DNA of 64,000 nucleotides from Sedimentisphaerales bacterium. Its GTDB lineage: Bacteria; Planctomycetota; Phycisphaerae; Sedimentisphaerales; SM23-30. The stretch lies in the NCBI GenBank assembly GCA_963663805.2, contig CAXXMR010000012.1, positions 384,001 through 448,000 of the forward strand, written 5' to 3'. A program made the position numbers and the translations under genes. Shown here piece after piece: positions 1-64,000 of the stretch. The notes beneath the pieces were generated by a model. That model was not told where the DNA came from. It saw only the letters and a list, made by a program, of their open reading frames with translations, and ran no database searches. Every line of letters begins with the position of its first letter. Position 1 is the stretch's first letter.

Positions 1-25
1 AAATATTAAATTCCTAAAATCTAAA

Positions 26-742
26 TTACAAGCCGCGACGCTTACGCAGCCAGCCAACCAAACCCATACCAAGGCTGCCAAGCAACAAAGCACCCGGAGC
101 GGGAATTGCCGCGACACCCATACCTGACGCACGCCATTGTCCGGGAATCTCACCATCCAGGGTGCCGGGAAGAATAAATGCATCAATGCTGGTTGTGCCA
201 AAATCCTGATTGGTGATAATGCTTATAGCTACACGGGAATTGGCTGTATCTACCGCGATGTCCATCCACATATCATCAGCGATTTCCGTACAGCCCCAGG
301 CACCCAGCTCCGCAAAGGTCGCTTTCAGATAATCAACGCCCGGCATGTCGCGGGCATCAAGTGCGAAATAGTCTGAAAAGACCCCAACGTTAGACAAAAA
401 ATTGAGAGTATGAGCTCTCACTTCAATCGCTAATTCCTGATTAGGATTGGCTACTGCCCAGGCAAATACATTTTCAGTGTCACTATATTCAAATGCGCCG
501 TAGAAAGCGAAGTTGCCGCTAATCGGATTGGCTATGCCGTCACCGCCGATTTCTTCGGTACTCAAGGTGCTGCCCATCACACTTGAAAAGGCGGTTCCGT
601 CCACAACCACATTATTGCCTGAGGCGTCGTAACTGAACCCGCCTTCAAGAACCGATGTGAACGGAACAAATTTCCAGTCAAGGCCCGCCATTGCCGGAGC
701 AACCAACAAGCCTACAATCATAACAACCGCTAACTTTTTCAT
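26..742 (-). CDS. PEP-CTERM-type sorting-domain surface protein
   Basis: N-terminal signal peptide (MKKLAVV...AMA); C-terminus IPAPG + hydrophobic helix + WLRKRRGL; GGAGG RBS upstream. Confidence 0.85.
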   Translation of the reverse strand: MKKLAVVMIVGLLVAPAMAGLDWKFVPFTSVLEGGFSYDASGNNVVVDGTAFSSVMGSTLSTEEIGGDGIANPISGNFAFYGAFEYSDTENVFAWAVANPNQELAIEVRAHTLNFLSNVGVFSDYFALDARDMPGVDYLKATFAELGAWGCTEIADDMWMDIAVDTANSRVAISIITNQDFGTTSIDAFILPGTLDGEIPGQWRASGMGVAAIPAPGALLLGSLGMGLVGWLRKRRGL

Positions 743-778
743 GGTTATACCTCCATTTGTGTGAAATAAGATTACCTT

Positions 779-1474
779 CTACAGCCCGCGACGCTTACGC
801 AGCCAGCCAACCAATCCCATACCCAAACCGCCCAGCAGGATCGCTCCTGGGGCTGGAACAACTTCGACTACGAAATCTTGGTAGCTCATGCTCTGTAGGG
901 CCAGAAGGTTAGCCTTGTCACCACTAAAATCAAAATCACTCAGCCAGTCACTGGCCAGAGCTACCGCGCCGGTAACGTTGCTGTTGGTACTACTATAAAC
1001 GTAGAAAGAGCCCGAACCTTCGGACAAACCCCATACGTCGTCGTAAACAATTTCCCATACCGCCAACTGAAATGCTGCGGCACTGATGTCATCATCAACT
1101 TCACTAATACGGGCCGCCCAAAGCTGGCGAATATAATCTGCTTTGACTATGCCCATGGCATTGCCGCCGGGACCATCCGGCTCAGGAGCGTCTTCCAGAT
1201 CTACAACTTCATAACTCTGAAATTGAGTGCTGCTCGGATCGGCTTCGATACAAAAACCCCAGCGAGGCAGAATCGGATCCTCTGACGGATCGAAATCCTT
1301 CATCTCAAAGTTATGAACACCAACCTTCATGTTGGAAATATTATAACTTGCTAACTGAACGTGCATACTTACTTCTGGCTCAACCTCGGTCAGTTTCAGC
1401 AAAAGTGTCGGGGCAGCGCCAGCTACGCCTGACATAAACACCAAAAACATCAACAATAAAATCAACTTCTTCAT
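779..1474 (-). CDS. PEP-CTERM-type protein with thioester-domain-like motifs
   Basis: Signal peptide MKKLILL...; FCIE, FQLAVW and YQD motifs; VPAPG-TM-WLRKRRGL tail; start moved to ATG 1474 behind AAAGGA. Confidence 0.85.
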   Translation of the reverse strand: MKKLILLLMFLVFMSGVAGAAPTLLLKLTEVEPEVSMHVQLASYNISNMKVGVHNFEMKDFDPSEDPILPRWGFCIEADPSSTQFQSYEVVDLEDAPEPDGPGGNAMGIVKADYIRQLWAARISEVDDDISAAAFQLAVWEIVYDDVWGLSEGSGSFYVYSSTNSNVTGAVALASDWLSDFDFSGDKANLLALQSMSYQDFVVEVVPAPGAILLGGLGMGLVGWLRKRRGL

Positions 1475-1575
1475 TTCTATTTTCCTTTCTAACAAATCCT
1501 TCTGTACTTCCACTACTTATACTTTTATGTACTACACCGACTCTTCCCTGGAGCCAGAACAAAACGATTATCTAA

Positions 1576-2295
1576 TTATAGACCTCGACGCCTACGCAGC
1601 CAGCCAACTAGACTCATACCCAGACCGCCCAGAAAAATCGCACCAGGTGCGGGAACTGACGGAGGGTAAAAGTTGTTGGTAACCCGAACAATCATGTCCT
1701 GAACATAATCACCAGCCTGGGGGTTCTCCAGATCGGTACCAACCCGCCAGAGATTCAGAACCATAATGTCATTATTGATGTAGCTTGCTCCACCAACAAT
1801 AGCGGCGTCAACGTATGCCTGGGCACCAGCGGTGAGTTCGCCGGAATCAGTGATTTCACCTTCCAGATACCAGAACGCCATCTGGTAGTTCTTGGCAATT
1901 GTGCTGCTGCTGTTACCGCTGCCGTCGATACCGTAGTTCGTGACAAAGTTGTCGAACAGCCAAGCGGATTCATTGCTGAGCGGATCAAAACCGCCGGTTG
2001 CACCGGTTAAACCACCCATAGTAGCGCTGTCACTGATACTCGCATCATATGTGCCTTTGCTGATATGCTCGTCAAATTCCAGACAAAAAGTTGCGAAACT
2101 GCCGGCGACAGGCTGAATTGCATAACCCTCAAAGCCAGAGACAGTGAAGTTCATTTGCCCGGCATAATAACCATTATAAGTGCCGGTTGGTGAAACGCCG
2201 GTGAAGGTTACAGTGGGATTGGCCCAGGCCCCGGAAACTGCCACAAACAAAAGCAGTAAAACGGCAATACTTGATTTCTTAACTACATCATTCAT
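1576..2295 (-). CDS. PEP-CTERM-type protein with thioester-domain-like motifs
   Basis: Signal peptide; FCLE, YQMAFW and VQD motifs; VPAPG-TM-WLRRRRGL tail; AAGGAG RBS. Confidence 0.85.
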   Translation of the reverse strand: MNDVVKKSSIAVLLLLFVAVSGAWANPTVTFTGVSPTGTYNGYYAGQMNFTVSGFEGYAIQPVAGSFATFCLEFDEHISKGTYDASISDSATMGGLTGATGGFDPLSNESAWLFDNFVTNYGIDGSGNSSSTIAKNYQMAFWYLEGEITDSGELTAGAQAYVDAAIVGGASYINNDIMVLNLWRVGTDLENPQAGDYVQDMIVRVTNNFYPPSVPAPGAIFLGGLGMSLVGWLRRRRGL

Positions 2296-2354
2296 TAATA
2301 TTACTCCTTGGTACTACAAATTTCTAAATTTTGGTTTTCGCTCCACCACGGGCT

Positions 2355-3239
2355 TTACAAATTACACCCTGTTGGGAGCATAAAATAACTCCGGCCAATT
2401 ACGGGCACGCACCCGCAAGACCATATTACTCTCAAGCCAAAACCCGGGAGGGCTCTCTCGAGACTGTCCACATTGATAAGGTAGGATAAAAGTGGAGAGA
2501 GTTCCGCTTTTCCCGTGGGGATACGGGACTGCGAAAAATATGAAATCCTGTCAGCCAGAACAGCCCACAGGGTAATAAGCCAATTCGATTCAGATGTGCG
2601 TAAACCCCAACTGCCTGTATCCAGACGGTTGCGGCCTACGGATTGTGCCCCCTCGATGTTGTGTCCCCCGGCTGCCCTTCCCTCGCTATCAGCCAGACGG
2701 TGTAACATCCCTACATAGGATACAATATCAAAACGACCTTCAGGGCAATCCTGTTCTACCTGACTGCTAAAATGACGTTGCAGTACCGACGTTGACAGTA
2801 TTGCCCATCTGTCCCCCAGACGCCGGCCCAACTCAGGAAGGTATTCGACCCCCGATCGGCCCAAAGATGAAACCTGAACCATCAGGGACATTATCAGCCG
2901 ACGCTCACGGAAGGTTACGACAATCAGAAATCCCAGCAGGCCCAATAATAAGGTACTAGGCAAAGCCGGAACCACCCAACCAGCCAATTTTGAATTTGAA
3001 GAAATTATTTTGGGCTCAAGAAGCCCCCGGCCAACTGCCGATAAAGGCGATACGGTGGGGTTTGTAGAAATATCTTCCCCAACAGTAATTCCCATACCCG
3101 AATCATCGGATATTACCGCCACAGAGAAAACTGAATCTAACTCCGACCTGTCATAAATGCACGCAGGAGAAGCTAACGCACTGGAACTTGCCCAGAACGA
3201 TAAAAGCGCAACCAGTATCTTTAGTAATCTCCTGTCCAA
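2355..3239 (-). CDS. Hypothetical membrane protein with an internal PEP-CTERM-like motif
   Basis: 294-aa ORF with signal peptide and internal VPALPS-TM-FRERR; first gene of the PEP-CTERM cluster; GGAG upstream of the TTG start. Confidence 0.55.
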   Translation of the reverse strand: MDRRLLKILVALLSFWASSSALASPACIYDRSELDSVFSVAVISDDSGMGITVGEDISTNPTVSPLSAVGRGLLEPKIISSNSKLAGWVVPALPSTLLLGLLGFLIVVTFRERRLIMSLMVQVSSLGRSGVEYLPELGRRLGDRWAILSTSVLQRHFSSQVEQDCPEGRFDIVSYVGMLHRLADSEGRAAGGHNIEGAQSVGRNRLDTGSWGLRTSESNWLITLWAVLADRISYFSQSRIPTGKAELSPLLSYLINVDSLERALPGFGLRVIWSCGCVPVIGRSYFMLPTGCNL

Positions 3240-3943
3240 GTCTTCTCCCAGTCCGCTTGGAGCGATAACCCCTTCTGAGGGCTATAGTTAATAAATTATA
3301 TCGAAAACGCTGCTTAGCAGCCGCAAAAATCCTACACCTTCCGAGGACCATTGGTATACGCCCTTAACATCCCGAAAAAGTGACAATATTAGTAAAATTC
3401 AGAAACGCCCGACTGGACATCAGCCAGAAACAGCTCAAAAACTGTCCATACTGGCTAGTAAGAATTTCACAACTTGCTATAGATTACCGAAACCAGATAG
3501 GCTTGTCTATCGTGGTAAATACGGTATTTTGCCAAAAAAATATTTTCTCCAATTTTCTCAACATCCTGTTATCGTCAGGATACAAACCCTCATCCAGTTA
3601 CTTTCCTGAATTATACTCTGGGCTCACCAAAAAATCAAGCTCAATCGGCAAAATCATAGAATTTCTTTATAAAAAATTTAGAAAATCAGCCCAATATCTT
3701 CATAATCTGCTTTCCGGAAAGCTTTATAGTCAAATATGTTATATTATAGGTCGTAAAATCAGAGACTTCTTAGCCCATCAACCCCCGCCAACAGTATTCT
3801 TGCATCCGTATAAGGATTTTTGCCGAAGATTTTGTGCAATCTGCCAAATTGGCATGGTTTTGGGGACGTATATTTGAGTTATATTTGTCAATTGTTGCTG
3901 TAAAGCATTACAAGATAATGTTTTATGTGTTGCATTGGCGGTT

Positions 3944-3959
3944 TGGCACAAATCTTGCT
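3944..3959 (+). promoter_or_regulatory. sigma54 (-24/-12) promoter of clpB
   Basis: TGGCAC-AAATC-TTGCT matches TGGCAC-N5-TTGCW, ~70 bp upstream of the clpB ATG; palindrome TGCCA-AAT-TGGCA at 3842-3854. Confidence 0.7.
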
Positions 3960-4028
3960 TTACCTAAATTAACGTGAGACCTGACTACTTTAGGGCAAGC
4001 CCGCTATGGATAGAAACGGAGCATCAAT

Positions 4029-6617
4029 ATGAGATTGGAAAAACTTACCGTTAGAGCTCAGCAGGCCTTAGCTGCCGCTCAGGAATCAGCCCAGACCGCC
4101 GGGCATTCCACCATCACTCCATTGCACTTATTGAATAGCCTGGTTGGAGAGGACGACGGCGGGCTCATCGCTCCCTTGCTGGGGAAGGTTGGCATCGATC
4201 TGACCCAGCTTCGTTCGATGGTTCATAGTGAACTGGGGCGGCTGCCCAAGGTCAGCGGAGGCACAGCCCGGATAGTCACCGATCCCCAACTAAATCAGGT
4301 GCTCGGCCAAGCCCAGAAGGAAGCACAAAATCTCAAGGATGAATATCTCAGCACCGAGCATTTGCTTTTAGCATTGTTGGAAGTCAAGAGTACCGCCCAG
4401 GAGATAATGACGGTAAACGCCCTCAAAAGAGAGGATGTCGAAGCCGCCCTCAAGGAAATTCGTGGCGACCGGCGGGTAATGGACCAGAACCCCGAAGAAA
4501 AATACCAGGCTTTACAGCGTTTCGGTATTGACCTTATTGAATTAGCCCGGTCCGGCAAACTCGACCCGGTCATTGGCCGGGATGATGAAGTCCGGCGTTG
4601 TATGCAGGTTCTCAGTCGGCGTACCAAAAACAACCCTGTGCTTATCGGCGAACCAGGTGTCGGCAAGACCGCGATTGTTGAAGGTCTTGCCCAGCGAATT
4701 GTCAACGGCGACGTTCCTACCGGCCTGAAAGACAAACGCGTAATTTCCCTGGATATGGGCGCACTTATTGCCGGGGCTAAATACCGTGGTGAATTTGAAG
4801 ACAGACTAAAGGCCGTGCTCAAAGATGTTACCGATTCCGACGGCCAGGTTATTCTTTTCATTGACGAACTTCATCTGGTAGTCGGTGCCGGCAAAGCCGA
4901 AGGCGCTGTCGATGCCGGTAATCTGCTCAAGCCCGCCCTGGCACGTGGCCAACTCCGTTGCATTGGCGCAACCACGCTCGACGAATACCGCGAACATATC
5001 GAAAAAGACGCGGCCCTGGAACGCCGCTTCCAGCCTATCGTCGTCGAAGAGCCCTCCGTTGAAGATACCATCGCTATTCTACGCGGCCTCAAACCTCGCT
5101 ACGATACTCACCACGGCGTGCGTATCACCGATGCCGCGCTGGTCTCCGCGGCAACTTTGAGCCACCGTTATATCACTGGTCGCTTCCTGCCTGACAAAGC
5201 CATCGACCTCATCGACGAAGCAGCCTCACGTTTGCGTATAGAAAATGATTCACTGCCCAGCGAGCTGGACGAACTTCGCCGCCGTATCGTGCAGTTGCAG
5301 ATTGAACGGGAAGCCCTCAAAAAGGAAACCGACGAAGGTTCTCGCGACCGACTCGAAAAGCTCCAGAAACAGCTTGCCGACCTGGAGGAAAAAAACCGTG
5401 CCCTTACCACGCAGTGGGAAAAAGAGGTCGGCTCGCTGCGGGACATCAAGTCTTTACAGGAACAGCTCGACTCCGCCAAAAATCAATTTGACGAAGCCCA
5501 GCGTAACGGCGATCTCGAAACCGCTGCCCGGCTGCGCTATGAAACCATGCGAAATCTCGAATCACAGATTGCCGAAAAGGAGTCATTCTACGACGCCCAG
5601 AACGGAAATCGGCTGGTTAAGGAAGAAGTCACCTCCGATGAAATCGCCGAGGTTGTTGCCAAGTGGACCGGCATACCCGTTTCACGCCTGATGACCGGCG
5701 AGCAGGAAAAACTGCTGCACATGGAAGACAATCTTCGTAAACGTGTTGTCGGTCAGGACCAAGGCGTTCGCGCGGTTTGCGATGCCATCCGCCGCGCCCG
5801 CGCCGGGCTGGGCGACCCTAATCGTCCCATCGGCAGTTTCATGTTCCTCGGCCCAACCGGTGTTGGTAAAACTGAACTTGCCCGTGCTTTGGCTGAGTTT
5901 ATGTTCAATGACGAGAACGCCATGATTCGCATCGACATGAGTGAATACATGGAAGCCCACAGCGTTTCGCGTTTAATTGGTGCCCCTCCCGGATACGTCG
6001 GCTACGAAGAAGGCGGACGTTTAACCGAAGCCGTACGCCGTCGCCCTTATTGTGTCATTCTCCTGGACGAACTGGAAAAAGCCCATCGCGACGTTTTCAA
6101 TGTACTGCTGCAAGTACTCGACGACGGCAGATTGACTGACGGACACGGACGCACCGTTGATTTCAAAAATACCGTCATCATCATGACCAGCAATATCGCC
6201 GGGGCCCATATACAGAAACTTTCCGAGCAGGAAGGGGCCGACTGGGAAATTGAAGCCCACGTCAAGGAAGTACTCAAACAGGCATTCCGACCCGAATTCC
6301 TCAATCGGCTCGACGAAACCATCGTCTTCCATCCCCTGGGCCGCGACCAGCTCCGCTCGATTGTCGATATCCAGCTGCGCTATCTCCACAAACGCCTGGC
6401 CCAACGAAACCTCTTGCTTGAGGTCACCGACAACGCCAAAGACCTGCTCCTCCAAGAAGGCTACGACCCCGCCTACGGCGCCCGTCCCTTAAAACGAGCC
6501 ATCCAGCAGAAAATCGAAAACCCCCTGGCCCAGCTCATACTTGCCGGAAAGTTCATCGAAAACGATACTATCAACATAGACGCCGACCAGCATAGTTTCC
6601 ATTTCGAGAAAGCATAG
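4029..6617 (+). CDS. clpB: ATP-dependent chaperone ClpB
   Basis: Clp N domain, two Walker A motifs ([16 protein letters not shown]), coiled-coil middle domain, PPGYVGY pore loop. Confidence 0.97.
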
Positions 6618-6633
6618 GACTTTCTCTCAATAT

Positions 6634-7059
6634 CTAACCGCCGCCCTTAACCCGAAACGCGCTTTCCCAGTGCCGGACAGTGACTTTCCCTTTTACAGGC
6701 CGAACCAACACGACCACATCAAAGCGGCACACGCACTTTTCCAGTTGCCTCTGTCGGATAAAATCTTTCGCCGCCCGTTCGATTCGTAACTGTTTGCCGT
6801 AATTAACCGCCGATTCTCCGCTCGCGAAATCTTCGCTGGTACGGGTTTTGACTTCCACAAACACGACAACGCCCCTCCGCCGCATTATCAAATCCACTTC
6901 GCCGCGTCTGGTGGCGTAATTTCGTTTTATAAGTTTATAGCCCCGCCGCTTCAGATATTTCTCGGCCTTCTTTTCGCCCCACCTGCCCAACCGGGCTTTA
7001 GGGGCGGTCTCTGCCCTGCCCCGCCTGAGCCCCAGAATCGTCAGCAACCGTTCCAACAT
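6634..7059 (-). CDS. yraN: YraN family (UPF0102) endonuclease-like protein
   Basis: LGRWGE...GEVDLI...VFVEVKTR...CRFDVV motifs. Confidence 0.9.
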   Translation of the reverse strand: MLERLLTILGLRRGRAETAPKARLGRWGEKKAEKYLKRRGYKLIKRNYATRRGEVDLIMRRRGVVVFVEVKTRTSEDFASGESAVNYGKQLRIERAAKDFIRQRQLEKCVCRFDVVVLVRPVKGKVTVRHWESAFRVKGGG

Positions 7060-7072
7060 ACCTGCCCCTGAC

Positions 7073-7107
7073 AAAAAACACGCGGACGGCGCATAACGAC
7101 CGTCCGC
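7073..7107 (-). terminator. Intrinsic terminator after rplS
   Basis: GCGGACGG...CCGTCCGC hairpin followed by a T-run on the minus strand. Confidence 0.65.
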
Positions 7108-7165
7108 TTATCTTGTCGCCCATAAAAATCAGGCCTGATATTCGTTTTGAAAGAGCCTGTCGGCT

Positions 7166-7534
7166 TTATTTCTTGCCAACCCATTTCTCACGCAGACGAA
7201 CCGATTTGCCGGTACGCTGACGCAGGAAATAGAGCTTGCTGCGGCGGGTAAAACCGCTGCGAACCACGTCAACCTTCGCAACGTTGGGCGAATTTACCGG
7301 GAAGATACGCTCAACACCTTCGTTGTTCACGATACGACGGACCGTAAACACTTCGTTGATGCCGCTGCCCTTCCGGGAAATGACCGTGCCGTTGAACACC
7401 TGGACGCGGTGCTTGTTGCCTTCAACGATCTTGACATGCACATCGACCGTATCGCCAATCTGGAACGAAGGCTTATCAGCCTTCATGTGCGAGCTCTCAA
7501 CCGCCGCCATAATTTCTGTTGCATTACTTAACAT
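7166..7534 (-). CDS. rplS: 50S ribosomal protein L19
   Basis: FQIGDTVDVHVKIVEG...GVERIFP...KLYFLR; CAGGAG RBS before ATG 7534. Confidence 0.96.
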   Translation of the reverse strand: MLSNATEIMAAVESSHMKADKPSFQIGDTVDVHVKIVEGNKHRVQVFNGTVISRKGSGINEVFTVRRIVNNEGVERIFPVNSPNVAKVDVVRSGFTRRSKLYFLRQRTGKSVRLREKWVGKK

Positions 7535-7639
7535 AACAAACTCCTGTTCTATTCCGCTTTCTGTATTTCTAATTAACTTTTGCAAAATGACAATTTGGCA
7601 AAACTCCAGTTTCTAGCTTTTCTTTGCCGTTGTCTGTTC

Positions 7640-8329
7640 TTATCTCTTATGTCTGTCATTCAAATCAGGCCGTTTCCGCTCCGTCCTCTCCACAGCCTGC
7701 TCGTGCCGCCACTGCCGAATCTTCTCGTGGTTGCCGCTAAGCAATATCTCCGGCACTGTCATCCCGCGAAACTCTGCCGGACGCGTATATTGCGGATATT
7801 CCAGCAGGTCATGGCTGAACGATTCTTCCTTGCTCGAATCATCATCACCCAGGACACCGGGCAGAAGACGAATCAGCGAATCAATCAAAACCAGCGCCGG
7901 TATCTCGCCGCCGCTCAGCACATAATCACCGACAGACACTTCCATCGTCGCCAGCTCCGTGCGAATCCGCTCATCAAACCCTTCGTAATGACCCGCGATA
8001 AGAACCAACCGTTTTTTTGTCGATAGTTCCGTCGCTAATTTCTGGTCATACTTACGGCCCTGCGGCGTCAATAAAACCACCTCATCAACTGCCGGGCCTT
8101 TGCTGGTGACATCTTCAACTGCCGCAAACATTGGTTCGCACATCAGCACCATGCCGGGACCGCCGCCGTAGGGTTTGTCATCAACACTGCGGTGTTTGTC
8201 CGTGGCGTAATCGCGGAAATTTGTCAGGGTCACGCTGGCCAGCCCCTTTTCCAGGGCTCGTTTGACAATCGATTCGCCAAGTACGCCCGCGAACATCTCC
8301 GGAAAAAGTGTCAGCACATCAATATGCAT
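7640..8329 (-). CDS. trmD: tRNA (guanine-N1)-methyltransferase
   Basis: DDKPYGGGPGM, GHYEGFDER, SVGDYVLSGGE, LLEYPQYTRP. Confidence 0.97.
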   Translation of the reverse strand: MHIDVLTLFPEMFAGVLGESIVKRALEKGLASVTLTNFRDYATDKHRSVDDKPYGGGPGMVLMCEPMFAAVEDVTSKGPAVDEVVLLTPQGRKYDQKLATELSTKKRLVLIAGHYEGFDERIRTELATMEVSVGDYVLSGGEIPALVLIDSLIRLLPGVLGDDDSSKEESFSHDLLEYPQYTRPAEFRGMTVPEILLSGNHEKIRQWRHEQAVERTERKRPDLNDRHKR

Positions 8330-8375
8330 TCAAAAACACCTTTCCATCTGTCCTGCGGACCAGAAAACATCGGGC

Positions 8376-8630
8376 TTAGCCCTTGAATTCCACACCCTGC
8401 TTCTTGAGCAGATTACGAACCGTATCGCTGGCCTGGGCGCCCTGGCTGAGCCAGTGCTTTACGCGGTCAATCTTGACCGACACCTGCTTGGCTTCATCTT
8501 TTTCGATGGGGTCATAAAAGCCCAGCTCTTCCAACACTCTGCCGTCGCGAGGGTTACGGGTTTCCATAGCGCTAATGCGATAGAACGGACGATGCCGTCT
8601 TCCCAGTCTCTTGAGTCTAAGTTTTACCAC
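8376..8630 (-). CDS. rpsP: 30S ribosomal protein S16
   Basis: MVKLRLKRLG...PFYRI...RDGRVLEELGFYDP. Confidence 0.97.
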   Translation of the reverse strand: MVKLRLKRLGRRHRPFYRISAMETRNPRDGRVLEELGFYDPIEKDEAKQVSVKIDRVKHWLSQGAQASDTVRNLLKKQGVEFKG

Positions 8631-8665
8631 TCTGAAAGTCTCCTAATCAAATTCTGCTGCCAGCC

Positions 8666-8962
8666 TTACTTACGGGCCAGCACATAACCATTTATAAAAA
8701 TGCCCACATTACCAACATCAGCCTGGGCACGTTGGGCTATATCATTAATGTCATCGTCGTCCAGCTTTTCGGGACGCTCTTTTTCAATTTCAGTCATGGC
8801 TTCTACCGCCCGACGAAAATCGTCATATTCTTCTTCGCTCGGTGCTGCCAGCATGGCCAGCTCGGCGGTGCCTTTGGTATCCCGAAACTGTTTTCGGAAC
8901 CTCATACCAAAACTCTGGTTACGGCATCTGCCGACCTGAGACAAATATTGCTCAATTGTCAT
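8666..8962 (-). CDS. Stand-alone Ffh/SRP54 M-domain-like protein
   Basis: Aligns by eye along its whole length with the C-terminal M domain of the adjacent Ffh (AMTEIEKERPEKLD vs [14 protein letters not shown]); AGAGG RBS. Confidence 0.65.
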   Translation of the reverse strand: MTIEQYLSQVGRCRNQSFGMRFRKQFRDTKGTAELAMLAAPSEEEYDDFRRAVEAMTEIEKERPEKLDDDDINDIAQRAQADVGNVGIFINGYVLARK

Positions 8963-8994
8963 CAGGACCACCTCTTTACACGCGAGCGCGTTCC

Positions 8995-10431
8995 TTATCT
9001 GCTCTTGCCCTTCTTGCGACGCGGGATTTTTTTACGCTTGGAGCGTTGTTTAACCTTCATTCCCGGTATGCCGCCGCCAGCACCGCCCATCGCGGCTAAA
9101 TCCATACTGCCCATTGACTTGAGAGCCTTCATCTTGCCCAAAGCACCCATGCCGCTAAAAGCCTTCATCATTTTTCGGGTCTGCATGAAGGTTTTTACCA
9201 GCCCGGAAACTTCCTGGGTTTGGGTGCCGCTGCCGCGGGCTATTCTTCGGCGGCGGGAGGAGTCGATAAGGTCGGGATCGCGGCGTTCTTCTTTGGTCAT
9301 GGAATGTATGATGGCTTCGACGTGCTTGAGTTCTTTGTCGTCTACGTTTAGGGCGTCGACCTGAGAACCCATGCCGGGGATGAGCTTCATCATGCTTTTC
9401 ATGCCGCCCATTTTTTTGACGCCCTGCATCTGTTTGAGGAAGTCATCGAAGGTAAATGACCCTTTGGCCATTTTTTCCTGCATTTTTTCGGCTTCTTCGA
9501 CGCTGAACTGCTCCTGGGCCTTCTCGACGAGTGAGACCACGTCGCCCATTCCTAAGATACGGCCTGCCATACGGTTAGGATGGAATTCTTCCAGAGCGTC
9601 CAGCTTTTCGCCGGTACCGATGAATTTGATTGGTTTGCCGGTTACGGCCTTGACCGACAGGGCCGCACCACCGCGGGCATCGCCGTCGAGCTTGGTGAGG
9701 ATAACACCGTCGATTTCGAGCTGGGTGTTGAATTCCTGGGCACTATTGACGGCATCCTGGCCGGTCATGGAGTCGCAAACGAGATAAATCTGGTGGGGAG
9801 TGACGGCCTTGCAGACATCGCGAAGCTCGCCCATGAGCTCCTGGTCGATGTGCAGTCGGCCAGCGGTGTCGAGAATGACGACATCATTATTATTCTTGCG
9901 GGCCTGACGAATGCCGTTTTGGGCAACGCCAACAGCGTTTTTGGAATCCTCGAAGTGGACCGGGATACTTAACTGCTGGCCCAGGGTTTTTAGCTGTTCG
10001 ATAGCGGCGGGACGCTGGAGGTCGTCGGCGACGAGCAAGGGGCGCTTGCCCTGCTTGGTGAGCAACTTGGCTAACTTGGCGGCGGTGGTGGTTTTACCAG
10101 AGCCTTGCAGGCCGGCGAGCATAATTACGGTCGGGCCGGGCGTGACATAATAAATTTTACTATCGACGGGACCCATGAGGTTGGTCAGTTCGTCGTTGAC
10201 GATTTTGACCATTAGCTGGTCGGGCTTGAGAGATTTGATGACTTCGGCACCGAGGGCCTTTTCGACTACGGAATCACAGAAGTCCTTGACAATCTTGTAG
10301 TTAACGTCGGCTTCGAGCAATGCGGTGCGGACCTCGCCCATGGCCTCGCGGATATTTGCTTCCGAAAGGCGACCACGGCCGCTCATGCTGCGGAAAACGT
10401 CGCTAAATTTATTTGTCAGGCTCTCAAACAA
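8995..10431 (-). CDS. ffh: Signal recognition particle protein Ffh
   Basis: [32 protein letters not shown], Met-rich M domain, [10 protein letters not shown]. Confidence 0.97.
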
Positions 10432-10607
10432 ACGTCATAACTCCGGCGGCCCTGCAAAAACCGCATAGGTCTTTATATAAGAGATAGTTGCGCACAATAT
10501 CTCTATAAATATAGACCCGACATCATACTTGAAGGTGTGGCGGCTATGCAAGGGGAAAATCTGGGCAGGCAGGGATTTTCAATCGGATAACCACTTTCGC
10601 GGCGATT

Positions 10608-12197
10608 ATGGGACAGCGAAATTGCGGCGTTGGGTACATATCACCTTTTAACGAGACCGCTTCCGGTACGCCCTCTGTCGAATATATCTACGATGCCCTG
10701 GGCCGGCGGGTGGCCGAACGCTACGAGAACCTGAACTCCAGCGAATGGGTGGACCGTTATCTGGTTTATGACGGCCTGAAACTCGCCGCGGAGTTCGAGC
10801 TGGACCCGGCCGGTGAGCTTCTCCGCCGCTATATCTATGACGGCCAGAGCAGCAGCCCTGCGATCTTTATTGACTATACCCCGGAATTCTCTGACGATTT
10901 CTACGCCGTTCTGACCGATGACCGCGGCAGCGTTATGGGGCTGGTCAAGGATGATGGTACGCTGGTTGAGCAGCTATATTACAACTCAACCGGTCTGTGC
11001 AAATCCTGGGATCCCTCCGGCGGCGGCAACTGGAATACTCATCCTGACAATGCCGCTTACAATCTCGGCCGCAGTGAATATATTCCGTTTGGTTACCTCG
11101 GCATGTACCGCGACCGCTTTACGGGTAAATACCACACTCACTTCCGCGAATACGACCCGCTCCACGCCCGCTGGCTCAGCGAAGACCCAGCCGGATACGC
11201 CGATGGTTTAAACCTTTATAATGCCTATATGGGCGTTAATGGGATTGATCCGTTTGGGTTGTGGGACGAAACCGGTATGCTTGCGGAATATTATGGTAAA
11301 TATGGCGAGCAAGGCCAAAGCTATCTCAATGACTTATATAATTCGGGTGGGATGTTTGCTAAACGTGATTATTTGTGGGATGATTGGCGTGCCGAAGCGG
11401 ATGGAACTATAGGTATTGCGTCAAGTTGGTGGTTTGGTTTGGATGACAGCGATGAAACCGCTGCGGACCAACTTTACGATGCTCTCGAAAGTACATTTGG
11501 CGGCAGTATTGTCAATGGCCTTACAAACTTAATGGGCCATCAAACGCAAATGTTAGCAGAAGAATTCCCAGAGGAATTCTCAGGCATTAACGCTCGGCAG
11601 ATTGCTCAGGCAAAAGCGAATCTTAACGCAATGGGTGATATTGTTCAGGACGCCGCGTTAGATGCAGGGCTTTATCTCTCAGGTATTGCCTTGGCTGATA
11701 ATTCTATTGACGCCCTTAAAGCTTCCCAATATTCTAGGCAAGTTAAGAATGCGAAACGCTTAAGATCCATCTATGATGCCAAGAGATTTAAGCAAGCAAC
11801 TAATGCCTTGAAGATAAAAGTTGTTTCTAAATTAGTCAAAGATAAGGAGTTTGTGGCTGATATTGCCAATGCTTTTGATGGCGTCCCGTTGGCAATTAAG
11901 CTAACAGAAGATACTTATGCCTATCGTCATATTGGGCCAAATGGCAAAAAGCTTAGTTATTGGCTTAGCCCTCGGACATACGCTAATCCTAATAATGCAA
12001 GAAAATTTTTAGCATTACCCGACGACAATTCTGCTAATGCTTGTGTTCGGATAATAATTCCCAAAGATACAACCGTTTTATTTGGAAAAACAGCCGGCCA
12101 AGCTAATAATAGTATCTTTGGTTCGCATGCAATAGGGGGAGGATTGCAGATATATGTTCCAAATCCTAAAGTACTAAAAGATATTACGGTGCCATAA
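10608..12197 (+). CDS. Orphan Rhs C-terminal module: Rhs core end plus toxin domain
   Basis: YDALGRR, YxxREYDPxxARWLSEDPAG...DPFGL autoproteolysis motif, then an AT-richer C-terminal extension; most of the Rhs cage is missing. Confidence 0.85.
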   Translation: MGQRNCGVGYISPFNETASGTPSVEYIYDALGRRVAERYENLNSSEWVDRYLVYDGLKLAAEFELDPAGELLRRYIYDGQSSSPAIFIDYTPEFSDDFYAVLTDDRGSVMGLVKDDGTLVEQLYYNSTGLCKSWDPSGGGNWNTHPDNAAYNLGRSEYIPFGYLGMYRDRFTGKYHTHFREYDPLHARWLSEDPAGYADGLNLYNAYMGVNGIDPFGLWDETGMLAEYYGKYGEQGQSYLNDLYNSGGMFAKRDYLWDDWRAEADGTIGIASSWWFGLDDSDETAADQLYDALESTFGGSIVNGLTNLMGHQTQMLAEEFPEEFSGINARQIAQAKANLNAMGDIVQDAALDAGLYLSGIALADNSIDALKASQYSRQVKNAKRLRSIYDAKRFKQATNALKIKVVSKLVKDKEFVADIANAFDGVPLAIKLTEDTYAYRHIGPNGKKLSYWLSPRTYANPNNARKFLALPDDNSANACVRIIIPKDTTVLFGKTAGQANNSIFGSHAIGGGLQIYVPNPKVLKDITVP

Positions 12198-12198
12198 A

Positions 12199-12486
12199 AT
12201 GAATGATGTAAAAAACAAAATAATGGAATTGTTAAAGTTGGTTAAGGAATCCCAAGAGATGGCTCCCGACCAAACGGTGCTGTTAACACTTGAAAATGTA
12301 CTTAAAGACATACATATGCTTCTAAAAAAGCAAGTGGAATTAAGCAGTGAAGAAGCAGATAAAATAAACCAATACTGCCACGGTTTATATCGCATTGCTG
12401 TCGAATTTGACTTTCCTATAGATAATCTTGAAAATGCTATATTGGATATTGTTGTTGTTTTAAGGCACTCTTTAAAATCAGAATAA
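12199..12486 (+). CDS. Probable cognate immunity protein
   Basis: 95-aa acidic helical ORF starting 1 nt after the Rhs stop, with the same low GC as the toxin tip. Confidence 0.65.
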   Translation: MNDVKNKIMELLKLVKESQEMAPDQTVLLTLENVLKDIHMLLKKQVELSSEEADKINQYCHGLYRIAVEFDFPIDNLENAILDIVVVLRHSLKSE

Positions 12487-12684
12487 TTAAAGGTCCCCGG
12501 TACATTTTTTTTGATTCCAAGCCGCGTAAGCGGCCGGATAAAACCGTCATTACTCATTTAAACACCCCTCCCCAAAAACCGCAAGGTGGTGAGGTTCAGT
12601 CCATAAAAACAACTCCGCCGCAGGCGGCACCTTGCCGTTGTCGTTAAATAAAAACTCTCGGCCAAAGGCCGAAACCTAGCCGTT

Positions 12685-12737
12685 CCCTCATCCCTCATCC
12701 CTCATCCCTCTTCCCTTCTTCCCTCTTCCCTTCTTCC
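12685..12737 (+). repeat. Heptamer-type tandem repeat (CCCTCAT/CCCTCTT)n
   Basis: ccctcat ccctcat ccctcat ccctctt cccttctt ccctctt cccttctt read directly. Confidence 0.8.
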
Positions 12738-12857
12738 AAATAACCAACGTAACTATACTATATGGTACTTTTTCAAGAAAAATCGCCCCAAAAAGGTGAT
12801 ATAGTATAGTTCGCCCCCGCCAAAATAACAAAAAACGCGTAAAAACGCGTAAAAAAC

Positions 12858-14316
12858 CAATCCTGTTCGGCACATTTATTGCTTTAGGCTTTTGGCCTCC
12901 TGTATTTTTTTTTAAAAAAAACCCGAAATGTTAAGATAGGTAATTTGCGCTCGAGGGATATTTATGCTCTAATAGGAGGCATGAGTGCTAAGCGTCAGAA
13001 AATCAAGGAGCGGGACCTGCGTGGGTTCAAGTATTTCAAGTCCCTCTCGGCTCTGCTGAAAGGTCTTCACTCGGCGGGATGTGAGCGGGACCGGGCCGGC
13101 AATCGCACATTATTCATGGACCAGTATGTCAGTCTGCTGCTGTTATACATGTTCAATCCGATCTGCAGTTCCATCCGGTCTTTGCAGCAGGCCGGCGAGC
13201 TCAAAAAGGTACAGCGGCTGTTGGGTTGTTCGCGTGCTTCGCTGGGTTCGCTGGGTTCGCTTTCGGAAGCATCCCGGGTTTTTGAGAGTTCTTTGTTAGA
13301 GCCGATAATCGCTCAACTCACTGAGCAGTTAGGGCCGATATCTCAGGACAAAAAACTGGAAGTCGGTCAGGTCATTACCCTGGTGGACGGCAGCAGTATT
13401 CAGGCTTTGCAAAAACTCACTCAGGCTGCCTGGGACACCGACAAACCCGGAATTAAAGCACACACTCAGTTTGATCTGGAAAAATATGTGCCTCTGAAAA
13501 TAAATATCAGTGAAGACAAGTCTGATGAGCGAAAGGTTTTTTTAGAGAATCTTCAGCCCGGCCGGATTTATGTCAATGATCGCGGATATGCCTGTTTTAA
13601 GCTGTTTCAGGCCATTGTGGATAGTAAAAGCTCTTTTGTCTGTCGGCTGCGTGAGGATACGGTTTACGAAACTATTCAGGAAAAACCTTTAACTGAAGAT
13701 GCTCGAAAAGCGGGGATAATTTTTGATCGTACGGTAATCGCCGGCAGCAGTGAAAAACTGCGGGAAGATTTCAAACAACCGTTACGCCTGATAGCGGTTG
13801 AATGTCAACCGCATTTGAAACGGGGCCAGGGACCACGTCAGAGTGAGATGATTTTGATTGCCACCGACCGGCTGGACCTGGACGCCGAAGTCATTGCCCT
13901 GCTCTATCAGAAACGCTGGGCCATCGAAATATTTTTCCGCTTTTTTAAGCATGTGCTGGGCTGCCGACATCTGCTAAGCCTCTGCGAAAACGGTATCGAA
14001 CTACAGATGTACGCCGCGATTATCGCCTGTATGCTGATCAGCCTGTGGACGGGCAAAAAACCAACTTTAAGAACCTACGAAATGCTCTGCTGGCACCTCT
14101 GCGGCATGGCCGACGAGCAAGAAATGCAGAACCATATCAATAAACTCCAAAGCCAAAACTAAGGCCGATCCTCAAAAAAATCGCCGCTGCCGCTGATGCT
14201 GCGCCAAAATAACCAGTGCCGACAGTCCCACTGAGGGATAATCCCCGCTAAATCATATGAACTGCAAAGACCACAGAAAAACTGTATTTGAGCAATAAAT
14301 GTGCCGAACAGGATTG
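12858..14316 (+). mobile_element. IS4-family insertion sequence
   Basis: Perfect 26-bp terminal inverted repeats CAATCCTGTTCGGCACATTTATTGCT (12858-12883 and 14291-14316) around a DDE transposase; no exact target duplication seen. Confidence 0.92.
12981..14162 (+). CDS. IS4-family DDE transposase
   Basis: LVDGS, VNDRGY, YQKRWAIEIFFRFFK (YREK motif); AGGAGG RBS. Confidence 0.92.
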   Translation: MSAKRQKIKERDLRGFKYFKSLSALLKGLHSAGCERDRAGNRTLFMDQYVSLLLLYMFNPICSSIRSLQQAGELKKVQRLLGCSRASLGSLGSLSEASRVFESSLLEPIIAQLTEQLGPISQDKKLEVGQVITLVDGSSIQALQKLTQAAWDTDKPGIKAHTQFDLEKYVPLKINISEDKSDERKVFLENLQPGRIYVNDRGYACFKLFQAIVDSKSSFVCRLREDTVYETIQEKPLTEDARKAGIIFDRTVIAGSSEKLREDFKQPLRLIAVECQPHLKRGQGPRQSEMILIATDRLDLDAEVIALLYQKRWAIEIFFRFFKHVLGCRHLLSLCENGIELQMYAAIIACMLISLWTGKKPTLRTYEMLCWHLCGMADEQEMQNHINKLQSQN

Positions 14317-14665
14317 TCAAAAAATCCCCAAAAAATGCTCAAAAAATCCTTAACCTGACCGTATAATCCCTACAGATTACCCATTTTAACGCAACAGCCA
14401 CCGCATTTCGGTGACGACCCGTCACCGCACTTCCGCTCATAAAAATAAGCACTTACGTTAATTTTTCCCAATCAAATCCCCTATATTAGTGCTGATAACC
14501 CCGATTTTCGCTTCCCAACCCAGTTTTTTTGCCTGTGACCGCCATAAATAACTGAAAAACAACGCTTTCTATTGTGGAAAACCGCTTATTTATGCCGATA
14601 ACCACATTAGACGGACGGAACCGGACTGCCCATAAAGCAGGTAACTTTTAACGGAGTAAGCACTT

Positions 14666-17206
14666 ATGGCATTTGAATTCAACTGCCATCGTTGCCGAAA
14701 ATTACTTGAGGCTGAAGACCACTGGGTCGATAAGCGAGTACAGTGCCCTGCCTGTAAAACGGTACAACGCGTACCCACGCCCAAAATAACCCCAAAAACC
14801 ACCCCTTCCCTCGCCCCCAAACCAAAAGTCTCAACCCTGACCCGCCACAGTCTAACCCAGAAAAACACCGTTGCTACCTCCCTCCCCCAGAAATCGGAAA
14901 TGCCCGCAATTGATGATGTGGCAATAGGATACGAAAAGCCGTCAGAGGCCGAAATCTCGACCGAACAGCAAAGCCATAAAAAAACTCAGGAGCAGCTCCG
15001 GCAGAAACTGAACGAAAAAATCGCCGAAATTCACAAAAAATCGGATTCCAGGCAGGCCGACCTCATCGAAGAGTCTATCCTGGTTAATAACAAACCAATT
15101 ACAAAATCACTTCGCAAAATAGCCGAAAGCATCCCGCCCAAAGAAGACCCCCAGCTCGCCCTGGCCCGAAAAATGGCCGAAATCCGCAAAAATGCGGACA
15201 AAAAACAGGCCGAATACCTCCAAAAAACCATTGAGCAAAACCAATCCGCCCAAAAACCACAGAGAATACCCATTCTCCCCGACCGGGCCGGCAATCGCCA
15301 AAAAGCACTCACCGAAAAACTCGCACGCCTGCGCGCGATCGCCTTTGAATCTCGCCAAACCAGACCAGAACTCAGACCATCAACATCTAAATCGTTCCAA
15401 AATCTGGATTTAACCGCAATATCCCAGCCCACAAGTTATGCTGGAAATAAATCTCAAACACCTCCGCTATTCACCTCGGAAATCAATTCTTCTGTCGATT
15501 TTCGGGCTTTAACCGCACGATATCGATACGTCCCGGTGAGTTTGTCGGAGAAAGAGAGGGCATTGCCCTCTTTTAAAATCAGGACGTCCGGCAAACTCAC
15601 CTCTCCTTCGCCTGCAATCCTGGATATCAAGCCCGTCAGCGCAAAACATCTGTACACCCCGGTGGCACCACCCAAACATACGCCATCCATAAAACATTAC
15701 CACCTCCAGCCAGCGCCGTCCCTGGTGCTAATTTCGCGTAAAACTTTTGTACCCGAAAATATTAAACCAGATTCCGCGCGATACCGTTATCAGCCGGTAG
15801 ACATTTCGCCATCAGAGCGAAATCTGCCCGCTTTCGCATTTAACCCCGCTTCCAGGTGGTCCCAAAAAAGCCTCGTCGACTTACACACCATAGATATTCA
15901 GCCGGTAACGTCCCGGCACAGCTACGCACCGGTAGATACACACCCGGAATCGCCTCTGCCGGTATTTACGGTCGATTCCACGGGCAAGGTTAGTGGTACT
16001 GGTTTCGTACCTGCCGAATTTGCATTCAACCACAGAGCTTATAAATACGAACCGCTGGAAATTGCGCATTCCGGCTGTCTCTTGGCATATCAGCTCCAGC
16101 GTGGCCAATGGCTCTGGGACACCGCCCACGCCACATTCCAGCCGATTCCAGCCCTGTTCAAATCCCAGCGTTACCATTACGAGCCTGTGGAAATCCAAAA
16201 CAGAACCTTATTCTGGCGGCCCCGGCAAAACAGCATTAATCAACCCCCGGCCATCATGCCCCAGGCTAGTTCCCAACCGGCCTCTGTCGACTTGTCGTCC
16301 TTCAAGGTAAATACCTCTGTTCTGCGTGATAGTCGAGTCATTCGCCGGCAATCACAACCTTACAGCTGGCCCCGGAACGAAAATAACACTCAGGAATCGC
16401 CCAGCCCGACACGTCAAAAACTCACCCGTGTGGCCATTTTTAATATCATGGGTGCCACAGCAATGGTACTGGCAGTCATTCTGGCAATTATGGTGGGCCG
16501 AATGATGCAAAACACCGCACCAGAAGAACACGCCACAGGGACCGAGCTCCAGGTGATTCCTCCCAAAGAACCGCTGGCACAGGCCCTGGACCAGCAGACA
16601 GTTGTCGCCACGGCTAAATCAACGCCGGTCTATACACTGCCCGAAAACGTCAGTATTGACGCCGGACTATCGGCGCTTCTGCCTGAAAGTCAACAGGATG
16701 GCCCACCCACATTCAAAGGATATTTCCGGCCCGGCATCCACCTGGCCCGCACCGGAGAATTGCTCAGTCTGTTTCTGGACCCCAAACCGGTTCAGCCCAC
16801 CGAAAAACTGCGCAGTATTCCCAACCAGTCCCAAATACTCAGTCTGGTAGCGACAAACACTTCCGAGATTATCGACTGTCTCGAAATCAGCCACAGTTTC
16901 ACCAAAGATCTGACCATTGGCAGCATCAACGCCGCAACTCTGACTCATATCGTCGCGTTCCCGGTCGCCCAAAATAATTACTCAGGCAATCGCTACGACC
17001 ATCCCGCCTGCTTTATCCCCGGCCCTTTGACGAGCATAGACCAGATTAAACGTCAGTTCGGCCCGCCCACTGCTCAACAAAAATGGGTCGGTCAAAAGAC
17101 TGAGGTTATCCGGTTGAACTCGCTGGTACACTGGTGGGGAAATGTCGGCGTAGCAGCTGAAGGCAGTAAAAACATCACCCACGTTCTCCTGAAAGATTCT
17201 CAATAA
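14666..17206 (+). CDS. Zn-ribbon, repeat-containing bitopic membrane protein
   Basis: N-terminal CxxC...CxxC, coiled region, six YxYxPV-type repeats, one TM helix, C-terminal globular domain; GGAG RBS. Confidence 0.75.
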   Translation: MAFEFNCHRCRKLLEAEDHWVDKRVQCPACKTVQRVPTPKITPKTTPSLAPKPKVSTLTRHSLTQKNTVATSLPQKSEMPAIDDVAIGYEKPSEAEISTEQQSHKKTQEQLRQKLNEKIAEIHKKSDSRQADLIEESILVNNKPITKSLRKIAESIPPKEDPQLALARKMAEIRKNADKKQAEYLQKTIEQNQSAQKPQRIPILPDRAGNRQKALTEKLARLRAIAFESRQTRPELRPSTSKSFQNLDLTAISQPTSYAGNKSQTPPLFTSEINSSVDFRALTARYRYVPVSLSEKERALPSFKIRTSGKLTSPSPAILDIKPVSAKHLYTPVAPPKHTPSIKHYHLQPAPSLVLISRKTFVPENIKPDSARYRYQPVDISPSERNLPAFAFNPASRWSQKSLVDLHTIDIQPVTSRHSYAPVDTHPESPLPVFTVDSTGKVSGTGFVPAEFAFNHRAYKYEPLEIAHSGCLLAYQLQRGQWLWDTAHATFQPIPALFKSQRYHYEPVEIQNRTLFWRPRQNSINQPPAIMPQASSQPASVDLSSFKVNTSVLRDSRVIRRQSQPYSWPRNENNTQESPSPTRQKLTRVAIFNIMGATAMVLAVILAIMVGRMMQNTAPEEHATGTELQVIPPKEPLAQALDQQTVVATAKSTPVYTLPENVSIDAGLSALLPESQQDGPPTFKGYFRPGIHLARTGELLSLFLDPKPVQPTEKLRSIPNQSQILSLVATNTSEIIDCLEISHSFTKDLTIGSINAATLTHIVAFPVAQNNYSGNRYDHPACFIPGPLTSIDQIKRQFGPPTAQQKWVGQKTEVIRLNSLVHWWGNVGVAAEGSKNITHVLLKDSQ

Positions 17207-17456
17207 TTTTGTTTTAGACAAGCCAGACTAAACACTTGTCCCTGTGAGGTCTTGCACAGCGTTTTCGGGCGTGCGTACCCCAGGGCAAATATAACTATAA
17301 TTACTTGACAGCAGGCTAATAGTCGCTAATCTTTGGTGTTTGCGGAAGGATTTCATGGGGCAGTCCCCGGACTTTCCGCAGCCAAAAGGTTCCAGCAGGT
17401 GGAACCGCGAGCAAATTAAGTGCCGTTAACATCTAATTAAGACAAGGAGTTAAACA

Positions 17457-18485
17457 ATGGCAGCTATTAAAGTAGGTATCAATGGTTTTGGTCGTATCGG
17501 CAGAACAGTTATGCGTATTCTGGCCCAGCGTCCGGAAGAATTTCAAGTCGTAGCGATTAATGACCTTTGTGATGTAAAATCCAATGCTCATCTGTTCAAA
17601 TACGACACCGTGATGGGTCGTTTCGCCGGCACCGTTGTTGTTGAAGGCGATACCATGGTTGTGGATGGCAAGCCCATCAAGATTCTGGCTGAGCGCAGTC
17701 CCGCCAATCTGCCCTGGGGCGAACTGGGTGTTGACATCGTTCTGGAATCCACCGGTATTTTCCGCAAACGCGAAAGCGAAAAGGGCGGCTACGGCGACCA
17801 TATCAAAGCCGGCGCCAAAAAAGTCATCCTCAGTGTACCAGCCGCCGATGAAATCGACGCGACAATCGTACTGGGCGTAAATGACAACCTTCTGACCGCT
17901 GAGCACAAATGCGTTTCGAACGCCAGCTGCACCACCAACTGTCTGGCCCCGGTTGCCAAGGTTCTGCATGAGACTTTCGGTGTCGAACGCGGCATGATGA
18001 CCACGATTCACGCTTATACCAATGACCAGAACATTTCTGACGTATTCCACAAAGATCTTCGTCGGGCCCGTGCCGGTGCTGCCAATATTATCCCCACCAC
18101 CACCGGTGCCGCTCGGGCCGTCGGTCAGGTTATCCCGGACCTCAATGGCAAACTGGACGGCTTCGCTTTGCGTGTTCCGGTTATTACCGGCAGTGTTGTT
18201 GACCTGGTTGCTGAGCTGAAACGTTCTGCCACCGTCGAAGACATTAACGCCGCTGTCAAGGCTGCCTCAGAAGGTGCCCTCAAGGGTGTACTGGCTTACT
18301 GCGATGAACCCATCGTATCCAGCGACATTGTCGGGCACAACGCTTCGAGCATTTTCGACGCGTTGAGTACCATGACCATGCCCAAGACCGGTTCAAATCT
18401 CATTAAGGTTGTCAGCTGGTATGACAACGAATGGGGCTATTCCTGCCGTACCGTAGATATGATGAAGAAACTGGCTTCGCTGTAA
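17457..18485 (+). CDS. gap: Glyceraldehyde-3-phosphate dehydrogenase, type I
   Basis: [31 protein letters not shown]. Confidence 0.98.
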
Positions 18486-18591
18486 GTTAGTTTCAGAGAG
18501 ATAGCTAGGGGTCAGGGCTCGGGAATCGTCTCGGGCCCTGGCTTTGTTAAATGAATTCGTTTCTGGAACCATATAATCAAAGGTAAAAGCG

Positions 18592-19791
18592 ATGGCAAAG
18601 AAAACAATTGCTGACATGAATGTTAAGGGCAAACGCGTTTTCATGCGAGTTGACTTTAACGTACCGTTGGATGATAACTGCAACATAACCAATGACCGGC
18701 GGATTCAGATGGCCCTGCCGAGCATCAATGCGGCATTGGCAGGCGGCGCGAAGCTCGTTCTGGCGTCGCATTTGGGACGTCCCAAAGGTGAACGCATTGA
18801 TAAATATTCTCTGGCACCGGCTGCCCAGCGTCTGGGCGAACTGCTGGGCAAGGAAGTCAGGCTCGCTCCCGACTGCGTAGGCCCGGAAGTCAAAGCCATG
18901 GTTGACGCGCTGGCTGACGGCGATGTTATCGTGCTGGAAAACCTGCGTTTCCATAAAGGCGAGACCAAGAACGAGCCGGAATTCGCCGGCCAACTGGCAG
19001 AGCTGGCTGACCTGTATGTCAATGACGCTTTCGGTACGACCCACCGCGAGCATGCTTCGATGTATGGCGTACCTTCATTGCTGGGCGCGGGCAAATGTGC
19101 CTGCGGGTTCCTGGTTGAGAAGGAACTGAAGTATTTAGGTGACACCCTGGCGAATCCCCAGAAACCCTTCGTGGCGATTCTGGGCGGGGCCAAGGTCAGT
19201 GACAAGATTTCGGTTATCGAAAACCTTATCGGCAAGGTTGACCGAATTCTCATCGGCGGCGGCATGGCTTATACCTTCTTCAAAGCCCAGGGTTATGAAG
19301 TAGGCAATAGTATTTGCGAAGCTGACAAACTGGAGATTGCCCTGAATCTGCTCTCGTCAGCACGTGACAAAGGCTGTGAGCTGGTACTGCCGGTCGATAA
19401 TGTTATCGCCAAGGAATTCAAGGCTAATGCCGAAAATCAGACCAATACCGGCAATATTCCCGAAGGTTGGGAAGGGTTGGATATTGGCCCGGAGACCCGC
19501 AAGCTGTTCGCTGACAAAATCTCTGATGCCAAGACTATAGTCTGGAACGGACCCATGGGCGTGTTTGAGATGGAGCCGTTCGACGCGGGTACCAAAGCGG
19601 TAGCCCTAGCGATCGCTGAAGCGACCGACAAAGGCGCGACCAGCATCATCGGCGGCGGTGACAGTGCCGCGGCGGTTGCCGTATTGGGACTGGAAGACAA
19701 GATGAGTCACATCTCCACCGGCGGCGGTGCGAGCCTGGAGTTTCTCGAAGGCAAGAAATTTGCCAGCGTGGAAATTCTCGACGAGAAATAA
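18592..19791 (+). CDS. pgk: Phosphoglycerate kinase
   Basis: [38 protein letters not shown]. Confidence 0.98.
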
Positions 19792-19803
19792 TTTATTATC
19801 GAC

Positions 19804-19838
19804 AGCGTCCATCCTTTCGGGGGTGGACGCTTTTTTTT
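19804..19838 (+). terminator. Intrinsic terminator after pgk
   Basis: AGCGTCCATCCT-TTCG-GGGGTGGACGCT followed by a T-run. Confidence 0.8.
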
Positions 19839-19854
19839 GAAGTATGGATGGATT

Positions 19855-20520
19855 ATGATTAAACTGCCTGCTGCGGGGACGGTTGAGATTGCCCCTTCTA
19901 TTTTGAGTGCTGATTTTGCCCGATTGGGTGGTCACGTCGCGGAAATAACCAACGAAGTTAAATTTCTGCATGTTGATGTCATGGACGGCCATTTTGTGCC
20001 AAACATTACCATTGGCCCGGTAGTTGTAAAAAGTTTACGCAAAGTCAGTGGTCTGTTTTTCGATGTACATTTAATGATAAGCGACGCGCCGAAATACGCC
20101 CCGGAATTTGTCAAGGCTGGCGCCGACGGCATCACTTTCCATCTGGAAGCTGTGCCCGACTCAAAAGAAATGATTAACCAACTTCGTAAACTGGGCTGCT
20201 CGGTGGGAGTTTCGATTAAGCCCGGAACACCCGTGGCCGAACTAAAACCTATTATCCAGCTGGTTGACATGGTACTTCTGATGACCGTGGAGCCGGGCTT
20301 CGGCGGCCAGAGTTTTATTCCCGAAAGCATCGCACGCTGCCAAGAACTGCGACAAATGCTGCGACCCAACCAACGGCTGGAAGTTGACGGCGGTATTGAC
20401 CCAACAACCGCACCGCGTATCGTCGCAGCCGGGGCCGACACTTTGGTGGCCGGCAGTGCGGTTTTCGCCAAGCCCGACCCCGCCGCGGCTGTCAAAGCTA
20501 TTCTGGCGGCCTGTAAATAA
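19855..20520 (+). CDS. rpe: Ribulose-phosphate 3-epimerase
   Basis: IAPSILSADF, HVDVMDGHFVPNIT, MTVEPGFGGQ, EVDGG. Confidence 0.96.
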   Translation: MIKLPAAGTVEIAPSILSADFARLGGHVAEITNEVKFLHVDVMDGHFVPNITIGPVVVKSLRKVSGLFFDVHLMISDAPKYAPEFVKAGADGITFHLEAVPDSKEMINQLRKLGCSVGVSIKPGTPVAELKPIIQLVDMVLLMTVEPGFGGQSFIPESIARCQELRQMLRPNQRLEVDGGIDPTTAPRIVAAGADTLVAGSAVFAKPDPAAAVKAILAACK

Positions 20521-20595
20521 AACTTGCCCCCTATATTTCCGCAGGCTATAATAGACCTTCGTAATCAGATTCTGTAAGCTACGAAGGAAGTTTTT

Positions 20596-22125
20596 ATGTT
20601 GGCACGGGTGCATAGCGCAGCTTTGCTGGGGATAGAAGCGATTCCCTGTGAGGTTGAGGTCGATGTCGGCAGTGGCGGTTTTGAAAAAAGTACCATTCTG
20701 GGTCTGCCTGACGCAGCCGTCAAAGAAAGTATCGAACGTGTTCGCAGTGCCGTCAGTAATTGTGGCTATTCTTTCCCCCTCGATTCCAGCATCATCAATC
20801 TCGCTCCGGCCAACATCAAAAAAGAAGGTCCCAGTTTCGATCTGCCCATCGCAATTGGTATTCTGACAGGTCAGGCGATTGTGCAAAATGATCTGCTCGA
20901 AAAAACTGTTATTCTGGGGGAGTTGGCCCTGGATGGTCGAGTGCGTTCTGTACGCGGGGTTTTACCGGCGGCAATTATGGCCTGGGAACGTGGTTTTGAA
21001 CGTATATTCGTGCCGACGGCCAACGCCGCCGAAGCAGCGGTCGTGCAGAACATAGATGTAATCGCGATTTCATCATTATCCGAGGCCGTCGGTTATCTCA
21101 ACGGCCATTTGCCCCTGGAACCACATTGCGTTGACCTTGACGTCCTGTTCAGTCAGGCCGGTAAATACGATGTTGATTTCTCTGATGTCAAAGGCCAGGA
21201 GTCAGTTAAACGTGCCTTAACGGTAGCGGCGGCTGGCAACCATAATATCCTTTTAATCGGTCCGCCAGGGACAGGCAAGACCATGCTCACCAAGCGGCTG
21301 CCGACAATTCTGCCAGCACTGTCACTGGAAGAATCACTCGAAACTACACGAGTTTATTCTGTGACCGGCAGATTAAAATCAGACCAGCCGTTATTAGCTC
21401 GCCGACCGGTACGTTCACCCCATCATTCCGCCAGCGGACCTTCCCTGGTAGGCGGCGGCAGTGTACCCAAGCCCGGCGAACTGTCATTAGCCCATAACGG
21501 TTTGCTGTTTCTGGATGAATTCCCGGAATTCAACCGAACTGTCCTTGAGACCATTCGCCAGCCGCTCGAAGAAGGATGCGTAACCATCGCCCGCGCCGCC
21601 GGAACCATGACCTTCCCGGCGAATATTTTACTCATAGCTGCCATGAACCCCTGCCCCTGCGGATACAGTACCGACCCCAAGCGAAAATGCAAGTGTACGC
21701 CAAATCAGGTTGAGCGATATATGTCCCGTATTTCCGGCCCGCTCATTGACCGCATCGATATTCACATTGACGTGCCAACTGTCCCTTACGATGACCTTTC
21801 CAGCAAACGGGACGGGACCAACAGCGAAACTATGGCTCAGAATGTCGAACTGGCTCGACAATGGCAGCGACAGAGGTTCGCGGACACAAAAATCACAGCT
21901 AATGCCCAGATGAGTTCGCGTCAGATAAGAAATTATTGTCAATTAAACGAGCCCTGCCGGATGATGCTCAAACAGGCTATTTATGAACTTGGCCTTTCCG
22001 CACGCGCTCACGATAAAGTCCTGCGTCTGGCCCGCACCATAGCGGACCTCGAACAGTCAGAAAATATCGAAACCAATCATCTGGGCGAAGCGATTTCCTA
22101 CCGAAAACTCGACCGGAAACTATAG
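20596..22125 (+). CDS. comM: YifB/ComM family Mg-chelatase-like AAA+ ATPase
   Basis: GLPDAAVKES, INLAPA, GELALDG, GPPGTGKT, RSPHHS, AAMNPCPCG. Confidence 0.92.
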   Translation: MLARVHSAALLGIEAIPCEVEVDVGSGGFEKSTILGLPDAAVKESIERVRSAVSNCGYSFPLDSSIINLAPANIKKEGPSFDLPIAIGILTGQAIVQNDLLEKTVILGELALDGRVRSVRGVLPAAIMAWERGFERIFVPTANAAEAAVVQNIDVIAISSLSEAVGYLNGHLPLEPHCVDLDVLFSQAGKYDVDFSDVKGQESVKRALTVAAAGNHNILLIGPPGTGKTMLTKRLPTILPALSLEESLETTRVYSVTGRLKSDQPLLARRPVRSPHHSASGPSLVGGGSVPKPGELSLAHNGLLFLDEFPEFNRTVLETIRQPLEEGCVTIARAAGTMTFPANILLIAAMNPCPCGYSTDPKRKCKCTPNQVERYMSRISGPLIDRIDIHIDVPTVPYDDLSSKRDGTNSETMAQNVELARQWQRQRFADTKITANAQMSSRQIRNYCQLNEPCRMMLKQAIYELGLSARAHDKVLRLARTIADLEQSENIETNHLGEAISYRKLDRKL

Positions 22126-22280
22126 GACGCCTTATAGTTGCTCTTTTCAATATTGTCGGGGGCTGCATTTCCGGTGCTTTTTGAACACGCGATAGAAAGA
22201 GGATAGACTGCCAATGCGGAAAATATCTACAAGGTTTAGCAGAAAAATTCAGAGCCGCCCTTAACGAACGGCTCCAGAAA

Positions 22281-22355
22281 TGACCCCGACGGGATTCGAA
22301 CCCGTGTTGCAGGGATGAAAACCCTGTGTCCTAGACCTGGCTAGACGACGGGGCC
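22281..22355 (-). tRNA. tRNA-Glu(UUC)
   Basis: Reverse complement folds as a cloverleaf; anticodon arm CAGGG-TTTTCAT-CCCTG; T loop GGTTCGAATCC; CCA not encoded. Confidence 0.95.
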
Positions 22356-22441
22356 GTTTAACCGAGCTACGAAATATATTGGTGTTGAACTCGATTGTCA
22401 ATGTCAAATTACAAAATTTTGGTATTTTTACAAGTATTTTG

Positions 22442-23416
22442 TTACTGATTATCGTTCTCGATGGCGGTTTGGGCCAGGATTTCGCAGGGCAGGGTTTCGG
22501 AGTTTACGCTGCGATCTCGCCCGGTTTTTTTTGCGTGATATAGGGCTTCATCGGCTCGGAACAGCATTTTGTCGCGGGTGTCAACTGCATGGAACTGGGC
22601 TATTCCGAAACTAGCGGTAATGGATTCGGAGACGTTATCACTTGGTATTGCATGGATTAGGCGTCTTAATCGTTCAGCCAGCCCCAGGGCGGCCCGGGCG
22701 TTTGAGCCGGGCGCCACAATCATGAATTCTTCGCCGCCCCATCGTCCCACAGCGTCGGGCTGTCTCAGATTGTCCCTCAGGACGCGTGAGAACTCCCGCA
22801 GAACGACATCTCCGGCATCATGGCCATAGCGGTCGTTTATTCGCTTGAACAGGTCGATATCCACCATAACTACCGATAAATCCTGATGATAGCGACGGGA
22901 GCGTGAAATTTCGCCGTCCAGCAGGTCGGTTAGGGCAGCCCGATTTTTCATCTGGGTCAATTGATCTAAACTAGCCTGGTCCAGGAGGTTACGGTGAGCT
23001 TTTTCCAGGGCTGCCAGGGCGGAAATATCCCGGAAAATTATAGTGGCTCCTATAACAACATTATTTTCGTCCTGGATGGGCGATATTTTACTCTTAACAG
23101 GGATGATTCGACCGTTGCGGCATTTCAAAAAACCCTTCCAGATGCCCGGCATACCATTTATAATTATTGATTCTATATGATGTTGCGAGTTCCCTCGAAC
23201 ATCATTGCCATCTTCATCACACCAACTGAGGGGCGTGTCGTGATAGTGCTTTGCCGCCATTTCCTCGGCACTATAGCCGGTAATCCGGTGACAACTGGGG
23301 TTCCAGTAGATTATTACGCCCTGCATATCAACCGCAAAAACAGCGTCAAAAAGACTGTCCAATAAGGGTTTACAAAAAGAACAGGTAGTAATCAAGGTTG
23401 TCGCTTTATCAACCAT
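22442..23416 (-). CDS. PAS-GGDEF diguanylate cyclase
   Basis: PAS domain, DQLT, DIDLFKRIND.YGH..GD, RQPD (RxxD I-site), GGEEF. Confidence 0.93.
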   Translation of the reverse strand: MVDKATTLITTCSFCKPLLDSLFDAVFAVDMQGVIIYWNPSCHRITGYSAEEMAAKHYHDTPLSWCDEDGNDVRGNSQHHIESIIINGMPGIWKGFLKCRNGRIIPVKSKISPIQDENNVVIGATIIFRDISALAALEKAHRNLLDQASLDQLTQMKNRAALTDLLDGEISRSRRYHQDLSVVMVDIDLFKRINDRYGHDAGDVVLREFSRVLRDNLRQPDAVGRWGGEEFMIVAPGSNARAALGLAERLRRLIHAIPSDNVSESITASFGIAQFHAVDTRDKMLFRADEALYHAKKTGRDRSVNSETLPCEILAQTAIENDNQ

Positions 23417-23605
23417 TTTTCCGCTTCCGGCTTAGCTTAACCTGCTCAAGAGCAGGTAATTAAAACTTCTATGGCCACGGGGACCTCCTCTCTTATCGAC
23501 TGTTAATCTGGTTAAGTTAACCAGCTATCTCAAACACTTCATTTTTTACGCAAAATTAAATTTATTTTGCCCCCATAATCTGTGCAGTTTAAATATTATT
23601 AGCCG

Positions 23606-24166
23606 TTAATCTGTATTTCCAACCTTCGGTACCTCTCGCACCGCCGGTTCTACATCGAAGTATTCGAGGGGTTCAAAAGCGAAAGCCGCGGCGATCAGGT
23701 TGCTGGGGAAGGTTTCTCTTTTGTTGCGGTAGTCGCGGATATTGCCGTTATAGAACCGCCGAGCCGCCTGGATGCGGTCTTCGGTGTTGGTCAGTTCCTT
23801 CTGGAGTTCGAGGTAATGGGCATCGGCTTTTAAATTGGGGTAGTTTTCCACTACGGCCAGGAGCTGCTGCAGGGCGGTGACTAAATGTTTTTCGTCGATG
23901 GTCTGTTGGCTTACATGGCCGGTGCTGGCCAGGCACTGACTGCGCAGGCGGGTGATTTTTTCAAAGAGTTCCTTTTCGTGAGCGGAATACGCTCGCACAG
24001 TCGAGACGAGGTTGGGGATAAGGTCATAGCGTCGCTTAAGCTCGGTGTCGATATTACTCCATGAATCACGAATATGATTACGCAGACGGGTCAGGGAGTT
24101 AAAAGTCGCGATTACAAAGATCAGCGGCAGCAGAATCACCACAGCCAGAATTATAAGAGCAGGCAT
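23606..24166 (-). CDS. lemA: LemA family protein
   Basis: N-terminal TM, WSNIDTELKRRYDLIPNLV, ENYPNLKAD, ARRFYN. Confidence 0.93.
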   Translation of the reverse strand: MPALIILAVVILLPLIFVIATFNSLTRLRNHIRDSWSNIDTELKRRYDLIPNLVSTVRAYSAHEKELFEKITRLRSQCLASTGHVSQQTIDEKHLVTALQQLLAVVENYPNLKADAHYLELQKELTNTEDRIQAARRFYNGNIRDYRNKRETFPSNLIAAAFAFEPLEYFDVEPAVREVPKVGNTD

Positions 24167-24167
24167 A

Positions 24168-24839
24168 TTATTTCTCCTGAAAAAGATAGTCCGGCATTAG
24201 CTTGCGTACCTCGATAAGACGATTAAGGTTCGGCTGAATTTGTTCGACCGCCAGCTCTTTATTGAGACAGATGCTCAAAATGTTACTTTCAATCTCGATA
24301 TTGAGGTCTGAGTTAGCCAGAAGATATTCAATCATCAGAGTATGACAGATATCGTAGGCGAATTTCTTGTCGCGGCTGCGTACGCAGAATTTGCGGGAGA
24401 ATTTATGCGACTCAAAGTCGATATCATCATAGCCGACGGCCTGAGCGATTTTGGACAGGAAATTCTCACGGACGATAGTCAATTCCGGCAGGAAGCAGGG
24501 CAGTTTCAGCATGAAAAATGAAATCACGTGGTGCTGCTGGTTTTTGCCGGAGCCGGTTGTATAATGAAAATCGAAGATGTCAATTTCGTACCCCTGATAG
24601 ATGCCGTAGATATGATTTTTGGCATAGCGGCTGTGCCCCTGATGAAGTTTGTCGAGGAAGGAGTACTGCTCGCCTATGGAGATGTTTTTGCCCGGGTCGA
24701 AGCTCAGACCCAGACTTTGGGCCAGGCCGCGCAGTGCTTCGCGACGTTTCTTTGCGGCGATCAGGGCGAAGATAATGAATATCGCCACCGCGGCAAACAT
24801 CAAAATCGGCATTATTATCTGCATTTGGCTCGGCTCCAT
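24168..24839 (-). CDS. Hypothetical membrane-anchored protein co-transcribed with lemA
   Basis: N-terminal TM, DIDFES.F..KF.V motif, 1 nt from the lemA start. Confidence 0.7.
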   Translation of the reverse strand: MEPSQMQIIMPILMFAAVAIFIIFALIAAKKRREALRGLAQSLGLSFDPGKNISIGEQYSFLDKLHQGHSRYAKNHIYGIYQGYEIDIFDFHYTTGSGKNQQHHVISFFMLKLPCFLPELTIVRENFLSKIAQAVGYDDIDFESHKFSRKFCVRSRDKKFAYDICHTLMIEYLLANSDLNIEIESNILSICLNKELAVEQIQPNLNRLIEVRKLMPDYLFQEK

Positions 24840-25178
24840 TTTTTACATCGTTTTCCCGAACAGCCTCATTTTATAACCGATATTTGTTTTGACAATGGGA
24901 AAAGTTTAAGGCTTGTTTGGGGTGGCTGATTGTGGTACAATGCGGAGAGTTGAGCGGTTTGCGTTCTCTCATAAGCGTTCCTTCAGGGGGCTCCTGGTAG
25001 CAGCTTTTGAGCCGAAAGTGGTGTTTTTCCGCCTGAAACGCAGCTTAGCAGAGTTTTTGACCAGCCTTCCCCAGCCTCAAAAAGTCGTCCAAACAGGATA
25101 CCGGCACGTCCTGTAATTCGGCGGTGGAGCTGATTTTATGGTAACGTGCCCTTACAAAAGAAGAAGTAAAAACAGAAG

Positions 25179-26769
25179 ATGACCACGCCTAAAACATTTG
25201 ACCAGTTGGGTCTTTCCGCCGAAGTTCTCGAAGCGATTTCAGCGAAGGGTTTCGAGGAACCTACCGCCATCCAGAACATGACCATTCCACTGATGCTCAA
25301 GGATGAAGCCAATATTATCGCCCAGGCCCAGACCGGCACAGGCAAGACCGCGGCGTTTGGCCTGCCGCTAATCGAGATGATTAACCCGTTCGACAAATCG
25401 GTGCAGGCCCTCATTCTGGTGCCCACCCGCGAGCTGGCGATTCAGGTCTCCGAGGAAATCAATTCGCTGCGGGGCAGTAAGAATATTAACGCTGTCCCTA
25501 TTTACGGCGGCCAGTCGATTGACCAGCAGTTACGGCGGCTGAAAAAGGGGGCTCATATAGTGGTTGGTTCGCCGGGGCGGATTATTGACCATCTAAACCG
25601 CAAGACGCTCAAACTCGGCGGCATCGAACATTTGATTCTCGATGAGGCTGACGAGATGCTGAATATGGGTTTCATCGAGGATATCGAAGAAATCATGAAG
25701 CATACCAATCCGGAAAAGCGGACGCTGCTGTTCTCGGCAACCATGCCGAAGCGGATTAAGGACCTGGCCCATAATTACATGGACGGCTATGAACTGCTTA
25801 CGGTGGAAAAAGAACAGCTTACGACGAACCTGACCGAGCAGATATATTTCGAGGTGAGGTATTCGGATAAGTTTGATTCGCTGTGCCGGATTATTGATGT
25901 CGAAGATGATTTTTATGCTCTGATTTTCTGCCGGACCCGAAGCGATGTTGATTTGGTTTCCAGTCAGCTTGCCAATCGCGGTTACGATGCCGGGGCGATT
26001 CACGGCGATATAACGCAGGGGCAGCGGGAGAAGATCCTGGAGCGGTTCAAACAGAAAATGATAAATATCCTGGTCGCTACGGATGTCGCCGCACGGGGTA
26101 TCGATGTGAATAATCTGACCCATGTGATAAATTATTCGCTGCCCCAGAACCCGGAGTCTTACGTGCATCGTATCGGCCGGACCGGGCGGGCAGGCAATGA
26201 GGGTACAGCGATTACGTTTATTACGCCCAGCGAGTATAAGAAACTGATGGTTATTCAGCGGGCAGCCAAAACCGAGATTCGCAAATCCAGCGTGCCCAGG
26301 GTGCAGGATATTATCAAGGCCAAACGCAAGAAGATTGACGAAGACCTCAACACGCTGCTGGATGAGCCGCTGGAAGAGCAATATTATAACTGGGCCAAAC
26401 AAATGCTGGAGACGAGCAAGCCGACCAAGGTTCTGGCAACGCTGCTGCACTATTGCTTTGAGGATGAACTGAACCCGGAATATTACGGGGACGTGAAGGA
26501 GTCGGGCGGTTCCAATAAGCAGATTGACGAGCAGGGCAAGACCCCGGCTTTTTGTGGCCCTGGGCAAAAAGGACAAGATGACACCCAAAAAACTGGTGAC
26601 ACTAATCCAGGGCCGGGCGTCCGTTTATCCCAAGCAGATAAGCGATATACAGATAATGGATAATTTTTCGTTTATCACCGTACCGTTCAATAAGGCAGAG
26701 AAAATCGTCGTCAGCTTCCGACAAAAAGGCAAGAAAGACCTGATTACCCACGCCCGCAAGGACCGGTGA
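25179..26769 (+). pseudogene. deaD: DEAD-box RNA helicase (DeaD/CsdA-like), frameshifted before the C-terminal DbpA RNA-binding domain
   Basis: AQTGTGKT, PTRELA, DEAD, SAT, HRIGRTGRAG in 25179-26663; RLFVALGKKD...FSFITVP continues in another frame; extra C in ACCCC at ~26542-26545. Confidence 0.85.
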
Positions 26770-26790
26770 AAATGTTGTTTTATAAGAACG

Positions 26791-27921
26791 TTATTGTGGA
26801 GTAGGCTTTGCGGTATCCGCCAAAAAGTCCCGCCAGTTTTTCCCTTCGGTAACCCACGCCAAATTAAAACGGGCGAAGTGGCCGCTGTGGCATAGCATAT
26901 AAATCTTGCCTTCACTCGGTGTGCCCATGCGCCCCGCCGCCAGTTCGGTATAGCCGCCGGTTTCGTGCAGAAAGCGACTGACAGGCCAGGTCTTGCCGCC
27001 GTCAAAGCTCACCCATACCTTAAGATTCCCGCGACCTCTGGTGCTGTGCGTGGCGGTATCACCGCCGGGGTCATCATTCTGAGAGAAAAGCAAAATATCA
27101 TAATTATCTGACGGCAAACGAGTCAGCCCACCCTTACAGCCGTAAAAGTCAGGCGGGCCGTCGGGCAGATATGGGTCCATCTGTCCCTCTTTCCAGCTTT
27201 GGCCGCCGTCATAACTCCGAGCGATAAGGCGATTGCCAAACAGAACATGCGTGCGGGAATTATAATATATCGTACCATCGGCAAGCTCCACCAGCCCCGC
27301 CTCGCCCGTGCCGGGAAACGGAAATGGATCGCCGCTGAACCAGGTCTTGCCGCCGTCGTCACTGTAAAGCGAACTGCTGTAACAGTCGAAATGCTCCTGC
27401 TGAGGGAATTTCGGATGTTTGTTATTTATGAACGTCCGTGACGCACCCAGCAGCCGCCCTTTATGTTCGCCGTATTTCAAGGTTATCCCCGGCGTGCAGC
27501 ACATATTAGTCGTAAGCCAGCCGTTTTTATCGACATGCCGCACGATAGTTTCTTTTGCCCACGTCTTGCCGTTATCCTTACTCCTGTAGAGCCAGAGTTG
27601 TGGATTGTCATTACTGTTAAGCCGCAGAATATCGCCGGTATTGTCGTCAATATAAAAACCACCCGTTCCCGCCAGACCTTCCGGACCGTTTATCGGCTGC
27701 CACGTATCACCGCCGTCTTCACTGAGTACCGCACCGCCCGCTATGACATTACCATTCGGAGCGACCATGACACTAAGCTCCCACCTCTTGGGCCCTTCAA
27801 TGGTCTGAAACTCACAAAACTCTTTACCTCCACCCCAGAAACTGTCGATAACCTCATCAGCACCCGCAGTAACAACCGCACCCAAAACCATCAAGATCGT
27901 AATCAATGTTCTTAGTTTCAT
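26791..27921 (-). CDS. Sialidase/BNR (Asp-box) family protein
   Basis: Signal peptide; five S-x-D-x-G-x-[TS]W Asp-boxes. Confidence 0.85.
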   Translation of the reverse strand: MKLRTLITILMVLGAVVTAGADEVIDSFWGGGKEFCEFQTIEGPKRWELSVMVAPNGNVIAGGAVLSEDGGDTWQPINGPEGLAGTGGFYIDDNTGDILRLNSNDNPQLWLYRSKDNGKTWAKETIVRHVDKNGWLTTNMCCTPGITLKYGEHKGRLLGASRTFINNKHPKFPQQEHFDCYSSSLYSDDGGKTWFSGDPFPFPGTGEAGLVELADGTIYYNSRTHVLFGNRLIARSYDGGQSWKEGQMDPYLPDGPPDFYGCKGGLTRLPSDNYDILLFSQNDDPGGDTATHSTRGRGNLKVWVSFDGGKTWPVSRFLHETGGYTELAAGRMGTPSEGKIYMLCHSGHFARFNLAWVTEGKNWRDFLADTAKPTPQ

Positions 27922-27962
27922 TTTTGTGCCCTTTCTTTTGAATATTCTTTGAAGGCCGAATT

Positions 27963-29441
27963 CTAACGCGGACCCGGATCGTTGATGGCGGCAGCATTAC
28001 GTTCACTGCCGGGAATTGTCCCGCGGGTCATTTTTTTTCGCCAGTTCTTATCCTGCCATTGTAAGGTTTATTCGCGGTCAATATAATCACCGGTCAGTTT
28101 TTCCGGCACGGTATCGCCGGTTCTGTCCTGCCACTGGTCCATTATTTTCCGGAGATGTTCGAGTGTTTCTTGGTGATTCGGGTCACCGGCCAGGTCTTTG
28201 AGTTCATGATAGTCATTGCTCACATCAAAGAGCATTTCGGGGGGACGCGGTACCCGAAAAATGTCGGCCTGAGCCTCAGTCAGCTCGCCTTTTTTCTGCA
28301 TAGCCCGCAGATCGACATACGGCGGCTCCCAGGCATGCGCATGGGCCCAGGCGGAAAGTTGTGGCCGGGCGTTGCGGATATAAACATAATTTTGCCAGCG
28401 TACTATTCGCTGATGCAGTTCAATGTCATGCCAGTTCTGTTCAGCGAAGGCATATTCCCTGATTTGTGTTTTCGTCTTGTCCAGCAGAGGCTGGAAGTTT
28501 ACGCCCTGCATAGCCGCGGGAATGCCCACCCCGGCCCAGCTCAGGATTGTAGGAGCAATATCAATAACGCTTAGCAGTGAATCGCAAGTATTGTTGGATT
28601 TTATCTGCGGGTGTCTGACGATAAACGGTGTTTTGATGCCGCTGTCATAGACCCAGGTTTTGCAGCGAGGGAAGGGACGGCCGTTGTCAGCAATGAAAAT
28701 GATTATAGTGTTATCGTAAACTTCCTGCTCTTTCAGTTCCTCAATTACTTTACCGACGTAGCGGTCCAGCCGCTGTATCTCATTATAATAATTCGCCAGA
28801 TCCTCTCGTGTACCAGGCGTGTCAGCCATATAAGGCGGAATTACGGCGTCGGAATTAGCGTGTTTTCTACCTTCAGGGTCTTCCTGCCAGCTGCGGTGGG
28901 CGTCATGGGAGGCGAACCACATGAAAAACGGCTTATCTTTAGGCCGATTTTGCAGAGTGCTTATCCAGTGTTCTTCTCCGCCGGGTCTGCTGTCGCTGAT
29001 ATTGTTGAAGGCTATTTTAGCATTATCGCCCAAATGCCATTTCCCCGCCGCGGCGGTATAATACCCTGCCTCCTTCAACAGTAGCGGAAACATGGGTTGG
29101 TCCGCAGGCAGCGGCAAATGCAATTCAGGTGCGCCGGTATTATGCGGATACCTTCCCGATATAACGCTGCAACGAGTAGGACTGCATTGGCTGCAAGTCA
29201 GATAAGCATTGGTAAAGCGTACACCGGTCTGGGCCAGCTTGTCGATATTGGGAGTGCGAATATGCGGATGCCCGTAACAGCCGAAATCATCTACGGAAAT
29301 ATCATCACCGATAATCAGTATAATATTAAGTTGCTTTGAAATATTAGTAATATCCGCCCAGAGACGAGAAGATGCCGCGAGTAAAACCGCTCCCGTTCCA
29401 ATATTTTTGAGAAAATCGCGCCTGCGAATCCTGGTATTCAT
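27963..29441 (-). CDS. Tat-exported sulfatase with an in-frame TAA 34 codons before the probable natural end
   Basis: RRDFLK Tat motif, CSPTR formylglycine motif, GKWHLG, ADNG; the frame continues past TAA (28068-28070) to TAG at 27963. Confidence 0.85.
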
Positions 29442-29456
29442 GCTTTGCTCCTGACG

Positions 29457-29864
29457 TTAATTCAGTTGCTCGCCTTTGATAGGCTGCATTTGGAATTTGC
29501 CGTCAACCGGCCCTTCGTAGTGGCCAGTGAAGGTGTTGTTTTCAAGTTTGCCTCCGCCGGTGTATTGGCCCTCATCAGCGGTATAAGTAAAATCATTGCC
29601 CGTTAGAGTACCTTCCATAACGTGCAGAGGATCATCAGTATAGTCAAGGCTTTCAAGTATCAAAATGCGGTATCTATTATCGCCCAGCGGCACAACTTTA
29701 GCGAAATAAGTATAATAATTACCGCGCGAGTCAGTACCATCTCCCTGCCAGTTCCCCGCGAAAGTATCTTTTGGGGTAGTGTCAAGGCTATGACATGAGC
29801 CAAGCACCAAACAGGCGGTCAGGCAGATAATAATAATTGAAATATTACCAAGATTATTTTTCAT
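29457..29864 (-). CDS. Hypothetical lipoprotein
   Basis: LGSC lipobox after a hydrophobic signal. Confidence 0.65.
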   Translation of the reverse strand: MKNNLGNISIIIICLTACLVLGSCHSLDTTPKDTFAGNWQGDGTDSRGNYYTYFAKVVPLGDNRYRILILESLDYTDDPLHVMEGTLTGNDFTYTADEGQYTGGGKLENNTFTGHYEGPVDGKFQMQPIKGEQLN

Positions 29865-29866
29865 TG

Positions 29867-30592
29867 TTATTTCTCTTTAGAATCTGATTTATCGTTTTTA
29901 ATGGTTGGTAATTCAGCTTGGTTAGTTATAGAAAAGTCGTTTAGTGAAATATTTGCGGAAAAAGCAATCTTATTTGACTCGTAAATCACAAAGACCGATT
30001 CATTATCAATTTGTTCATATCCAATTAGGTTATCCAAATTACTTAAAACTTCCTGATAGCTGTAGCCGTCAGGCGAAGATAGCGCGATGGTAGCTTTGTC
30101 AGATGGAGTGAGTTTATGGTCGTTGTCAGTGTCTTCTTTAGCAATCTGATAGAGAATAGCTAATACTTTTGCCTCTTTTGCAGAATTATCCCTGTTTTCG
30201 TAGAGAAAGTCAGTTTCAGTAATCAGATATTTATTGTTTGGAAACAGCCAATGCTTAGAATTGTCCTTTGCATTTATGAAAAGAGCATTCCGTGAAGTAT
30301 ACATATATTCACTGCGGTATGATAGGCTGCTGCTGTTTAGAGGGAGTAGTGAAACCATGAGGTAGTCGGTACCGGGAAGCGATACGAGATTATTCAACGT
30401 ATATTTTTCAGTGAAAGCCTGGTCTTGGTTTTCGGTGATATTAACAATGTTATGTGTATCTGTTCTGCGACCGAAATCTTTGTAAATACCATAGCTGGCA
30501 AGCAATACAGCAACAAGGGCGGCGATGACCAGTAACATGAAGCTAATGGCATTAAATCGCCAGATGTATCGAAAAAACTTATTTTCTTCCAT
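29867..30592 (-). CDS. Hypothetical membrane-anchored protein
   Basis: N-terminal TM, DTDNDHKLT EF-hand-like loop; operon-spaced. Confidence 0.65.
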   Translation of the reverse strand: MEENKFFRYIWRFNAISFMLLVIAALVAVLLASYGIYKDFGRRTDTHNIVNITENQDQAFTEKYTLNNLVSLPGTDYLMVSLLPLNSSSLSYRSEYMYTSRNALFINAKDNSKHWLFPNNKYLITETDFLYENRDNSAKEAKVLAILYQIAKEDTDNDHKLTPSDKATIALSSPDGYSYQEVLSNLDNLIGYEQIDNESVFVIYESNKIAFSANISLNDFSITNQAELPTIKNDKSDSKEK

Positions 30593-30634
30593 AATAATCC
30601 TCTCTGTGCTTATTTTTGATTTGCAGATGTACGA

Positions 30635-31516
30635 TTATTCAGTTTTATTGCTTGTTTCAAGCGTCTGCTCCAGCCACGCCGCGCAAAGGCCGGGCCATTG
30701 ACGAGCGGTATGGTCGGCATCTTTAACCCTCAGGCCGTAACCATGCCCGCCTTTAGGGAAAAGGTGCAGTTCAACCGGTACTTTTGCGTCGTTAAGGGCA
30801 CGGGCATAATTGAAAGCACTCTTGATATATTTATAATCATCCACAGACTGCACGATAAATGTCGGCGGAGTATCTTCGTCAATGACGATATCATCGGGCA
30901 GCTTGTCGGGGTTATCATCCGTATAGAGATAAGCCGGATAAACCAGCACAGTAAAATCAGGCCGACAACTTTGCTGGTCCGCCTGGTCAACCGGACTGTA
31001 GCTGCGTTGTTTATATTTGGTACTGGCCGACGCCGACAGATGCCCGCCCGCAGAAAATCCCAGCACCCCGACCTTGGCCGGGTCGATGCCCCATTGCGCA
31101 GCGTTCTGACGGACCATACTGATAGCCCGCTGAGCGTCACGCAACGCCAGCATTCGCTCTTCCGGGCAAGGCACGGTATATTTAACGACCGCCGCGTGAA
31201 TCCCAAGCGAGTTTAGCCATTGAGCGACTTCGACGCCTTCCTTCATATAAGCCAGCAGCTTATACCCGCCGCCGGGAAATACCACAACCGCCGGAGCAGA
31301 ATCAGCCGCCGTGGCGGATTTGTATAAGGCGATTTCCGGGTGAGCAACTTTGACGAAGCGAGTGCCGTGTTTGGTCGGGGCTGTTTCGTTGGAGCTGCTG
31401 GTAGTTTCCCTGTCGGGCCAGAGAGGATAAATCGGCGTACCTTCCGGATCCAAAGCCCAAAGCGGCAGGGCATATAAAAACAAAACCGCAAATGAGATGA
31501 CGTTCGTTCTGGACAT
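30635..31516 (-). CDS. Secreted alpha/beta hydrolase (acetyl esterase-like)
   Basis: PGGGY oxyanion motif, GFSAGG nucleophile motif, GGHGYG. Confidence 0.9.
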   Translation of the reverse strand: MSRTNVISFAVLFLYALPLWALDPEGTPIYPLWPDRETTSSSNETAPTKHGTRFVKVAHPEIALYKSATAADSAPAVVVFPGGGYKLLAYMKEGVEVAQWLNSLGIHAAVVKYTVPCPEERMLALRDAQRAISMVRQNAAQWGIDPAKVGVLGFSAGGHLSASASTKYKQRSYSPVDQADQQSCRPDFTVLVYPAYLYTDDNPDKLPDDIVIDEDTPPTFIVQSVDDYKYIKSAFNYARALNDAKVPVELHLFPKGGHGYGLRVKDADHTARQWPGLCAAWLEQTLETSNKTE

Positions 31517-32094
31517 GGGTACACCTTTCGTGAAGCAGGCCCGCGATTAGGAAAAACAGTAAAACTTTATGGTAATGTTTATGCGAATAAGTTGATTTTG
31601 TCAATTCTGATGTCCACCCCTTCAGTAAGCAATACTTTTGCTAGCGGCATTAAAAAACCGTCAAAAAACAGAAAAAAATCGTCAAAAAAAGACCTTTCAG
31701 GCAAAACTGCGCTGACTTTTCACCGCGTTTTGGTGACACCGTCCACCGCAATTCTGACTAGCAAAATAAGGACTTACAGCAATAATTTCTCTACCGCCTA
31801 ACGCACTTTTATATCCCCACTCCTCACCAATGCGATGTAAAATAGTTTCCCTGTCAATCTTTTTCCATCATCTTTTTTTTGTCATAAACCCCATAAAAAC
31901 AATATCTTAAACAAATATACCCACTCCCCTAAAGGATGTTTTATTGCATTTACGACCTCCACTCCGATATAATACCCCGCTGGGAATAACAGATAGGATG
32001 TCGAGCTGTCTGAATCGCCTTAGGACCGAAAAAGTCTCAGTAATGGTCTTTTAGCCTAAGTGCTTGATACAACAGCTGTAAGAGATATTGCAAT

Positions 32095-32796
32095 ATGAAA
32101 AAATTACTGGTTGTACGTTCGGGACAAACCCCTTGGGACATTTCTCAGGGTAGTCAGGATGACAGACGCTTACAGGGTACGATACCTCTGCCCCTCACAG
32201 AGGCAGGCCTGAACGACCTGAAAATTCTGGCTCAGGAAATCGCAAAGCACTGTTCACAAATACTTTACAGTAGTGGTAATGAATCCGCCGGACCAACCGC
32301 CGAATTTCTGGCTAACCAACTCAACATCAAAGCCAAAAAAATCCCTGACCTGCACGAACTGGATTGCGGACTCTGGCAAGGACTGCGTATATCAGACATA
32401 AAACGCAGATATTGCAAGACTTACAAACAATGGCTCACCGACCCCGCCTCCGTAACACCGCCCCAGGGAGAGTCGCTGGATGAACTCATCGAACGAATCA
32501 ACCCCGCCCTGGAACTCATGGACCGTAAATCCGCCGGAAAAACAGCCCTGCTCGTAACTGCCCCCATCATCGGCGCCGCCATTCAGTGCATACTACAGGA
32601 AAGACCATTACAACAGCTCTGGCAGGTCTCCCAACAAACCCAGCAATTGACTGTATTCGACTTCGAAAAACAGGATAAAACCGCCGAGATTGCCGTTGCC
32701 ATACCAGCCCAAAACCAAAGCAGGACGCTGCTAAGCTCTACAGCACAAGAAGTTACAGAAAGCCAGCTGGCCCGCCCCAGGAACAAGGTTATATGA
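32095..32796 (+). CDS. Histidine phosphatase-fold protein, catalytically degenerate
   Basis: VRSGQT instead of RHGxT; LHELDCGLWQG; PPQGES; overlaps the accD start (ATGA). Confidence 0.8.
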   Translation: MKKLLVVRSGQTPWDISQGSQDDRRLQGTIPLPLTEAGLNDLKILAQEIAKHCSQILYSSGNESAGPTAEFLANQLNIKAKKIPDLHELDCGLWQGLRISDIKRRYCKTYKQWLTDPASVTPPQGESLDELIERINPALELMDRKSAGKTALLVTAPIIGAAIQCILQERPLQQLWQVSQQTQQLTVFDFEKQDKTAEIAVAIPAQNQSRTLLSSTAQEVTESQLARPRNKVI

Positions 32797-33635
32797 GTGC
32801 ACAAACCCGAATCGCATGGGAAGGTTACACATTGCAGAAAAAACTCGAAGTACCGGAAGGATTATGGCGTAAGTGCCCCGGCTGCGAAGAGATGGTATAT
32901 TCGCGGACCGTGGAGGAAAACCTCGAAGTTTGCCCTGAATGTGACCATCACTTCCGCGTTAGTGCCAGGGCCCGGCTGAACCAGCTCTGTGACACCGATA
33001 GTTTCGAGGAGTTTGCCGCAGATTATCTCCCCGCCGACCCCCTGGAATTTACCGACCGGATAAGCTATTCCGACCGCTTGGTCGGCCAGCAAAAAAAAAC
33101 CGGACTTAACGACGCAGCCCTTGCTGGAAAAGCATTTATAAAAGGCCGCCCAGTAGTCCTGGTTGCTCTGGACCCTGATTTTATGATGGGCTCGATGGGT
33201 TCGGTTGTGGGTGAAAAAATCACTCTCGCTGCCGAAAAAGCCCTGAAATACTCTATCCCCCTGATTACTATCAGTTGTTCCGGCGGCGCACGCATGCAGG
33301 AAGGCGTGCTTTCCCTGGCCCAGATGGCCAAAACCAGCGCAGCTGTCGCCAGACTCCACGAAGCCGGAGGACTTTTCATCTCAGTCCTCGCCGACCCCAC
33401 CAGCGGCGGAGTAACCGCCAGCTTCGCTATGCTCGGCGACGTTATCATCGCAGAACCACAAGCGCTTATTTGCTTCGCGGGCCCCAGAACCATCTGGCAC
33501 ACCATCAAAGTAGAACTCCCCGAAGGTTTTCAACGCGCGGAATTTCTCATGAAGCATGGTTTCGTCGATCGAATCGTCCCCCGAAACAAACTTCGCAGCG
33601 AAATTGCCCGAATAATAGACTATTGCGGTAAATAA
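32793..33635 (+). CDS. accD: Acetyl-CoA carboxylase carboxyltransferase beta subunit
   Basis: LWRKCPGC...VCPECDHHFR Zn finger, GSMGSVVGEKI, SGGARMQEG, GGVTASFA. Confidence 0.97.
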   Translation: MSAQTRIAWEGYTLQKKLEVPEGLWRKCPGCEEMVYSRTVEENLEVCPECDHHFRVSARARLNQLCDTDSFEEFAADYLPADPLEFTDRISYSDRLVGQQKKTGLNDAALAGKAFIKGRPVVLVALDPDFMMGSMGSVVGEKITLAAEKALKYSIPLITISCSGGARMQEGVLSLAQMAKTSAAVARLHEAGGLFISVLADPTSGGVTASFAMLGDVIIAEPQALICFAGPRTIWHTIKVELPEGFQRAEFLMKHGFVDRIVPRNKLRSEIARIIDYCGK

Positions 33636-33729
33636 TACCCCCACACTATTTCCATTCCCTAAAAAACATATTTGACAAAATCCGCCATCTAAGCTAGCTT
33701 ATCGCCTCTGCTTAACACGGCAGATAAAC

Positions 33730-33804
33730 GGTGAGAGTAGCTCAGTCGGCTAGAGCACCAGGTTGTGGTCCTGGGGGTCGCGGGTTCGAGTCCCGTCTCC
33801 CACC
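33730..33804 (+). tRNA. tRNA-His(GUG), integration site of the downstream island
   Basis: G-1:C73; anticodon arm CCAGG-TTGTGGT-CCTGG; GGTTCGAGTCC; A4:C69 mismatch in the acceptor stem. Confidence 0.95.
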
Positions 33805-33996
33805 CTTATATAATCCTATATATAGCAATAGCTTATGCGGGATTTTCTTTGAACTGGACCCGCCAAATTACCCCCAGATGTGAAAATTACTGTGAAAATA
33901 TCTGCTCACTTTTAATCCGGTAAATCCAGATTTGCATAGTGAAACCCTTTTTTGTAGTGTGTCTGTAAAGAGTGCTCAAATATAGGGTTGCAAAAA

Positions 33997-35022
33997 ATGG
34001 CATCATTAAAATATCACAAGGACGTAAAGAGATGGCGAGTCTTCTGGCATGTCACCCTTCCGGACGGCTCAATCGACAAAGGCAGCAGAAGTTTTAAACT
34101 CAAGGATGAGGGGCAAAAGTTCAAGGAGCATTGCGAAAAACAAGGGGCGAAACTAAAAAGAGCCAGGATAGTCAAGGTTCCTCTATTAGACGACGCGGTT
34201 GAGAGTTGGCGGATATTTATGGGCCAGCATACAGAACGAACCCAGAAGATGTACAGTGATGTATTAAGGGATTTCTTAAAATTTGCTTCTAATGACCTTC
34301 TGGCCAGTGACTTAACATCCCAACATATAATGGGGTATTTGAACTCTCTTATAGCTAGAGGCCTGGGCAATAAAAGCGTGAATAATCATTTATGTGCAAT
34401 TAAATCTTTTTGCGGGTATCTGGAAACGAATTACCAGATTCCCAGTTCCGCAAAAAATATTAAGAAATTCAAAGAGGGGGATATTGATGTCTATTTCACC
34501 AATAGAAATGAATACAATCTGATTTTAGAACATTGCGATGATATCGGTGTTGGCTGGATTAGATTTATCGCAAATACTGGCCTGAGGGCGAGCGAGTTTT
34601 GTAATCTGAAATGGGGGGACTATGATGCTGATGCCAGAACCATAACAGTTATTGGCAAGGGCAGAAAAAGAAGGACGATTGGCTTGAATAATATTGCAAT
34701 TACCGTCCTGGAAGACAGGAGAGCGGGCAAGAAGATAAAACTTAAAGACCATATATTTCTTCGCAAAGATGGTTTGCCATTGATTCGCCATACATTGCAT
34801 TATTTTATCTCAAAAGCCTGCTGCGATGCGGGAGTGACGAGTTTTGGCCCTCACACGCTTCGCCACTTTTTTGCTACTGAGCTTCTTAAGGCTGGGATCC
34901 CTATCATCAAGGTTTCTCAACTCATGGGACACAGCAGTGTTACTACTACCCAAAAACATTACTCCCATATCCTCAGCAGCGACGTTGCGAACGCCACCAG
35001 CGTTCTTGAGGCTCTGGGATAG
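33997..35022 (+). CDS. Tyrosine recombinase/integrase
   Basis: TGLRASE (R), GKG (K), HTLRH (HxxR), MGHS, HY catalytic Tyr; N-terminal arm-binding-like segment. Confidence 0.93.
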   Translation: MASLKYHKDVKRWRVFWHVTLPDGSIDKGSRSFKLKDEGQKFKEHCEKQGAKLKRARIVKVPLLDDAVESWRIFMGQHTERTQKMYSDVLRDFLKFASNDLLASDLTSQHIMGYLNSLIARGLGNKSVNNHLCAIKSFCGYLETNYQIPSSAKNIKKFKEGDIDVYFTNRNEYNLILEHCDDIGVGWIRFIANTGLRASEFCNLKWGDYDADARTITVIGKGRKRRTIGLNNIAITVLEDRRAGKKIKLKDHIFLRKDGLPLIRHTLHYFISKACCDAGVTSFGPHTLRHFFATELLKAGIPIIKVSQLMGHSSVTTTQKHYSHILSSDVANATSVLEALG

Positions 35023-35211
35023 TTCGTATTTTTCCATAGCATGACGCTCAAGAACAGCAGTATGCCAGCCTTTTTTACGGGACCATTTGGAGCCATAAGT
35101 GAAATCCGGCAGAGAGCCTTCTTCGATCATTCTATGGATAGTTTTGTCCGAGACATCCATTTGCTCCATCATTTCCGACATAGTAATTATTATTTTATGA
35201 GTTCCTTTCAT
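34810..35211 (-). CDS. Probable excisionase / AlpA-like HTH protein
   Basis: ITMSEMMEQMDVSDKTIHRMIEEGSLP HTH; GGAG RBS; convergent with the integrase and overlapping its 3' end. Confidence 0.7.
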   Translation of the reverse strand: MKGTHKIIITMSEMMEQMDVSDKTIHRMIEEGSLPDFTYGSKWSRKKGWHTAVLERHAMEKYELSQSLKNAGGVRNVAAEDMGVMFLGSSNTAVSHELRNLDDRDPSLKKLSSKKVAKRVRAKTRHSRIAAGF

Positions 35212-35704
35212 TCTTGATATTACTCCAGTTAAAACAACGATTATGGAGTTGATCATAAATAAAACAGAATCACTACTCAATAGCATCTGATTATTTTGTA
35301 ACTAATTTATTGAAAAGAAGTTAGATTGCTTTGGATTGGTTTTTTGAGGGAAATACCCATAGATTAATATATGAATAGTAAGAAAATCCCCAAATCAATC
35401 AAATTGGTCGAAATCAAACAGACGCCTAAAAGTTTGTTCTAATCACGAACAACCTTAAATCATATCCCCACTCTCCAATAGTTAATTGTAATAAAGTAAT
35501 AAGATATTGGAGAGGCAGAATATCAATTTCTGATTCAGAATAAGCTTTATAAGCAAATTAATAAGCCTTAATTGTTCCTTGACAGAAATTAGACATCAGG
35601 ATATTTAAGAATTATTGGTTTCGGGCGGAACCGACCTCTGGCTATCCAAGTCAAACCTAAGCCCTTTTAAAATAATTGTTTATGTTTATTTTAAGGAGCT
35701 TATT

Positions 35705-36028
35705 ATGAGCCAGGGAATTCTCTTTTCTGAACCTTCTATTGCTGAAACTGGGGTCTGGTGCGAGTTAAATCAGGAGATAGATCCTTCTGCATGGGCTTTT
35801 ATTTGTAGAAAAATAGGGAAAATGAGTTATGAGGAGTTCTCCTTATTTGATGCCCTTTTAGATGCCCATTTTAATGCCAAAACTGCCCTTAAAGGGCAAA
35901 TAGAGGCAATAATGGGCATAATTGAGGGGCAAGGGGGAGATTTAAACCGGGAGGATTCTGGGCAGAATATGCCTCTTGTGAGCATTGGACCCAGTGGGAT
36001 GGGAGGGGAATATCAAAAATATATATAG
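35705..36028 (+). CDS. Hypothetical protein
   Basis: AAGGAG RBS before ATG 35705; no recognised motif. Confidence 0.5.
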   Translation: MSQGILFSEPSIAETGVWCELNQEIDPSAWAFICRKIGKMSYEEFSLFDALLDAHFNAKTALKGQIEAIMGIIEGQGGDLNREDSGQNMPLVSIGPSGMGGEYQKYI

Positions 36029-36182
36029 ATTTGATAGGTCTATAAATGCTTTACATATAAATATTTGCGAAATAAAGTAACAGGACTACTAGCATATTTA
36101 GGTTTTTTGCTTGCTTGTGCCCAATTATCGTCTATATTTAAGTGAAATAATAAAGTAGGAGTGTTACTGAAAGTGGTTTTGC

Positions 36183-36758
36183 GTGGTTAAACTATCAGAC
36201 ATTACAAGCATATATTCAGGAATCGTCTTCTGGGGCGAAAAGAAACCCTATGATAATTTCAGGGATTTTCCTGTTGTGCAAGGCAAGGATATTGATGATA
36301 ATAATAGGGTCAATTGGGCACAGTTATCCAGAGCCGTTTTACAACTTAAGAAGCAAGAGCATATTATTCGCCAAGGGGATATCCTGGTCAGGTGTAAGGG
36401 ACTTCCTCATATAGCAGTTCTGGCTGACAGTCCTAAAGAAGATACAGTTGCTGGTTCGCAGTTTTTTGTGGTTAGGGCTAAAAATGATTTAATTTTCCCT
36501 GATTTTCTGGCGTGGTATATGAATCAGTCTCCGGCACAGAGGTATTTAAATCTGTATTCAGCGGGAACCAATATTAAGCATATTAACAAGAAAGTTTTAT
36601 CTGCCCTGGAAGTGGCTGTACCATCATTGGAGATACAGAAGAAAGTAGTGCAGGTGCATAATCTGTGGCAGAAAGAAAACGAAATATTAGAACAGATTAA
36701 ACATAAAAAAGAGCAAGTATTACAATCTCAACTTTTGAATTTAGTTCAGAATAAATAG
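36183..36758 (+). CDS. Half-size (single-TRD) type I restriction specificity subunit
   Basis: VKLSDI, GDILV, PDFLAWYMN, VPSLEIQKKVV HsdS-like motifs; 191 aa. Confidence 0.8.
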   Translation: MVKLSDITSIYSGIVFWGEKKPYDNFRDFPVVQGKDIDDNNRVNWAQLSRAVLQLKKQEHIIRQGDILVRCKGLPHIAVLADSPKEDTVAGSQFFVVRAKNDLIFPDFLAWYMNQSPAQRYLNLYSAGTNIKHINKKVLSALEVAVPSLEIQKKVVQVHNLWQKENEILEQIKHKKEQVLQSQLLNLVQNK

Positions 36759-36766
36759 GAGTAGAT

Positions 36767-38308
36767 ATGACAGCCGACCATAAAATCAATCAGGATGAAA
36801 TAAATGGCATTGCCTGGAAAGCCTGCGATACATTTAGGGGTGTGGTGGATCCAGCCCAATACAAAGATTATATTCTGGTAACTCTGTTCTTGAAATATAT
36901 ATCTGATGTCTGGAATGACCGTAAAACCCAATTTGAAAAGCAATTCAAAGGTGATGAAAAGAGGGTTCAACGCCGACTGGAACGGGAAAGATTTATAATT
37001 CCTGATATCCAAATCAAGAATGAAAAGGGAAAAGTTACCGAAACATTCTCTGCAACCTTTGACAGTCTTTATGAACGCAGAAATGCTCCCAATATCGGTG
37101 AATTAATCAATAATGTCCTGGATGAGATAGAAGAGGCTAACAAATCAAAATTGGAAGGGGTGTTCCGTAACATAGACTTCAATTCTGAAGGTAATCTGGG
37201 TCAAACCAAGGAACGAAATGCCCGCTTGAAGCATTTATTGGAGGATTTTGCGGATAAGAAGTTAGATTTGCGTCCTTCGGTGATAGGTGAACATGATGTA
37301 ATTGGTAATACTTATATGTATCTCATCTCCAGATTTGCTTCGGATTCGGGCAAAAAGGGGGGGGAGTTCTATACACCCACTGAAGTTGCTCTGCTTCTGG
37401 CAAGATTAGTCGAACCCCAGGAGGGAGACCGTATATGTGACCCGGCTTGTGGTTCTGCTTCCTTGTTGGTTCGCTGTGCCAATCTTATTGGCTCTCCGAA
37501 CTATTCTCTCTATGGTCAGGAGTCAAACGGTAGCACCTGGGCATTGGCGAAAATGAACGTATTTCTTAACGAAAAGGATAATGCCCGTATCGAGTGGGGC
37601 GATACCATCCGAAATCCCAAACTGATTGAGAAAGACCAGCTCATGAATTTTGATGTGGTGGTGGCTAATCCTCCGTTTTCGCTGGAAAAATGGGGTATCG
37701 AAGAAGCGGAAAGTGACCGTTATCGGCGTTTCCATAGAGGACTCCCTCCCAAAAGCAAGGGCGATTATGCCTTTATTACCCATATGGTGGAAACCGCCAA
37801 TGAAGACGGCGGCAGAGTAGGGGTGATTGTGCCGCATGGCGTGCTGTTTCGAGGAGGGGCAGAAGGCAGGATAAGAACCCAGTTCATTGATGAGAATATT
37901 CTTGATGCTGTGGTGGGACTGCCGAGCAATCTGTTCTTTGGAACTGGGATACCGGCTGCTATCCTGATATTCAAAAAGAGCAGACGTAAAAAGGATGTGC
38001 TGTTCATCGATGCCAGCAGGGAATTTGAGGATGGTAAGAATCAAAACAGGTTAAGACAACAAGATATCGACAAGGTTTATGAGACTTATAAAAAACGCAA
38101 AGCAATAGACAAATATTCTTATATCGCCAGTATAGAAGAGATTAAGGAGAATGATTATAATCTCAATATTCCCCGTTATGTTGATACCTTTGAAGAGGAA
38201 GAGGAAGTGGATATTCCGGCAGTCAAGAAGGAGATAGCAGGGCTGGAGAAGGAACTGGCAACAGTCCAGAAAGAAATGGATGAGTATCTGAAGGAGTTGG
38301 GTCTGTGA
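36767..38308 (+). CDS. hsdM: Type I R-M methyltransferase subunit
   Basis: GEFYTP, DPACGS, NPPF, PHGVLFRG, YNLNIPRYV. Confidence 0.96.
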   Translation: MTADHKINQDEINGIAWKACDTFRGVVDPAQYKDYILVTLFLKYISDVWNDRKTQFEKQFKGDEKRVQRRLERERFIIPDIQIKNEKGKVTETFSATFDSLYERRNAPNIGELINNVLDEIEEANKSKLEGVFRNIDFNSEGNLGQTKERNARLKHLLEDFADKKLDLRPSVIGEHDVIGNTYMYLISRFASDSGKKGGEFYTPTEVALLLARLVEPQEGDRICDPACGSASLLVRCANLIGSPNYSLYGQESNGSTWALAKMNVFLNEKDNARIEWGDTIRNPKLIEKDQLMNFDVVVANPPFSLEKWGIEEAESDRYRRFHRGLPPKSKGDYAFITHMVETANEDGGRVGVIVPHGVLFRGGAEGRIRTQFIDENILDAVVGLPSNLFFGTGIPAAILIFKKSRRKKDVLFIDASREFEDGKNQNRLRQQDIDKVYETYKKRKAIDKYSYIASIEEIKENDYNLNIPRYVDTFEEEEEVDIPAVKKEIAGLEKELATVQKEMDEYLKELGL

Positions 38309-39525
38309 AGGTTGATCTTGTGCATTACAATAATGCTGCTCTTGGGGATAACCCAAAGGAATGGCAATGTGTCCTTATGGACAAAGTTGCTGAACGTGCT
38401 ACAGGGCATACGCCTAACAAAAAGATAAGTAAATATTGGAATGGAGGGATAAAATGGGTTTCTTTAGCAGACTCAAATAAACTTAATGTGCCGGTAATAT
38501 ATGATACGGCTAAAAACATTAGCGATGAAGGGATAAAGAATTCGTCGGCAAGATATTTGCCAAAGGGGACGGTAATCTTACTACGGGATGCTGCCGTTGG
38601 GAAGGTTACGACGCTTGGGGAAAACATGGCAGTTAGTCAACATTTCGTTGCATGGATATGTGGAGAAAAGCTTCATAACAGATATTTGTACTACCATCTC
38701 TATGGGAGAATGAATGAATTTCAGAGAATAGCGGTAGGATCGACCATTGTCACAATCGGAATGGGATATTTTGCTAAAATGAGAATTCTCCTCCCCCCTC
38801 TTCCCGAACAAAAGAAGATTGCTGCTATATTGGGTAAGTGGGATGAGGGGATTGAAAAGCTGGAGAAGCTGATTACGGCAAAGAAGGCACTTAAAAAGGG
38901 TTTAATGCAGCAACTCCTGACCGGCAAAAAACGGTTTAAGGAGTTCAAGGGGCAGAAGTGGAAAAAGATTGAGTTTGGACATCTTGTTTATTTGTCAAAA
39001 AAGAAATACGACCCTAAAAAAAGTGGATATTCTTTAAGATGTATAGAGCTTGAACATATCAAATCAGAAAATGGACAATTGCTGGGTCACATTAATTCAA
39101 ATCAACAAGCATGTGTAAAGAATTATTTTCAAAAAGGCAACGTTCTTTTTGGAAAATTACGTCCTTACCTCAAAAAATACTATTTAGCCTCTTTTGACGG
39201 AGTGTGCTCAACCGAAATATGGGTATTACAAGCTCTTGAAACGCTTTGTTGTAATCACTTTCTTTTTTATTTAATACAGACCTCGTTTTTTTATCAAGCT
39301 ACTAATGTGACTTCTGGTACAAAGATGCCACGTTCCGACTGGAATTATGTTTCAGAAATTCCGTTTGAGGTCCCATCCTTGGAGGAACAAAAAAAGATTG
39401 CCTCGATTTTAAATGTGGTAGATAACGAGATTGAAATATTAAATCGGAAGCTTGCAGGATTGAAGGAGCAGAAAAAGGGACTGATGCAGAAATTGTTGAC
39501 TGGTAAGATTAGAGTGAAAGTATAA
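38305..39525 (+). CDS. hsdS: Type I R-M specificity subunit
   Basis: Two TRDs with conserved PPLPEQKKIA / PSLEEQKKIA and KKGLMQ.LLTGK segments. Confidence 0.95.
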   Translation: MKVDLVHYNNAALGDNPKEWQCVLMDKVAERATGHTPNKKISKYWNGGIKWVSLADSNKLNVPVIYDTAKNISDEGIKNSSARYLPKGTVILLRDAAVGKVTTLGENMAVSQHFVAWICGEKLHNRYLYYHLYGRMNEFQRIAVGSTIVTIGMGYFAKMRILLPPLPEQKKIAAILGKWDEGIEKLEKLITAKKALKKGLMQQLLTGKKRFKEFKGQKWKKIEFGHLVYLSKKKYDPKKSGYSLRCIELEHIKSENGQLLGHINSNQQACVKNYFQKGNVLFGKLRPYLKKYYLASFDGVCSTEIWVLQALETLCCNHFLFYLIQTSFFYQATNVTSGTKMPRSDWNYVSEIPFEVPSLEEQKKIASILNVVDNEIEILNRKLAGLKEQKKGLMQKLLTGKIRVKV

Positions 39526-39534
39526 GGATTTGTA

Positions 39535-40758
39535 ATGGATTCATCATGGTTAACAGCCTTTGTTGATGAGTGCGGGACCAATGAATTGGATTCCAATAAG
39601 CAAGGGGTTTCGCATTTGTTTATTTGTGTAGCCATTGTGGTAAATTATGAGGCAATTCGAATAATAGAAATAGAAATGAGGTCAATTAGTAGCGAATTAT
39701 GTGGCGGAGCAGAGGTTCGAAGTAGCAAAATTGGTAGCAATCACCATAGACGTTTGCAATTCATTAACAGGATAAAGAATTTGCCGTTTGGTTATTATGC
39801 ATTGGTAATTAATAAAAATCGAATTAAAAAAGAATCTGGGTTAAAATATAAAACATCTTTCTATAAATATATTAATCAAATGCTTTATAGGCGTTTAGAT
39901 AGTTGTGGCATGAACATGCGAGTTGTAGCAGACGAGATCGGTGGTCGAGATTTCATGGAAAGTTTTGAATCATATATTATACGTAAAAGCCAAGAAACTC
40001 TTTTTACTAACTTTACCAGTGAACATTTTGTTCATGAGTTTGCAGGCAGCAAGGAAACCCCTTTAATTCAATTGGCTGATCTTCTTGCCGGAACATTGAG
40101 CTACTGCTTTGATGAAGGCAAAAAGAGTGAATTTAGTGAAGTTTATCGAGAATTGTTGCGTTCAAAAGAAATAGAGATACAGTCTTGGCCGGTAGAAATT
40201 GTACCTATTCCTGACAAGATTCCGGATACAGTAAGAGGATTGAATGACCGACTGCGAAAAACATGTTCTAACCGAGCGGCAAAATTTATTCAGGAAAATG
40301 AAAATTCGGATATTATAGAAAAAGCCATGCAGGCAGCAACTCTTCGGTATTTGTTTTTTGCAAGAAACTTTGAAAAAAGAGAACACCAAGCGGTTTATGC
40401 CGATATACTTATGGAGGATTTGAAAGAAGAAGGTTTTGAAGAGATTTCGAAGCAAGCGTTTTCTTTAGGCATAATTGGCAAACTTCGTGAAGCGGGAATT
40501 ATCATAGCAGGAACAAATGAAGGTTATCGGTTGGCTCTTTCTGTGGAAGATATTCAGGACTATCTTAATCACGACAAAAATATTATCGAGCCGATGATAA
40601 ACCGTCTAATAACTGCTCGTGATGTCGTAAGGCATGATACCGCAAACGGCTATGATATATTAGATAATCAGCAATATACTTGTCTGAAGGAAATTGTAGA
40701 AGCATTCTCGGATTACAGGATTAATTGTTCCGTAATAGGTAATAGAAACTTGTCATAG
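39535..40758 (+). CDS. DUF3800-like (RNase H-fold) protein with C-terminal extension; putative defence effector
   Basis: FVDECG and LIQLADLLAG motifs; inserted between hsdS and hsdR. Confidence 0.7.
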   Translation: MDSSWLTAFVDECGTNELDSNKQGVSHLFICVAIVVNYEAIRIIEIEMRSISSELCGGAEVRSSKIGSNHHRRLQFINRIKNLPFGYYALVINKNRIKKESGLKYKTSFYKYINQMLYRRLDSCGMNMRVVADEIGGRDFMESFESYIIRKSQETLFTNFTSEHFVHEFAGSKETPLIQLADLLAGTLSYCFDEGKKSEFSEVYRELLRSKEIEIQSWPVEIVPIPDKIPDTVRGLNDRLRKTCSNRAAKFIQENENSDIIEKAMQAATLRYLFFARNFEKREHQAVYADILMEDLKEEGFEEISKQAFSLGIIGKLREAGIIIAGTNEGYRLALSVEDIQDYLNHDKNIIEPMINRLITARDVVRHDTANGYDILDNQQYTCLKEIVEAFSDYRINCSVIGNRNLS

Positions 40759-40855
40759 ATATTTTTAGTCAGTGGATCTGCCTATCGACGTACAAAGGCT
40801 ATTTGCAAGCTAACTATATAATTGGCTTAACAAATACTTATGAAAAATTCATATA

Positions 40856-42145
40856 ATGAGAGGACAGATGTCTTTAAGTGAAAAACGGTTATTGAAGCAA
40901 GCCAAGAAAAGTCAAAAAAGAACTCTCGACCAAAGATTGTTTTTAAAAGACAAAAGATATTATGAGTTCAAAGGCAAGGTTGCCGAAGAAGTTTTGCACA
41001 TGTTGGCTCAAAAAACATTTCTGACAGATTGGTGCTATCTGAACCCCATGTTATCAAGTGGAAAGGAATTGTGTGATTTATTGGTGGTTTTTGATGACAC
41101 TGCTATTATTTGGCAACTAAAAGATGTCAAGCTTGATAAGACCTTACACATCAAAGAGAAGGATTACAGAAAAAATATCAGACAGACATTAGGTGCATAC
41201 AGACATCTCTCGCAATTAAAAACATCAGTTGAACTTATTAATCCGAGGCGTGGCAAAGAACGTTTTGATTCATCAAAAATAAAACATTATTATTTAATAT
41301 CATCGTTTTTTGGTGATGTGCCTTTTACTTTAAATGCGATAGAGAATGCCAAAGATAAATTCTTACATGTCTTTAATAGAGAATTCACGGAAATCATTTT
41401 AAATGAATTGGACACAATATCTGATTTTATGAAATATCTTTCTGAAAAAGAGCGTTTCTTTTCTTTAAGTAATGCTGAGTTTTTAATTAATGGCGGCGAA
41501 GAAGAATTACTGGCTTACTATATCTTCAATGATAAATCATTTAATAGATTGCTTGAAGGTAATTATGAAGCGATAATGATGGAGGGTGGAGTCTGGGATG
41601 ATTTAAAATCAAGGCAGGAATATAAAGCGAAATGCAATGCTGATAAAATTAGTTATTTATGGGATGATCTTATCGACAAATGTCATACAGGAGATAATAA
41701 TGAGTATGAAAAGATTGCCAGAGAGTTAGCAAGATTCAATCGCTTTGACAGAAGAAATCTGTCGATTGCCTTTACTGAATTAGGAAGAAAGGCAAACCAA
41801 GGTGTGTGCGGGTATGCATATCGCAGAACACTCCAAATTTTAGGTGTTACGTGCTGTTTTCTGTGTTATGGAGATTCTAATGATTGCAAGAGTAGGGAAT
41901 TACGAAAAAAGTTATTGGAAGCCTTTTGTTTTATTGCTCGGGGCACGCTTGGAAATTCAAAAGTAGTTGGTATCGCTACAGACCAGAGTACCAAGAAGGA
42001 AATTGCATTTGACTTTTGCCTGTTTGATATTCCTGATTGGACAGATGATCATCAAATAAAAATGGAATTACTTCAAAAAGACACAAAGATGTTGACCAAG
42101 CCAACTCAATATATTAAACGTTTTACAGAATATCCACAAGTTTAG
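40856..42145 (+). CDS. Putative PD-(D/E)XK/NERD-like nuclease-domain protein
   Basis: G..AEE...ELCDLLVVFDDTAIIWQLK motif; inserted in the R-M operon. Confidence 0.55.
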   Translation: MRGQMSLSEKRLLKQAKKSQKRTLDQRLFLKDKRYYEFKGKVAEEVLHMLAQKTFLTDWCYLNPMLSSGKELCDLLVVFDDTAIIWQLKDVKLDKTLHIKEKDYRKNIRQTLGAYRHLSQLKTSVELINPRRGKERFDSSKIKHYYLISSFFGDVPFTLNAIENAKDKFLHVFNREFTEIILNELDTISDFMKYLSEKERFFSLSNAEFLINGGEEELLAYYIFNDKSFNRLLEGNYEAIMMEGGVWDDLKSRQEYKAKCNADKISYLWDDLIDKCHTGDNNEYEKIARELARFNRFDRRNLSIAFTELGRKANQGVCGYAYRRTLQILGVTCCFLCYGDSNDCKSRELRKKLLEAFCFIARGTLGNSKVVGIATDQSTKKEIAFDFCLFDIPDWTDDHQIKMELLQKDTKMLTKPTQYIKRFTEYPQV

Positions 42146-42154
42146 GTTAGAATA

Positions 42155-45100
42155 ATGAATAACATCCCTTCCTTTTTAGAAGACCGAATATCACAGATAC
42201 CTGCTTTGCAGTATTTGATTAATTTGGGTTATGAATATATTAGTCCTGAACAGGCATTTGGTCTTCGAGGTGAAAAATACAGTAATGTTCTGCTGGAAGA
42301 TGTTCTGCAAGAGCAATTACGCAAGATTAATGTTATTTCATTCAAGGGTAAACAGTATCCCTTCAGTAATGTAAATATCAGCCGGGCGGTCGAGGCTCTC
42401 AAGGTTCCGCTGGTGGATGGGCTGGTTAAAACCAATGAGCAGATTTATGACCTGCTCTGTCTGGGTAAGAGTTTTGAGGAGACTATCGGCGGAGATACCA
42501 AGAGTTTTCAGTTACAGTATATAGACTGGTTTAATCCGGAAAACAATGTATTCCAGGTCACAGCAGAGTTTCCCGTAGCCAGAACCCAAACCGACCAGCA
42601 GCGTCGTCCTGATATCGTGCTGTTTATTAATGGTATCCCTGTCTGTGTTATTGAATGCAAATCCGCTATTCTTGACAGCAGCGGCAAGAAGAAACCCGTA
42701 GAGCAAGCCGTCAGCCAGCAAATCTTCAATCAAGGTCAGGAGCAGATACCAGGATTATATATCTATTCTCAATTGCTTCTGGCAGTCAGTCCTAATGAAG
42801 TAAAATACGCTACTACCAATACACCAGCGGAGTTCTGGTCAGTATGGAAAGAAAAAGGGCTGGATAAGAAACAGGTAAAATCACTGGCTAATCAGCCTTT
42901 GGATAAGCAAATGAAAGAGCAGCTCTTTTCCGGGGTATTTGCTGAATGTCGGGATTATTTCGAGAATCTGGAAAAACAGGGTGAGAGGGAAATAAGAGAA
43001 CAGGATAAAGCCTTATATTGCTTATGCAATAAGGAACGGCTGTTGGAACTGATATATCAGTTTATTGTTTTTGATGCCGGCGAGAAGAAAATAGCCCGCT
43101 ATCAGCAGTATTTTGCGGTTAAAAACACGCTCAGCAGGGTAAAATCCTTTGATAAATTTCATAAGCGTCAGGGGGGAGTTATCTGGCATACACAGGGTTC
43201 GGGTAAATCCATTACAATGGTGATGATAGCCAAGGCATTGGCACTGGAACCCACTATTCTTAATCCCCGGATTATAGTGGTTACTGACCGGGTTGACCTG
43301 GATGAGCAGATTCATGAGACCTTCAGGCATTGCGGCAAGGACCCTCGAAAAGCCGCTACCGGCAGACATCTTACCCAACTCATCGAGGAGAAAAAAGAAG
43401 CGGTTATTACCACCGTATTGGACAAGTTTGATTCCGCGTTGAATATCAAGAACTTCAAGGATGAGGGGACCGAGATCTTCATCCTGGTGGATGAGAGCCA
43501 TAGAAGTCAATACGGCAGAATGCATACCAGAATGAGGAAGGTATTTCCCAATGCCTGTTATATTGGATTTACGGGTACTCCTCTGCTGAAAAAGGATAAA
43601 AGCACGGCTGCTAAATTTGGCGGTTTTATTGAACCGAAATACACCATTGACCAGGCAGTGGAAGATAAAGCCGTGGTGAGGCTGTTATATGAAGGCAGAC
43701 ATGCGGTGCAGGAGGTGGATCAGAAGTCTATAGATGCCTGGTTTGAGCGTATCACACGGAATCTGACTACCAGACAAAAGGCGGACCTGAAGCGTAAATT
43801 CAGTAATGCCGACCATCTCAATAAGGCAGACCAGAAGATATATCGTATTGCTTACGATATAAGTGACCATTTTGTGAGTAACTGGCAGGGAACCGGATTT
43901 AAGGCACAATTAGCGGCACCTTCCAAAGTTACAGCCTTGAAATATAAGCAGTATCTCGATGAATTCAGCATGGTTAAATCCGAAGTACTTATTTCCGGAC
44001 CTGATGTGAGAGAGGATAATGAGGAAGTAGATGAAGACCCCAAGAATGAAGTGCGGAAATTCTGGGATAAGATGATGAAGCGGTATGGCAGCGAGGAGCA
44101 ATACAATAAAAAACTCATAAGCCAATTTAAATATGAGGATGAACCCGAAATCATCATTGTGGTATCTAAATTACTGACCGGCTTTGATGCTCCCCGTAAT
44201 ACAGTATTATATCTGGCTAAAACCTTAAAACAGCATAGTCTTCTTCAGGCAATTGCCCGAGTAAACCGTCTCTATGAAGGCAAGGAATACGGCTATATTC
44301 TCGATTATTATGGAGTATTGGGTGAACTTAACGATGCCTTGACCACTTATCGTGCTTTGGAGGGGTTTGACCAGGCAGATGTCGAGGGCACGATTATAAA
44401 TGTGTGGGAAGAGGTAAAGACCCTCAAGCAGAAACATTCAGCATTATGGGATATATTTAAGACTATTAAGAATAAGATGGATGAAGAGGCTTATGAGCAA
44501 TTACTGAATGATGAACAGTGTCGAGACCAGTTCTATAAACGGTTATCACAGTATTCCCGAACTCTTAATATTGCTCTATCTACTATAAGATTTCTGGAAG
44601 AAACTCCGGAAAAGACCATTGAGAAATATAAACAGGATTTACATTTTTTCCAGAAATTAAGAGTATCTGTTAAAAAACGTTATTCTGATGAAATCGATTA
44701 TAAAGAATATGAATCCAAAATTCAAAAACTGATAGACACTTATATTAATACCGAAGAGATTCTGCAAATTACGGAATTGGTGGATATCTTTGATAAGGAT
44801 AAGTTTGAGGAAGAGGTTAGTAAACTGGAAAGCCCCCGAGCCAGGGCGGATACCATTGCCAATCGCACCAAAAAGACAATTATTGAGAAGATGGAAGAGG
44901 ATCCGGTATTTTATAAGAAGTTCTCACGATTATTGGAAGATACTATTGATGAATTTATGGCAAGAAGGCTTTCTGATGCAGAATATCTCAAGAAAGTCAC
45001 GGAAATAATGAATGCCGTGGTAAATCGCACCGGGGATGATGCTCCTGAAACTCTAAAGAACCGAGAAATTGCCAAGGCATTTTATGGTATTGTTTATGAA

Positions 45101-45361
45101 ATTATCAAGAAGTTTGACAATAAGGATATAAAAGCAAAAGAATTTGCAGCAGAATTAGGCTTGAAGATTGATGATATCATTCAGGAAAATCTGATAGTGG
45201 ACTGGATTAATAATCCTGATATTCAGAATATGATAATGAATAAAATTGAGGATTATTTATATCATGTTCAGGATGAAAATGGCATAGAAATGTCATACGA
45301 TGAAATTGACTCTATTCTGGACCAGACTCTCAACGTCGCTAAAGCAAGGTATGCCGGTTGA
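42155..45361 (+). CDS. hsdR: Type I restriction endonuclease R subunit
   Basis: RPDIVLFINGIP..IECK nuclease motif, HTQGSGKS, DESHRSQ, FTGTP, LLTGFDAP, QAIARVNR. Confidence 0.97.
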   Translation: MNNIPSFLEDRISQIPALQYLINLGYEYISPEQAFGLRGEKYSNVLLEDVLQEQLRKINVISFKGKQYPFSNVNISRAVEALKVPLVDGLVKTNEQIYDLLCLGKSFEETIGGDTKSFQLQYIDWFNPENNVFQVTAEFPVARTQTDQQRRPDIVLFINGIPVCVIECKSAILDSSGKKKPVEQAVSQQIFNQGQEQIPGLYIYSQLLLAVSPNEVKYATTNTPAEFWSVWKEKGLDKKQVKSLANQPLDKQMKEQLFSGVFAECRDYFENLEKQGEREIREQDKALYCLCNKERLLELIYQFIVFDAGEKKIARYQQYFAVKNTLSRVKSFDKFHKRQGGVIWHTQGSGKSITMVMIAKALALEPTILNPRIIVVTDRVDLDEQIHETFRHCGKDPRKAATGRHLTQLIEEKKEAVITTVLDKFDSALNIKNFKDEGTEIFILVDESHRSQYGRMHTRMRKVFPNACYIGFTGTPLLKKDKSTAAKFGGFIEPKYTIDQAVEDKAVVRLLYEGRHAVQEVDQKSIDAWFERITRNLTTRQKADLKRKFSNADHLNKADQKIYRIAYDISDHFVSNWQGTGFKAQLAAPSKVTALKYKQYLDEFSMVKSEVLISGPDVREDNEEVDEDPKNEVRKFWDKMMKRYGSEEQYNKKLISQFKYEDEPEIIIVVSKLLTGFDAPRNTVLYLAKTLKQHSLLQAIARVNRLYEGKEYGYILDYYGVLGELNDALTTYRALEGFDQADVEGTIINVWEEVKTLKQKHSALWDIFKTIKNKMDEEAYEQLLNDEQCRDQFYKRLSQYSRTLNIALSTIRFLEETPEKTIEKYKQDLHFFQKLRVSVKKRYSDEIDYKEYESKIQKLIDTYINTEEILQITELVDIFDKDKFEEEVSKLESPRARADTIANRTKKTIIEKMEEDPVFYKKFSRLLEDTIDEFMARRLSDAEYLKKVTEIMNAVVNRTGDDAPETLKNREIAKAFYGIVYEIIKKFDNKDIKAKEFAAELGLKIDDIIQENLIVDWINNPDIQNMIMNKIEDYLYHVQDENGIEMSYDEIDSILDQTLNVAKARYAG

Positions 45362-46071
45362 TGTCAAACATTCATAAAATACAATATGGCAAAGAAGTAA
45401 TTTCTTATGACCTTACTTATAGCCGTCGAAAGACCTTGGAAATTAGTGTTTATCCGGATTTATCGGTAAAGGTTAAGGCTCCGGAGAACAGGTCATTTGA
45501 AGAAATCAGAGCCAAAATCATGAAGAGAGCCTCCTGGATAATTGAGCAGAAATATTTCTTTTCTCTGTTCTTACCCAAACAACCTGTCAGGCAATATATA
45601 AGTGGAGAAACTCATTCCTATTTAGGCAGAAATTATAGATTAAAACTCATTAATTCTGAAAATGAAGAAGTGAAATTAGTAAGAGGTATTATTTACATTT
45701 ATACAAAAGACAGGTCAAACGCCGTTCATAATAAGAAGTTATTGGAAAAATGGTATAAGGATAGAGCAAAAGATTATTTTGAGCAGAGATTGGATAAATG
45801 TATAGAGAAGGTAAAGAAATATAATATCAGAAAACCTCCTTTGACTATTAGAAATATGTCGAAGAGATGGGGAAGTTGTTCAAAAAATGGAGTCTTGACC
45901 TTAAATACTCATTTAATAAAATCTCCATCTAATTGCATTGATTATGTAATTACTCATGAATTGTGCCATTTAAAATATTTTGGTCATAGTAAAGCATTTT
46001 ATGGATTATTAGTAAAGATGATGCCTGATTGGGAGAAAAGAAAGAAAAGGTTGGAGAAGGTTTTGATATGA
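45361..46071 (+). CDS. M48/YgjP (DUF45) metal-dependent hydrolase
   Basis: RWGSCS, DYVITHELCH (HExxH), H...FY; typical position after hsdR. Confidence 0.9.
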   Translation: MSNIHKIQYGKEVISYDLTYSRRKTLEISVYPDLSVKVKAPENRSFEEIRAKIMKRASWIIEQKYFFSLFLPKQPVRQYISGETHSYLGRNYRLKLINSENEEVKLVRGIIYIYTKDRSNAVHNKKLLEKWYKDRAKDYFEQRLDKCIEKVKKYNIRKPPLTIRNMSKRWGSCSKNGVLTLNTHLIKSPSNCIDYVITHELCHLKYFGHSKAFYGLLVKMMPDWEKRKKRLEKVLI

Positions 46072-46230
46072 AAATGGATGATAGATAAATGAGAATATTG
46101 TCAGATTTGTAAAAATCAGATGAGAATAAGAAAAGAAAAAGAGAAATATTTCATAAGATGTAATGATTGTAATAAGGAAAAAGTATATTTTATAGGATGA
46201 GAACTCAGTATCATCAAATGGATATAATCT

Positions 46231-46935
46231 ATGATACCATTTAAAACAATACTTCATTATTCATATGTATTGAAACTTTCAGAACCAGAACGACATAATG
46301 TTCATAAGATTATAACCCATAGTGAAAATATGTTCCATGATACAATTAAAGACATATGTAGAATTGGAAAAGTTTCAGAATTAGATGATATATTCAAAGA
46401 TGATTATAATATAGAATTACTTATGGAATTTGATAATTGGGGTTGCGTAGAAAACTTTGACGATTTTCCCATTTCCCCCAAATGTGTTTACACAGCATTC
46501 TTTTCAACTGATGGCAGTTGTCCTTTTCATGGGGTTCGTTATTATGATAACGCTAAAACAGCAGCAACAAATGAATTCCAAAGATTATTAGCAAATGAAT
46601 GTTTCTGTGGAATCAGTTGCGATGAAGAATCACAATGTGTGCTTGATAGATGTAAAAGAATATCTACTGACATGAGTCTATTACTTTCATGGATGTATGA
46701 CTCATTACCAGACGAAGAGGATATTTTGAAAGCCCTTAGAATCATTTTTAAACAGTTTGAGCATTCATATGGAACTATCGATTCATTCGAGAGGGCTGTT
46801 AAAAAACTACCTTATGAAACTTCACGGTCTTTCTTCATATCAACTGATAATAATTCTAAAACGCCTAATTTCTTTTGCTTTGATTGGGATAATTATGAAC
46901 ATATCGAATCGAATGGCTTCGTAAGCACCTATTGA
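46231..46935 (+). CDS. Hypothetical protein
   Basis: 234-aa ORF in AT-rich DNA; no recognised motif. Confidence 0.55.
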   Translation: MIPFKTILHYSYVLKLSEPERHNVHKIITHSENMFHDTIKDICRIGKVSELDDIFKDDYNIELLMEFDNWGCVENFDDFPISPKCVYTAFFSTDGSCPFHGVRYYDNAKTAATNEFQRLLANECFCGISCDEESQCVLDRCKRISTDMSLLLSWMYDSLPDEEDILKALRIIFKQFEHSYGTIDSFERAVKKLPYETSRSFFISTDNNSKTPNFFCFDWDNYEHIESNGFVSTY

Positions 46936-47036
46936 GTTCCTTAAATGGAATTTGATTTTAAAGCATTTGTTTAATTCTGGACTTCTTGCAAAGAAAACAA
47001 GATATTATAAAATGAAACTTATAAGGAAATAATCCC

Positions 47037-47825
47037 ATGAATGATAAAATAACAATAATTCTGACGGAAGAGCAAAGAGATTTACTAATCGAGTATGAAC
47101 CTTATTTTGTGGATGATAAGGTTTTTAAACTCATATCTATTGCCATTAAAAAAGAAAATAAATATGAGATATACCTGGATGAAGAAGAATTGGAAGAATT
47201 AATAGACCAAGTTGCTGAATTAGCAAATAATGAAAAGGATGAAGTACTTAAATATCAATTAGATGATATTTGTGATTTTTTAGAAGATGTATCTGATGAT
47301 TTACAAGATTCTGAAGATGATGAAGACAGTGATTATTCTGAATTTTCGCAGGAAACAGGTTCTGTTTTTATTTTAAAAGTTTCCCTGGCTTATGAAAAGG
47401 AAATATGGAGGAAGATTGCCATAAGGGAAGGACAGTCCTTACATGATTTACATATGATAATTTTTGAGGCATTTGATCGATTTGAAGACCATATGTATTC
47501 TTTCTTTATTAATCCCACAATTAAAAAGTTTGACCCTCGGAAAATATATAAATCTGCTGATGAATACACTCATCCTTTTGCTTGCGAAGAAGAACCTGAT
47601 AAAGAGAATGCTGAAAAAACTACTATTGGCTCTTTGAATTTGAAAGAGAAGGAAAGGTTTTATTATCTGTTTGATTTTGGGGATGAATGGTGGCATGAAA
47701 TAACAGTTGAGCAGACAGATGGAGAAGCGGATGATGATGAATATCCCCGAGTTATAGAGGAACAAGGTGAATCACCAGAGCAGTATGAGGATTATGATGA
47801 AGACTTTGATGATGAAGAAGATTAA
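47037..47825 (+). CDS. pRiA4b ORF-3 family protein
   Basis: IWRKIAI...LHDLHMIIFEAF...HMYSF, YLFDFGDEWWHEI, YPR...G.SP.QY. Confidence 0.85.
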   Translation: MNDKITIILTEEQRDLLIEYEPYFVDDKVFKLISIAIKKENKYEIYLDEEELEELIDQVAELANNEKDEVLKYQLDDICDFLEDVSDDLQDSEDDEDSDYSEFSQETGSVFILKVSLAYEKEIWRKIAIREGQSLHDLHMIIFEAFDRFEDHMYSFFINPTIKKFDPRKIYKSADEYTHPFACEEEPDKENAEKTTIGSLNLKEKERFYYLFDFGDEWWHEITVEQTDGEADDDEYPRVIEEQGESPEQYEDYDEDFDDEED

Positions 47826-47843
47826 CCATATAATATTCGGAGT

Positions 47844-48785
47844 ATGTTTATGGGTTTAATTGGTGAATCCTTGGCTTCTCAATTTAAGAGATTTGATAGG
47901 GATGCCTCGTTCCAGGCACAGGTAAAGAAATTAGAGAAAATAGGCAGCAAACCTTCAGGAGTGCATGATTTAAAGGAAATTATTGAACAAGGCTATGACC
48001 CTCTCCATGCCGCATATATTGTTATGCAAAATCATACTTCAGTATTTGCGGAAAAAATCTCCATATTAGGCGAATTGAAGGCATATTACGATATCGCAGA
48101 GTCTGCCGAAGATGAATATATGCCTTCCGCTCCGCCAATGAGTCCTTTGACAAGCAGTTATTTCACCTGCTGGGCATTTTTTGATTTGCAATTTGGTCCT
48201 GACAAAGAAACGATAGGAACCTGTTATCTGGATTTAGCGGAACAGGCGAAATTCTACCCTGATAGTGTCCACATCATGGAGTTGATGCAGAACTCCAGGA
48301 TGGGTATCTATGAGCATTGCGGGATCCAGGACGGCAGAGTTTTATTGCAGGATATTGTGACTCAGGATGAGCATCTTTGTTATGTGCCCACAGGATATAG
48401 CGGCAAAAAAGGACAGTGCTGGTATGTCAGAATATTGCCGCCGATTAATGAATACTTTGATTACAGCGTTGTTTTCAATACTCCTTATATATTAACAGGA
48501 GAATCAAAGGAAGACTGGCTTTCATTCATCAAAAGAGCCAGGGCAGGCTCAGCCGACGGCGATATCTCATATTATGATTTTATGAAATACGGGTTGGATA
48601 TAAATTATTGGAATGAATTTGTATTTATGGCTTATCTTAATCATCAAAGTGATGCAATATTTCTAAAAGGTATTCCTGATGTAACAGAAAGTATGCCTCA
48701 TGGGGATTTAAAGAGAAAAGAACCAAGCCAGCCCGTTAGAAGAGATAGAAGTAAAGTTTCAAGAAATAAAAAAAGAAGAAAATAA
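47844..48785 (+). CDS. Hypothetical protein
   Basis: 313-aa ORF, GGAG RBS, operon-spaced. Confidence 0.7.
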   Translation: MFMGLIGESLASQFKRFDRDASFQAQVKKLEKIGSKPSGVHDLKEIIEQGYDPLHAAYIVMQNHTSVFAEKISILGELKAYYDIAESAEDEYMPSAPPMSPLTSSYFTCWAFFDLQFGPDKETIGTCYLDLAEQAKFYPDSVHIMELMQNSRMGIYEHCGIQDGRVLLQDIVTQDEHLCYVPTGYSGKKGQCWYVRILPPINEYFDYSVVFNTPYILTGESKEDWLSFIKRARAGSADGDISYYDFMKYGLDINYWNEFVFMAYLNHQSDAIFLKGIPDVTESMPHGDLKRKEPSQPVRRDRSKVSRNKKRRK

Positions 48786-48791
48786 AGATAA

Positions 48792-50012
48792 TTGATTATG
48801 GCTGTTAAACATAAATGGAAGTTTAAATCTTACTTTCGCAGAGAAGCATACGGGTGGAACGGCACTGCCAAGGCTTCTAAACGTATGAAGGAAGCAGTCT
48901 CGGAAATCAAGAAAGTCGCTAAGACTGACTCTGCTCTTGCCGGTGAGGGAGTAATTGCCTTAATTGTCCGTCTGTATCCTGCCGTTATGGATATTGACAG
49001 TTCTTCGGGAGCGTTAGGCACAGCCATAAATAATACCATTGATGCCCTTATTCCCATTCTTATTAGGGCAGACTGGGATATGAATACCAGGGGTAAACTC
49101 CTGGAAGAACTTTATGAAGCCATAATTGAGGATGGCTGGGACATTTTAGGTGACTTGAGGGATTGCTGGGGAGAAATCTGTGTATATCCCGGTTTAGCCC
49201 ATCTGTGGGCAGACAGACTGATTGCTGGAGTAAGAGATACTTGGACCAGCGAAGGATATTCATATTTTGTCGGGTCGGATATGTGCTTGTCCTGTCTGGT
49301 CTATACCGAACGCTATAATGAATTACAGGAATTGTTAGAACTGCAATCCAAGCCATTTTGGTCATACAACAAGTTCTGGGCTAAAGCCTTGATAAAGCAG
49401 GGAAGACCCCAGGAGGCTCTTGATTACGCATATCAAATGAGCACTAAATCAACAACGGATTATCAAGAACCTGAAATTGATGCTTTCTGCGAAGACATCC
49501 TTATTGATATGGGCAGAATTGAGGAAGCATATGAACAGTATGGTTTAAGAAATACATCATACACTACCTATCTCAACAGATATCGTGGGATTTGTAAAAA
49601 ATATCCCGCCATAGATAAAAGAAAAATATTGACTGACCTCATAGAAAGAGTAGGTCATAAAGGAAAATGGTTTGCTGCTGCTAAAACCGCAGGATATTTA
49701 AATATTGCCCTTGAATGTGCCTTATCTGAAGAATCTGACCCTAATACTCTCTTAAGAGCGTGCAGAGATTTTGCTGATAAAGATTTTGAATTTGCTCTCA
49801 ATGTAGGAATTCAGGGAATAATAAGACTGCTTACAGGAACTTTTTATGATGAAGTAAGACCCCTTGATATTGAGATGGCATATTATCAAGTAGCAAAGAT
49901 TGCTGAAGAAAAGGGAAAGGCTCAGGATTTCAAATCATTATTAGGCAGAGAAATTATGAAGCATCAATGCAAGCCTAATTTGAGAGAAGTTATTTTTAAT
50001 AAGTTGGGATAA
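48792..50012 (+). CDS. Hypothetical helical (TPR-like) protein
   Basis: 406-aa ORF; IDSSSGALGTA and GKWFAAAK segments. Confidence 0.7.
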   Translation: MIMAVKHKWKFKSYFRREAYGWNGTAKASKRMKEAVSEIKKVAKTDSALAGEGVIALIVRLYPAVMDIDSSSGALGTAINNTIDALIPILIRADWDMNTRGKLLEELYEAIIEDGWDILGDLRDCWGEICVYPGLAHLWADRLIAGVRDTWTSEGYSYFVGSDMCLSCLVYTERYNELQELLELQSKPFWSYNKFWAKALIKQGRPQEALDYAYQMSTKSTTDYQEPEIDAFCEDILIDMGRIEEAYEQYGLRNTSYTTYLNRYRGICKKYPAIDKRKILTDLIERVGHKGKWFAAAKTAGYLNIALECALSEESDPNTLLRACRDFADKDFEFALNVGIQGIIRLLTGTFYDEVRPLDIEMAYYQVAKIAEEKGKAQDFKSLLGREIMKHQCKPNLREVIFNKLG

Positions 50013-50149
50013 AGAAGTAATTAATTCGCAGTTAGATGACAAGCCAATATACTAAACAAAAGTTATACCTTTTAATCTGTGAAAGATAGTCGAAATCAAT
50101 CTGACAATATCAGCATTATCTACAAATGTAGGATGAAATATTGACTAAT

Positions 50150-51313
50150 TCAGATATTTCCTCTTTTCAAACTATCATCCCCATATTTATTTCTGATTTT
50201 ATCATATACTTCATCAATCTTTTTCTGTTTTTCTTCTTCAGGATCTGAAAATAATAATTTTTGACCACTGCCTTCAGATATCAGACCTGATGTCCCAAAT
50301 CCTAACAATCTTAATGCTCCAGGTGTTTTATTATGCCATTGATTAAATACTTTCTTTGACTCTTCAAAAAGAATATGAGTAATATTAGTGGGCTTATCCA
50401 ATGTTAAACTTCGAGTAATAGTTCTAAAATCCCCATATCGAAATTTCAGAGTAATTGTCCTGCATTCTACTTTTTCTGCTCTTAATCTCTGACTTACTTC
50501 ATCTACTTGATTTTGTAAAATATTCAATAATATATCTTTTTCCCTAATATCATTAGAGAATGTTTCTTCTGCGGAAATGCTTTTTGCATCAGTATATGAT
50601 TCAACTTTTCGATTATCTATCCCCTGGGCAAGTTTAATAATATCATCAACCTGGTTCTTAAAGATAGTTGATAATTTATATTTGGGAGAATTTCGGAGTT
50701 GCTGTATTGTATGAATTCCGTATTTCTCTAATTCTTTAGTGGTTACTTTTCCTATTCCCCAAATTCTTGATACAGGTAATGGATCTAAAGTCTCCTGTTT
50801 ATTCTCTTCTGAAATTATTACAAATCCATCAGGTTTATCTAAATCTGAAGCAAGTTTTGCCAGAAATTTATTAGGAGCAATTCCTACAGAAGCAGTTAAG
50901 CCTGTTTTATCTTTAATTTCAGATTTTATTTTTTTGCCAATATCTTCCGCCGAACCAAATATGCCAATACTGCCGGTTACATCCAGGAATGCTTCATCGA
51001 TAGAAATAGGCTCAATATCAGGAGTATAATTCTGAAAGATTTTATGGATTTGTTTTGATACTTCTACATATCTTGACATTCTTACCGGGAGGACTATTGC
51101 CTGGGGGCACAGACGGAGTGCCTGGCTCATAGGCATTGCGGAGTGAACTCCGTATTTCCTGGCTGCATAGGAACAGGCTGCAACCACTCCACGTTGCTCT
51201 GGAGAGCCTCCAACCAGGACAGGCTTGTCCTTTAAGGTTGGATTATCTTTTATCTCTACAGAGGCATAGAAGGCGTCCATATCAACGTGTATGATTTGCT
51301 TGATTAACTCCAT
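50150..51313 (-). CDS. dinB: DNA polymerase IV (Y family)
   Basis: HVDMDAFYASVE, SYAARKYGV, SIDEAFLD, NKFLAKLASD. Confidence 0.95.
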   Translation of the reverse strand: MELIKQIIHVDMDAFYASVEIKDNPTLKDKPVLVGGSPEQRGVVAACSYAARKYGVHSAMPMSQALRLCPQAIVLPVRMSRYVEVSKQIHKIFQNYTPDIEPISIDEAFLDVTGSIGIFGSAEDIGKKIKSEIKDKTGLTASVGIAPNKFLAKLASDLDKPDGFVIISEENKQETLDPLPVSRIWGIGKVTTKELEKYGIHTIQQLRNSPKYKLSTIFKNQVDDIIKLAQGIDNRKVESYTDAKSISAEETFSNDIREKDILLNILQNQVDEVSQRLRAEKVECRTITLKFRYGDFRTITRSLTLDKPTNITHILFEESKKVFNQWHNKTPGALRLLGFGTSGLISEGSGQKLLFSDPEEEKQKKIDEVYDKIRNKYGDDSLKRGNI

Positions 51314-51550
51314 ATTACCGTAATTATAATCATTGAGGGGTCGATGTCAAATAATCTATCGTCTTTTGGGGATTTCGTTTTGCTACAATAGTATAACCAA
51401 GATTCCTACTAAAACCTATTTCAATCATATAAATCACTAAAATTATGACTGGATTAAGTAACGAAATCCGGTTAAACATACTTAGTTGAGGTAATATCGG
51501 CAAAAAACGCAAATTGACGTTTTTGGAATCAGGGCTTGGAAGGATCTGAA

Positions 51551-53443
51551 ATGGATAAATTGACTCACAAAGATATCTGGGATGTGATGTTCGCCTTGGA
51601 CAAAAAGTATTTTCCGCTTAGTCGCAATTATCTTCAGCAGCCGAGAGGGTCAGGCAATTTCATCAACTCCCAAGTTCAAATGGAACCCAACAAACAGTAT
51701 TTAGACTTTGCCAAAACATTAAATCCTGTTGACCTTTATGCGTTAGATTTTGAGTTGAATCTTGCGATTCGCAGGATAGCAGATGTTGTCAAAATGTGTT
51801 CAGGTGATGACATATATGATGATGACTTTCTTAATAGAGTCCCTGAGATAGACAATAGGCTTATCAAGTTATTCTATCGATATAACGATAATTGTGAAAT
51901 CGATTTAGAATTCAAGAATATTCTTATACATATTTTTAATGAAATTGAGCATTACAATGAGTGTGTGCTGGATGAAATACATAAAGATGAATATGATCCA
52001 ATAAAAAAACTCGAAATAAGTCCTGAAATGCGAAAACTGGCCAGATTACAATTTGCACTTGAATATTATATTGAACAATCAGATATAGACTGGTGTATTA
52101 AAGCAGAGGCATTCTTACGCTCTCAATTCTATAATGATTTCAAGCTCAGTGACAATGAAACATTGATCCATATAAGCCATAAGGACTTCCTTGAGTTGGC
52201 AGCATTTGAGGGGGGCACTAATTCATCTTCGTCATATGCGGATATAAAAAACAGAGCTCTCAATGAAGGATACTTGCGTTGGGAGCAATATCGGCAGAGG
52301 TGGGATTTAATTTCATTGAATTTCAGTAACCCATTTGAAGGAGAACCTGATGATTTGAGTGCGTTGAGATTTGCTGATATTTCTAATATCCGCTTTTTAC
52401 ATAAACTGCTCTATAAGTCTGAATACCATAACCTTTCTTCTTCGCCGAACATTAAAGAATTCTGTTTATTACTGAATAATTTTCGCACAGACCTGTCAGC
52501 TATTAAGGTAAATATACCTTCAATCTATGAGCATCTTAAGCACAGCCTGTCTTTAGAAGAAAACACCTGCCCTTACGAAGATATTACCTCTTCAAACTAT
52601 GTACTGTCTGCAAAAGCAAGGATGTTCTGTATTATGTTTTTCTTCCTCATCGGCAGACTTTCTGATTCACCTCACGATAAGAAGCAATATAATGTATATA
52701 GTCACTTACTACTTACAGACCCTTCTCTTGAGGTTGATGATGATACATTCATAAAAGTAGTTGATACTCATAATAATGATAATATTAGGAATACGCCCTG
52801 GATATCTTTGGTATGTTTTAATACTTTGGCAATACAGGTTGCACAACCCAAGAAATATGTGAAAGATATTGAAACATTTTTTGGAATCATCAGAAATGAA
52901 CAAAGCGATTATGGATATTGGTATGATGGTTCTGTCAATCCTGAGTTTATGACAGTTCTTGCATTGGAAGCTCTCGACATTGGAAGGGGAAAATTAACAT
53001 TTTCACCCAACAAGTTTAAATTGTCCGAGTGTCGATCAGTCATTAATCGGCCACACATTGAGAGTGAAGAAGAGAATGAAGCAGAACCGTGGGTGGAATA
53101 CGACATTATATCACGAGTGTTGACTGTCGGCGATCAAAAGATTATTCTAACTACAACAATACTTGAGCTAATGGTAAAACTGATTAATGCAAGATACTTA
53201 ACTGGTCATCCTCCAGAAAGTACAAAGTCTTACAAATATGCTGTTGATTTTCTAAGGAAAAAGCTTAAATACAAAGATGCATTGAAATACATTATCAAGT
53301 CAAGATATGCATTTTCACATTCATGTGGTAAGAAGAAAAAAGTCTGTGTATATGAATTAGCCCCCAATGTCATTATTAATAAAAGGACATCGGTAAAAAC
53401 AAGTTCTGCCGACATGGACAAGCTTCCGGCAAGGAAAACTTAG
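51551..53443 (+). CDS. Large hypothetical protein with C-terminal OmpR/PhoB-like winged helix
   Basis: C-terminal YDIISRVLTVGDQKIILTTTILELMVKL resembles an OmpR-type wHTH; QSDYGYW...TVLALEAL resembles a prenyltransferase-type repeat. Confidence 0.55.
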   Translation: MDKLTHKDIWDVMFALDKKYFPLSRNYLQQPRGSGNFINSQVQMEPNKQYLDFAKTLNPVDLYALDFELNLAIRRIADVVKMCSGDDIYDDDFLNRVPEIDNRLIKLFYRYNDNCEIDLEFKNILIHIFNEIEHYNECVLDEIHKDEYDPIKKLEISPEMRKLARLQFALEYYIEQSDIDWCIKAEAFLRSQFYNDFKLSDNETLIHISHKDFLELAAFEGGTNSSSSYADIKNRALNEGYLRWEQYRQRWDLISLNFSNPFEGEPDDLSALRFADISNIRFLHKLLYKSEYHNLSSSPNIKEFCLLLNNFRTDLSAIKVNIPSIYEHLKHSLSLEENTCPYEDITSSNYVLSAKARMFCIMFFFLIGRLSDSPHDKKQYNVYSHLLLTDPSLEVDDDTFIKVVDTHNNDNIRNTPWISLVCFNTLAIQVAQPKKYVKDIETFFGIIRNEQSDYGYWYDGSVNPEFMTVLALEALDIGRGKLTFSPNKFKLSECRSVINRPHIESEEENEAEPWVEYDIISRVLTVGDQKIILTTTILELMVKLINARYLTGHPPESTKSYKYAVDFLRKKLKYKDALKYIIKSRYAFSHSCGKKKKVCVYELAPNVIINKRTSVKTSSADMDKLPARKT

Positions 53444-53480
53444 CACACATTATCACTTGAATTTCCCTTCTTTTCGCCCG

Positions 53481-53508
53481 AGCGGAGCCAAAGCGGAATC
53501 GTAGCGGA
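53481..53508 (+). promoter_or_regulatory. Three AGCGGA direct repeats at 11-bp period
   Basis: AGCGGA at 53481, 53492 and 53503; a further TTCCGC...GCGGAA inverted pair at 53603-53625. Confidence 0.55.
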
Positions 53509-53695
53509 CGACACCAAAGTTATAGCCATTATACAGCTAAAGCCTTATTGAAACAGAGGTTGCGGTTGTTTTTCGCCCTTATTCCCCCCCATATTACAGC
53601 TTTTCCGCGTTCGTTGGAAGCGGAATCTTCCTTAATACGACGGACCTAAACGTTAGGCCAAAAATGTAAATTTTAATCGTAGAAAGGAAGTAAAA

Positions 53696-55084
53696 ATGCA
53701 AAATGTGGCAGTAAAAATCAATCAGATGCACAGCGGTATGGTAAAAAATACCATCGAAACCGCCCGTAAAATCGGCAAGCTCTTATATGATCAAAAAAAG
53801 GCTTGCGGTCATGGCCAGTGGGAAAAGTGGATTGAAAACAATCTCGATTTCAGCAAATCAACAGTAAAAAGATATATGGATGTTTATGAGAAATATCAAA
53901 ATGACAAAAACGTCAAGTTGAAGGATTTGAATCTTAGTGAATTATATAAGGATGTGGCCAATAAGAAAAAAGCGAAACGCACCAATGAGGATCATCGCAG
54001 CAATGACAAAGCCAGAGCAGTAATTAGAGAACTCTTCGCTAATAGGCAGCATGACTATAATAATCCCCCTAAAGGTAAAGTTTTAAATCAGATCATTAAC
54101 GGTGATACTCTTGATATTATGCGTAAGATGAAATCTAATAGTGTTCATCTCATTTGTACCAGTATTCCGTATAATAACAATCTATACTATGGGCCACACT
54201 TTAACGACAACAGGCCTTATCAAGAGTATCTTGATTGGTTGGGTGAATTTGTTACTCTTTGCTATCGAGTATTAGTAAAGGGAGGAAAACTTATAATCAA
54301 TTGCGATAACATGACAAACAAGGATAGAGATAAAAATGGTGAATTTACTTATCGTCATGCCTTAGATTGCGATCTGCGTTATAAGGTTCGAGAGCTTAAG
54401 TTGGGGCTATTAGAATATCAAGATATTATTTGGTATAAGTATAATAATGGTGGAGCTAAAATTAAATGTTGGGGTTCATACGCTTCTCCTTCTCAGCCAA
54501 ATTTTCTTAACTGTAAAGAGCACTTTATAATTTGGGCAAAAGATACATATAAATTAGAGCAGCCAAAAGGAGTTGAAGCTGATATTACAAAAGACGAATT
54601 TGAAGAATGGACTTATAATGTATGGTCCATTCATCCTAACACAAACATTAATTGCCCTCATCCTTGCACTTGGCCAGAACGTCTAACTGAACGTTTTATT
54701 AAACTTTTCAGTTTTCCAAATCAAGTCGTAATGGACCCATTTTGTGGGAGTGGAACAACTAGTTACTCAGCCAAACAGTTGGATAGGCAGTTTATTGGAA
54801 TTGACCAGAATTCAAACTACAGCCAGTGGGCAAAGGATAGAATTGATGGTAAAGATATGACTATGGTTCTTGCTGAATTTCTGTTGAGCGTAAAATCAGA
54901 ATTGGAAAATAAGTTATCGCCTGAATTAGTTGCTAACAAATACGGTCGGTATTTTAGAATGGCAACCCCCGAAGGGGAAAGGTGTAAAGCAAGAGTATCT
55001 AAATCTGAAACATTGAAGAGGGCACAAACCATAAAGAATACAAATACCCTCTCTAAAAAGAAGCAGAGAAAGGAGGTAGCTTAA
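53696..55084 (+). CDS. Orphan beta-class N4/N6 DNA methyltransferase with DUF3102-like N-terminus
   Basis: IGKLL...GHGQWEKWIE...RYM N domain; TSIPY (motif IV variant) precedes HP..WP and DPFCGSGTT (motif I). Confidence 0.88.
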   Translation: MQNVAVKINQMHSGMVKNTIETARKIGKLLYDQKKACGHGQWEKWIENNLDFSKSTVKRYMDVYEKYQNDKNVKLKDLNLSELYKDVANKKKAKRTNEDHRSNDKARAVIRELFANRQHDYNNPPKGKVLNQIINGDTLDIMRKMKSNSVHLICTSIPYNNNLYYGPHFNDNRPYQEYLDWLGEFVTLCYRVLVKGGKLIINCDNMTNKDRDKNGEFTYRHALDCDLRYKVRELKLGLLEYQDIIWYKYNNGGAKIKCWGSYASPSQPNFLNCKEHFIIWAKDTYKLEQPKGVEADITKDEFEEWTYNVWSIHPNTNINCPHPCTWPERLTERFIKLFSFPNQVVMDPFCGSGTTSYSAKQLDRQFIGIDQNSNYSQWAKDRIDGKDMTMVLAEFLLSVKSELENKLSPELVANKYGRYFRMATPEGERCKARVSKSETLKRAQTIKNTNTLSKKKQRKEVA

Positions 55085-55211
55085 AAGTCAGAGTTTTGTT
55101 GTTGCTTGATGTAGATGTCGGCCAATGTGCCACGTCTGCATTACTAGAAAGTAGAATCTAAAGCGTTTAAAGAATAATTTGAAGACAATATTTCAATAAG
55201 GAGACTTTAAA

Positions 55212-55637
55212 ATGTCAAAGGCAAAAAAAAGAATTAGTGGAAGAAATCGGAGAAATTCAACTCAGAAGCAAGATTTCGGATTTGTCGACTTTCCTGCTGG
55301 TGGTGCATTGTTTTATAAAAGCGATAAAGGTAACTGTTTACATGTTTTTGACAACATTGGTTTTATGGCAATCGATATGTCCGGAAAGAGTTTTGAAATT
55401 GAGGGCTTGGTTTTTGATACAGAAAGAGGCTGGTATGATGCAAATGCAGATATTCCAAAATACTACGGCAAGAGCGTATATAGTGCATGTATGGATTATG
55501 CTGTAGATAGAGCAATAAGTGATAATTGGTATTTACAGCTTGCTATATTTGGTAAAAAAAGACCTGCTGAAAGTGCTATGTTGATTAGTTATGACGATCT
55601 CGTGAGTCGTTTAGAGAGTGAATGCTGTTCCGCATAG
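55212..55637 (+). CDS. Hypothetical protein
   Basis: TAAGGAG RBS, 141 aa. Confidence 0.65.
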   Translation: MSKAKKRISGRNRRNSTQKQDFGFVDFPAGGALFYKSDKGNCLHVFDNIGFMAIDMSGKSFEIEGLVFDTERGWYDANADIPKYYGKSVYSACMDYAVDRAISDNWYLQLAIFGKKRPAESAMLISYDDLVSRLESECCSA

Positions 55638-55692
55638 TATTAATTATAACTAACATATACTCACAGCAAACGTTTCGTAGTGTTTTATATTT

Positions 55693-55731
55693 AGTCAGAG
55701 CATTGGCGATATTTCCGATGCTCTGACTTTG
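55693..55731 (+). terminator. 14-bp hairpin, probable terminator
   Basis: AGTCAGAGCATTGG-N8-CCGATGCTCTGACT then TT. Confidence 0.5.
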
Positions 55732-55784
55732 ATGAGAAGTGCTTTAAACTTTTTTCATAAAAACTTTATCTTCTATTTTTTTTG

Positions 55785-55813
55785 TTGGAAAGTGATTAAT
55801 TTTCTGATAGAAT
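55785..55813 (+). promoter_or_regulatory. sigma70-like promoter P1 upstream of the solitary repeat unit
   Basis: TTGGAA-N17-TAGAAT. Confidence 0.55.
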
Positions 55814-55842
55814 ACTCGAAGTCAGGGGTAAACAACTTCTGA

Positions 55843-55874
55843 CATTCTCAACTGATAGTTGAGTGGGTTGAAAT
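55843..55874 (+). CRISPR. Solitary CRISPR-repeat-like unit (I-C-like geometry)
   Basis: CATT-CTCAACT-GAT-AGTTGAG-TGGGTTGAAAT: 7-bp stem + 11-nt 3' handle. Confidence 0.6.
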
Positions 55875-56035
55875 ATTATAATTATCCAGATGAATTTACA
55901 GTATAATATTTTAGTGCTGTTGAACGATGCTCTCTGAAAAGTGAATAATATAAAATAGTCATTAATATTTTATATCTTATTTTTGGATACGAGTTCTAAG
56001 AAAATGTCAAATCATACATTGGACTCATTTTTTCC

Positions 56036-56064
56036 TTGAAAAGTGAAATACATTTTAGTATAGT
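56036..56064 (+). promoter_or_regulatory. sigma70-like promoter P2 upstream of the hairpin/repeat cassette
   Basis: TTGAAA-N17-TATAGT. Confidence 0.6.
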
Positions 56065-56099
56065 AATGTAAGAATAAAAGTTAATATGAGTTTGTTGAG

Positions 56100-56219
56100 T
56101 TGAGTGTTTGCAGTGTGTTCCATCCTGAAGTAAATTATCATGGTAATCATCAATTATTGATGGGATACAGATAGTTTTCTTGATACACCTTCAGTGTGGG
56201 ATACACTGCGAACACTCAA
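56100..56219 (+). ncRNA. Long stem-loop (putative structured RNA element)
   Basis: TTGAGTGTTTGCAGTGTGTTCCA pairs with TGGGATACACTGCGAACACTCAA (23 bp, 3 G-U); inner CTGAAG/CTTCAG and CATCAA/TTGATG stems. Confidence 0.6.
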
Positions 56220-56258
56220 GAAGTTCCTGTAGAATTTGCTATGTATATAGCAAAGATC

Positions 56259-56343
56259 AGTTTCCCCACGCAAGTGGGGGTGTTCCTATATTAGGATGTG
56301 CCAGGGTTTTAGCAAAACAGTGTCCCCACGTTAGTGGGGTGTT
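56259..56343 (+). CRISPR. Type I-E-like mini-array (repeat-spacer-repeat), no cas genes in window
   Basis: AGTTT-CCCCAC-GCAA-GTGGGG-GTGTTCCT, 31-nt spacer, AGTGT-CCCCAC-GTTA-GTGGGG-TGTT; period 60. Confidence 0.78.
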
Positions 56344-56346
56344 AGA

Positions 56347-56516
56347 TTAACATCTATTATAGATGTTTGGGTTGAAACGAATGTGTTTGTATTGCTTGAG
56401 TTAAATACTTAAGTATCTTAGCCATTAAGGTTAAGTGGATTACAGTGATAGTAGTATTACTATGTTTAAACTTAATGTTTAGGCATCTCAGTCTTTGAGA
56501 TTGAGTGGATTACAAT
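56347..56516 (+). CRISPR. Three degenerate I-C-like repeat units with ~35-nt spacers
   Basis: 7-bp stem / 5-nt loop / 11-nt handle ending at 56378 (TGGGTTGAAAC), 56446 (TGGATTACAGT) and 56516 (TGGATTACAAT); periods 68 and 70. Confidence 0.68.
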
Positions 56517-56553
56517 GCTGTAGTGATTGTTGAGTTTGCTAAACTTGGCAGAA

Positions 56554-56590
56554 GAAGCCATCAGATTAATTTCTGGTGGCTTTTTTGTTT
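56554..56590 (+). terminator. Intrinsic terminator closing the repeat cassette
   Basis: GAAGCCATCAGA-TTAATT-TCTGGTGGCTT followed by TTTTGTTT. Confidence 0.8.
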
Positions 56591-56742
56591 TATATTCCTT
56601 GAGCAAAATATTTTAAAATTATCCTCAAAAGGGGCTGATTAGTGAAAAACAAATAATTAAAATATAAGCATGATCAGGAGTAATTGGGTTATTGCTGACA
56701 CAAAAATAATAAAAAGTTCTCATTTTAAAGGAGATTGAGATA

Positions 56743-57099
56743 ATGAATGAGTTTAAATGTGAAGAATGTGGCTCAATTAAACTGGGCTATAAAAAGTATG
56801 TAAAATGCACTATGCCAGTTGAGATTGCTAATGGGCAAATCACCTATGGGCTATCAACAGTTGATGAAGATAATTATTTGGCCACATGTAATGGATTTTG
56901 CTGTATGGACTGTCAAAGTTTGATCGAATACTGTGGCTGTAACCTTGAAACAGAGGAAGAGCTTAGGGGATATTATAACCTGGATCCAAAATTAAAACAA
57001 CAGCAGCAAGATGAATATGATGATATTATTAAGGCTAAAATTGAGGCTCAGGAAGAACTGGGTCGAGATAAGTTATTATATGAAGAAGAATCCGTTTAA
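56743..57099 (+). CDS. Small Cys-rich (Zn-ribbon-like), acidic hypothetical protein
   Basis: AAGGAG RBS; CEECGS and CCMDC motifs. Confidence 0.7.
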   Translation: MNEFKCEECGSIKLGYKKYVKCTMPVEIANGQITYGLSTVDEDNYLATCNGFCCMDCQSLIEYCGCNLETEEELRGYYNLDPKLKQQQQDEYDDIIKAKIEAQEELGRDKLLYEEESV

Positions 57100-57308
57100 A
57101 TATTTCCCGGCAAAAAAGGAATTTTCTTATTTTTATCGAATATATATATGAACAGAGTGTAGGCTGAGTTGTAATGTTGGCAGCAAGAAAACCAAGACGA
57201 AATTTTAAGAAAGAATATATGATGAATTAATCAGAAGTAACAATCTGGTTTTCTTGCTTTTACCCTGTGTGGCTACACCTGCACAGGGTTTTTATTTTGG
57301 TAAATATA

Positions 57309-57608
57309 ATGGTTTTAATCAAAATTAATACATTAGTTGAATACACTAATCCTGAGCAAAGTAAAGTTTTTTTGCGGATTTTAACTGAATTATATTATGA
57401 TGCTTTTCCTTTCTTTAACAAAGAAGAGATATCAGCTGATATAATCAATATCCAACATCCTGCGGATGTAGGATATTTCGCGGTGACCAGCAGAGCTGTC
57501 CCCCGCGATTTATTCTACTTCGGATTTATTTCAGGAATATTATTATTTCAACATTTTCATTTATACATACGAGCAAAGCGAGTTCTTCTACAAAATATAA
57601 TAACCTGA
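57309..57608 (+). CDS. Possible small hypothetical protein
   Basis: 99-codon ORF after the terminator at 57262-57293; weak RBS. Confidence 0.3.
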   Translation: MVLIKINTLVEYTNPEQSKVFLRILTELYYDAFPFFNKEEISADIINIQHPADVGYFAVTSRAVPRDLFYFGFISGILLFQHFHLYIRAKRVLLQNIIT

Positions 57609-57835
57609 TAATTATTGAAATACTATCAGCAACAATGACTATTGTTGTTGATTTCAGCGAGTATCCTTTAGGATATGAGCTGATCAACTTAATTTATCTA
57701 TTTTTATTAAAGCTTATATTATTACCCATTAGTCTTTTTTTAGGCAACACGTCGCAAAAAAAGCAAAAAAAATATAATTTTTATGAAAAAACTGAATTTT
57801 ATTGAAAAAGTGGCATTTTAAGACAGGAAAAATGA

Positions 57836-58564
57836 ATGGATTACGATAAATCGAAACAAACGGCATTTATCCAAAGGGATATTTTCAGATCAACATATTC
57901 CTATTTCAGGCAATGTGACCGCATATTTACGGACTATATCTATGGGGATCCGTATTATCAAACTTTATGCGACTTGATATACTCATTTCTGGGCAGATGG
58001 CAGATAGACTACTCAATCGACTGCCAATGTCTTGGACTGATAGATGTTGTCCAGTTGGTATCAGACTTGTACGCAGTATTTATCAAAGCAGACGTAAAAG
58101 TTAAAGAGCATAAAGCTATGCTCAGTGAGCGATATAGAAAGAATTATATACACAAGGCTTTGAGGAATGCAACATGGAAGCTGCTGCATAAGCAGTTACA
58201 GAGATATATCATAATAAAAGATCAACAGTCTGATATTGAAAAGGTGTTGAATGACAATCTCAGGAGTTTTAGATATGTCAGTTTTGATGTCTACGAAGAG
58301 GATAACTTTGTCGATCAAATCTCATATGAAAGATGGGTGGCAGAATCTGAGATAGTTCGAGATCGTGAGAGAAAGACAGATGTTATCAAAGAAATGAGTT
58401 CTATTCTTAGTGCTTCAGAAGCACAAATCATAGATTTAACTTTAGAAGGATGGCATTTTTCCGATATGGCTGAAACCTTAAAATTGGAAGTAGAACAGGT
58501 CAGAAAAATATTCCATCGAGCAAAAAATAAATTAACAAATCACTATCAAATAACGAGGAGGTGA
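57836..58564 (+). CDS. Sigma70 region-4 HTH protein (ECF/phage sigma-like)
   Basis: LSASEAQIIDLTLEGWHFSDMAETLKLEVEQVRKIFHRAKNKL; region-2-like YIHKALRNATWKLL. Confidence 0.7.
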   Translation: MDYDKSKQTAFIQRDIFRSTYSYFRQCDRIFTDYIYGDPYYQTLCDLIYSFLGRWQIDYSIDCQCLGLIDVVQLVSDLYAVFIKADVKVKEHKAMLSERYRKNYIHKALRNATWKLLHKQLQRYIIIKDQQSDIEKVLNDNLRSFRYVSFDVYEEDNFVDQISYERWVAESEIVRDRERKTDVIKEMSSILSASEAQIIDLTLEGWHFSDMAETLKLEVEQVRKIFHRAKNKLTNHYQITRR

Positions 58565-58568
58565 TACT

Positions 58569-58733
58569 ATGGCGAAACGTCAAAATCACAAACAGGCAAG
58601 AATCGGAAAAGAAATGCAGGCAACGTTGGATTTAATAGCCTTAATTCTTGATCCAGCAGAAAATGAAAAACTGCAAAAGCATTATGACATGCTGCTGAAT
58701 GAATGGACAAAAGCGGGCAGAGAACGCAGGTGA
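58569..58733 (+). CDS. 54-aa small protein (not in the ORF track)
   Basis: AGGAGGTG RBS overlapping the sigma-like stop; MAKRQNHKQARIGKEMQATLDLIALILDPAENEKLQKHYDMLLNEWTKAGRERR. Confidence 0.65.
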   Translation: MAKRQNHKQARIGKEMQATLDLIALILDPAENEKLQKHYDMLLNEWTKAGRERR

Positions 58734-58987
58734 GCCACAATTAGCCCAGGATTGATTTTAATCCCCAAAGGGTTCTATTGGGGAATCAATAAATCCCCAC
58801 AGAATTGATCCTGGGGCATCTGGTGGCAAGGGGATATTTGTTATATTGTAATATAATATTTGATACAGTACCTGTTCAATTTCTGACTAATTTCTATCAA
58901 TTTTCTGCTCAAAACTTTCCACCAGAATAGAAATTTCTTCATTTTATAAGTTTGTAGAGGTGAACTTGTATATTTGGAGAAATATCG

Positions 58988-59332
58988 ATGCTTTCAGTAG
59001 AAGAGATCAAAAATGGCCTGAATCAGTTTCATGGGACAGAGAATTACTGGAAAAACAATCTATTAACTTTTCGTTATACTGACGGGGTTAAATTTCTCCA
59101 TGAATCTTGCGAGGCATACTGGCTGCTCCAGGCGATCTCCAGTTATAAGAGAAAAGAGCATTTTCAGGCTTGGAAGTTAAAAGTAAAAGACCACTCTGCA
59201 ATTCTGACCATGAGGGAAGATACTGGAGAACCAGTAAAAGTAAGACAAGAAATAATATTTACCGATTTCCCCCTTCCCGAAATTACTTTGTGGTTAATTG
59301 ATGGTATTCTCATTCTTCCCTCCGAATATTAA
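58988..59332 (+). CDS. DUF6876-like mobile-element protein
   Basis: FHGTENYW, YTDGV, AYWLL.AI, FTDFP, C-terminal LPSEY. Confidence 0.75.
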   Translation: MLSVEEIKNGLNQFHGTENYWKNNLLTFRYTDGVKFLHESCEAYWLLQAISSYKRKEHFQAWKLKVKDHSAILTMREDTGEPVKVRQEIIFTDFPLPEITLWLIDGILILPSEY

Positions 59333-59392
59333 TCCTACCAGAATGATAATTTTTAATCCTTATATTATTGCTGAAGAACTTTGGAGCAAAAA

Positions 59393-59770
59393 ATGGATAC
59401 AAAAAAAGAACTCAAACCACTCTTGTCCTGGTTTCCATCAGATTTTGAAGAAGAAGATATTGAATTTGAGTGGGAATATTTGTTAGAACAATTAGATGAA
59501 CTCATTAAAGAAGTTAATTCTGAAGGATACTGGCTCTGTAAAGTAAGGAACTTCGGTTGGAGGAAAATATCTGGTCATGCATTTTTGCAATTTGAAACGG
59601 GAAACGAATTGGTCCAGAAGGTTCTTCCTGAGACAGAATGCAGTTTTAATGTTTTTCGGGAAAACAATATTATTAAAATTCAAAACTTTCATCATGATAG
59701 CCCAACTGGAAATGAGCATTATATATTAACTCCAATTAGTCAAGAACAGTTTGAAAACGAAGAAATATAA
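59393..59770 (+). CDS. Acidic hypothetical (phage/plasmid-type) protein
   Basis: GGAG RBS; NFGWR..SG and HHDSPTG motifs. Confidence 0.65.
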   Translation: MDTKKELKPLLSWFPSDFEEEDIEFEWEYLLEQLDELIKEVNSEGYWLCKVRNFGWRKISGHAFLQFETGNELVQKVLPETECSFNVFRENNIIKIQNFHHDSPTGNEHYILTPISQEQFENEEI

Positions 59771-59780
59771 GGAACATAAC

Positions 59781-60170
59781 ATGGACAAATATTTTGAAGT
59801 AGAAGCGACTGTTAGAATCCCAGAACAAAAAATAATGGATCTGATTGTGGCGGCAGTAGAAGGAGGATGTCATTATTGGGCAAGTTTCAAATTTCCTGAA
59901 AATTGGAAAGAAAAGTTTAAGTCTTATGAGTCTATTCCAATGAAGGGTGGCAAAATAGAAGTCTATGATGTTGAGACTGATGTATTGTTGGGATACTTAA
60001 ACAGGGCAACCATTCAATTAGGGCTTCAACTTATGGCTGATTGCAAGGACATGAAGGGGAAATCTGTTCCAGCCAGACATTTTGAGAATCTCGCCACAGA
60101 CAACGATGACGCTGAAACAGCAGACGTATTTCTTCAACTATCTATTAGTAAACTTTCGCATTTTTGTTAA
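59781..60170 (+). pseudogene. Phage-type hypothetical protein truncated by the IS701-like element
   Basis: AVEGGCHYWA...DAETADVFLQL then reads into the IS terminal repeat at ~60146. Confidence 0.65.
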
Positions 60171-61577
60171 CGTTTTTAAGCGGCTGGAGCTAATGCCTCC
60201 AGCAGGAACTCTAATTTTTTATCATGTACGGCCGAAATTCCGAACATCAATTTTATTCTTTCTCGCCAAAGCGTTCTTCTCAAGCACCCGATGGCATCAG
60301 CAAAGCTGGGAGCGGTTTTCTGGCAGTACCATGGCTGCACGATAAAATAACGATCCGCGGGTTTCTGCCGAAGATACCACAGCCACACCATCGAATACAG
60401 CCACAGGCTCAGACCCGTTGCCCGTTCGGGACCCTGGCCCTTGAACGTCTGTGGTTGCTGGCCGCCCAGCAGTTGTTTGGTGTTTTTGAAAGTGTCTTCT
60501 ATCGCCCAGCGATCGTTGTAGCACTCCAGCACTTCGACGGCCGTCATTTTTATATCGGTTGTAAAAAAGAAATCGTCTTTCTCTTTGCCTGCCGGATCGC
60601 GACTGATTACCAGCAGAACGGGGATGTGACTGACTTTGTACCACAGGACAACCCGAGTATAAACCAGACGTTCGGTAGTTCGGCCTCGTTGACGAAAGGT
60701 AACTGTTTGCCAGTTTTGAATATGGGCGGCCATCTTTTCCAGCTTGGCCAGTTTTTTGCCACGCTTGCGGGGCCTGCCGCGTTGTTTCTTTTGCCGTTTG
60801 GGCGGCAGGTCGTACAGGTTCGCGTCGCGTCGCAGCCGCGAAATAATCGTGGTTCTTTCCCGCGAAGTTCCGGCCAGAGTGGCGTAAAAACCATCTCCCA
60901 CGACCCGAAACCGCCTGTCGGGGAACCATTGCTCGACTTCTTTGATCATCTGCTCGGCCAGTTCGATAAGTGTATATTCCTTTTTGCGATGCAGTCGCAT
61001 ATTGATGGGCAAGCCCAGCGGTTCGCCACCCCAGGGCGGTTGAATTTGCAGGGTCAGCACCACCAGATTCAGGCCCCAGGCATAAACCACTTTGCTTTTG
61101 GTCGAGCGAACCGCATCCCTCCAATGGCCGGCTCCATCGACTTTGCGGCCGCTGCGGGGGAACAGCGTGTCGTCCAGAGCCAGGACAATCTGACCCTGGC
61201 GGCAAAACGTGCAAACCAATATTTGGGCCAGGACCTGCCACAGAACACTCATCTTCCACCGGGCGTCCGGCAGAAAGCGATGATAGGCGTCGTGGGCTCG
61301 CCATCCCAGCGGATCGGCGAAGGGAATAATGCCGGTAATTGTCCGCCGAGTGGTGCACAATACCCAGCCGGTCATCAGCCGAGCAAAAATATCGGCACCC
61401 GGTGCGGTAAAAATCGGAAAAAACTGCTGGACAAGCTCTGTCCATGTCGAGATAGTGAATGTAACGTTCATAGCAACCTCCGTGTTTTAGCTTTCCAATT
61501 AAATACATCGGATGGTTGCTATTTTTTTGCCAATAATTCATGCCGCTGGGCCGCCTAAAAAGTGCGAAAGTTTACAG
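60146..61577 (-). mobile_element. IS701-family-like insertion sequence
   Basis: Inverted repeats GTAAACTTTCGCA(T/C)TTTT at 60148-60165 and 61558-61575; CTAG immediately to the right. Confidence 0.85.
60176..61471 (-). CDS. DDE transposase (IS701-like)
   Basis: LALDDT, VGDGFY, YNDRWAIEDTFKNTKQ; GGAGG RBS. Confidence 0.9.
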   Translation of the reverse strand: MNVTFTISTWTELVQQFFPIFTAPGADIFARLMTGWVLCTTRRTITGIIPFADPLGWRAHDAYHRFLPDARWKMSVLWQVLAQILVCTFCRQGQIVLALDDTLFPRSGRKVDGAGHWRDAVRSTKSKVVYAWGLNLVVLTLQIQPPWGGEPLGLPINMRLHRKKEYTLIELAEQMIKEVEQWFPDRRFRVVGDGFYATLAGTSRERTTIISRLRRDANLYDLPPKRQKKQRGRPRKRGKKLAKLEKMAAHIQNWQTVTFRQRGRTTERLVYTRVVLWYKVSHIPVLLVISRDPAGKEKDDFFFTTDIKMTAVEVLECYNDRWAIEDTFKNTKQLLGGQQPQTFKGQGPERATGLSLWLYSMVWLWYLRQKPADRYFIVQPWYCQKTAPSFADAIGCLRRTLWRERIKLMFGISAVHDKKLEFLLEALAPAA

Positions 61578-62722
61578 CTAGTTATGGTGGTGGAATATGC
61601 CTTATGAGTACCGTTGATGCCGATATAATACACTCCATAGAAAACAGTATTGTCTGGGGCAATATACCTTTGGCTGCCTATATTGGAGAGAATATTTATG
61701 TGGGATCTTATGCTGATTTGAATGCCTCATACTGCGATTATGGCAGTTCTGATGGCGTGGCTAGTGTTGTCGGCAATATTTCGGTCGATCCAAAATTTGC
61801 TAGTTCCAGCAGTGATTATCATCTGAAGTCAGTTGGTGGTCATTATGATGTGAGTACAGGTGCTTATATTCCCGATACATTAACCAGCTTATGCATTGAC
61901 GCAGGCGATCCCGCTAGCGTTTACAGCAATGAACCTTCGCCTAATGGTGGCCGGGTTAATATGGGATATTATGGCAATACTACTCAGGCATCAAAGTCAG
62001 ACACTTCGCCACCCGCTAAAGCGACCAACCCAATTCCCAATGATAAATCGGAAAACAATAGTACATCATCTGTCTTAGAATGGACTCCTGGGACGGGAGC
62101 TACGTCACATAGAGTTTATTTTGGGACAGATTCTTCACCTGATTCAGGCGAATTTAAAATTGAACAGAGTACTACGGCCTACGCCCCAGGACAACTCAAT
62201 TCAAGTACAACTTATTATTGGCGCATTGACGAAGTTAATCAATATGGGACCACTAGCGGAGATGTTTGGGAATTCGGGACGGGGTCTCGGATGATCTATG
62301 TTGATGATGTTGCCACGAATGGAAATGGCACCTTGGCAAGTCCTTACAACAGAATCCAGTCTGGTATCAATGCCGCCTCTAGCGGAGATACAGTAATTGT
62401 GCGTAATGGAACATACTATGGCACAAATAACAAGGATCTCTATCTGAATTCGAGTGTAATAACAGTCAAAAGTGAAAATGGCCCTTTTAGCTGCACAATT
62501 GATTGTCAAAACTCCGGGCGAGGTTTCCTATTAAATAATAGCGGTGCATCAAATTCTATAATAAATGGTTTTACTATTAAAGATGGGAACACATCCAACG
62601 GAGGTGGTATATACATATCTGGTACCAATCCAATAGTTGCCAACTGTATTGTAAGAGATAATAACGCCGGTAGCTATGGCGGTGGAGTGTATATCAGTTC
62701 TAGCCAGGCATATACAAAACTT
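61578..62722 (+). pseudogene. Internal fragment of a large secreted parallel beta-helix / FN3-like protein
   Basis: YGGGI repeats, DPKF...DYHL...CIDAGDP, YYWRIDEVN, IYVDD...IQSGINAA; bounded by an IS on both sides. Confidence 0.8.
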
Positions 62723-64000
62723 GTAACACTTTAGCCAAGTGAAGCAGAGAACTCCGCGAGTTTTGGCAATTTGCCGGTTTTGATGTATGTTCGCAGGGCT
62801 TTTTTGATGGTAGCAACCGGGTTTAGGCCGCGTTGTTTCAGGGTAAAAAACACGCTCATCAGCACCGATTGCGTTCGGGCTCCACGGTCGCTGCGGTTGT
62901 TATAGCTGTTCTTTCGCATGATCACCGCGCCGCGAATGCTGCGTTCGCCAAAATTATTATCGAACGGCACCTCGCGATTGCTCAGAAAAGTGAACAGCTC
63001 ATCATGATGGCGTTTCAAACGCTTAATCAACCGCTGAGCTTCCTTGTTCGACCACTCATGCGCGATAATAAGATCCAAGCGTTTTTCGATTCGTTGGCAG
63101 CGCCGCTGGTAAACCGTCGCATCCAGTTCATCGATGCGTTTACGCAGGCGTATCGCGTCGCGAATTAATCGTTTGAGTTTTTTGGAGAACCTCGGCCAAT
63201 CGCCGCTGTGGTCTTTGGCTTTCCAGACTCGCTCCAAATCACGCAGTAAGTGAACCAGGCACTTTTGTTTGGCGCATGACAATACATTGTAAGCATACCA
63301 GAAGTCACTTACGAACACGCCGTTGAAACATTCTTTGATAAATTCCAAAACCACCGGCCCGGCCCGCGACTGCTCGACCGTAAAAATCGTGGCTTGATGG
63401 CTGGTAAAGCACCATAACCAATGCGTTTTACCGTTTACCCGCCAGCCGGTCTCATCGCCGTGCAGGACACCGGCTTTTTGAATGTCCTCGATTATTTCTT
63501 CGTACCAGGCCAGGAGTATATCCGCTAAACGATGCCACATCTGGACTAATCCGCCCGGCGACATCTTAAACCGGAGATGAAAATTAAACACCTCCAGGAT
63601 CTGCGCTATCGTATTGCCCAACGCAAAGTGGAGCCAGGCACACAAAACCACAATACCATTGCCAATAGATGATTTTGGCAGAGCATCGGTTACGATCGGC
63701 TCAACCGCCTTGCGACAGTTCGGACACCAGTCGCGATGAATAACATGCTTTACCGTCTCAACGCGAACATCTTCCGGGATGTCTTCGATGATTCGTTCAC
63801 GTGTGCCGGAACATTTTTTCAGTTCGCCGCCGCAGTCCGGACAACATGAAGCGCGATGTTCTTCGGTACGGTCTATTTGGGTCGGCAGATTGCGGCGAGT
63901 ACCTTGATGCCCTTTTTTACGGCCAAACTTTTTGCCGCGTTTTTTATCTGTTTTGTTCGGCTTGACAAAAACCGGCTTCTGACCTGAGGGACACGAAGGA
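62723..64000 (-). mobile_element. IS66-family element (partial; runs off the window)
   Basis: Terminal GTAACACT at 62723; transposase stop lies just inside the end. Confidence 0.85.
62731..64000 (-). CDS. IS66-family transposase (5' end beyond the window)
   Basis: GRKKGHQG, CPDCGGEL, HGDETGW, VSDFW.AY, QKCLVHLLRD, DNNFGERSIR; frame stays open upstream of the ORF-track start. Confidence 0.92.
   Translation of the reverse strand, partial: PSCPSGQKPVFVKPNKTDKKRGKKFGRKKGHQGTRRNLPTQIDRTEEHRASCCPDCGGELKKCSGTRERIIEDIPEDVRVETVKHVIHRDWCPNCRKAVEPIVTDALPKSSIGNGIVVLCAWLHFALGNTIAQILEVFNFHLRFKMSPGGLVQMWHRLADILLAWYEEIIEDIQKAGVLHGDETGWRVNGKTHWLWCFTSHQATIFTVEQSRAGPVVLEFIKECFNGVFVSDFWYAYNVLSCAKQKCLVHLLRDLERVWKAKDHSGDWPRFSKKLKRLIRDAIRLRKRIDELDATVYQRRCQRIEKRLDLIIAHEWSNKEAQRLIKRLKRHHDELFTFLSNREVPFDNNFGERSIRGAVIMRKNSYNNRSDRGARTQSVLMSVFFTLKQRGLNPVATIKKALRTYIKTGKLPKLAEFSASLG

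Follow-up and report, generated by a model that had tools for sequence, protein, structure and literature searches.

We located, in an intergenic region of a low-GC genomic island of a Sedimentisphaerales bacterium, a cassette of units that resemble the repeats of type I-E and type I-C CRISPR arrays and that follow one another within a single promoter-to-terminator stretch, so that the mixed-subtype layout proposed in an earlier, sequence-only reading of this DNA was recovered. Judged from its sequence and from the portions of the literature on RNA anti-CRISPRs that were available, the cassette is best read as a crRNA mimic of the Racr/Cracr kind that would mix subtypes, unlike the published arrays. 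As to its function, we give a probability of about one half to a crRNA-mimic cassette that would engage foreign Cascade in Racr-like competition. Positions given below refer to the window, that is, the whole 64 000-nt stretch of DNA that was analysed.

Genomic setting and layout of the cassette

The island extends from a tRNA-His gene to about 60.2 kb, and over this region the GC content drops from the ∼50% of the host to ∼35%; together with the integrase gene adjoining the tRNA gene (Table 1), this bore out the proposed position on an integrative element. The orphan methylase that had been predicted nearby was also found beside the cassette. The other island genes include a type I restriction-modification system, a DinB-like polymerase and small ORFs without a family match. 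The last of these had been described as anti-defence-like, for which we found no support, the small ORFs neighbouring the cassette being orphans: no homologue was found for the 118-aa ORF beside it, and the 141-aa ORF upstream of it has 5 homologues among 5.8 billion proteins, none of which could be traced to a genome, metagenome or viral contig. The predicted fold of the 141-aa protein (mean pLDDT of 46) was too poor for a structure search. None of the 15 island ORFs submitted to PADLOC matched a Cas model.

Table 1. Window coordinates of the island genes and of the cassette elements
Feature	Position	Strand	Remarks
tRNA-His gene	33731–33805		start of the low-GC island
Tyrosine integrase	33988–35022		island start, adjoining tRNA-His
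Orphan DUF3102 and N6_N4 DNA methylase	53696–55084		island
P1, sigma-70-like promoter site	55785–55813	+	TTGGAA, 17 nt, TG, TAGAAT
5' hairpin at predicted P1 transcript start	55818–55847	+	12-bp stem
A1, I-C-like repeat mimic	55845–55874	+	7-bp stem CTCAACT/AGTTGAG, then TGGGTTGAAAT
AT-only 10-bp hairpin	55948–55984	+	followed by CTTATTTTT; may act as a weak terminator for the P1 unit
P2, promoter-like site	56036–56064	+	TTGAAA, 17 nt, TATAGT; 10/12
120-nt stem-loop	56100–56219	+	31-nt arms, 84% complementary
IE-1, I-E-like repeat mimic	56259–56287	+	CCCCAC GCAA GTGGGG, then GTGTTCC
Spacer-like segment between I-E-like units	56288–56318	+	31 nt; homologous to the sequence ahead of IE-1
IE-2, degenerate I-E-like unit	56319–56346	+	CCCCAC GTTA GTGGGG, then TGTTAGAT; one G shorter
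U2, I-C-like unit	56347–56378	+	8-bp stem, then TGGGTTGAAAC
Spacer-like segment 1	56379–56414	+	forms a 9-bp hairpin
U3, I-C-like unit	56415–56446	+	7-bp stem, then TGGATTACAGT
Spacer-like segment 2	56447–56484	+	forms two hairpins
U4, I-C-like unit	56485–56516	+	8-bp stem, then TGGATTACAAT
Tail in guide position	56517–56550	+	34 nt
Intrinsic terminator	56551–56590	+	15-bp stem (56551–56586) plus T run

The cassette (55785–56590) lies within an ORF-free stretch of 1105 nt (55638–56742), which was the island's longest whether the ORF cut-off was set at 60, 80 or 100 aa, and all of the cassette elements are on the + strand. Their order was as first read: P1 is followed by the 12-bp hairpin and unit A1, and P2 is followed by the 120-nt stem-loop, an AT hairpin, IE-1, 31 nt, IE-2, 9 nt, U2, U3, U4, the 34-nt tail and the terminator. 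This terminator is strong and is the only one on the + strand of the cassette; its stem begins 34 nt after U4, and not 37 nt after the last repeat as had been stated. P1 and P2 are paralogues whose similarity extends to a T-tract, the −35 region and an upstream element, and promoter-like sites were not more numerous than expected by chance (9 counted against 7.4 ± 2.8 in shuffled sequences). The terminator scan, which requires three G-C pairs, made no call at the AT-only hairpin.

RNA folding of the cassette was far more stable than that of shuffled sequences (z = −11.8), with a predicted energy of −193 kcal/mol on the + strand against −133 kcal/mol on the − strand, and the + strand folds better because many of its pairs are G·U. 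In the 120-nt stem-loop, every mismatch between the arms is a G·U pair on the + strand. No Rfam family reached its threshold in the cassette region, this stem-loop included. Two candidate roles for the stem-loop were rejected, one as a repeat:anti-repeat mimic, for which BLAST of the 5' arm gave no array-like match, and the other as a single-strand promoter, the −35 hexamer inside it being unpaired in the fold.

Likeness of four units to type I-C repeats

The I-C-like units share a 7–8-bp stem directly before an 11-nt handle, a geometry found in the four units of the window and in two further units on contig C13 of the same genome (see below). The stem ends directly before TGG in all six, and its closing pair is C-G in A1, U3 and U4. 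The handles of A1, U2, U3 and U4, starting at 55864, 56368, 56436 and 56506, have 1, 1, 3 and 2 mismatches to TGGATTGAAAY, respectively, and those of U2, U3 and U4 are spaced by 68 and 70 nt, leaving I-C-like spacer-like segments of 36–38 nt where ∼35 nt had been given. When the whole genome (9.5 million positions, both strands) was scanned for such a handle with at most one mismatch behind a hairpin of at least 6 bp, 9 places were found, of which 3 were cassette units and 6 were unrelated. In an alignment of five units, all 35 of the 35 stem cells pair and 6 of the 7 pairs show compensatory changes, with a covariation score that was reached by none of 500 shuffles. This reads as evidence for selection on RNA structure in the stems of the I-C-like units.

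A covariance model (R1) built from five cassette units recovered only the six known units in the host genome at E ≤ 1. Run without filters on 17 loci, it gave 146 matches, 129 of which were full-length, in-register repeats in nine real I-C array loci, and none of which fell in five I-E array loci; the others were 14 weak matches in locus L047, 2 in L054 and 1 stray match. Among genomes of the host's class, 20 of 201 had real I-C arrays, as did 9 of 19 genomes of a neighbouring family, one of these arrays lying behind a complete cas3-cas5c-cas8c-cas7-cas4-cas1c-cas2 operon. The I-C repeats of this class all read GTCGC...GCGTGGATTGAAAC, whereas the cassette stems are AT-rich and without the GTCGC...GCG base of these repeats, and the cassette handles also differ from theirs. 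BLAST of unit A1 found no array. A scan of genome contigs for paired TGGATTACAA gave at least 118 loci, and among the matches listed almost all were chance or coding repeats and three were true arrays, none of I-C type.

Both handle variants of the cassette, TGGGTTGAAAY and TGGATTACAAY, are present in genuine arrays on viral contigs, the cassette handles matching the natural variants at 11/11 and 10/11 positions, and the handle of A1 is identical to that of natural arrays on such contigs. Paired copies of TGGGTTGAAAY were found at 26 viral-contig loci; some of these are arrays of the typical I-C form, with 15, 9, 7 and 3 repeats, and several are mini-arrays of only two repeats at a period of 66 nt. 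Pairs of GTGGATTACAR, representing the TGGATTACAAY variant, were found at 9 loci, including arrays of 25, 14 and 18 repeats reading GTCTCTCATAGTAATATGAGAGTGGATTACAAC. A phage contig with such an array carries an HK97 capsid gene; upstream of its array and in the same orientation lie genes for a Cas5c-like protein, for proteins of 652 and 125 aa, for a Csd2-like Cas7 and for Cas3, of which the Cas5c-like protein and Cas7 scored below the curated cut-offs. The 14 kb examined showed no Cas1, Cas2, Cas4 or Cas6. To judge by these sequences, the TGGATTACAAY handle belongs to a divergent, phage-borne I-C-like system. U4 is identical to the phage I-C-like repeat at 23 of 32 positions, including all 13 of GAGTGGATTACAA; on the phage array with the TGGATTACAAC handle, no R1 match attained E ≤ 0.01.

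The I-C likeness that had been claimed was upheld by the real I-C repeats found with R1 and by the handles shared with natural arrays; on this sequence evidence it is real in geometry and handle, and less so in stem sequence. Separately, we observed that some phage RNAs nest a GC hairpin in the stem before an I-C handle, and this GC hairpin looks generic.

Likeness of two units to type I-E repeats

The cores of the two I-E-like units (56264–79 and 56324–39) are 60 nt apart, a spacing that fits type I-E. The sequence of IE-1, AGTTTCCCCACGCAAGTGGGGGTGTTCC, matched 152 places in 54 plasmid records, and the three records inspected, from Enterobacter asburiae, Klebsiella pneumoniae and Fructilactobacillus sanfranciscensis, all proved to be arrays with a 61–62-nt period that closely follow annotated I-E operons in the same orientation. 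The repeats of these arrays are GTCTTCCCCACGCACGTGGGGGTGTTTC and GTATTCCCCACGCATGTGGGGGTGATCC, and IE-1 is identical to each at 23 of 28 positions, agreeing with true I-E repeats over the stem, two T on its 5' side and 7 nt on its 3' side, by which the claimed I-E likeness was substantiated. Arrays of this repeat class were found in 14 of 400 other genomes of the host's class, a count that leaves out 7 further genomes with single matches. In the whole host genome, the I-E-like pattern with up to two mismatches occurred at only 3 other places, none of them periodic. IE-2 keeps the stem and has a weaker handle than IE-1. As the segment between the two units is homologous to the sequence ahead of IE-1, the pair is the product of a tandem duplication.

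Spacer-like segments and searches for cas genes, targets and homologues

Segments 1 and 2 fold on themselves better than most shuffled sequences (z = −3.2, with 4 of 300 shuffles as good, and z = −3.6, with 2 of 300, respectively), and the 31-nt segment between the I-E-like units is not unusually structured. The spacer-like segments are homologous to one another, and the array has thus expanded by tandem duplication. Their proposed comparison with phage, plasmid and host sequences and with cas promoters yielded no target in any of these. None was found in the host genome; the tail agrees there with an insertion sequence at 16 of 17 positions, which was discarded as chance multiplied by copy number (at least 10 copies). 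In a small sample of cas-upstream loci of class relatives (8 I-C and 7 I-E), the best scores were within those of shuffles, and all matches of the I-C part to a similarly small sample of phage and plasmid collections had E ≥ 2. Blastn of the whole cassette region gave nothing at E ≤ 1e-3 against plasmids and phages, where a competition mini-array would be expected to match a related mobile element, and only two chance-level matches of 22–33 nt against the genomes of 60 relatives. The combination of A1 and U4 had no match in viral contigs, and neither did that of U4 and the terminator in metagenomes. With no cassette homologue outside the host genome, the comparative evidence is internal to one genome.

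In the host genome, which is 88% complete, we found no Cas1, Cse1 or Cas5 and no homologue of the phage I-C-like proteins; the search for Csd1 was also negative, but uninformative in that it matched no control genome either. The only CRISPR array in the genome scan belonged to a type VI-B locus on contig C10, its 36-nt repeat being unrelated. An affiliation of the host with Bacteroidota, considered on account of Cas13b, was rejected since SusD was not found; its 16S gene shows only 75–79% identity to the E. coli gene. The host is accordingly without type I-E and type I-C systems and is not the matching-subtype host usual for a Racr; both subtypes are frequent in its class. The description of the locus as Cas-less therefore stood in that neither the island nor the genome has matching cas genes, and did not stand in the sense of a CRISPR-free genome, given the type VI-B locus.

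A short form of the cassette in a second island

A second low-GC island in the same genome, on contig C13, carries type I restriction-modification, TIR/SEFIR and HipA genes and integrases. The two islands have in common a module of ∼6 kb with 99.5% identity, which includes P1 and within which the cassette is the variable spot. On C13, the cassette takes a short form of two units, consisting of P1, the hairpin, A1, 25 other nt, U4, a tail and the terminator, and the region corresponding to 55884–56484 of the window is absent. U4 (33/33) and the terminator (35/35) are identical between the islands in a segment that is only 83% identical overall, which argues for a constraint on both elements. 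Of the intervening tail, 34 nt long in the window and 40 nt on C13, about half is identical, and it would be either relaxed or diversifying. Contigs from three runs of one study confirmed that the long form exists alongside the short one. The structural conservation in related islands that the sequence-only reading had called for was thus seen in one paralogous island of the same genome, the sole one compared.

Discussion

According to the portions available of the report on Racrs (Camara-Wilpert et al. 2023, PMC10651486), these are solitary repeat units, of which I-C and I-E examples have been validated, and most of their hosts carry the matching subtype. The cassette resembles them as a repeat look-alike that is intergenic, lies on an integrase-bearing mobile element outside any CRISPR-Cas locus and has its own, here predicted, promoter and terminator. 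However, the SRUFinder criterion given in the same portions takes a Racr to be without other (partial) repeats, whereas the cassette units recur at 60 and 68–70 nt and only A1, the P1 unit, stands alone in the long form. The cassette further departs from the Racrs described there in having six to eight units with array-like spacing and two subtypes side by side, and in lying on a chromosomal island rather than on a phage or plasmid, in a host without cognate systems and with no known acr gene adjoining.

The Cracr arrays (10.1101/2024.10.29.618823) are similar in that degenerate repeat/spacer-like/repeat units are stacked in one transcription unit, which is predicted in the present case; I-C and I-E examples exist among them and repeats with small defects are tolerated. 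As far as the available text of that preprint goes, the units of one Cracr array always address the same type or subtype, while the cassette places I-E-like and I-C-like units 9 nt apart with no terminator between them, gave no match to a cas promoter above shuffles in the 15 loci sampled, and has spacer-like parts that are duplicated and self-paired. It also resembles the viral Cas-less mini-arrays (PMC11656645), in which a mobile element carries one to a few repeat-spacer units and no cas genes, but those mini-arrays, in the parts of the paper at hand, have host-identical repeats and spacers matching related viruses, whereas for the cassette neither an array with exactly matching repeats nor a protospacer was found. 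Two-repeat I-C-type mini-arrays and composite handle RNAs seen on IMG/VR contigs likewise have the TGGGTTGAAAY handle, with slightly unequal repeats that recur at 66 nt, and some of them place a promoter and a 5' hairpin before stem and handle as the P1 unit does; they differ in their GC-rich stems that keep the GTC start, and those inspected had no convincing I-E unit. From a genuine I-E or I-C array the cassette is set apart by repeats that differ in the stem, spacers that are mutually homologous and the absence of cas genes. Full-text searches of the literature on RNA anti-CRISPRs, Racr and Cracr gave no report of mixed-subtype units, although the supplementary tables of the Racr and Cracr papers may list such loci.

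Under the crRNA-mimic reading, the locus would make one or two highly structured + strand RNAs from P1 and P2, which would imitate the precursor crRNAs of foreign type I systems with two I-E-like and four I-C-like units in two handle variants. In a cell with a type I-E or I-C system, such as a new host of the island, Cas6e (I-E) and Cas5c (I-C) would bind these RNAs and cut them at the hairpin bases, and Cascade subunits would then assemble on the resulting non-targeting RNAs. Cas proteins would in this way be drawn off the real crRNAs and the island would be protected, as happens with Racrs and with Cracrs in their competition arm. What we infer here is that the RNAs are transcribed from P1 and P2, are processed, bind Cas proteins and inhibit them. 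In favour of the reading are the mimicry itself, a repeat-like spacing, units that all lie on one strand, a genome in which no cognate cas genes were found, stems that keep pairing through compensatory changes, and a last unit (U4) and terminator that are conserved between the two islands; counting against it are a host without I-E and I-C systems, the AT-rich stems, the degenerate IE-2, the three handle mismatches of U3, the phage array missed by R1 and the lack of an outside homologue. The strong self-pairing of the I-C spacer-like parts might also hinder Cascade assembly. More tentatively, the three repeat classes stacked here (I-E, I-C with TGGGTTGAAAY and phage-type I-C-like with TGGATTACAAY) may amount to a broad-spectrum countermeasure against several Cascades, which would grow by tandem duplication and module swapping rather than by Cas1-Cas2 acquisition and whose self-paired, non-guide spacers would keep loaded complexes harmless.

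The main rival to a decoy role is that the units are guides that load a host Cascade and direct it either to a cas or toxin promoter, as Cracr/crlRNA do, or to a competing mobile element, as mini-arrays do. They have full crRNA dimensions, with a handle, 31–38 nt and the next hairpin, the last unit being composed of a handle, 34 nt and the terminator hairpin; the tail in guide position is the most diverged part between the islands while the flanking U4 and terminator are identical, and arrays of this design appear in the available text of the Cracr preprint (10.1101/2024.10.29.618823). A guide role is nonetheless unlikely in our estimation, as neither the own genome nor, within their small samples, the 15 cas-upstream loci and the phage and plasmid collections contained a target, and as the spacer-like parts are duplicates of one another, two of them strongly self-paired.

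Readings as an unrelated RNA or as a relic are less likely than crRNA mimicry. The string of hairpins, which extends to the spacer-like parts and the unexplained 120-nt stem-loop, and the phage RNAs with a generic-looking GC hairpin before an I-C handle would suit a structured regulatory or protein-sponging RNA, or else a single-strand DNA element acting as promoter or origin, in which the CRISPR likeness would be a matter of ancestry or coincidence. We regard this as improbable because the agreement of IE-1 with true I-E repeats extends beyond the stem on both sides, the handles match natural variants at 11/11 and 10/11 positions, and the spacing equals that of real arrays; for a single-strand promoter, the unpaired position of the −35 hexamer within the long stem-loop is a further objection. 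Least probable in our view is a decaying, now functionless relic of CRISPR arrays and cas genes that the island formerly had, to which the degenerate and mutually different repeats, the base lost from IE-2, the absent cas genes and an expression that is so far a prediction would all be congenial. Decay would hardly leave two unrelated subtypes packed one after the other between duplicated promoters and a single terminator, stem pairing kept through compensatory changes, or U4 and the terminator perfectly conserved in a diverged background, and the 'spacers' come from duplication and not from acquisition.

RNA anti-CRISPRs and crRNA-like hijackers are recent discoveries and, in the portions of the literature available, have so far been single-subtype devices of phages and a few plasmids. 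The cassette offers compact RNAs that can be tested directly as means to inhibit or re-program two type I systems in wide use, and even if inert it would document that repeat-like units persist and duplicate without cas genes. If the crRNA-mimic reading is true, a single transcript can combine RNA mimics of different subtypes, the strategy extends to chromosomal islands, and such loci may diversify quickly, as the long and short versions in one genome would illustrate.

Sequences downstream of the cassette

Right behind the cassette terminator, a 50-nt element is identical at 47 of 50 positions between the window island and the second, paralogous island on host contig C13, and its flanks have diverged between the two. 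A promoter-like site on the - strand of this element (TTCACT and GATAAT separated by 17 nt) is directed back into the cassette, and the element may be an antisense promoter or operator. The ORF immediately downstream of the cassette encodes a cysteine-rich protein of 118 aa with an acidic tail; it is missing from the C13 island, and a search of 5.8 billion proteins returned 0 homologues. Its product could be a candidate accessory counter-defence protein. In contigs of public runs, a variant of this ORF region with 8 differences and a third sequence context ahead of window position 56600 were found, and these sequences hint that more versions of the cassette module are present in the public-run samples.

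Both islands also keep a second small structured unit, in which a GC-rich terminator with a T run comes after a closing stem of 13 bp (GCAAGAAAACCA.../...TGGTTTTCTTGC). This terminator runs over the start of a 113-aa ORF, so that the annotated start of that ORF is doubtful.

Within the cassette tail, which occupies a guide position, 16 of 17 nt are shared with an insertion sequence of the host genome. The genome has no fewer than 10 identical copies of this insertion sequence; the likeness was put down to chance, with the copy number multiplying the odds of such a match, and was rejected.

Locations of the described features (window coordinates unless a contig or locus is named)
Feature	Position	Strand
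50-nt element	56620-56670	
Promoter-like site	within 56620-56670	-
118-aa ORF	56743-57099	
Variant of the 118-aa ORF region	56671-56807	
Structured unit	57150-57297	
113-aa ORF	57267-57608	
Cassette tail segment	56523-56539	
Insertion sequence copies, examples	C12:284144-284160; C30:42861-42877	
Type VI-B CRISPR locus	host contig C10, ~34300-38600 (L011 8300-12600)	
Phage I-C-like effector set	L239 (G431:C1:33000-47200)	

CRISPR loci in the host genome and on a phage contig

The type VI-B locus of the host genome carries Cas13b split over three consecutive ORFs of 213, 347 and 409 aa, which cover model positions 8-180, 191-507 and 695-1065 in that order. After these ORFs come Csx28 and then six repeats, each 36 nt long. 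The split represents either a broken gene or assembly errors. Cas13b usually resides in Bacteroidota; since SusD was not seen in the host genome, its Cas13b lies outside this usual home.

Separately, a phage contig that encodes an HK97 capsid protein (grouped with L230, L233 and L235) carries a set of I-C-like effectors of divergent sequence: Cas5c-like, 652-aa and 125-aa proteins, Csd2-like Cas7 and Cas3. The 14 kb inspected there showed no adaptation genes. The 25-repeat array after this set has the handle, the 11-nt stretch directly after the repeat stem, TGGATTACAAC and not TGGATTGAAAC.

Hairpin RNAs and mini-arrays on viral contigs

Eleven phage loci on IMG/VR contigs (L191-L201) encode promoter-to-terminator RNAs with a GC tetraloop hairpin nested within a longer stem, whose 3' arm is directly abutted by TGGATTGAAAT or, in L195, by TGGGTTGAAAT. 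The nested hairpin is CCCCGC-GTAA-GCGGGG in most members of one group and CCCCAC-GTTA-GTGGGG in another, the latter being a 16-mer identical to that of IE-2, the degenerate I-E-like unit of the cassette. By BLAST, the GC hairpin of one group appears generic, and no Rfam family matched these RNAs.

Two-repeat I-C-type mini-arrays with a period of 66-68 nt also recur on IMG/VR contigs (L204, L207, L210, L212, L213, L214, L220 and L227). Their two repeats differ slightly from each other in the loop and have the handle TGGGTTGAAAT, and these arrays probably fall into a class that is already known, viral mini-arrays or Cracr arrays.

Follow-up and report, generated by a model that had tools for sequence, protein, structure and literature searches.

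The RNA anti-CRISPRs that have been described to date concern one subtype each, and they were found via near-identity to known repeats. The Racrs (RacrIE1/2, RacrIC1, and RacrIF1; Camara-Wilpert 2023, PMC10651486) are by definition solitary and at least 90% identical to a repeat already known; candidates lying beside a partial repeat were dropped. Sequestration of Cas proteins has been proposed for the Racrs, and the upstream product of RacrIF1 binds Cas6f and Cas7f (PMC10651486). Cracr arrays (Liu et al., 10.1101/2024.10.29.618823) comprise multiplexed crRNA-like units on mobile elements; examples exist for I-E and I-C, and the arrays have distal repeats that are degenerate, as well as a terminator. 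According to that paper, co-encoded units are invariably directed at variants of one type, and at least nine PAM-proximal matches to CreR/CreA spacers are required. CreR/CreA and regulatory mini-arrays, as described by Shmakov et al. (10.1101/2023.03.03.530964), have two repeats and one spacer, with a degenerate second repeat, and either lie within cas loci or copy a mini-array of the host.

Here, we analyze a 64,000-nt stretch of the genome of a Sedimentisphaerales bacterium (hereafter, the window), in which a sequence-only reading had singled out a single-spacer mini-array with two I-E-like repeats, R1 and R2. The pair did not prove to be a stand-alone mini-array: it is a module inside a longer promoter-to-terminator unit (the cassette), whose predicted transcript also includes three I-C-like repeats. 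Like the Racrs, the cassette consists of repeat mimics without cas genes, on a mobile element, with its own predicted promoter and with subtypes that occur in the host lineage; the Cas sequestration that we propose for it is modeled on that of RacrIF1 (PMC10651486). In contrast to the Racrs, five repeats of two subtypes are combined in one unit, with an identity to the repeats of the host's order of 79% for R1 and ~50% for the I-C-like repeats, and the near-identity filter used for the known RNA anti-CRISPRs would therefore discard it. Multiplexed crRNA-like units, a mobile element, degenerate distal repeats, and a terminator are shared with the Cracr arrays, but the cassette mixes I-E-like and I-C-like repeats in one predicted transcript, and its target was not found. 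Similarly, R1 and R2 enclose one spacer and the second repeat is degenerate, as in the mini-arrays of Shmakov et al., whereas the pair lies in an island without cas genes. A literature search, with supplements and most subscription papers outside its scope, found no mixed-subtype mimic transcripts. Judged by its sequence, a cassette in which an integrative island combines I-E and I-C repeat mimics would be new relative to the published single-type RNA anti-CRISPRs.

The I-E-like repeat pair

The tRNA-His and integrase genes, the promoters, repeats, linkers, long hairpin, and terminator-like site of the cassette region, and the 118-aa ORF that are described below lie on the forward (+) strand of the window. 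R1 (56259–56287) has the 29-nt, 5+6+4+6+8 layout that the sequence-only reading had given it, with a 6-bp stem and an 8-nt handle, and both its coordinates and letters were confirmed. The same is true of R2 (56319–56347), which starts 60 nt after R1, and has the identical CCCCAC/GTGGGG stem and a GTTA loop. The R2 handle had been called truncated; it is indeed degenerate and one G is missing, and we can add that it runs into an I-C-like repeat starting at 56347. As a reference for the repeats, a search of 201 genomes from the host's order yielded six Cas6e loci; all of these I-E loci (6/6) have arrays with a 29-nt repeat on a CCCCAC/GTGGGG stem. R1 agrees with the I-E repeat of the order at 23/29 positions and R2 at 18/29, including 17/21 in its intact hairpin part, in keeping with the proposed I-E-type identity of the repeats. 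When the repeats of the order were aligned to 55640–57300, the I-E repeats alone beat shuffles; V-A, II-C, III, and the other repeat types of the order gave no significant match in the cassette.

Between the two repeats lies the spacer-like E2 (56288–56318). Its 31 nt had been judged about one short of typical, and this is a natural but rare length, shared by 4/113 spacers from the host's order, in which the range is 30–35 nt and 75/113 spacers are of 32 nt. The geometry of the pair fits the suggestion that it could yield one crRNA-like product, which would be ~60 nt long (56280–56339).

Had the hairpin pair been a common REP-type repeat, the mini-array reading would have been in doubt. However, exact CCCCAC-N4-GTGGGG occurs at two sites in the 4.75-Mb host genome, namely R1 and R2, and at five sites if one mismatch is allowed, and we therefore ruled out a REP-type repeat. 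A shuffle test of the stem pattern at two mismatches (mean 1.36; at least two sites in 40/100 shuffles) is indecisive on its own; the R1 and R2 hits are both exact and 60 nt apart. No cassette was found with the I-E pattern in 24 genomes of the host's family.

The host island

The pair lies in a low-GC island, where GC content drops from ~0.50 to 0.32–0.43 between ~34 and 60 kb of the window. A tRNA-His gene (33731–33805) at the left edge is the likely integration site and is followed by a tyrosine integrase gene (33988–35022; PF00589, E 1e-32; phrog_1). The cargo includes a type I restriction system, a DinB-type polymerase, a DNA methylase, and a sigma-factor-like gene, and the right end carries IS insertions. 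A search of the host genome found no attR for this island or for the sister island described below. An IS66-family element occupies 62713–64000 of the window and has ~15 near-identical copies genome-wide. The 3′ part of tRNA-His together with the integrase start (33762–34056) is repeated at 94% on another host contig (C8, 251572–251866), which suggests another related integrative element there.

Searches of the host genome for Cas6e, Cas1, Cas7 (two families), Cas5, and Cas8c gave no match above cut-off, and Cas3-HD gave a sub-cut-off match only. By these searches, the cassette sits on an integrase island distant from cas genes, as a Racr would; at 88% genome completeness, and with just 1/14 control genomes positive for Cas6e, the searches do not prove that cas genes are absent. 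A k-mer finder detected no CRISPR-like array of I-E or I-C type in the host genome. On contig C10 (~38220–38600), a GC-rich repeat that is neither I-E nor I-C occurs six times at 55–80-nt spacing, with short variable linkers.

A larger predicted unit with I-C-like repeats

The unit that includes R1 and R2 spans ~520 nt (56036–56594). It is led by a predicted sigma70 promoter, P2 (56036–56064), which is a consensus match only (10/12) and the top of 14 sites in the region, and it ends at a predicted intrinsic terminator-like site (56551–56594) with 15 pairs and a U tract. The fold of the intervening RNA (56065–56600) has a z-score of −10.9. Farther upstream, another predicted promoter, P1 (55785–55813; 9/12 with an extended −10, again a consensus match only), is kept in the sister island and precedes the I-C-like repeat c0 (55844–55874), which has a 7-bp stem and the 11-nt handle TGGGTTGAAAT.

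Within the unit, a long hairpin of 120 nt (56100–56219), with 31-nt arms that are 84% complementary (z −8.2), matches neither the tracrRNA tails of the order nor any Rfam family at gathering score. Located at the 5′ end of the cassette, this near-perfect hairpin might serve as a 5′ protector or be cleaved by RNase III. As an sgRNA-like II-C mimic it was unsupported, with 29/300 shuffles at best; 3/8 of the anti-repeats picked for that test (those of L378, L386, and L393) were not reliable. Next comes a handle-like 8-mer, AAGTTCCT, with the 30-nt pseudo-spacer E1 (together 56221–56258), and E1 contains an 8-bp hairpin.

Directly behind R2 are three 32-nt units, each with a 7–8-bp stem and then an 11-nt TGG(A/G)TT-type handle. 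The first, c1 (56347–56378), has an 8-bp stem followed by TGGGTTGAAAC, a 10/11 match to the I-C handle; the handles of c2 (56415–56446) and c3 (56485–56516) match at 7/11 and 8/11, and c3 is identical in the sister island. The units are followed by the pseudo-spacers C1 (56379–56414, 36 nt), C2 (56447–56484, 38 nt), and C3 (56517–56549), of which C1 and C2 end in an 8-bp hairpin, C2 pairs with its own handle, and C3 has a terminal hairpin. Five repeats of two subtypes (R1, R2, and c1–c3) are accordingly found within 260 nt.

The I-C-like units are built like the I-C repeats of the order, with a short lead, a 7–8-bp stem, and an 11-nt handle, and a spacing of 68 and 70 nt. The handle is placed right behind the stem in four units of the window and two of the sister island. 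We describe the I-C likeness as structural, since the handles match at 7–10/11 positions and the whole units at just 14–17/32 (~50%), with a local alignment that is not significant versus shuffles. The stems are AT-rich and diverged; that of c1 closes with A-U, not C-G, and the c2 and c3 handles have 3–4 changes. According to a review (PMC5965381), Cas5d recognizes the stem base and 3′ overhang, and its cut produces a tag of 11 nt; the recognized parts are mostly retained in the cassette. Genome-wide, 63 sites carry the handle motif, and a stem of at least 6 bp precedes the handle in six, all in the window or sister cassettes, a count that is partly circular because the motif was derived from those same sites. 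In a loose alignment, 11/14 stem pairs stay paired despite letter changes.

Directly after the cassette is an orphan ORF for an acidic protein of 118 aa (56743–57099), which is missing in the sister island save for its last ~60 nt. It is Acr-like by size, charge, and position only: it has no homologue and no Pfam, PHROG, PADLOC, or PDB match, but weak Atlas matches, and no known acr genes were found near the cassette. A further structured non-coding stretch (57135–57300; 13-bp stem and terminator-like hairpin, z −2.9) is retained in both islands and matches no Rfam family at gathering score.

A variable cassette in a sister island

A related island lies beside tRNA-Glu on another host contig, C13. 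The flanks of its cassette are 99.1% identical to those in the window over 1901 nt on the left and 99.6% over 3113 nt on the right. The C13 cassette consists of a promoter, an I-C-like repeat, 34 nt, a second I-C-like repeat, 39 nt, and a terminator, whereas the I-E pair, the long hairpin, and the 118-aa ORF are absent. Given flanks of 99% identity and differing cassettes, we conclude that the cassette is the variable spot of an otherwise conserved block.

Contigs of both cassette forms were present in 4/4 runs (two samples of one study, which may include the source), and in each of these runs a 701-nt contig covers 55814–56514 without differences, which makes an assembly artefact unlikely. 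In one run, X4, there is a second contig variant over 56671–56807 with eight other letters and four gaps, which hints that this sample includes a third island version. The defence cargo of the C13 island (~297400–331000; L006 and L007) differs from that of the window island, and consists of type I restriction genes, a PDC-S06-like gene, a SEFIR-containing Ago-associated gene with a pAgo, RHS-like genes, and two integrase-like genes. It also contains a gene pair that we take to be HipA-like.

Structure, origin, and targets of the linkers

The 38 nt preceding R1 align with the R1 handle plus E2 so well that 1/5000 shuffles was as good. The likeness of E1 to E2 in the spacer part alone is modest (30/5000 shuffles; 75/26045 island windows score as high). 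The E1 unit is thus likely a paralogue of the R1 handle plus E2, and the alignment suggests a duplicated handle-linker-hairpin unit upstream of and at R1; E2 looks more like a duplicate of the segment before R1 than like an acquired spacer.

A terminal perfect hairpin of at least 8 bp is found in 5/6 I-C linkers compared with 0/287 natural I-C spacers, and 25–68 of 2000 shuffles per linker reach such a hairpin. The 3′ ends of C3, C13b, and E1 were chosen by the analyst, and the hairpin was therefore tested free of end choice in C1, C2, and C13a only. In predicted folds, the linkers pair back onto their own handles, and the I-C linkers cover their own seed regions. No terminal hairpin of that kind occurs in C0 or E2; E2 is unstructured (z +0.8) and of normal length, as expected for a real guide.

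The sequence-only reading had seen no convincing match to the spacer in the window, and had called for a search of the host genome and mobile-element databases. In the host genome, no match to E2 was found at up to eight mismatches, in agreement with that view. The database searches found no protospacer either: a 20-letter seed pattern had no match in IMG/VR, and the best matches in phages and plasmids had E values of 2–10. Natural spacers mostly have no database matches.

Search for related cassettes

Several searches for homologues led to no cassette. A DNA search of 100 relatives gave one 33-nt match at chance level; the pattern of stem end plus handle gave 13 single matches in 250 genomes of the order, about the number of the reversed control and none a cassette by eye; and the sigma-like protein led to none in 300 genomes of the class. 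The viral patterns did not lead to a cassette either, nor did the flanking proteins, which were searched for among viruses, metagenomes, and genomes and have 3–5 homologues each, all on short contigs. When the cassette was compared with plasmids and phages by blastn, only short repeat or terminator matches emerged. In a genome-contig scan, 0/108 loci were a convincing promoter-led mixed cassette, and four non-array loci had a stem.

A viral pattern of an I-E hairpin followed within 10–40 nt by an I-C handle matched 16 loci, and none with the handle reversed. In 10/16, the I-E hairpin lies in the loop of a stem that has at least six Watson-Crick pairs and ends precisely where the handle begins; stems of at least seven pairs occur at 9/16 viral loci versus 7/320 control sites. 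An eleventh phage unit (L093) was recognized by eye. Among the 120 matches listed in a metagenome scan, at least 10 non-array loci had the stem; by eye, at least six were convincing (L223, L281, L300, L316, L305, and L255) and four were not. The loci form a group A (L084, L087, L089, L091, L097, L223, L281, L300, and L316) and a group B (L088, L090, L092, L094, L096, and L305), with L093 apart. As the three groups share repeat-like letters only, we count the phage units as three cases, not eleven.

The phage units are non-coding, ~150–200 nt long, and sit among short unannotated ORFs; a long-range I-C-like stem closes on TGGATTGAAAT, with the I-E hairpin nested in its loop. In eight sequences of the largest group, the handle and I-E stem are nearly invariant, the loop varies, and 3/9 pairs of the I-C stem show covariation, with both sides changed. 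The units also share a conserved motif that presumably is II-C-repeat-like. We consider them candidate multi-type RNA anti-CRISPRs. The 16-nt hairpin of the L088 group is identical to that of R2, and the L084 group has the handle followed by a handle-complementary linker and hairpin. Both the phage units and the window place an I-E hairpin and an I-C handle in one short non-coding unit, but the arrangement is nested in the former and tandem in the latter, and BLAST detected no homology between the phage units and the window; the metagenome units have no detectable homology to it either. Consequently, they support a decoy function of the cassette by analogy only.

Seven canonical I-E arrays (L129, L139, L180, L197, L244, L257, and L262) end in an I-C repeat, about one spacer length past the last I-E repeat. 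These ends are possibly hybrid I-E/I-C array junctions.

Possible function of the cassette

We lean slightly toward the view that the cassette is a multi-subtype RNA anti-CRISPR decoy, with the R1/R2 pair as one module of a ~520-nt predicted ncRNA. The sequence provides the repeat geometry, the island context, structured linkers with no target found, and a variable cassette in sisters of 99% identity; from these we infer transcription, cleavage by Cas6e and Cas5c, and Cas sequestration. P2 would fire upon entry of the island into a new host. There, a host Cas6e might cleave both I-E-like repeats at their stem base; the products would be a 5′ piece of ~210 nt, with the R1 hairpin at its end, and the 60-nt crRNA-like piece of 56280–56339. 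Cas5c would cut c1, c2, and c3 into pieces of 68 nt (56368–56435), 70 nt (56436–56505), and ~85 nt. The pieces could then trap Cas6e or Cas5c together with Cas7 in non-targeting or aberrant complexes, and immunity of either subtype would be lowered. As the present host has no detected cas genes, the cassette would matter on transfer. In favor of a decoy, both subtypes occur in the host's order, where I-C is the more frequent (Cas8c in 26/201 genomes; Cas6e in 6/201). Counting against a decoy are the rarity of I-E in the order, Cas8c in 0/24 genomes of the host's family, and E2, which is unstructured and has a normal guide length.

The sequence-only reading had offered three roles for a mature crRNA, namely a decoy, a guide against a competitor, or a guide repressing a cas promoter. 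The first fits best; for the two guides, targets were not found, and E2 resembles E1. The cas-promoter role corresponds to a Cracr-type array, in which guides on host Cascade repress cas or CreT promoters via short PAM-adjacent matches, in addition to crRNA competition. Such arrays are known for I-E and I-C, and have degenerate last repeats and a terminator (10.1101/2024.10.29.618823), E2 is properly framed and unstructured as a guide should be, and matches of 9–10 nt are enough and easily overlooked. However, E2 had no seed of at least 9 nt in seven fetched I-E stretches, and none of the cassette units beat shuffles in intergenic DNA of 6 I-E and 26 I-C loci (best 7/40; the ORF mask left 4.7 kb for the I-E loci). 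These loci also held no convincing CreR-like solitary repeat, and with I-C linkers that fold over their own seeds, we think a Cracr-type array rather unlikely. It is very unlikely, in our estimation, that E2 directs the I-E Cascade of a host against competing phages or islands, or acts as a homing guide. The 8+31+21 geometry is canonical, the sister islands differ in their cassettes, and viral mini-arrays targeting other viruses are known (10.1101/2023.03.03.530964); against this stand the missing protospacer in IMG/VR, phages, plasmids, and the host's own genome, the likeness of E2 to E1, and a tyrosine integrase rather than a Tn7-type machine.

Repeat likeness could also stem from descent or chance, if the cassette were a non-CRISPR hairpin-chain sRNA (for instance a stabilized transcript, or an antitoxin paired with the 118-aa ORF) or a decaying array relic. 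The diverged, AT-rich I-C stems, the host genome without detected cas genes, and the 120-nt hairpin would all agree with such an origin, yet handles placed exactly at the stem base and stems retained while letters change (the 11/14 pairs of the loose alignment), which decay would not produce, argue otherwise. Likewise, no Rfam family was matched at gathering score, and the C13 sister has a cassette without the ORF; a non-CRISPR RNA or relic therefore seems unlikely to us. The layout of promoter, repeats, terminator, and small ORF does resemble type III toxin-antitoxin loci.

For the decoy that we favor, a broader view is one whose merits we weigh as evenly balanced: mobile elements may build modular, broad-spectrum anti-CRISPR RNAs, with mimics of several subtypes, quick turnover of modules, and independent tandem and nested origins. 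One transcript would be cut by the Cas nuclease that happens to be present in the new host, and the design would have arisen independently in three or more phage groups and in an integrative island. The sister islands offer a natural comparison of I-C only versus I-E plus I-C. If functional, the cassette would mean that a single short RNA may dampen Cascades of two subtypes, that structure-only mimics work at ~50% identity, and that current counts of Racrs are too low; an RNA that switches off several type I systems at once would, moreover, be useful as a tool.

Follow-up and report, generated by a model that had tools for sequence, protein, structure and literature searches.

A candidate RNA anti-CRISPR combining I-E-like and I-C-like repeat units on an integrative island of a Sedimentisphaerales bacterium

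Positions 55785-56590 of the window (the whole stretch of 64,000 nt of DNA from a Sedimentisphaerales bacterium that was analysed) probably form a gene for a non-coding RNA, or a pair of neighbouring ones, within an island gained by horizontal transfer. With a probability of roughly 55%, we read this locus from its sequence as a polyvalent RNA anti-CRISPR of the Racr or Cracr-array kind. The core transcript would run from about 56070 to 56586 and would carry mimics of two CRISPR repeat types that are both present in the host's order, arranged as an I-E-like mini-unit (the hairpin E1, a 31-nt pseudo-spacer and the hairpin E2) followed without a gap by three I-C-like units, U1, U2 and U3, 68-70 nt apart. 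Because two CRISPR-type likenesses stand side by side, in the right orientation and with the right periods, on a mobile island without cas genes, an RNA anti-CRISPR is the best supported explanation. The resemblance in sequence and structure, the covariation, the island context and the occurrence of both CRISPR types in relatives are all directly seen.

The I-C-like units lie on the plus strand. U0 (55847-55874) reads CTCAACT-GAT-AGTTGAG-TGGGTTGAAAT, U1 (56349-56378) reads AACATCT-ATTAT-AGATGTT-TGGGTTGAAAC and has A-T as its closing pair, U2 (56417-56446) reads CTTAGCC-ATTAA-GGTTAAG-TGGATTACAGT, and U3 (56487-56516) reads CTCAGTC-TTTGA-GATTGAG-TGGATTACAAT. The geometry of U1, U2 and U3 is exactly a 7-bp stem, a 5-nt loop and an 11-nt tail beginning with TGG. 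This architecture and all end coordinates of the three units agree with what a first-pass annotation of the same DNA had claimed, which had missed U0, E1 and E2, the promoter-like sites and terminator, and a paralogous locus on contig C13 of the same genome. The loop of U0 has 3 nt in the window and 4 nt in its C13 copy, and TGG stands directly 3' of the stem in all four units. According to the description in PMC8524198, I-C repeats of several species have a 7-nt stem and a 5-nt loop with 2-nt and 11-nt overhangs, and recognition by Cas5c is centred on the U-G-G just past the cut, which is the main determinant.

Next, we compared the units with real I-C repeats. Those of the order read GTCGC..(7-bp stem, ~5-nt loop)..GCG-TGGATTGAAAC and have periods of 64-70 nt, a range that includes the 68-70 nt of U1-U3; in the real I-C repeats of 17 arrays the stems covary while the tail is fixed, as in the U units. 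The U0 tail is identical at 11/11 positions to that of the real I-C arrays L031 and L080, which end in TGGGTTGAAAT and were found by a metagenome scan with a two-tail pattern, the L031 array adjoining Cas1c (468.9 bits, cut-off 385), Cas2 and a Cas4 fragment. The U1 tail matches both real variants, TGGATTGAAAC of the order's arrays and TGGGTTGAAAT of L031 and L080, at 10/11 positions, whereas U2 and U3 agree with real tails at 7/11 and 8/11, their tails departing from these at 3-4 of the last five positions. A C-G closing pair, invariant in 13/13 distinct real I-C repeats, is present in U0, U2 and U3 and absent from U1, and the stems of the U units are AT-rich in contrast to the GC-rich real I-C stems. 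When the genome was searched with a covariance model built from real I-C repeats (R2), none of U0-U3 was among the matches at E up to 10; local scoring over 2.5 kb with filters off gave 14.2 bits for U1, 12.1 for U0, 4.3 for U3 and 3.6 for U2. Since the model fails genome-wide, it is the geometry, the UGG and the tails that make the units I-C-like, and not overall sequence. The I-C subtype proposed by the first-pass annotation therefore stands as far as the anatomy, the UGG and the tails of U0 and U1 are concerned, and falls short in the genome-wide R2 search and in the tails of U2 and U3. The metagenome scan with the two-tail pattern returned 114 matching stretches, about the number expected by chance, none of which had hairpins before both tails, and the best of them formed 11 of 14 possible pairs. 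Separately, a multi-copy IS-like element (about 10 copies, for example at C12:448871, just beyond the end of the window) contains TGGATTGAAAT; of the 19 matches to the I-C tail motif in the genome, 9 come from this element, all without a hairpin before the motif.

Upon aligning six copies, comprising five distinct units, we observed that all 35/35 stem cells are paired and that 6 of the 7 pairs are altered on both sides, the units being paralogues, so that these covariation counts are not independent events. The stem sequences differ among all units, and full pairing of every stem would not be expected under neutral divergence. No shuffle out of 500 equalled the stem covariation, and sliding the pairing partner by 1-3 columns left only 21-43% pairing. 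Between U2 and U3, the compensation reported in the first-pass annotation is present in detail, with pair 3 changing from T-A to C-G, pair 6 from C-G to T-A and a G-T kept at pair 5, and its claim of selection on RNA structure gains support from the 35/35 paired cells, the 6/7 pairs changed on both sides and the 0/500 shuffles. To place the hairpins against the chance level, we counted TGGRTT sites that abut a hairpin of 7 bp with at most one G-T pair and a loop of 3-6 nt, the stem running right up to the T. Counting both strands, the 4.75-Mb genome has 5387 TGGRTT sites, 14 of them with such a hairpin, where about 7.5 are expected (background rate 0.0014), and 6 of these 14 belong to the window locus (4) and its C13 paralogue (2). 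Another hairpin, of 8 bp, abuts a TGGATT within a DUF4190 ORF of the C13 island (G000:C13:319383; L008, about 14383), and lies within the chance number of such sites genome-wide.

The I-E-like hairpins lie directly upstream of U1 in the same orientation, 60 nt apart as against 61 nt in real I-E arrays. E1 (56259-56287, plus strand) comprises a 5-nt flank, the hairpin CCCCAC-GCAA-GTGGGG and a degenerate 8-nt handle, GTGTTCCT. It is followed on the same strand by the 31-nt pseudo-spacer (56288-56318) and by E2 (56319-56347), in which the CCCCAC/GTGGGG stem encloses the loop GTTA and the handle is not conserved. The pattern CCCCAC-N4-GTGGGG is found nowhere else in the genome. The real I-E repeats of the order read ATTGT-CCCCAC-GCAC-GTGGGG-GTGAACCG with a period of 61 nt, Cas1e-adjacent arrays being seen in 11 of 13 loci. 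With a covariance model trained on nothing but 11 real I-E repeats from the order (R1), E1 (56264-56282) is the top match in the 4.75-Mb genome (23.5 bits, E = 0.0033), with 18 of 19 bases matching in the local alignment, and E2 scores 8.5 bits locally, only the stem being in common. Over 29 nt, E1 is identical to the 11 real repeats at 20-24 positions and E2 at 14-18, and handle identity is 5/8 for E1 (4/8 against one of the 11 repeats) and 1/8 for E2.

We then examined the pseudo-spacers that follow U1, U2 and U3, all of which contain hairpins. Pseudo-spacer 1 (56379-56416, plus strand) carries a 9-bp hairpin at 56393-56415, pseudo-spacer 2 (56447-56486, plus strand) carries two, the second at 56463-56485, and pseudo-spacer 3 (56517-56550, plus strand) carries one of 8 bp. 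Real spacers are not expected to fold in this way, and the hairpin pseudo-spacers are the main feature that known Racrs and Cracrs leave unexplained, which could point to a different function. The 9-bp hairpin stands at the same position 5' of U2, of U3 and of the C13 copy of U3; its cells are paired in 27/27 cases, with two pairs changing on both sides and five changing on one side via G-U, and 62 of 500 shuffles do equally well, the comparison comprising three sequences only. The first-pass annotation had described the spacers as resembling one another and had taken this as a sign that whole units were duplicated, and both points hold. The stretches 56393-56447 and 56463-56517 form a repeat family, D1, with 71% identity over 55 nt at a distance of 70 nt, and D1 and the C13 allele together support whole-unit duplication. 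It had also asked whether the spacers match phages, and no pseudo-spacer has a match beyond chance in phages (best E 0.9), in plasmids (best E 3) or in its own genome; nor was there anything beyond chance in 1.7 Mb of collected loci. Looking for the PAM-proximal match of at least 9 bp to a cas or creT promoter that would mark a Cracr, we anchored the seeds of 6 pseudo-spacers from the I-C side and 1 from the I-E side on PAMs in 345 kb of the order's cas loci (20 of type I-C, 9 of type I-E), and they did no better than shuffled spacers; the scope of this seed test is the cas loci of the order, and former hosts of the island may lie outside this sample.

All units point in the same direction and lie between promoter-like sites and a strong terminator. 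On the plus strand, the promoter-like site P1 (55785-55813; TTGGAA, 17 nt, TAGAAT, with TG before the second hexamer) is a consensus match common to the window and C13, and P2 (56036-56064; TTGAAA, 17 nt, TATAGT) matches the consensus at 10 of 12 positions. Promoter-like sites are no more frequent in the region than in shuffles, and P1 and P2 are therefore treated as putative promoters. The intrinsic terminator (56551-56586, plus strand) consists of a stem of 15 pairs with a run of T after it, and is the only plus-strand terminator-like site in 55500-56900 and is kept in C13 and in the distant relative L187. A leader hairpin precedes U0 (55820-55846, plus strand) in the fold of the C13 allele, the same sequence being present in the window. 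The fold z-scores relative to shuffles were -6.2 for 56330-56590, -8.5 for the C13 allele and -11.8 for 56070-56590. Between P2 and the I-E-like units, the predicted fold contains a long imperfect hairpin (56100-56219, plus strand) with 31-nt arms that are 84% complementary and 58 nt between them, which is absent from the C13 allele; its best Rfam match, a plant microRNA family, reaches 35.4 bits against a gathering score of 139.7 and is not credible. Rfam found two tRNAs only in the window, and relaxing E to 10 brought up no CRISPR-DR family.

The island that carries the locus has a GC content of 37.8%, compared with 49.8% in the rest of the window, which is flanking chromosome. At its end stands a tRNA gene (33731-33804) with an integrase gene beside it (33988-35022), and from the integrase the order of genes is type I restriction-modification, a DUF3800 protein, a DinB-like polymerase and an orphan DUF3102-methylase (53696-55084), beyond which a 141-aa ORF (55212-55637) and the RNA locus are succeeded by a 118-aa ORF and by genes for a sigma-like and a DUF6876 protein. 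A search over 60 kb for the island ends found no direct repeat of the tRNA of at least 13 nt, no conjugation or phage structural genes were recognised on the island, and no acr gene was recognised near the locus. The paralogous locus on C13 has two units, U0' and U3, the latter 100% identical to that of the window. The flanks of the two loci are 99.1% (1901 nt) and 99.55% (3113 nt) identical and the RNA region only 77%, with U3 and the terminator 100% conserved and the intervening sequence at 77%. The window stretch 55884-56425 has no C13 counterpart, which indicates that whole units were gained or lost between repeats in one allele relative to the other. Common to both islands is the module from the methylase to a 139-aa protein, and the C13 island carries different cargo, including TIR, type I restriction-modification and HipA.

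In both islands the 141-aa ORF, whose N-terminus is rich in Arg and Lys, is the immediate 5' neighbour of the RNA, and its product might be an RNA partner or an anti-defence protein. It has 5 relatives among 5.8 billion proteins, all on short contigs; among the 401 genomes of the order it occurs in its own genome only, none was found in viral contigs or in a collection of genome contigs, and the AlphaFold model has a mean pLDDT of only 46. Just 3' of the terminator is the 118-aa Cys-rich ORF (56743-57099), which is deleted in the C13 allele save for its 3' end and has no family or structure match. For the neighbouring proteins, PDB sequence and Atlas searches gave no usable match. At DNA level, 55640-56740 has no homologues in plasmids or E. 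coli genomes, and a comparison with 24 genomes of the family returned one 33-nt match only (E = 9e-4). The nearest relatives of the DUF6876 protein, at 71% and 64% identity, are in MAG records labelled Anaerohalosphaeraceae and Phycisphaerae. In these two syntenic relatives, L186 and L187, the gene order of 118-aa ORF, DUF6876, 129-aa and 139-aa is kept, with the 118-aa relatives upstream of DUF6876 at 32-36% identity. Neither of them has units, and L187, the closest, retains the terminator only. Synteny being kept while the units are absent, the slot seems to hold variable RNA cargo. We found no homologous locus that retains units outside the own genome, no R1 or R2 match below E 0.9 in 80 DUF6876 loci, and nothing in viral contigs for the sigma-like protein, the DUF6876 protein and the two-tail DNA pattern.

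Upon examining the CRISPR content of the order, counting Cas1c (TIGR03640) and Cas1e (TIGR03638) when over cut-off, we found Cas1c in 35 and Cas1e in 13 of 401 genomes. Among 24 relatives from the same family, two have real I-C arrays and one has a real I-E array. Two further same-family genomes carry I-E-like units, and Cas1e was found in neither (G015 and G016): one holds a canonical I-E repeat, a 33-nt spacer and a truncated repeat adjoining an integrase-family gene (L269, G015:C237, about 1440-1530), and the other a solitary I-E-like unit with one stem mismatch adjoining a Schlafen-like helicase gene (L270, G016:C50, about 1504-1531). In the own genome, which is 88% complete, no Cas1 or Cas6e was found, and no Cas3 over its cut-off. 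Searches for Cas5d and Csd1 were also blank, but they were negative in all control genomes as well, so these two blanks weigh little. Pfam and PADLOC found no Cas family in 26 and 18 window ORFs, and a 635-aa ORF matches no Cas model. The only CRISPR locus found in the genome is of type VI-B and lies outside the window on C10 (L266, 8300-12601). Its Cas13b is split over three ORFs covering model positions 20-158, 169-468 and 624-901, and after it come Csx28 and six repeats of 36 nt that recur every 66 nt; the effector gene may be broken, or there may be assembly errors. Mimicry of this host VI-B repeat was considered and set aside, local alignment being no better than with shuffles.

Several other known element types fit the locus poorly. 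A bona fide CRISPR-Cas locus is rejected because the units differ in all stems, the pseudo-spacers are paralogous and no Cas family is present in the window. A type V-K transposon repeat, the Cas12k alternative raised in the first-pass annotation, has to be dropped, given that neither Cas12k nor Tn7 genes turn up in the window with Pfam or PADLOC, and that no Cas12k, tnsB, tnsC or tniQ is seen across the island. A ToxI-like type III antitoxin is countered by the divergence of the units and by a downstream 118-aa ORF that is without family match and missing from the C13 allele. Readings as an integron attC site or as a single-strand promoter find no integron integrase or conjugation genes, and there is no ToxN-like toxin either.

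The real I-C and I-E arrays of the order (L126-L156, L031, L080) share with the locus the stem, loop and tail geometry and the UGG, the CCCCAC/GTGGGG stem, and the periods of 60 and 68-70 nt, whereas here there are no adjacent cas genes, the units are non-identical, the handles are degenerate and the spacers are related and structured. Racrs against I-C and I-E have been experimentally shown to work (Camara-Wilpert et al. 2023; PMC10651486). As in the Racrs described there, we find repeat look-alikes on a mobile element, outside any CRISPR-Cas locus and without cas genes, with their own promoter-like site (a consensus match). Unlike the solitary units of that description, the units here are tandem, with array-like spacing and two subtypes per putative transcript; their stems are strongly diverged and AT-rich, and they reside on an integrative island, not on a phage or plasmid. 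Cracr arrays of 2-3 units against I-C and I-E are described by Liu et al. in the main text of a preprint (bioRxiv 10.1101/2024.10.29.618823), which also reports that degenerate repeats in such arrays lead to aberrant processing. Stacked degenerate repeats with short spacer-like inserts are common to those arrays and the present locus. In contrast, Cracrs are defined there by spacer complementarity to cas or creT promoters, of which none was found here in the order's cas loci, and the arrays are of a single type, whereas here I-E and I-C are mixed and the pseudo-spacers form hairpins. A mimicry-type RNA anti-CRISPR is thus already known, and a mixed I-E and I-C transcript would be a new form of it. 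In that preprint's main text, co-encoded Cracrs are always of one CRISPR type, so that a mixed transcript would be a new variant; the absence of mixed arrays from print rests on that one sentence of the preprint (10.1101/2024.10.29.618823).

Among the competing explanations, the main rival is a structured island RNA unrelated to CRISPR, such as an sRNA with a regulatory role or one that sponges an island-encoded protein like the 141-aa protein, in which the likeness to repeats would be convergent or left over. It holds this rank because of the structured pseudo-spacers, the 56100-56219 hairpin, which has no CRISPR counterpart, and the lack of targets in the present host, where no I-C or I-E genes were found. 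A hairpin is present in every segment, the "spacers" included, and the module is conserved together with the 141-aa ORF. We still consider such an RNA unlikely, as two independent likenesses, to types that both occur in the order and with the right orientation and periods, are hard to obtain by chance, and no Rfam family matches. We regard as improbable that the units are regulatory crRNA-like RNAs of the Cracr type, whose guides would pair with cas or toxin promoters so that Cascade shuts its own genes down. The array-like layout, the crRNA-sized periods and the 2-3-unit Cracr arrays on record for I-C and I-E (main text of 10.1101/2024.10.29.618823) all speak for this, and mutually similar pseudo-spacers would suit guides against variants of one promoter. 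However, the seed test on the 29 cas loci of the order gave nothing above shuffled spacers, the pseudo-spacers fold on themselves, and the two types are mixed here, whereas the co-encoded Cracrs of that preprint's main text are always of one type.

The spacing and orientation would also fit a working orphan mini-array that borrows the host's Cascade against competing mobile elements, and mobile elements are known to carry mini-arrays, as reported in PMC10651486. Every stem differs between the repeats, as do the tails, the pseudo-spacers are interrelated and self-folded, and spacer searches gave nothing beyond chance (E of at least 0.9 in public phage and plasmid collections), which makes this very improbable. 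Least probable of all is a functionless, decaying relic of I-E and I-C arrays. Degenerate handles and the lack of cas genes, in cis and, for I-C and I-E, in the genome, would agree with it, but neutral decay would break stems, and here 35/35 and 27/27 cells are paired despite many substitutions, while the two alleles agree at 100% in U3 and the terminator but at only 77% in the intervening sequence. Where the first-pass annotation preferred mimics to a decayed array, the full pairing of every stem thus favours the same choice.

Under the preferred reading as an RNA anti-CRISPR, we infer transcription, binding and cleavage by Cas proteins, and inhibition. When the island enters a cell with I-E or I-C, Cas6e would bind and cut at the E hairpins, and Cas5c would bind and cut at the base of the U stems, just ahead of the conserved UGG. 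Processing of this kind would yield pieces the size of crRNAs, 60 nt on the I-E side and 68 and 70 nt on the I-C side, equal to real repeat-plus-spacer periods. With their degenerate handles and self-folded pseudo-spacers, these products would tie up the Cas proteins that process crRNAs or form the backbone, in competition with real crRNAs, which would lower interference against the island. Given that no I-E or I-C genes were found in the present host, the RNA would be idle cargo there. A further proposal, which we hold to be speculative and probably not correct as a whole, is that one transcript disarms two Cascade types, that the pseudo-spacer hairpins evolved to stop Cas7 from polymerising after Cas5c or Cas6e has docked, trapping dead-end sub-complexes, and that the diverging, covarying stems escape recombination with each other and with host arrays.

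If the locus were not an anti-CRISPR, it would still be a clean case of selection on RNA structure in a duplicated element. Most positions (stem letters, loops and pseudo-spacers) vary between copies, but not the stem shape or the UGG, a pattern equivalent to a natural mutational scan of the features that Cas5c requires for recognising a repeat, and compact decoy RNAs against several types could serve as off-switches for type I CRISPR tools. Overall, if the reading as an RNA anti-CRISPR is true, RNA anti-CRISPRs would not be limited to the phages and plasmids of well-studied phyla, and they could be stacked in one polyvalent transcript against several CRISPR subtypes.
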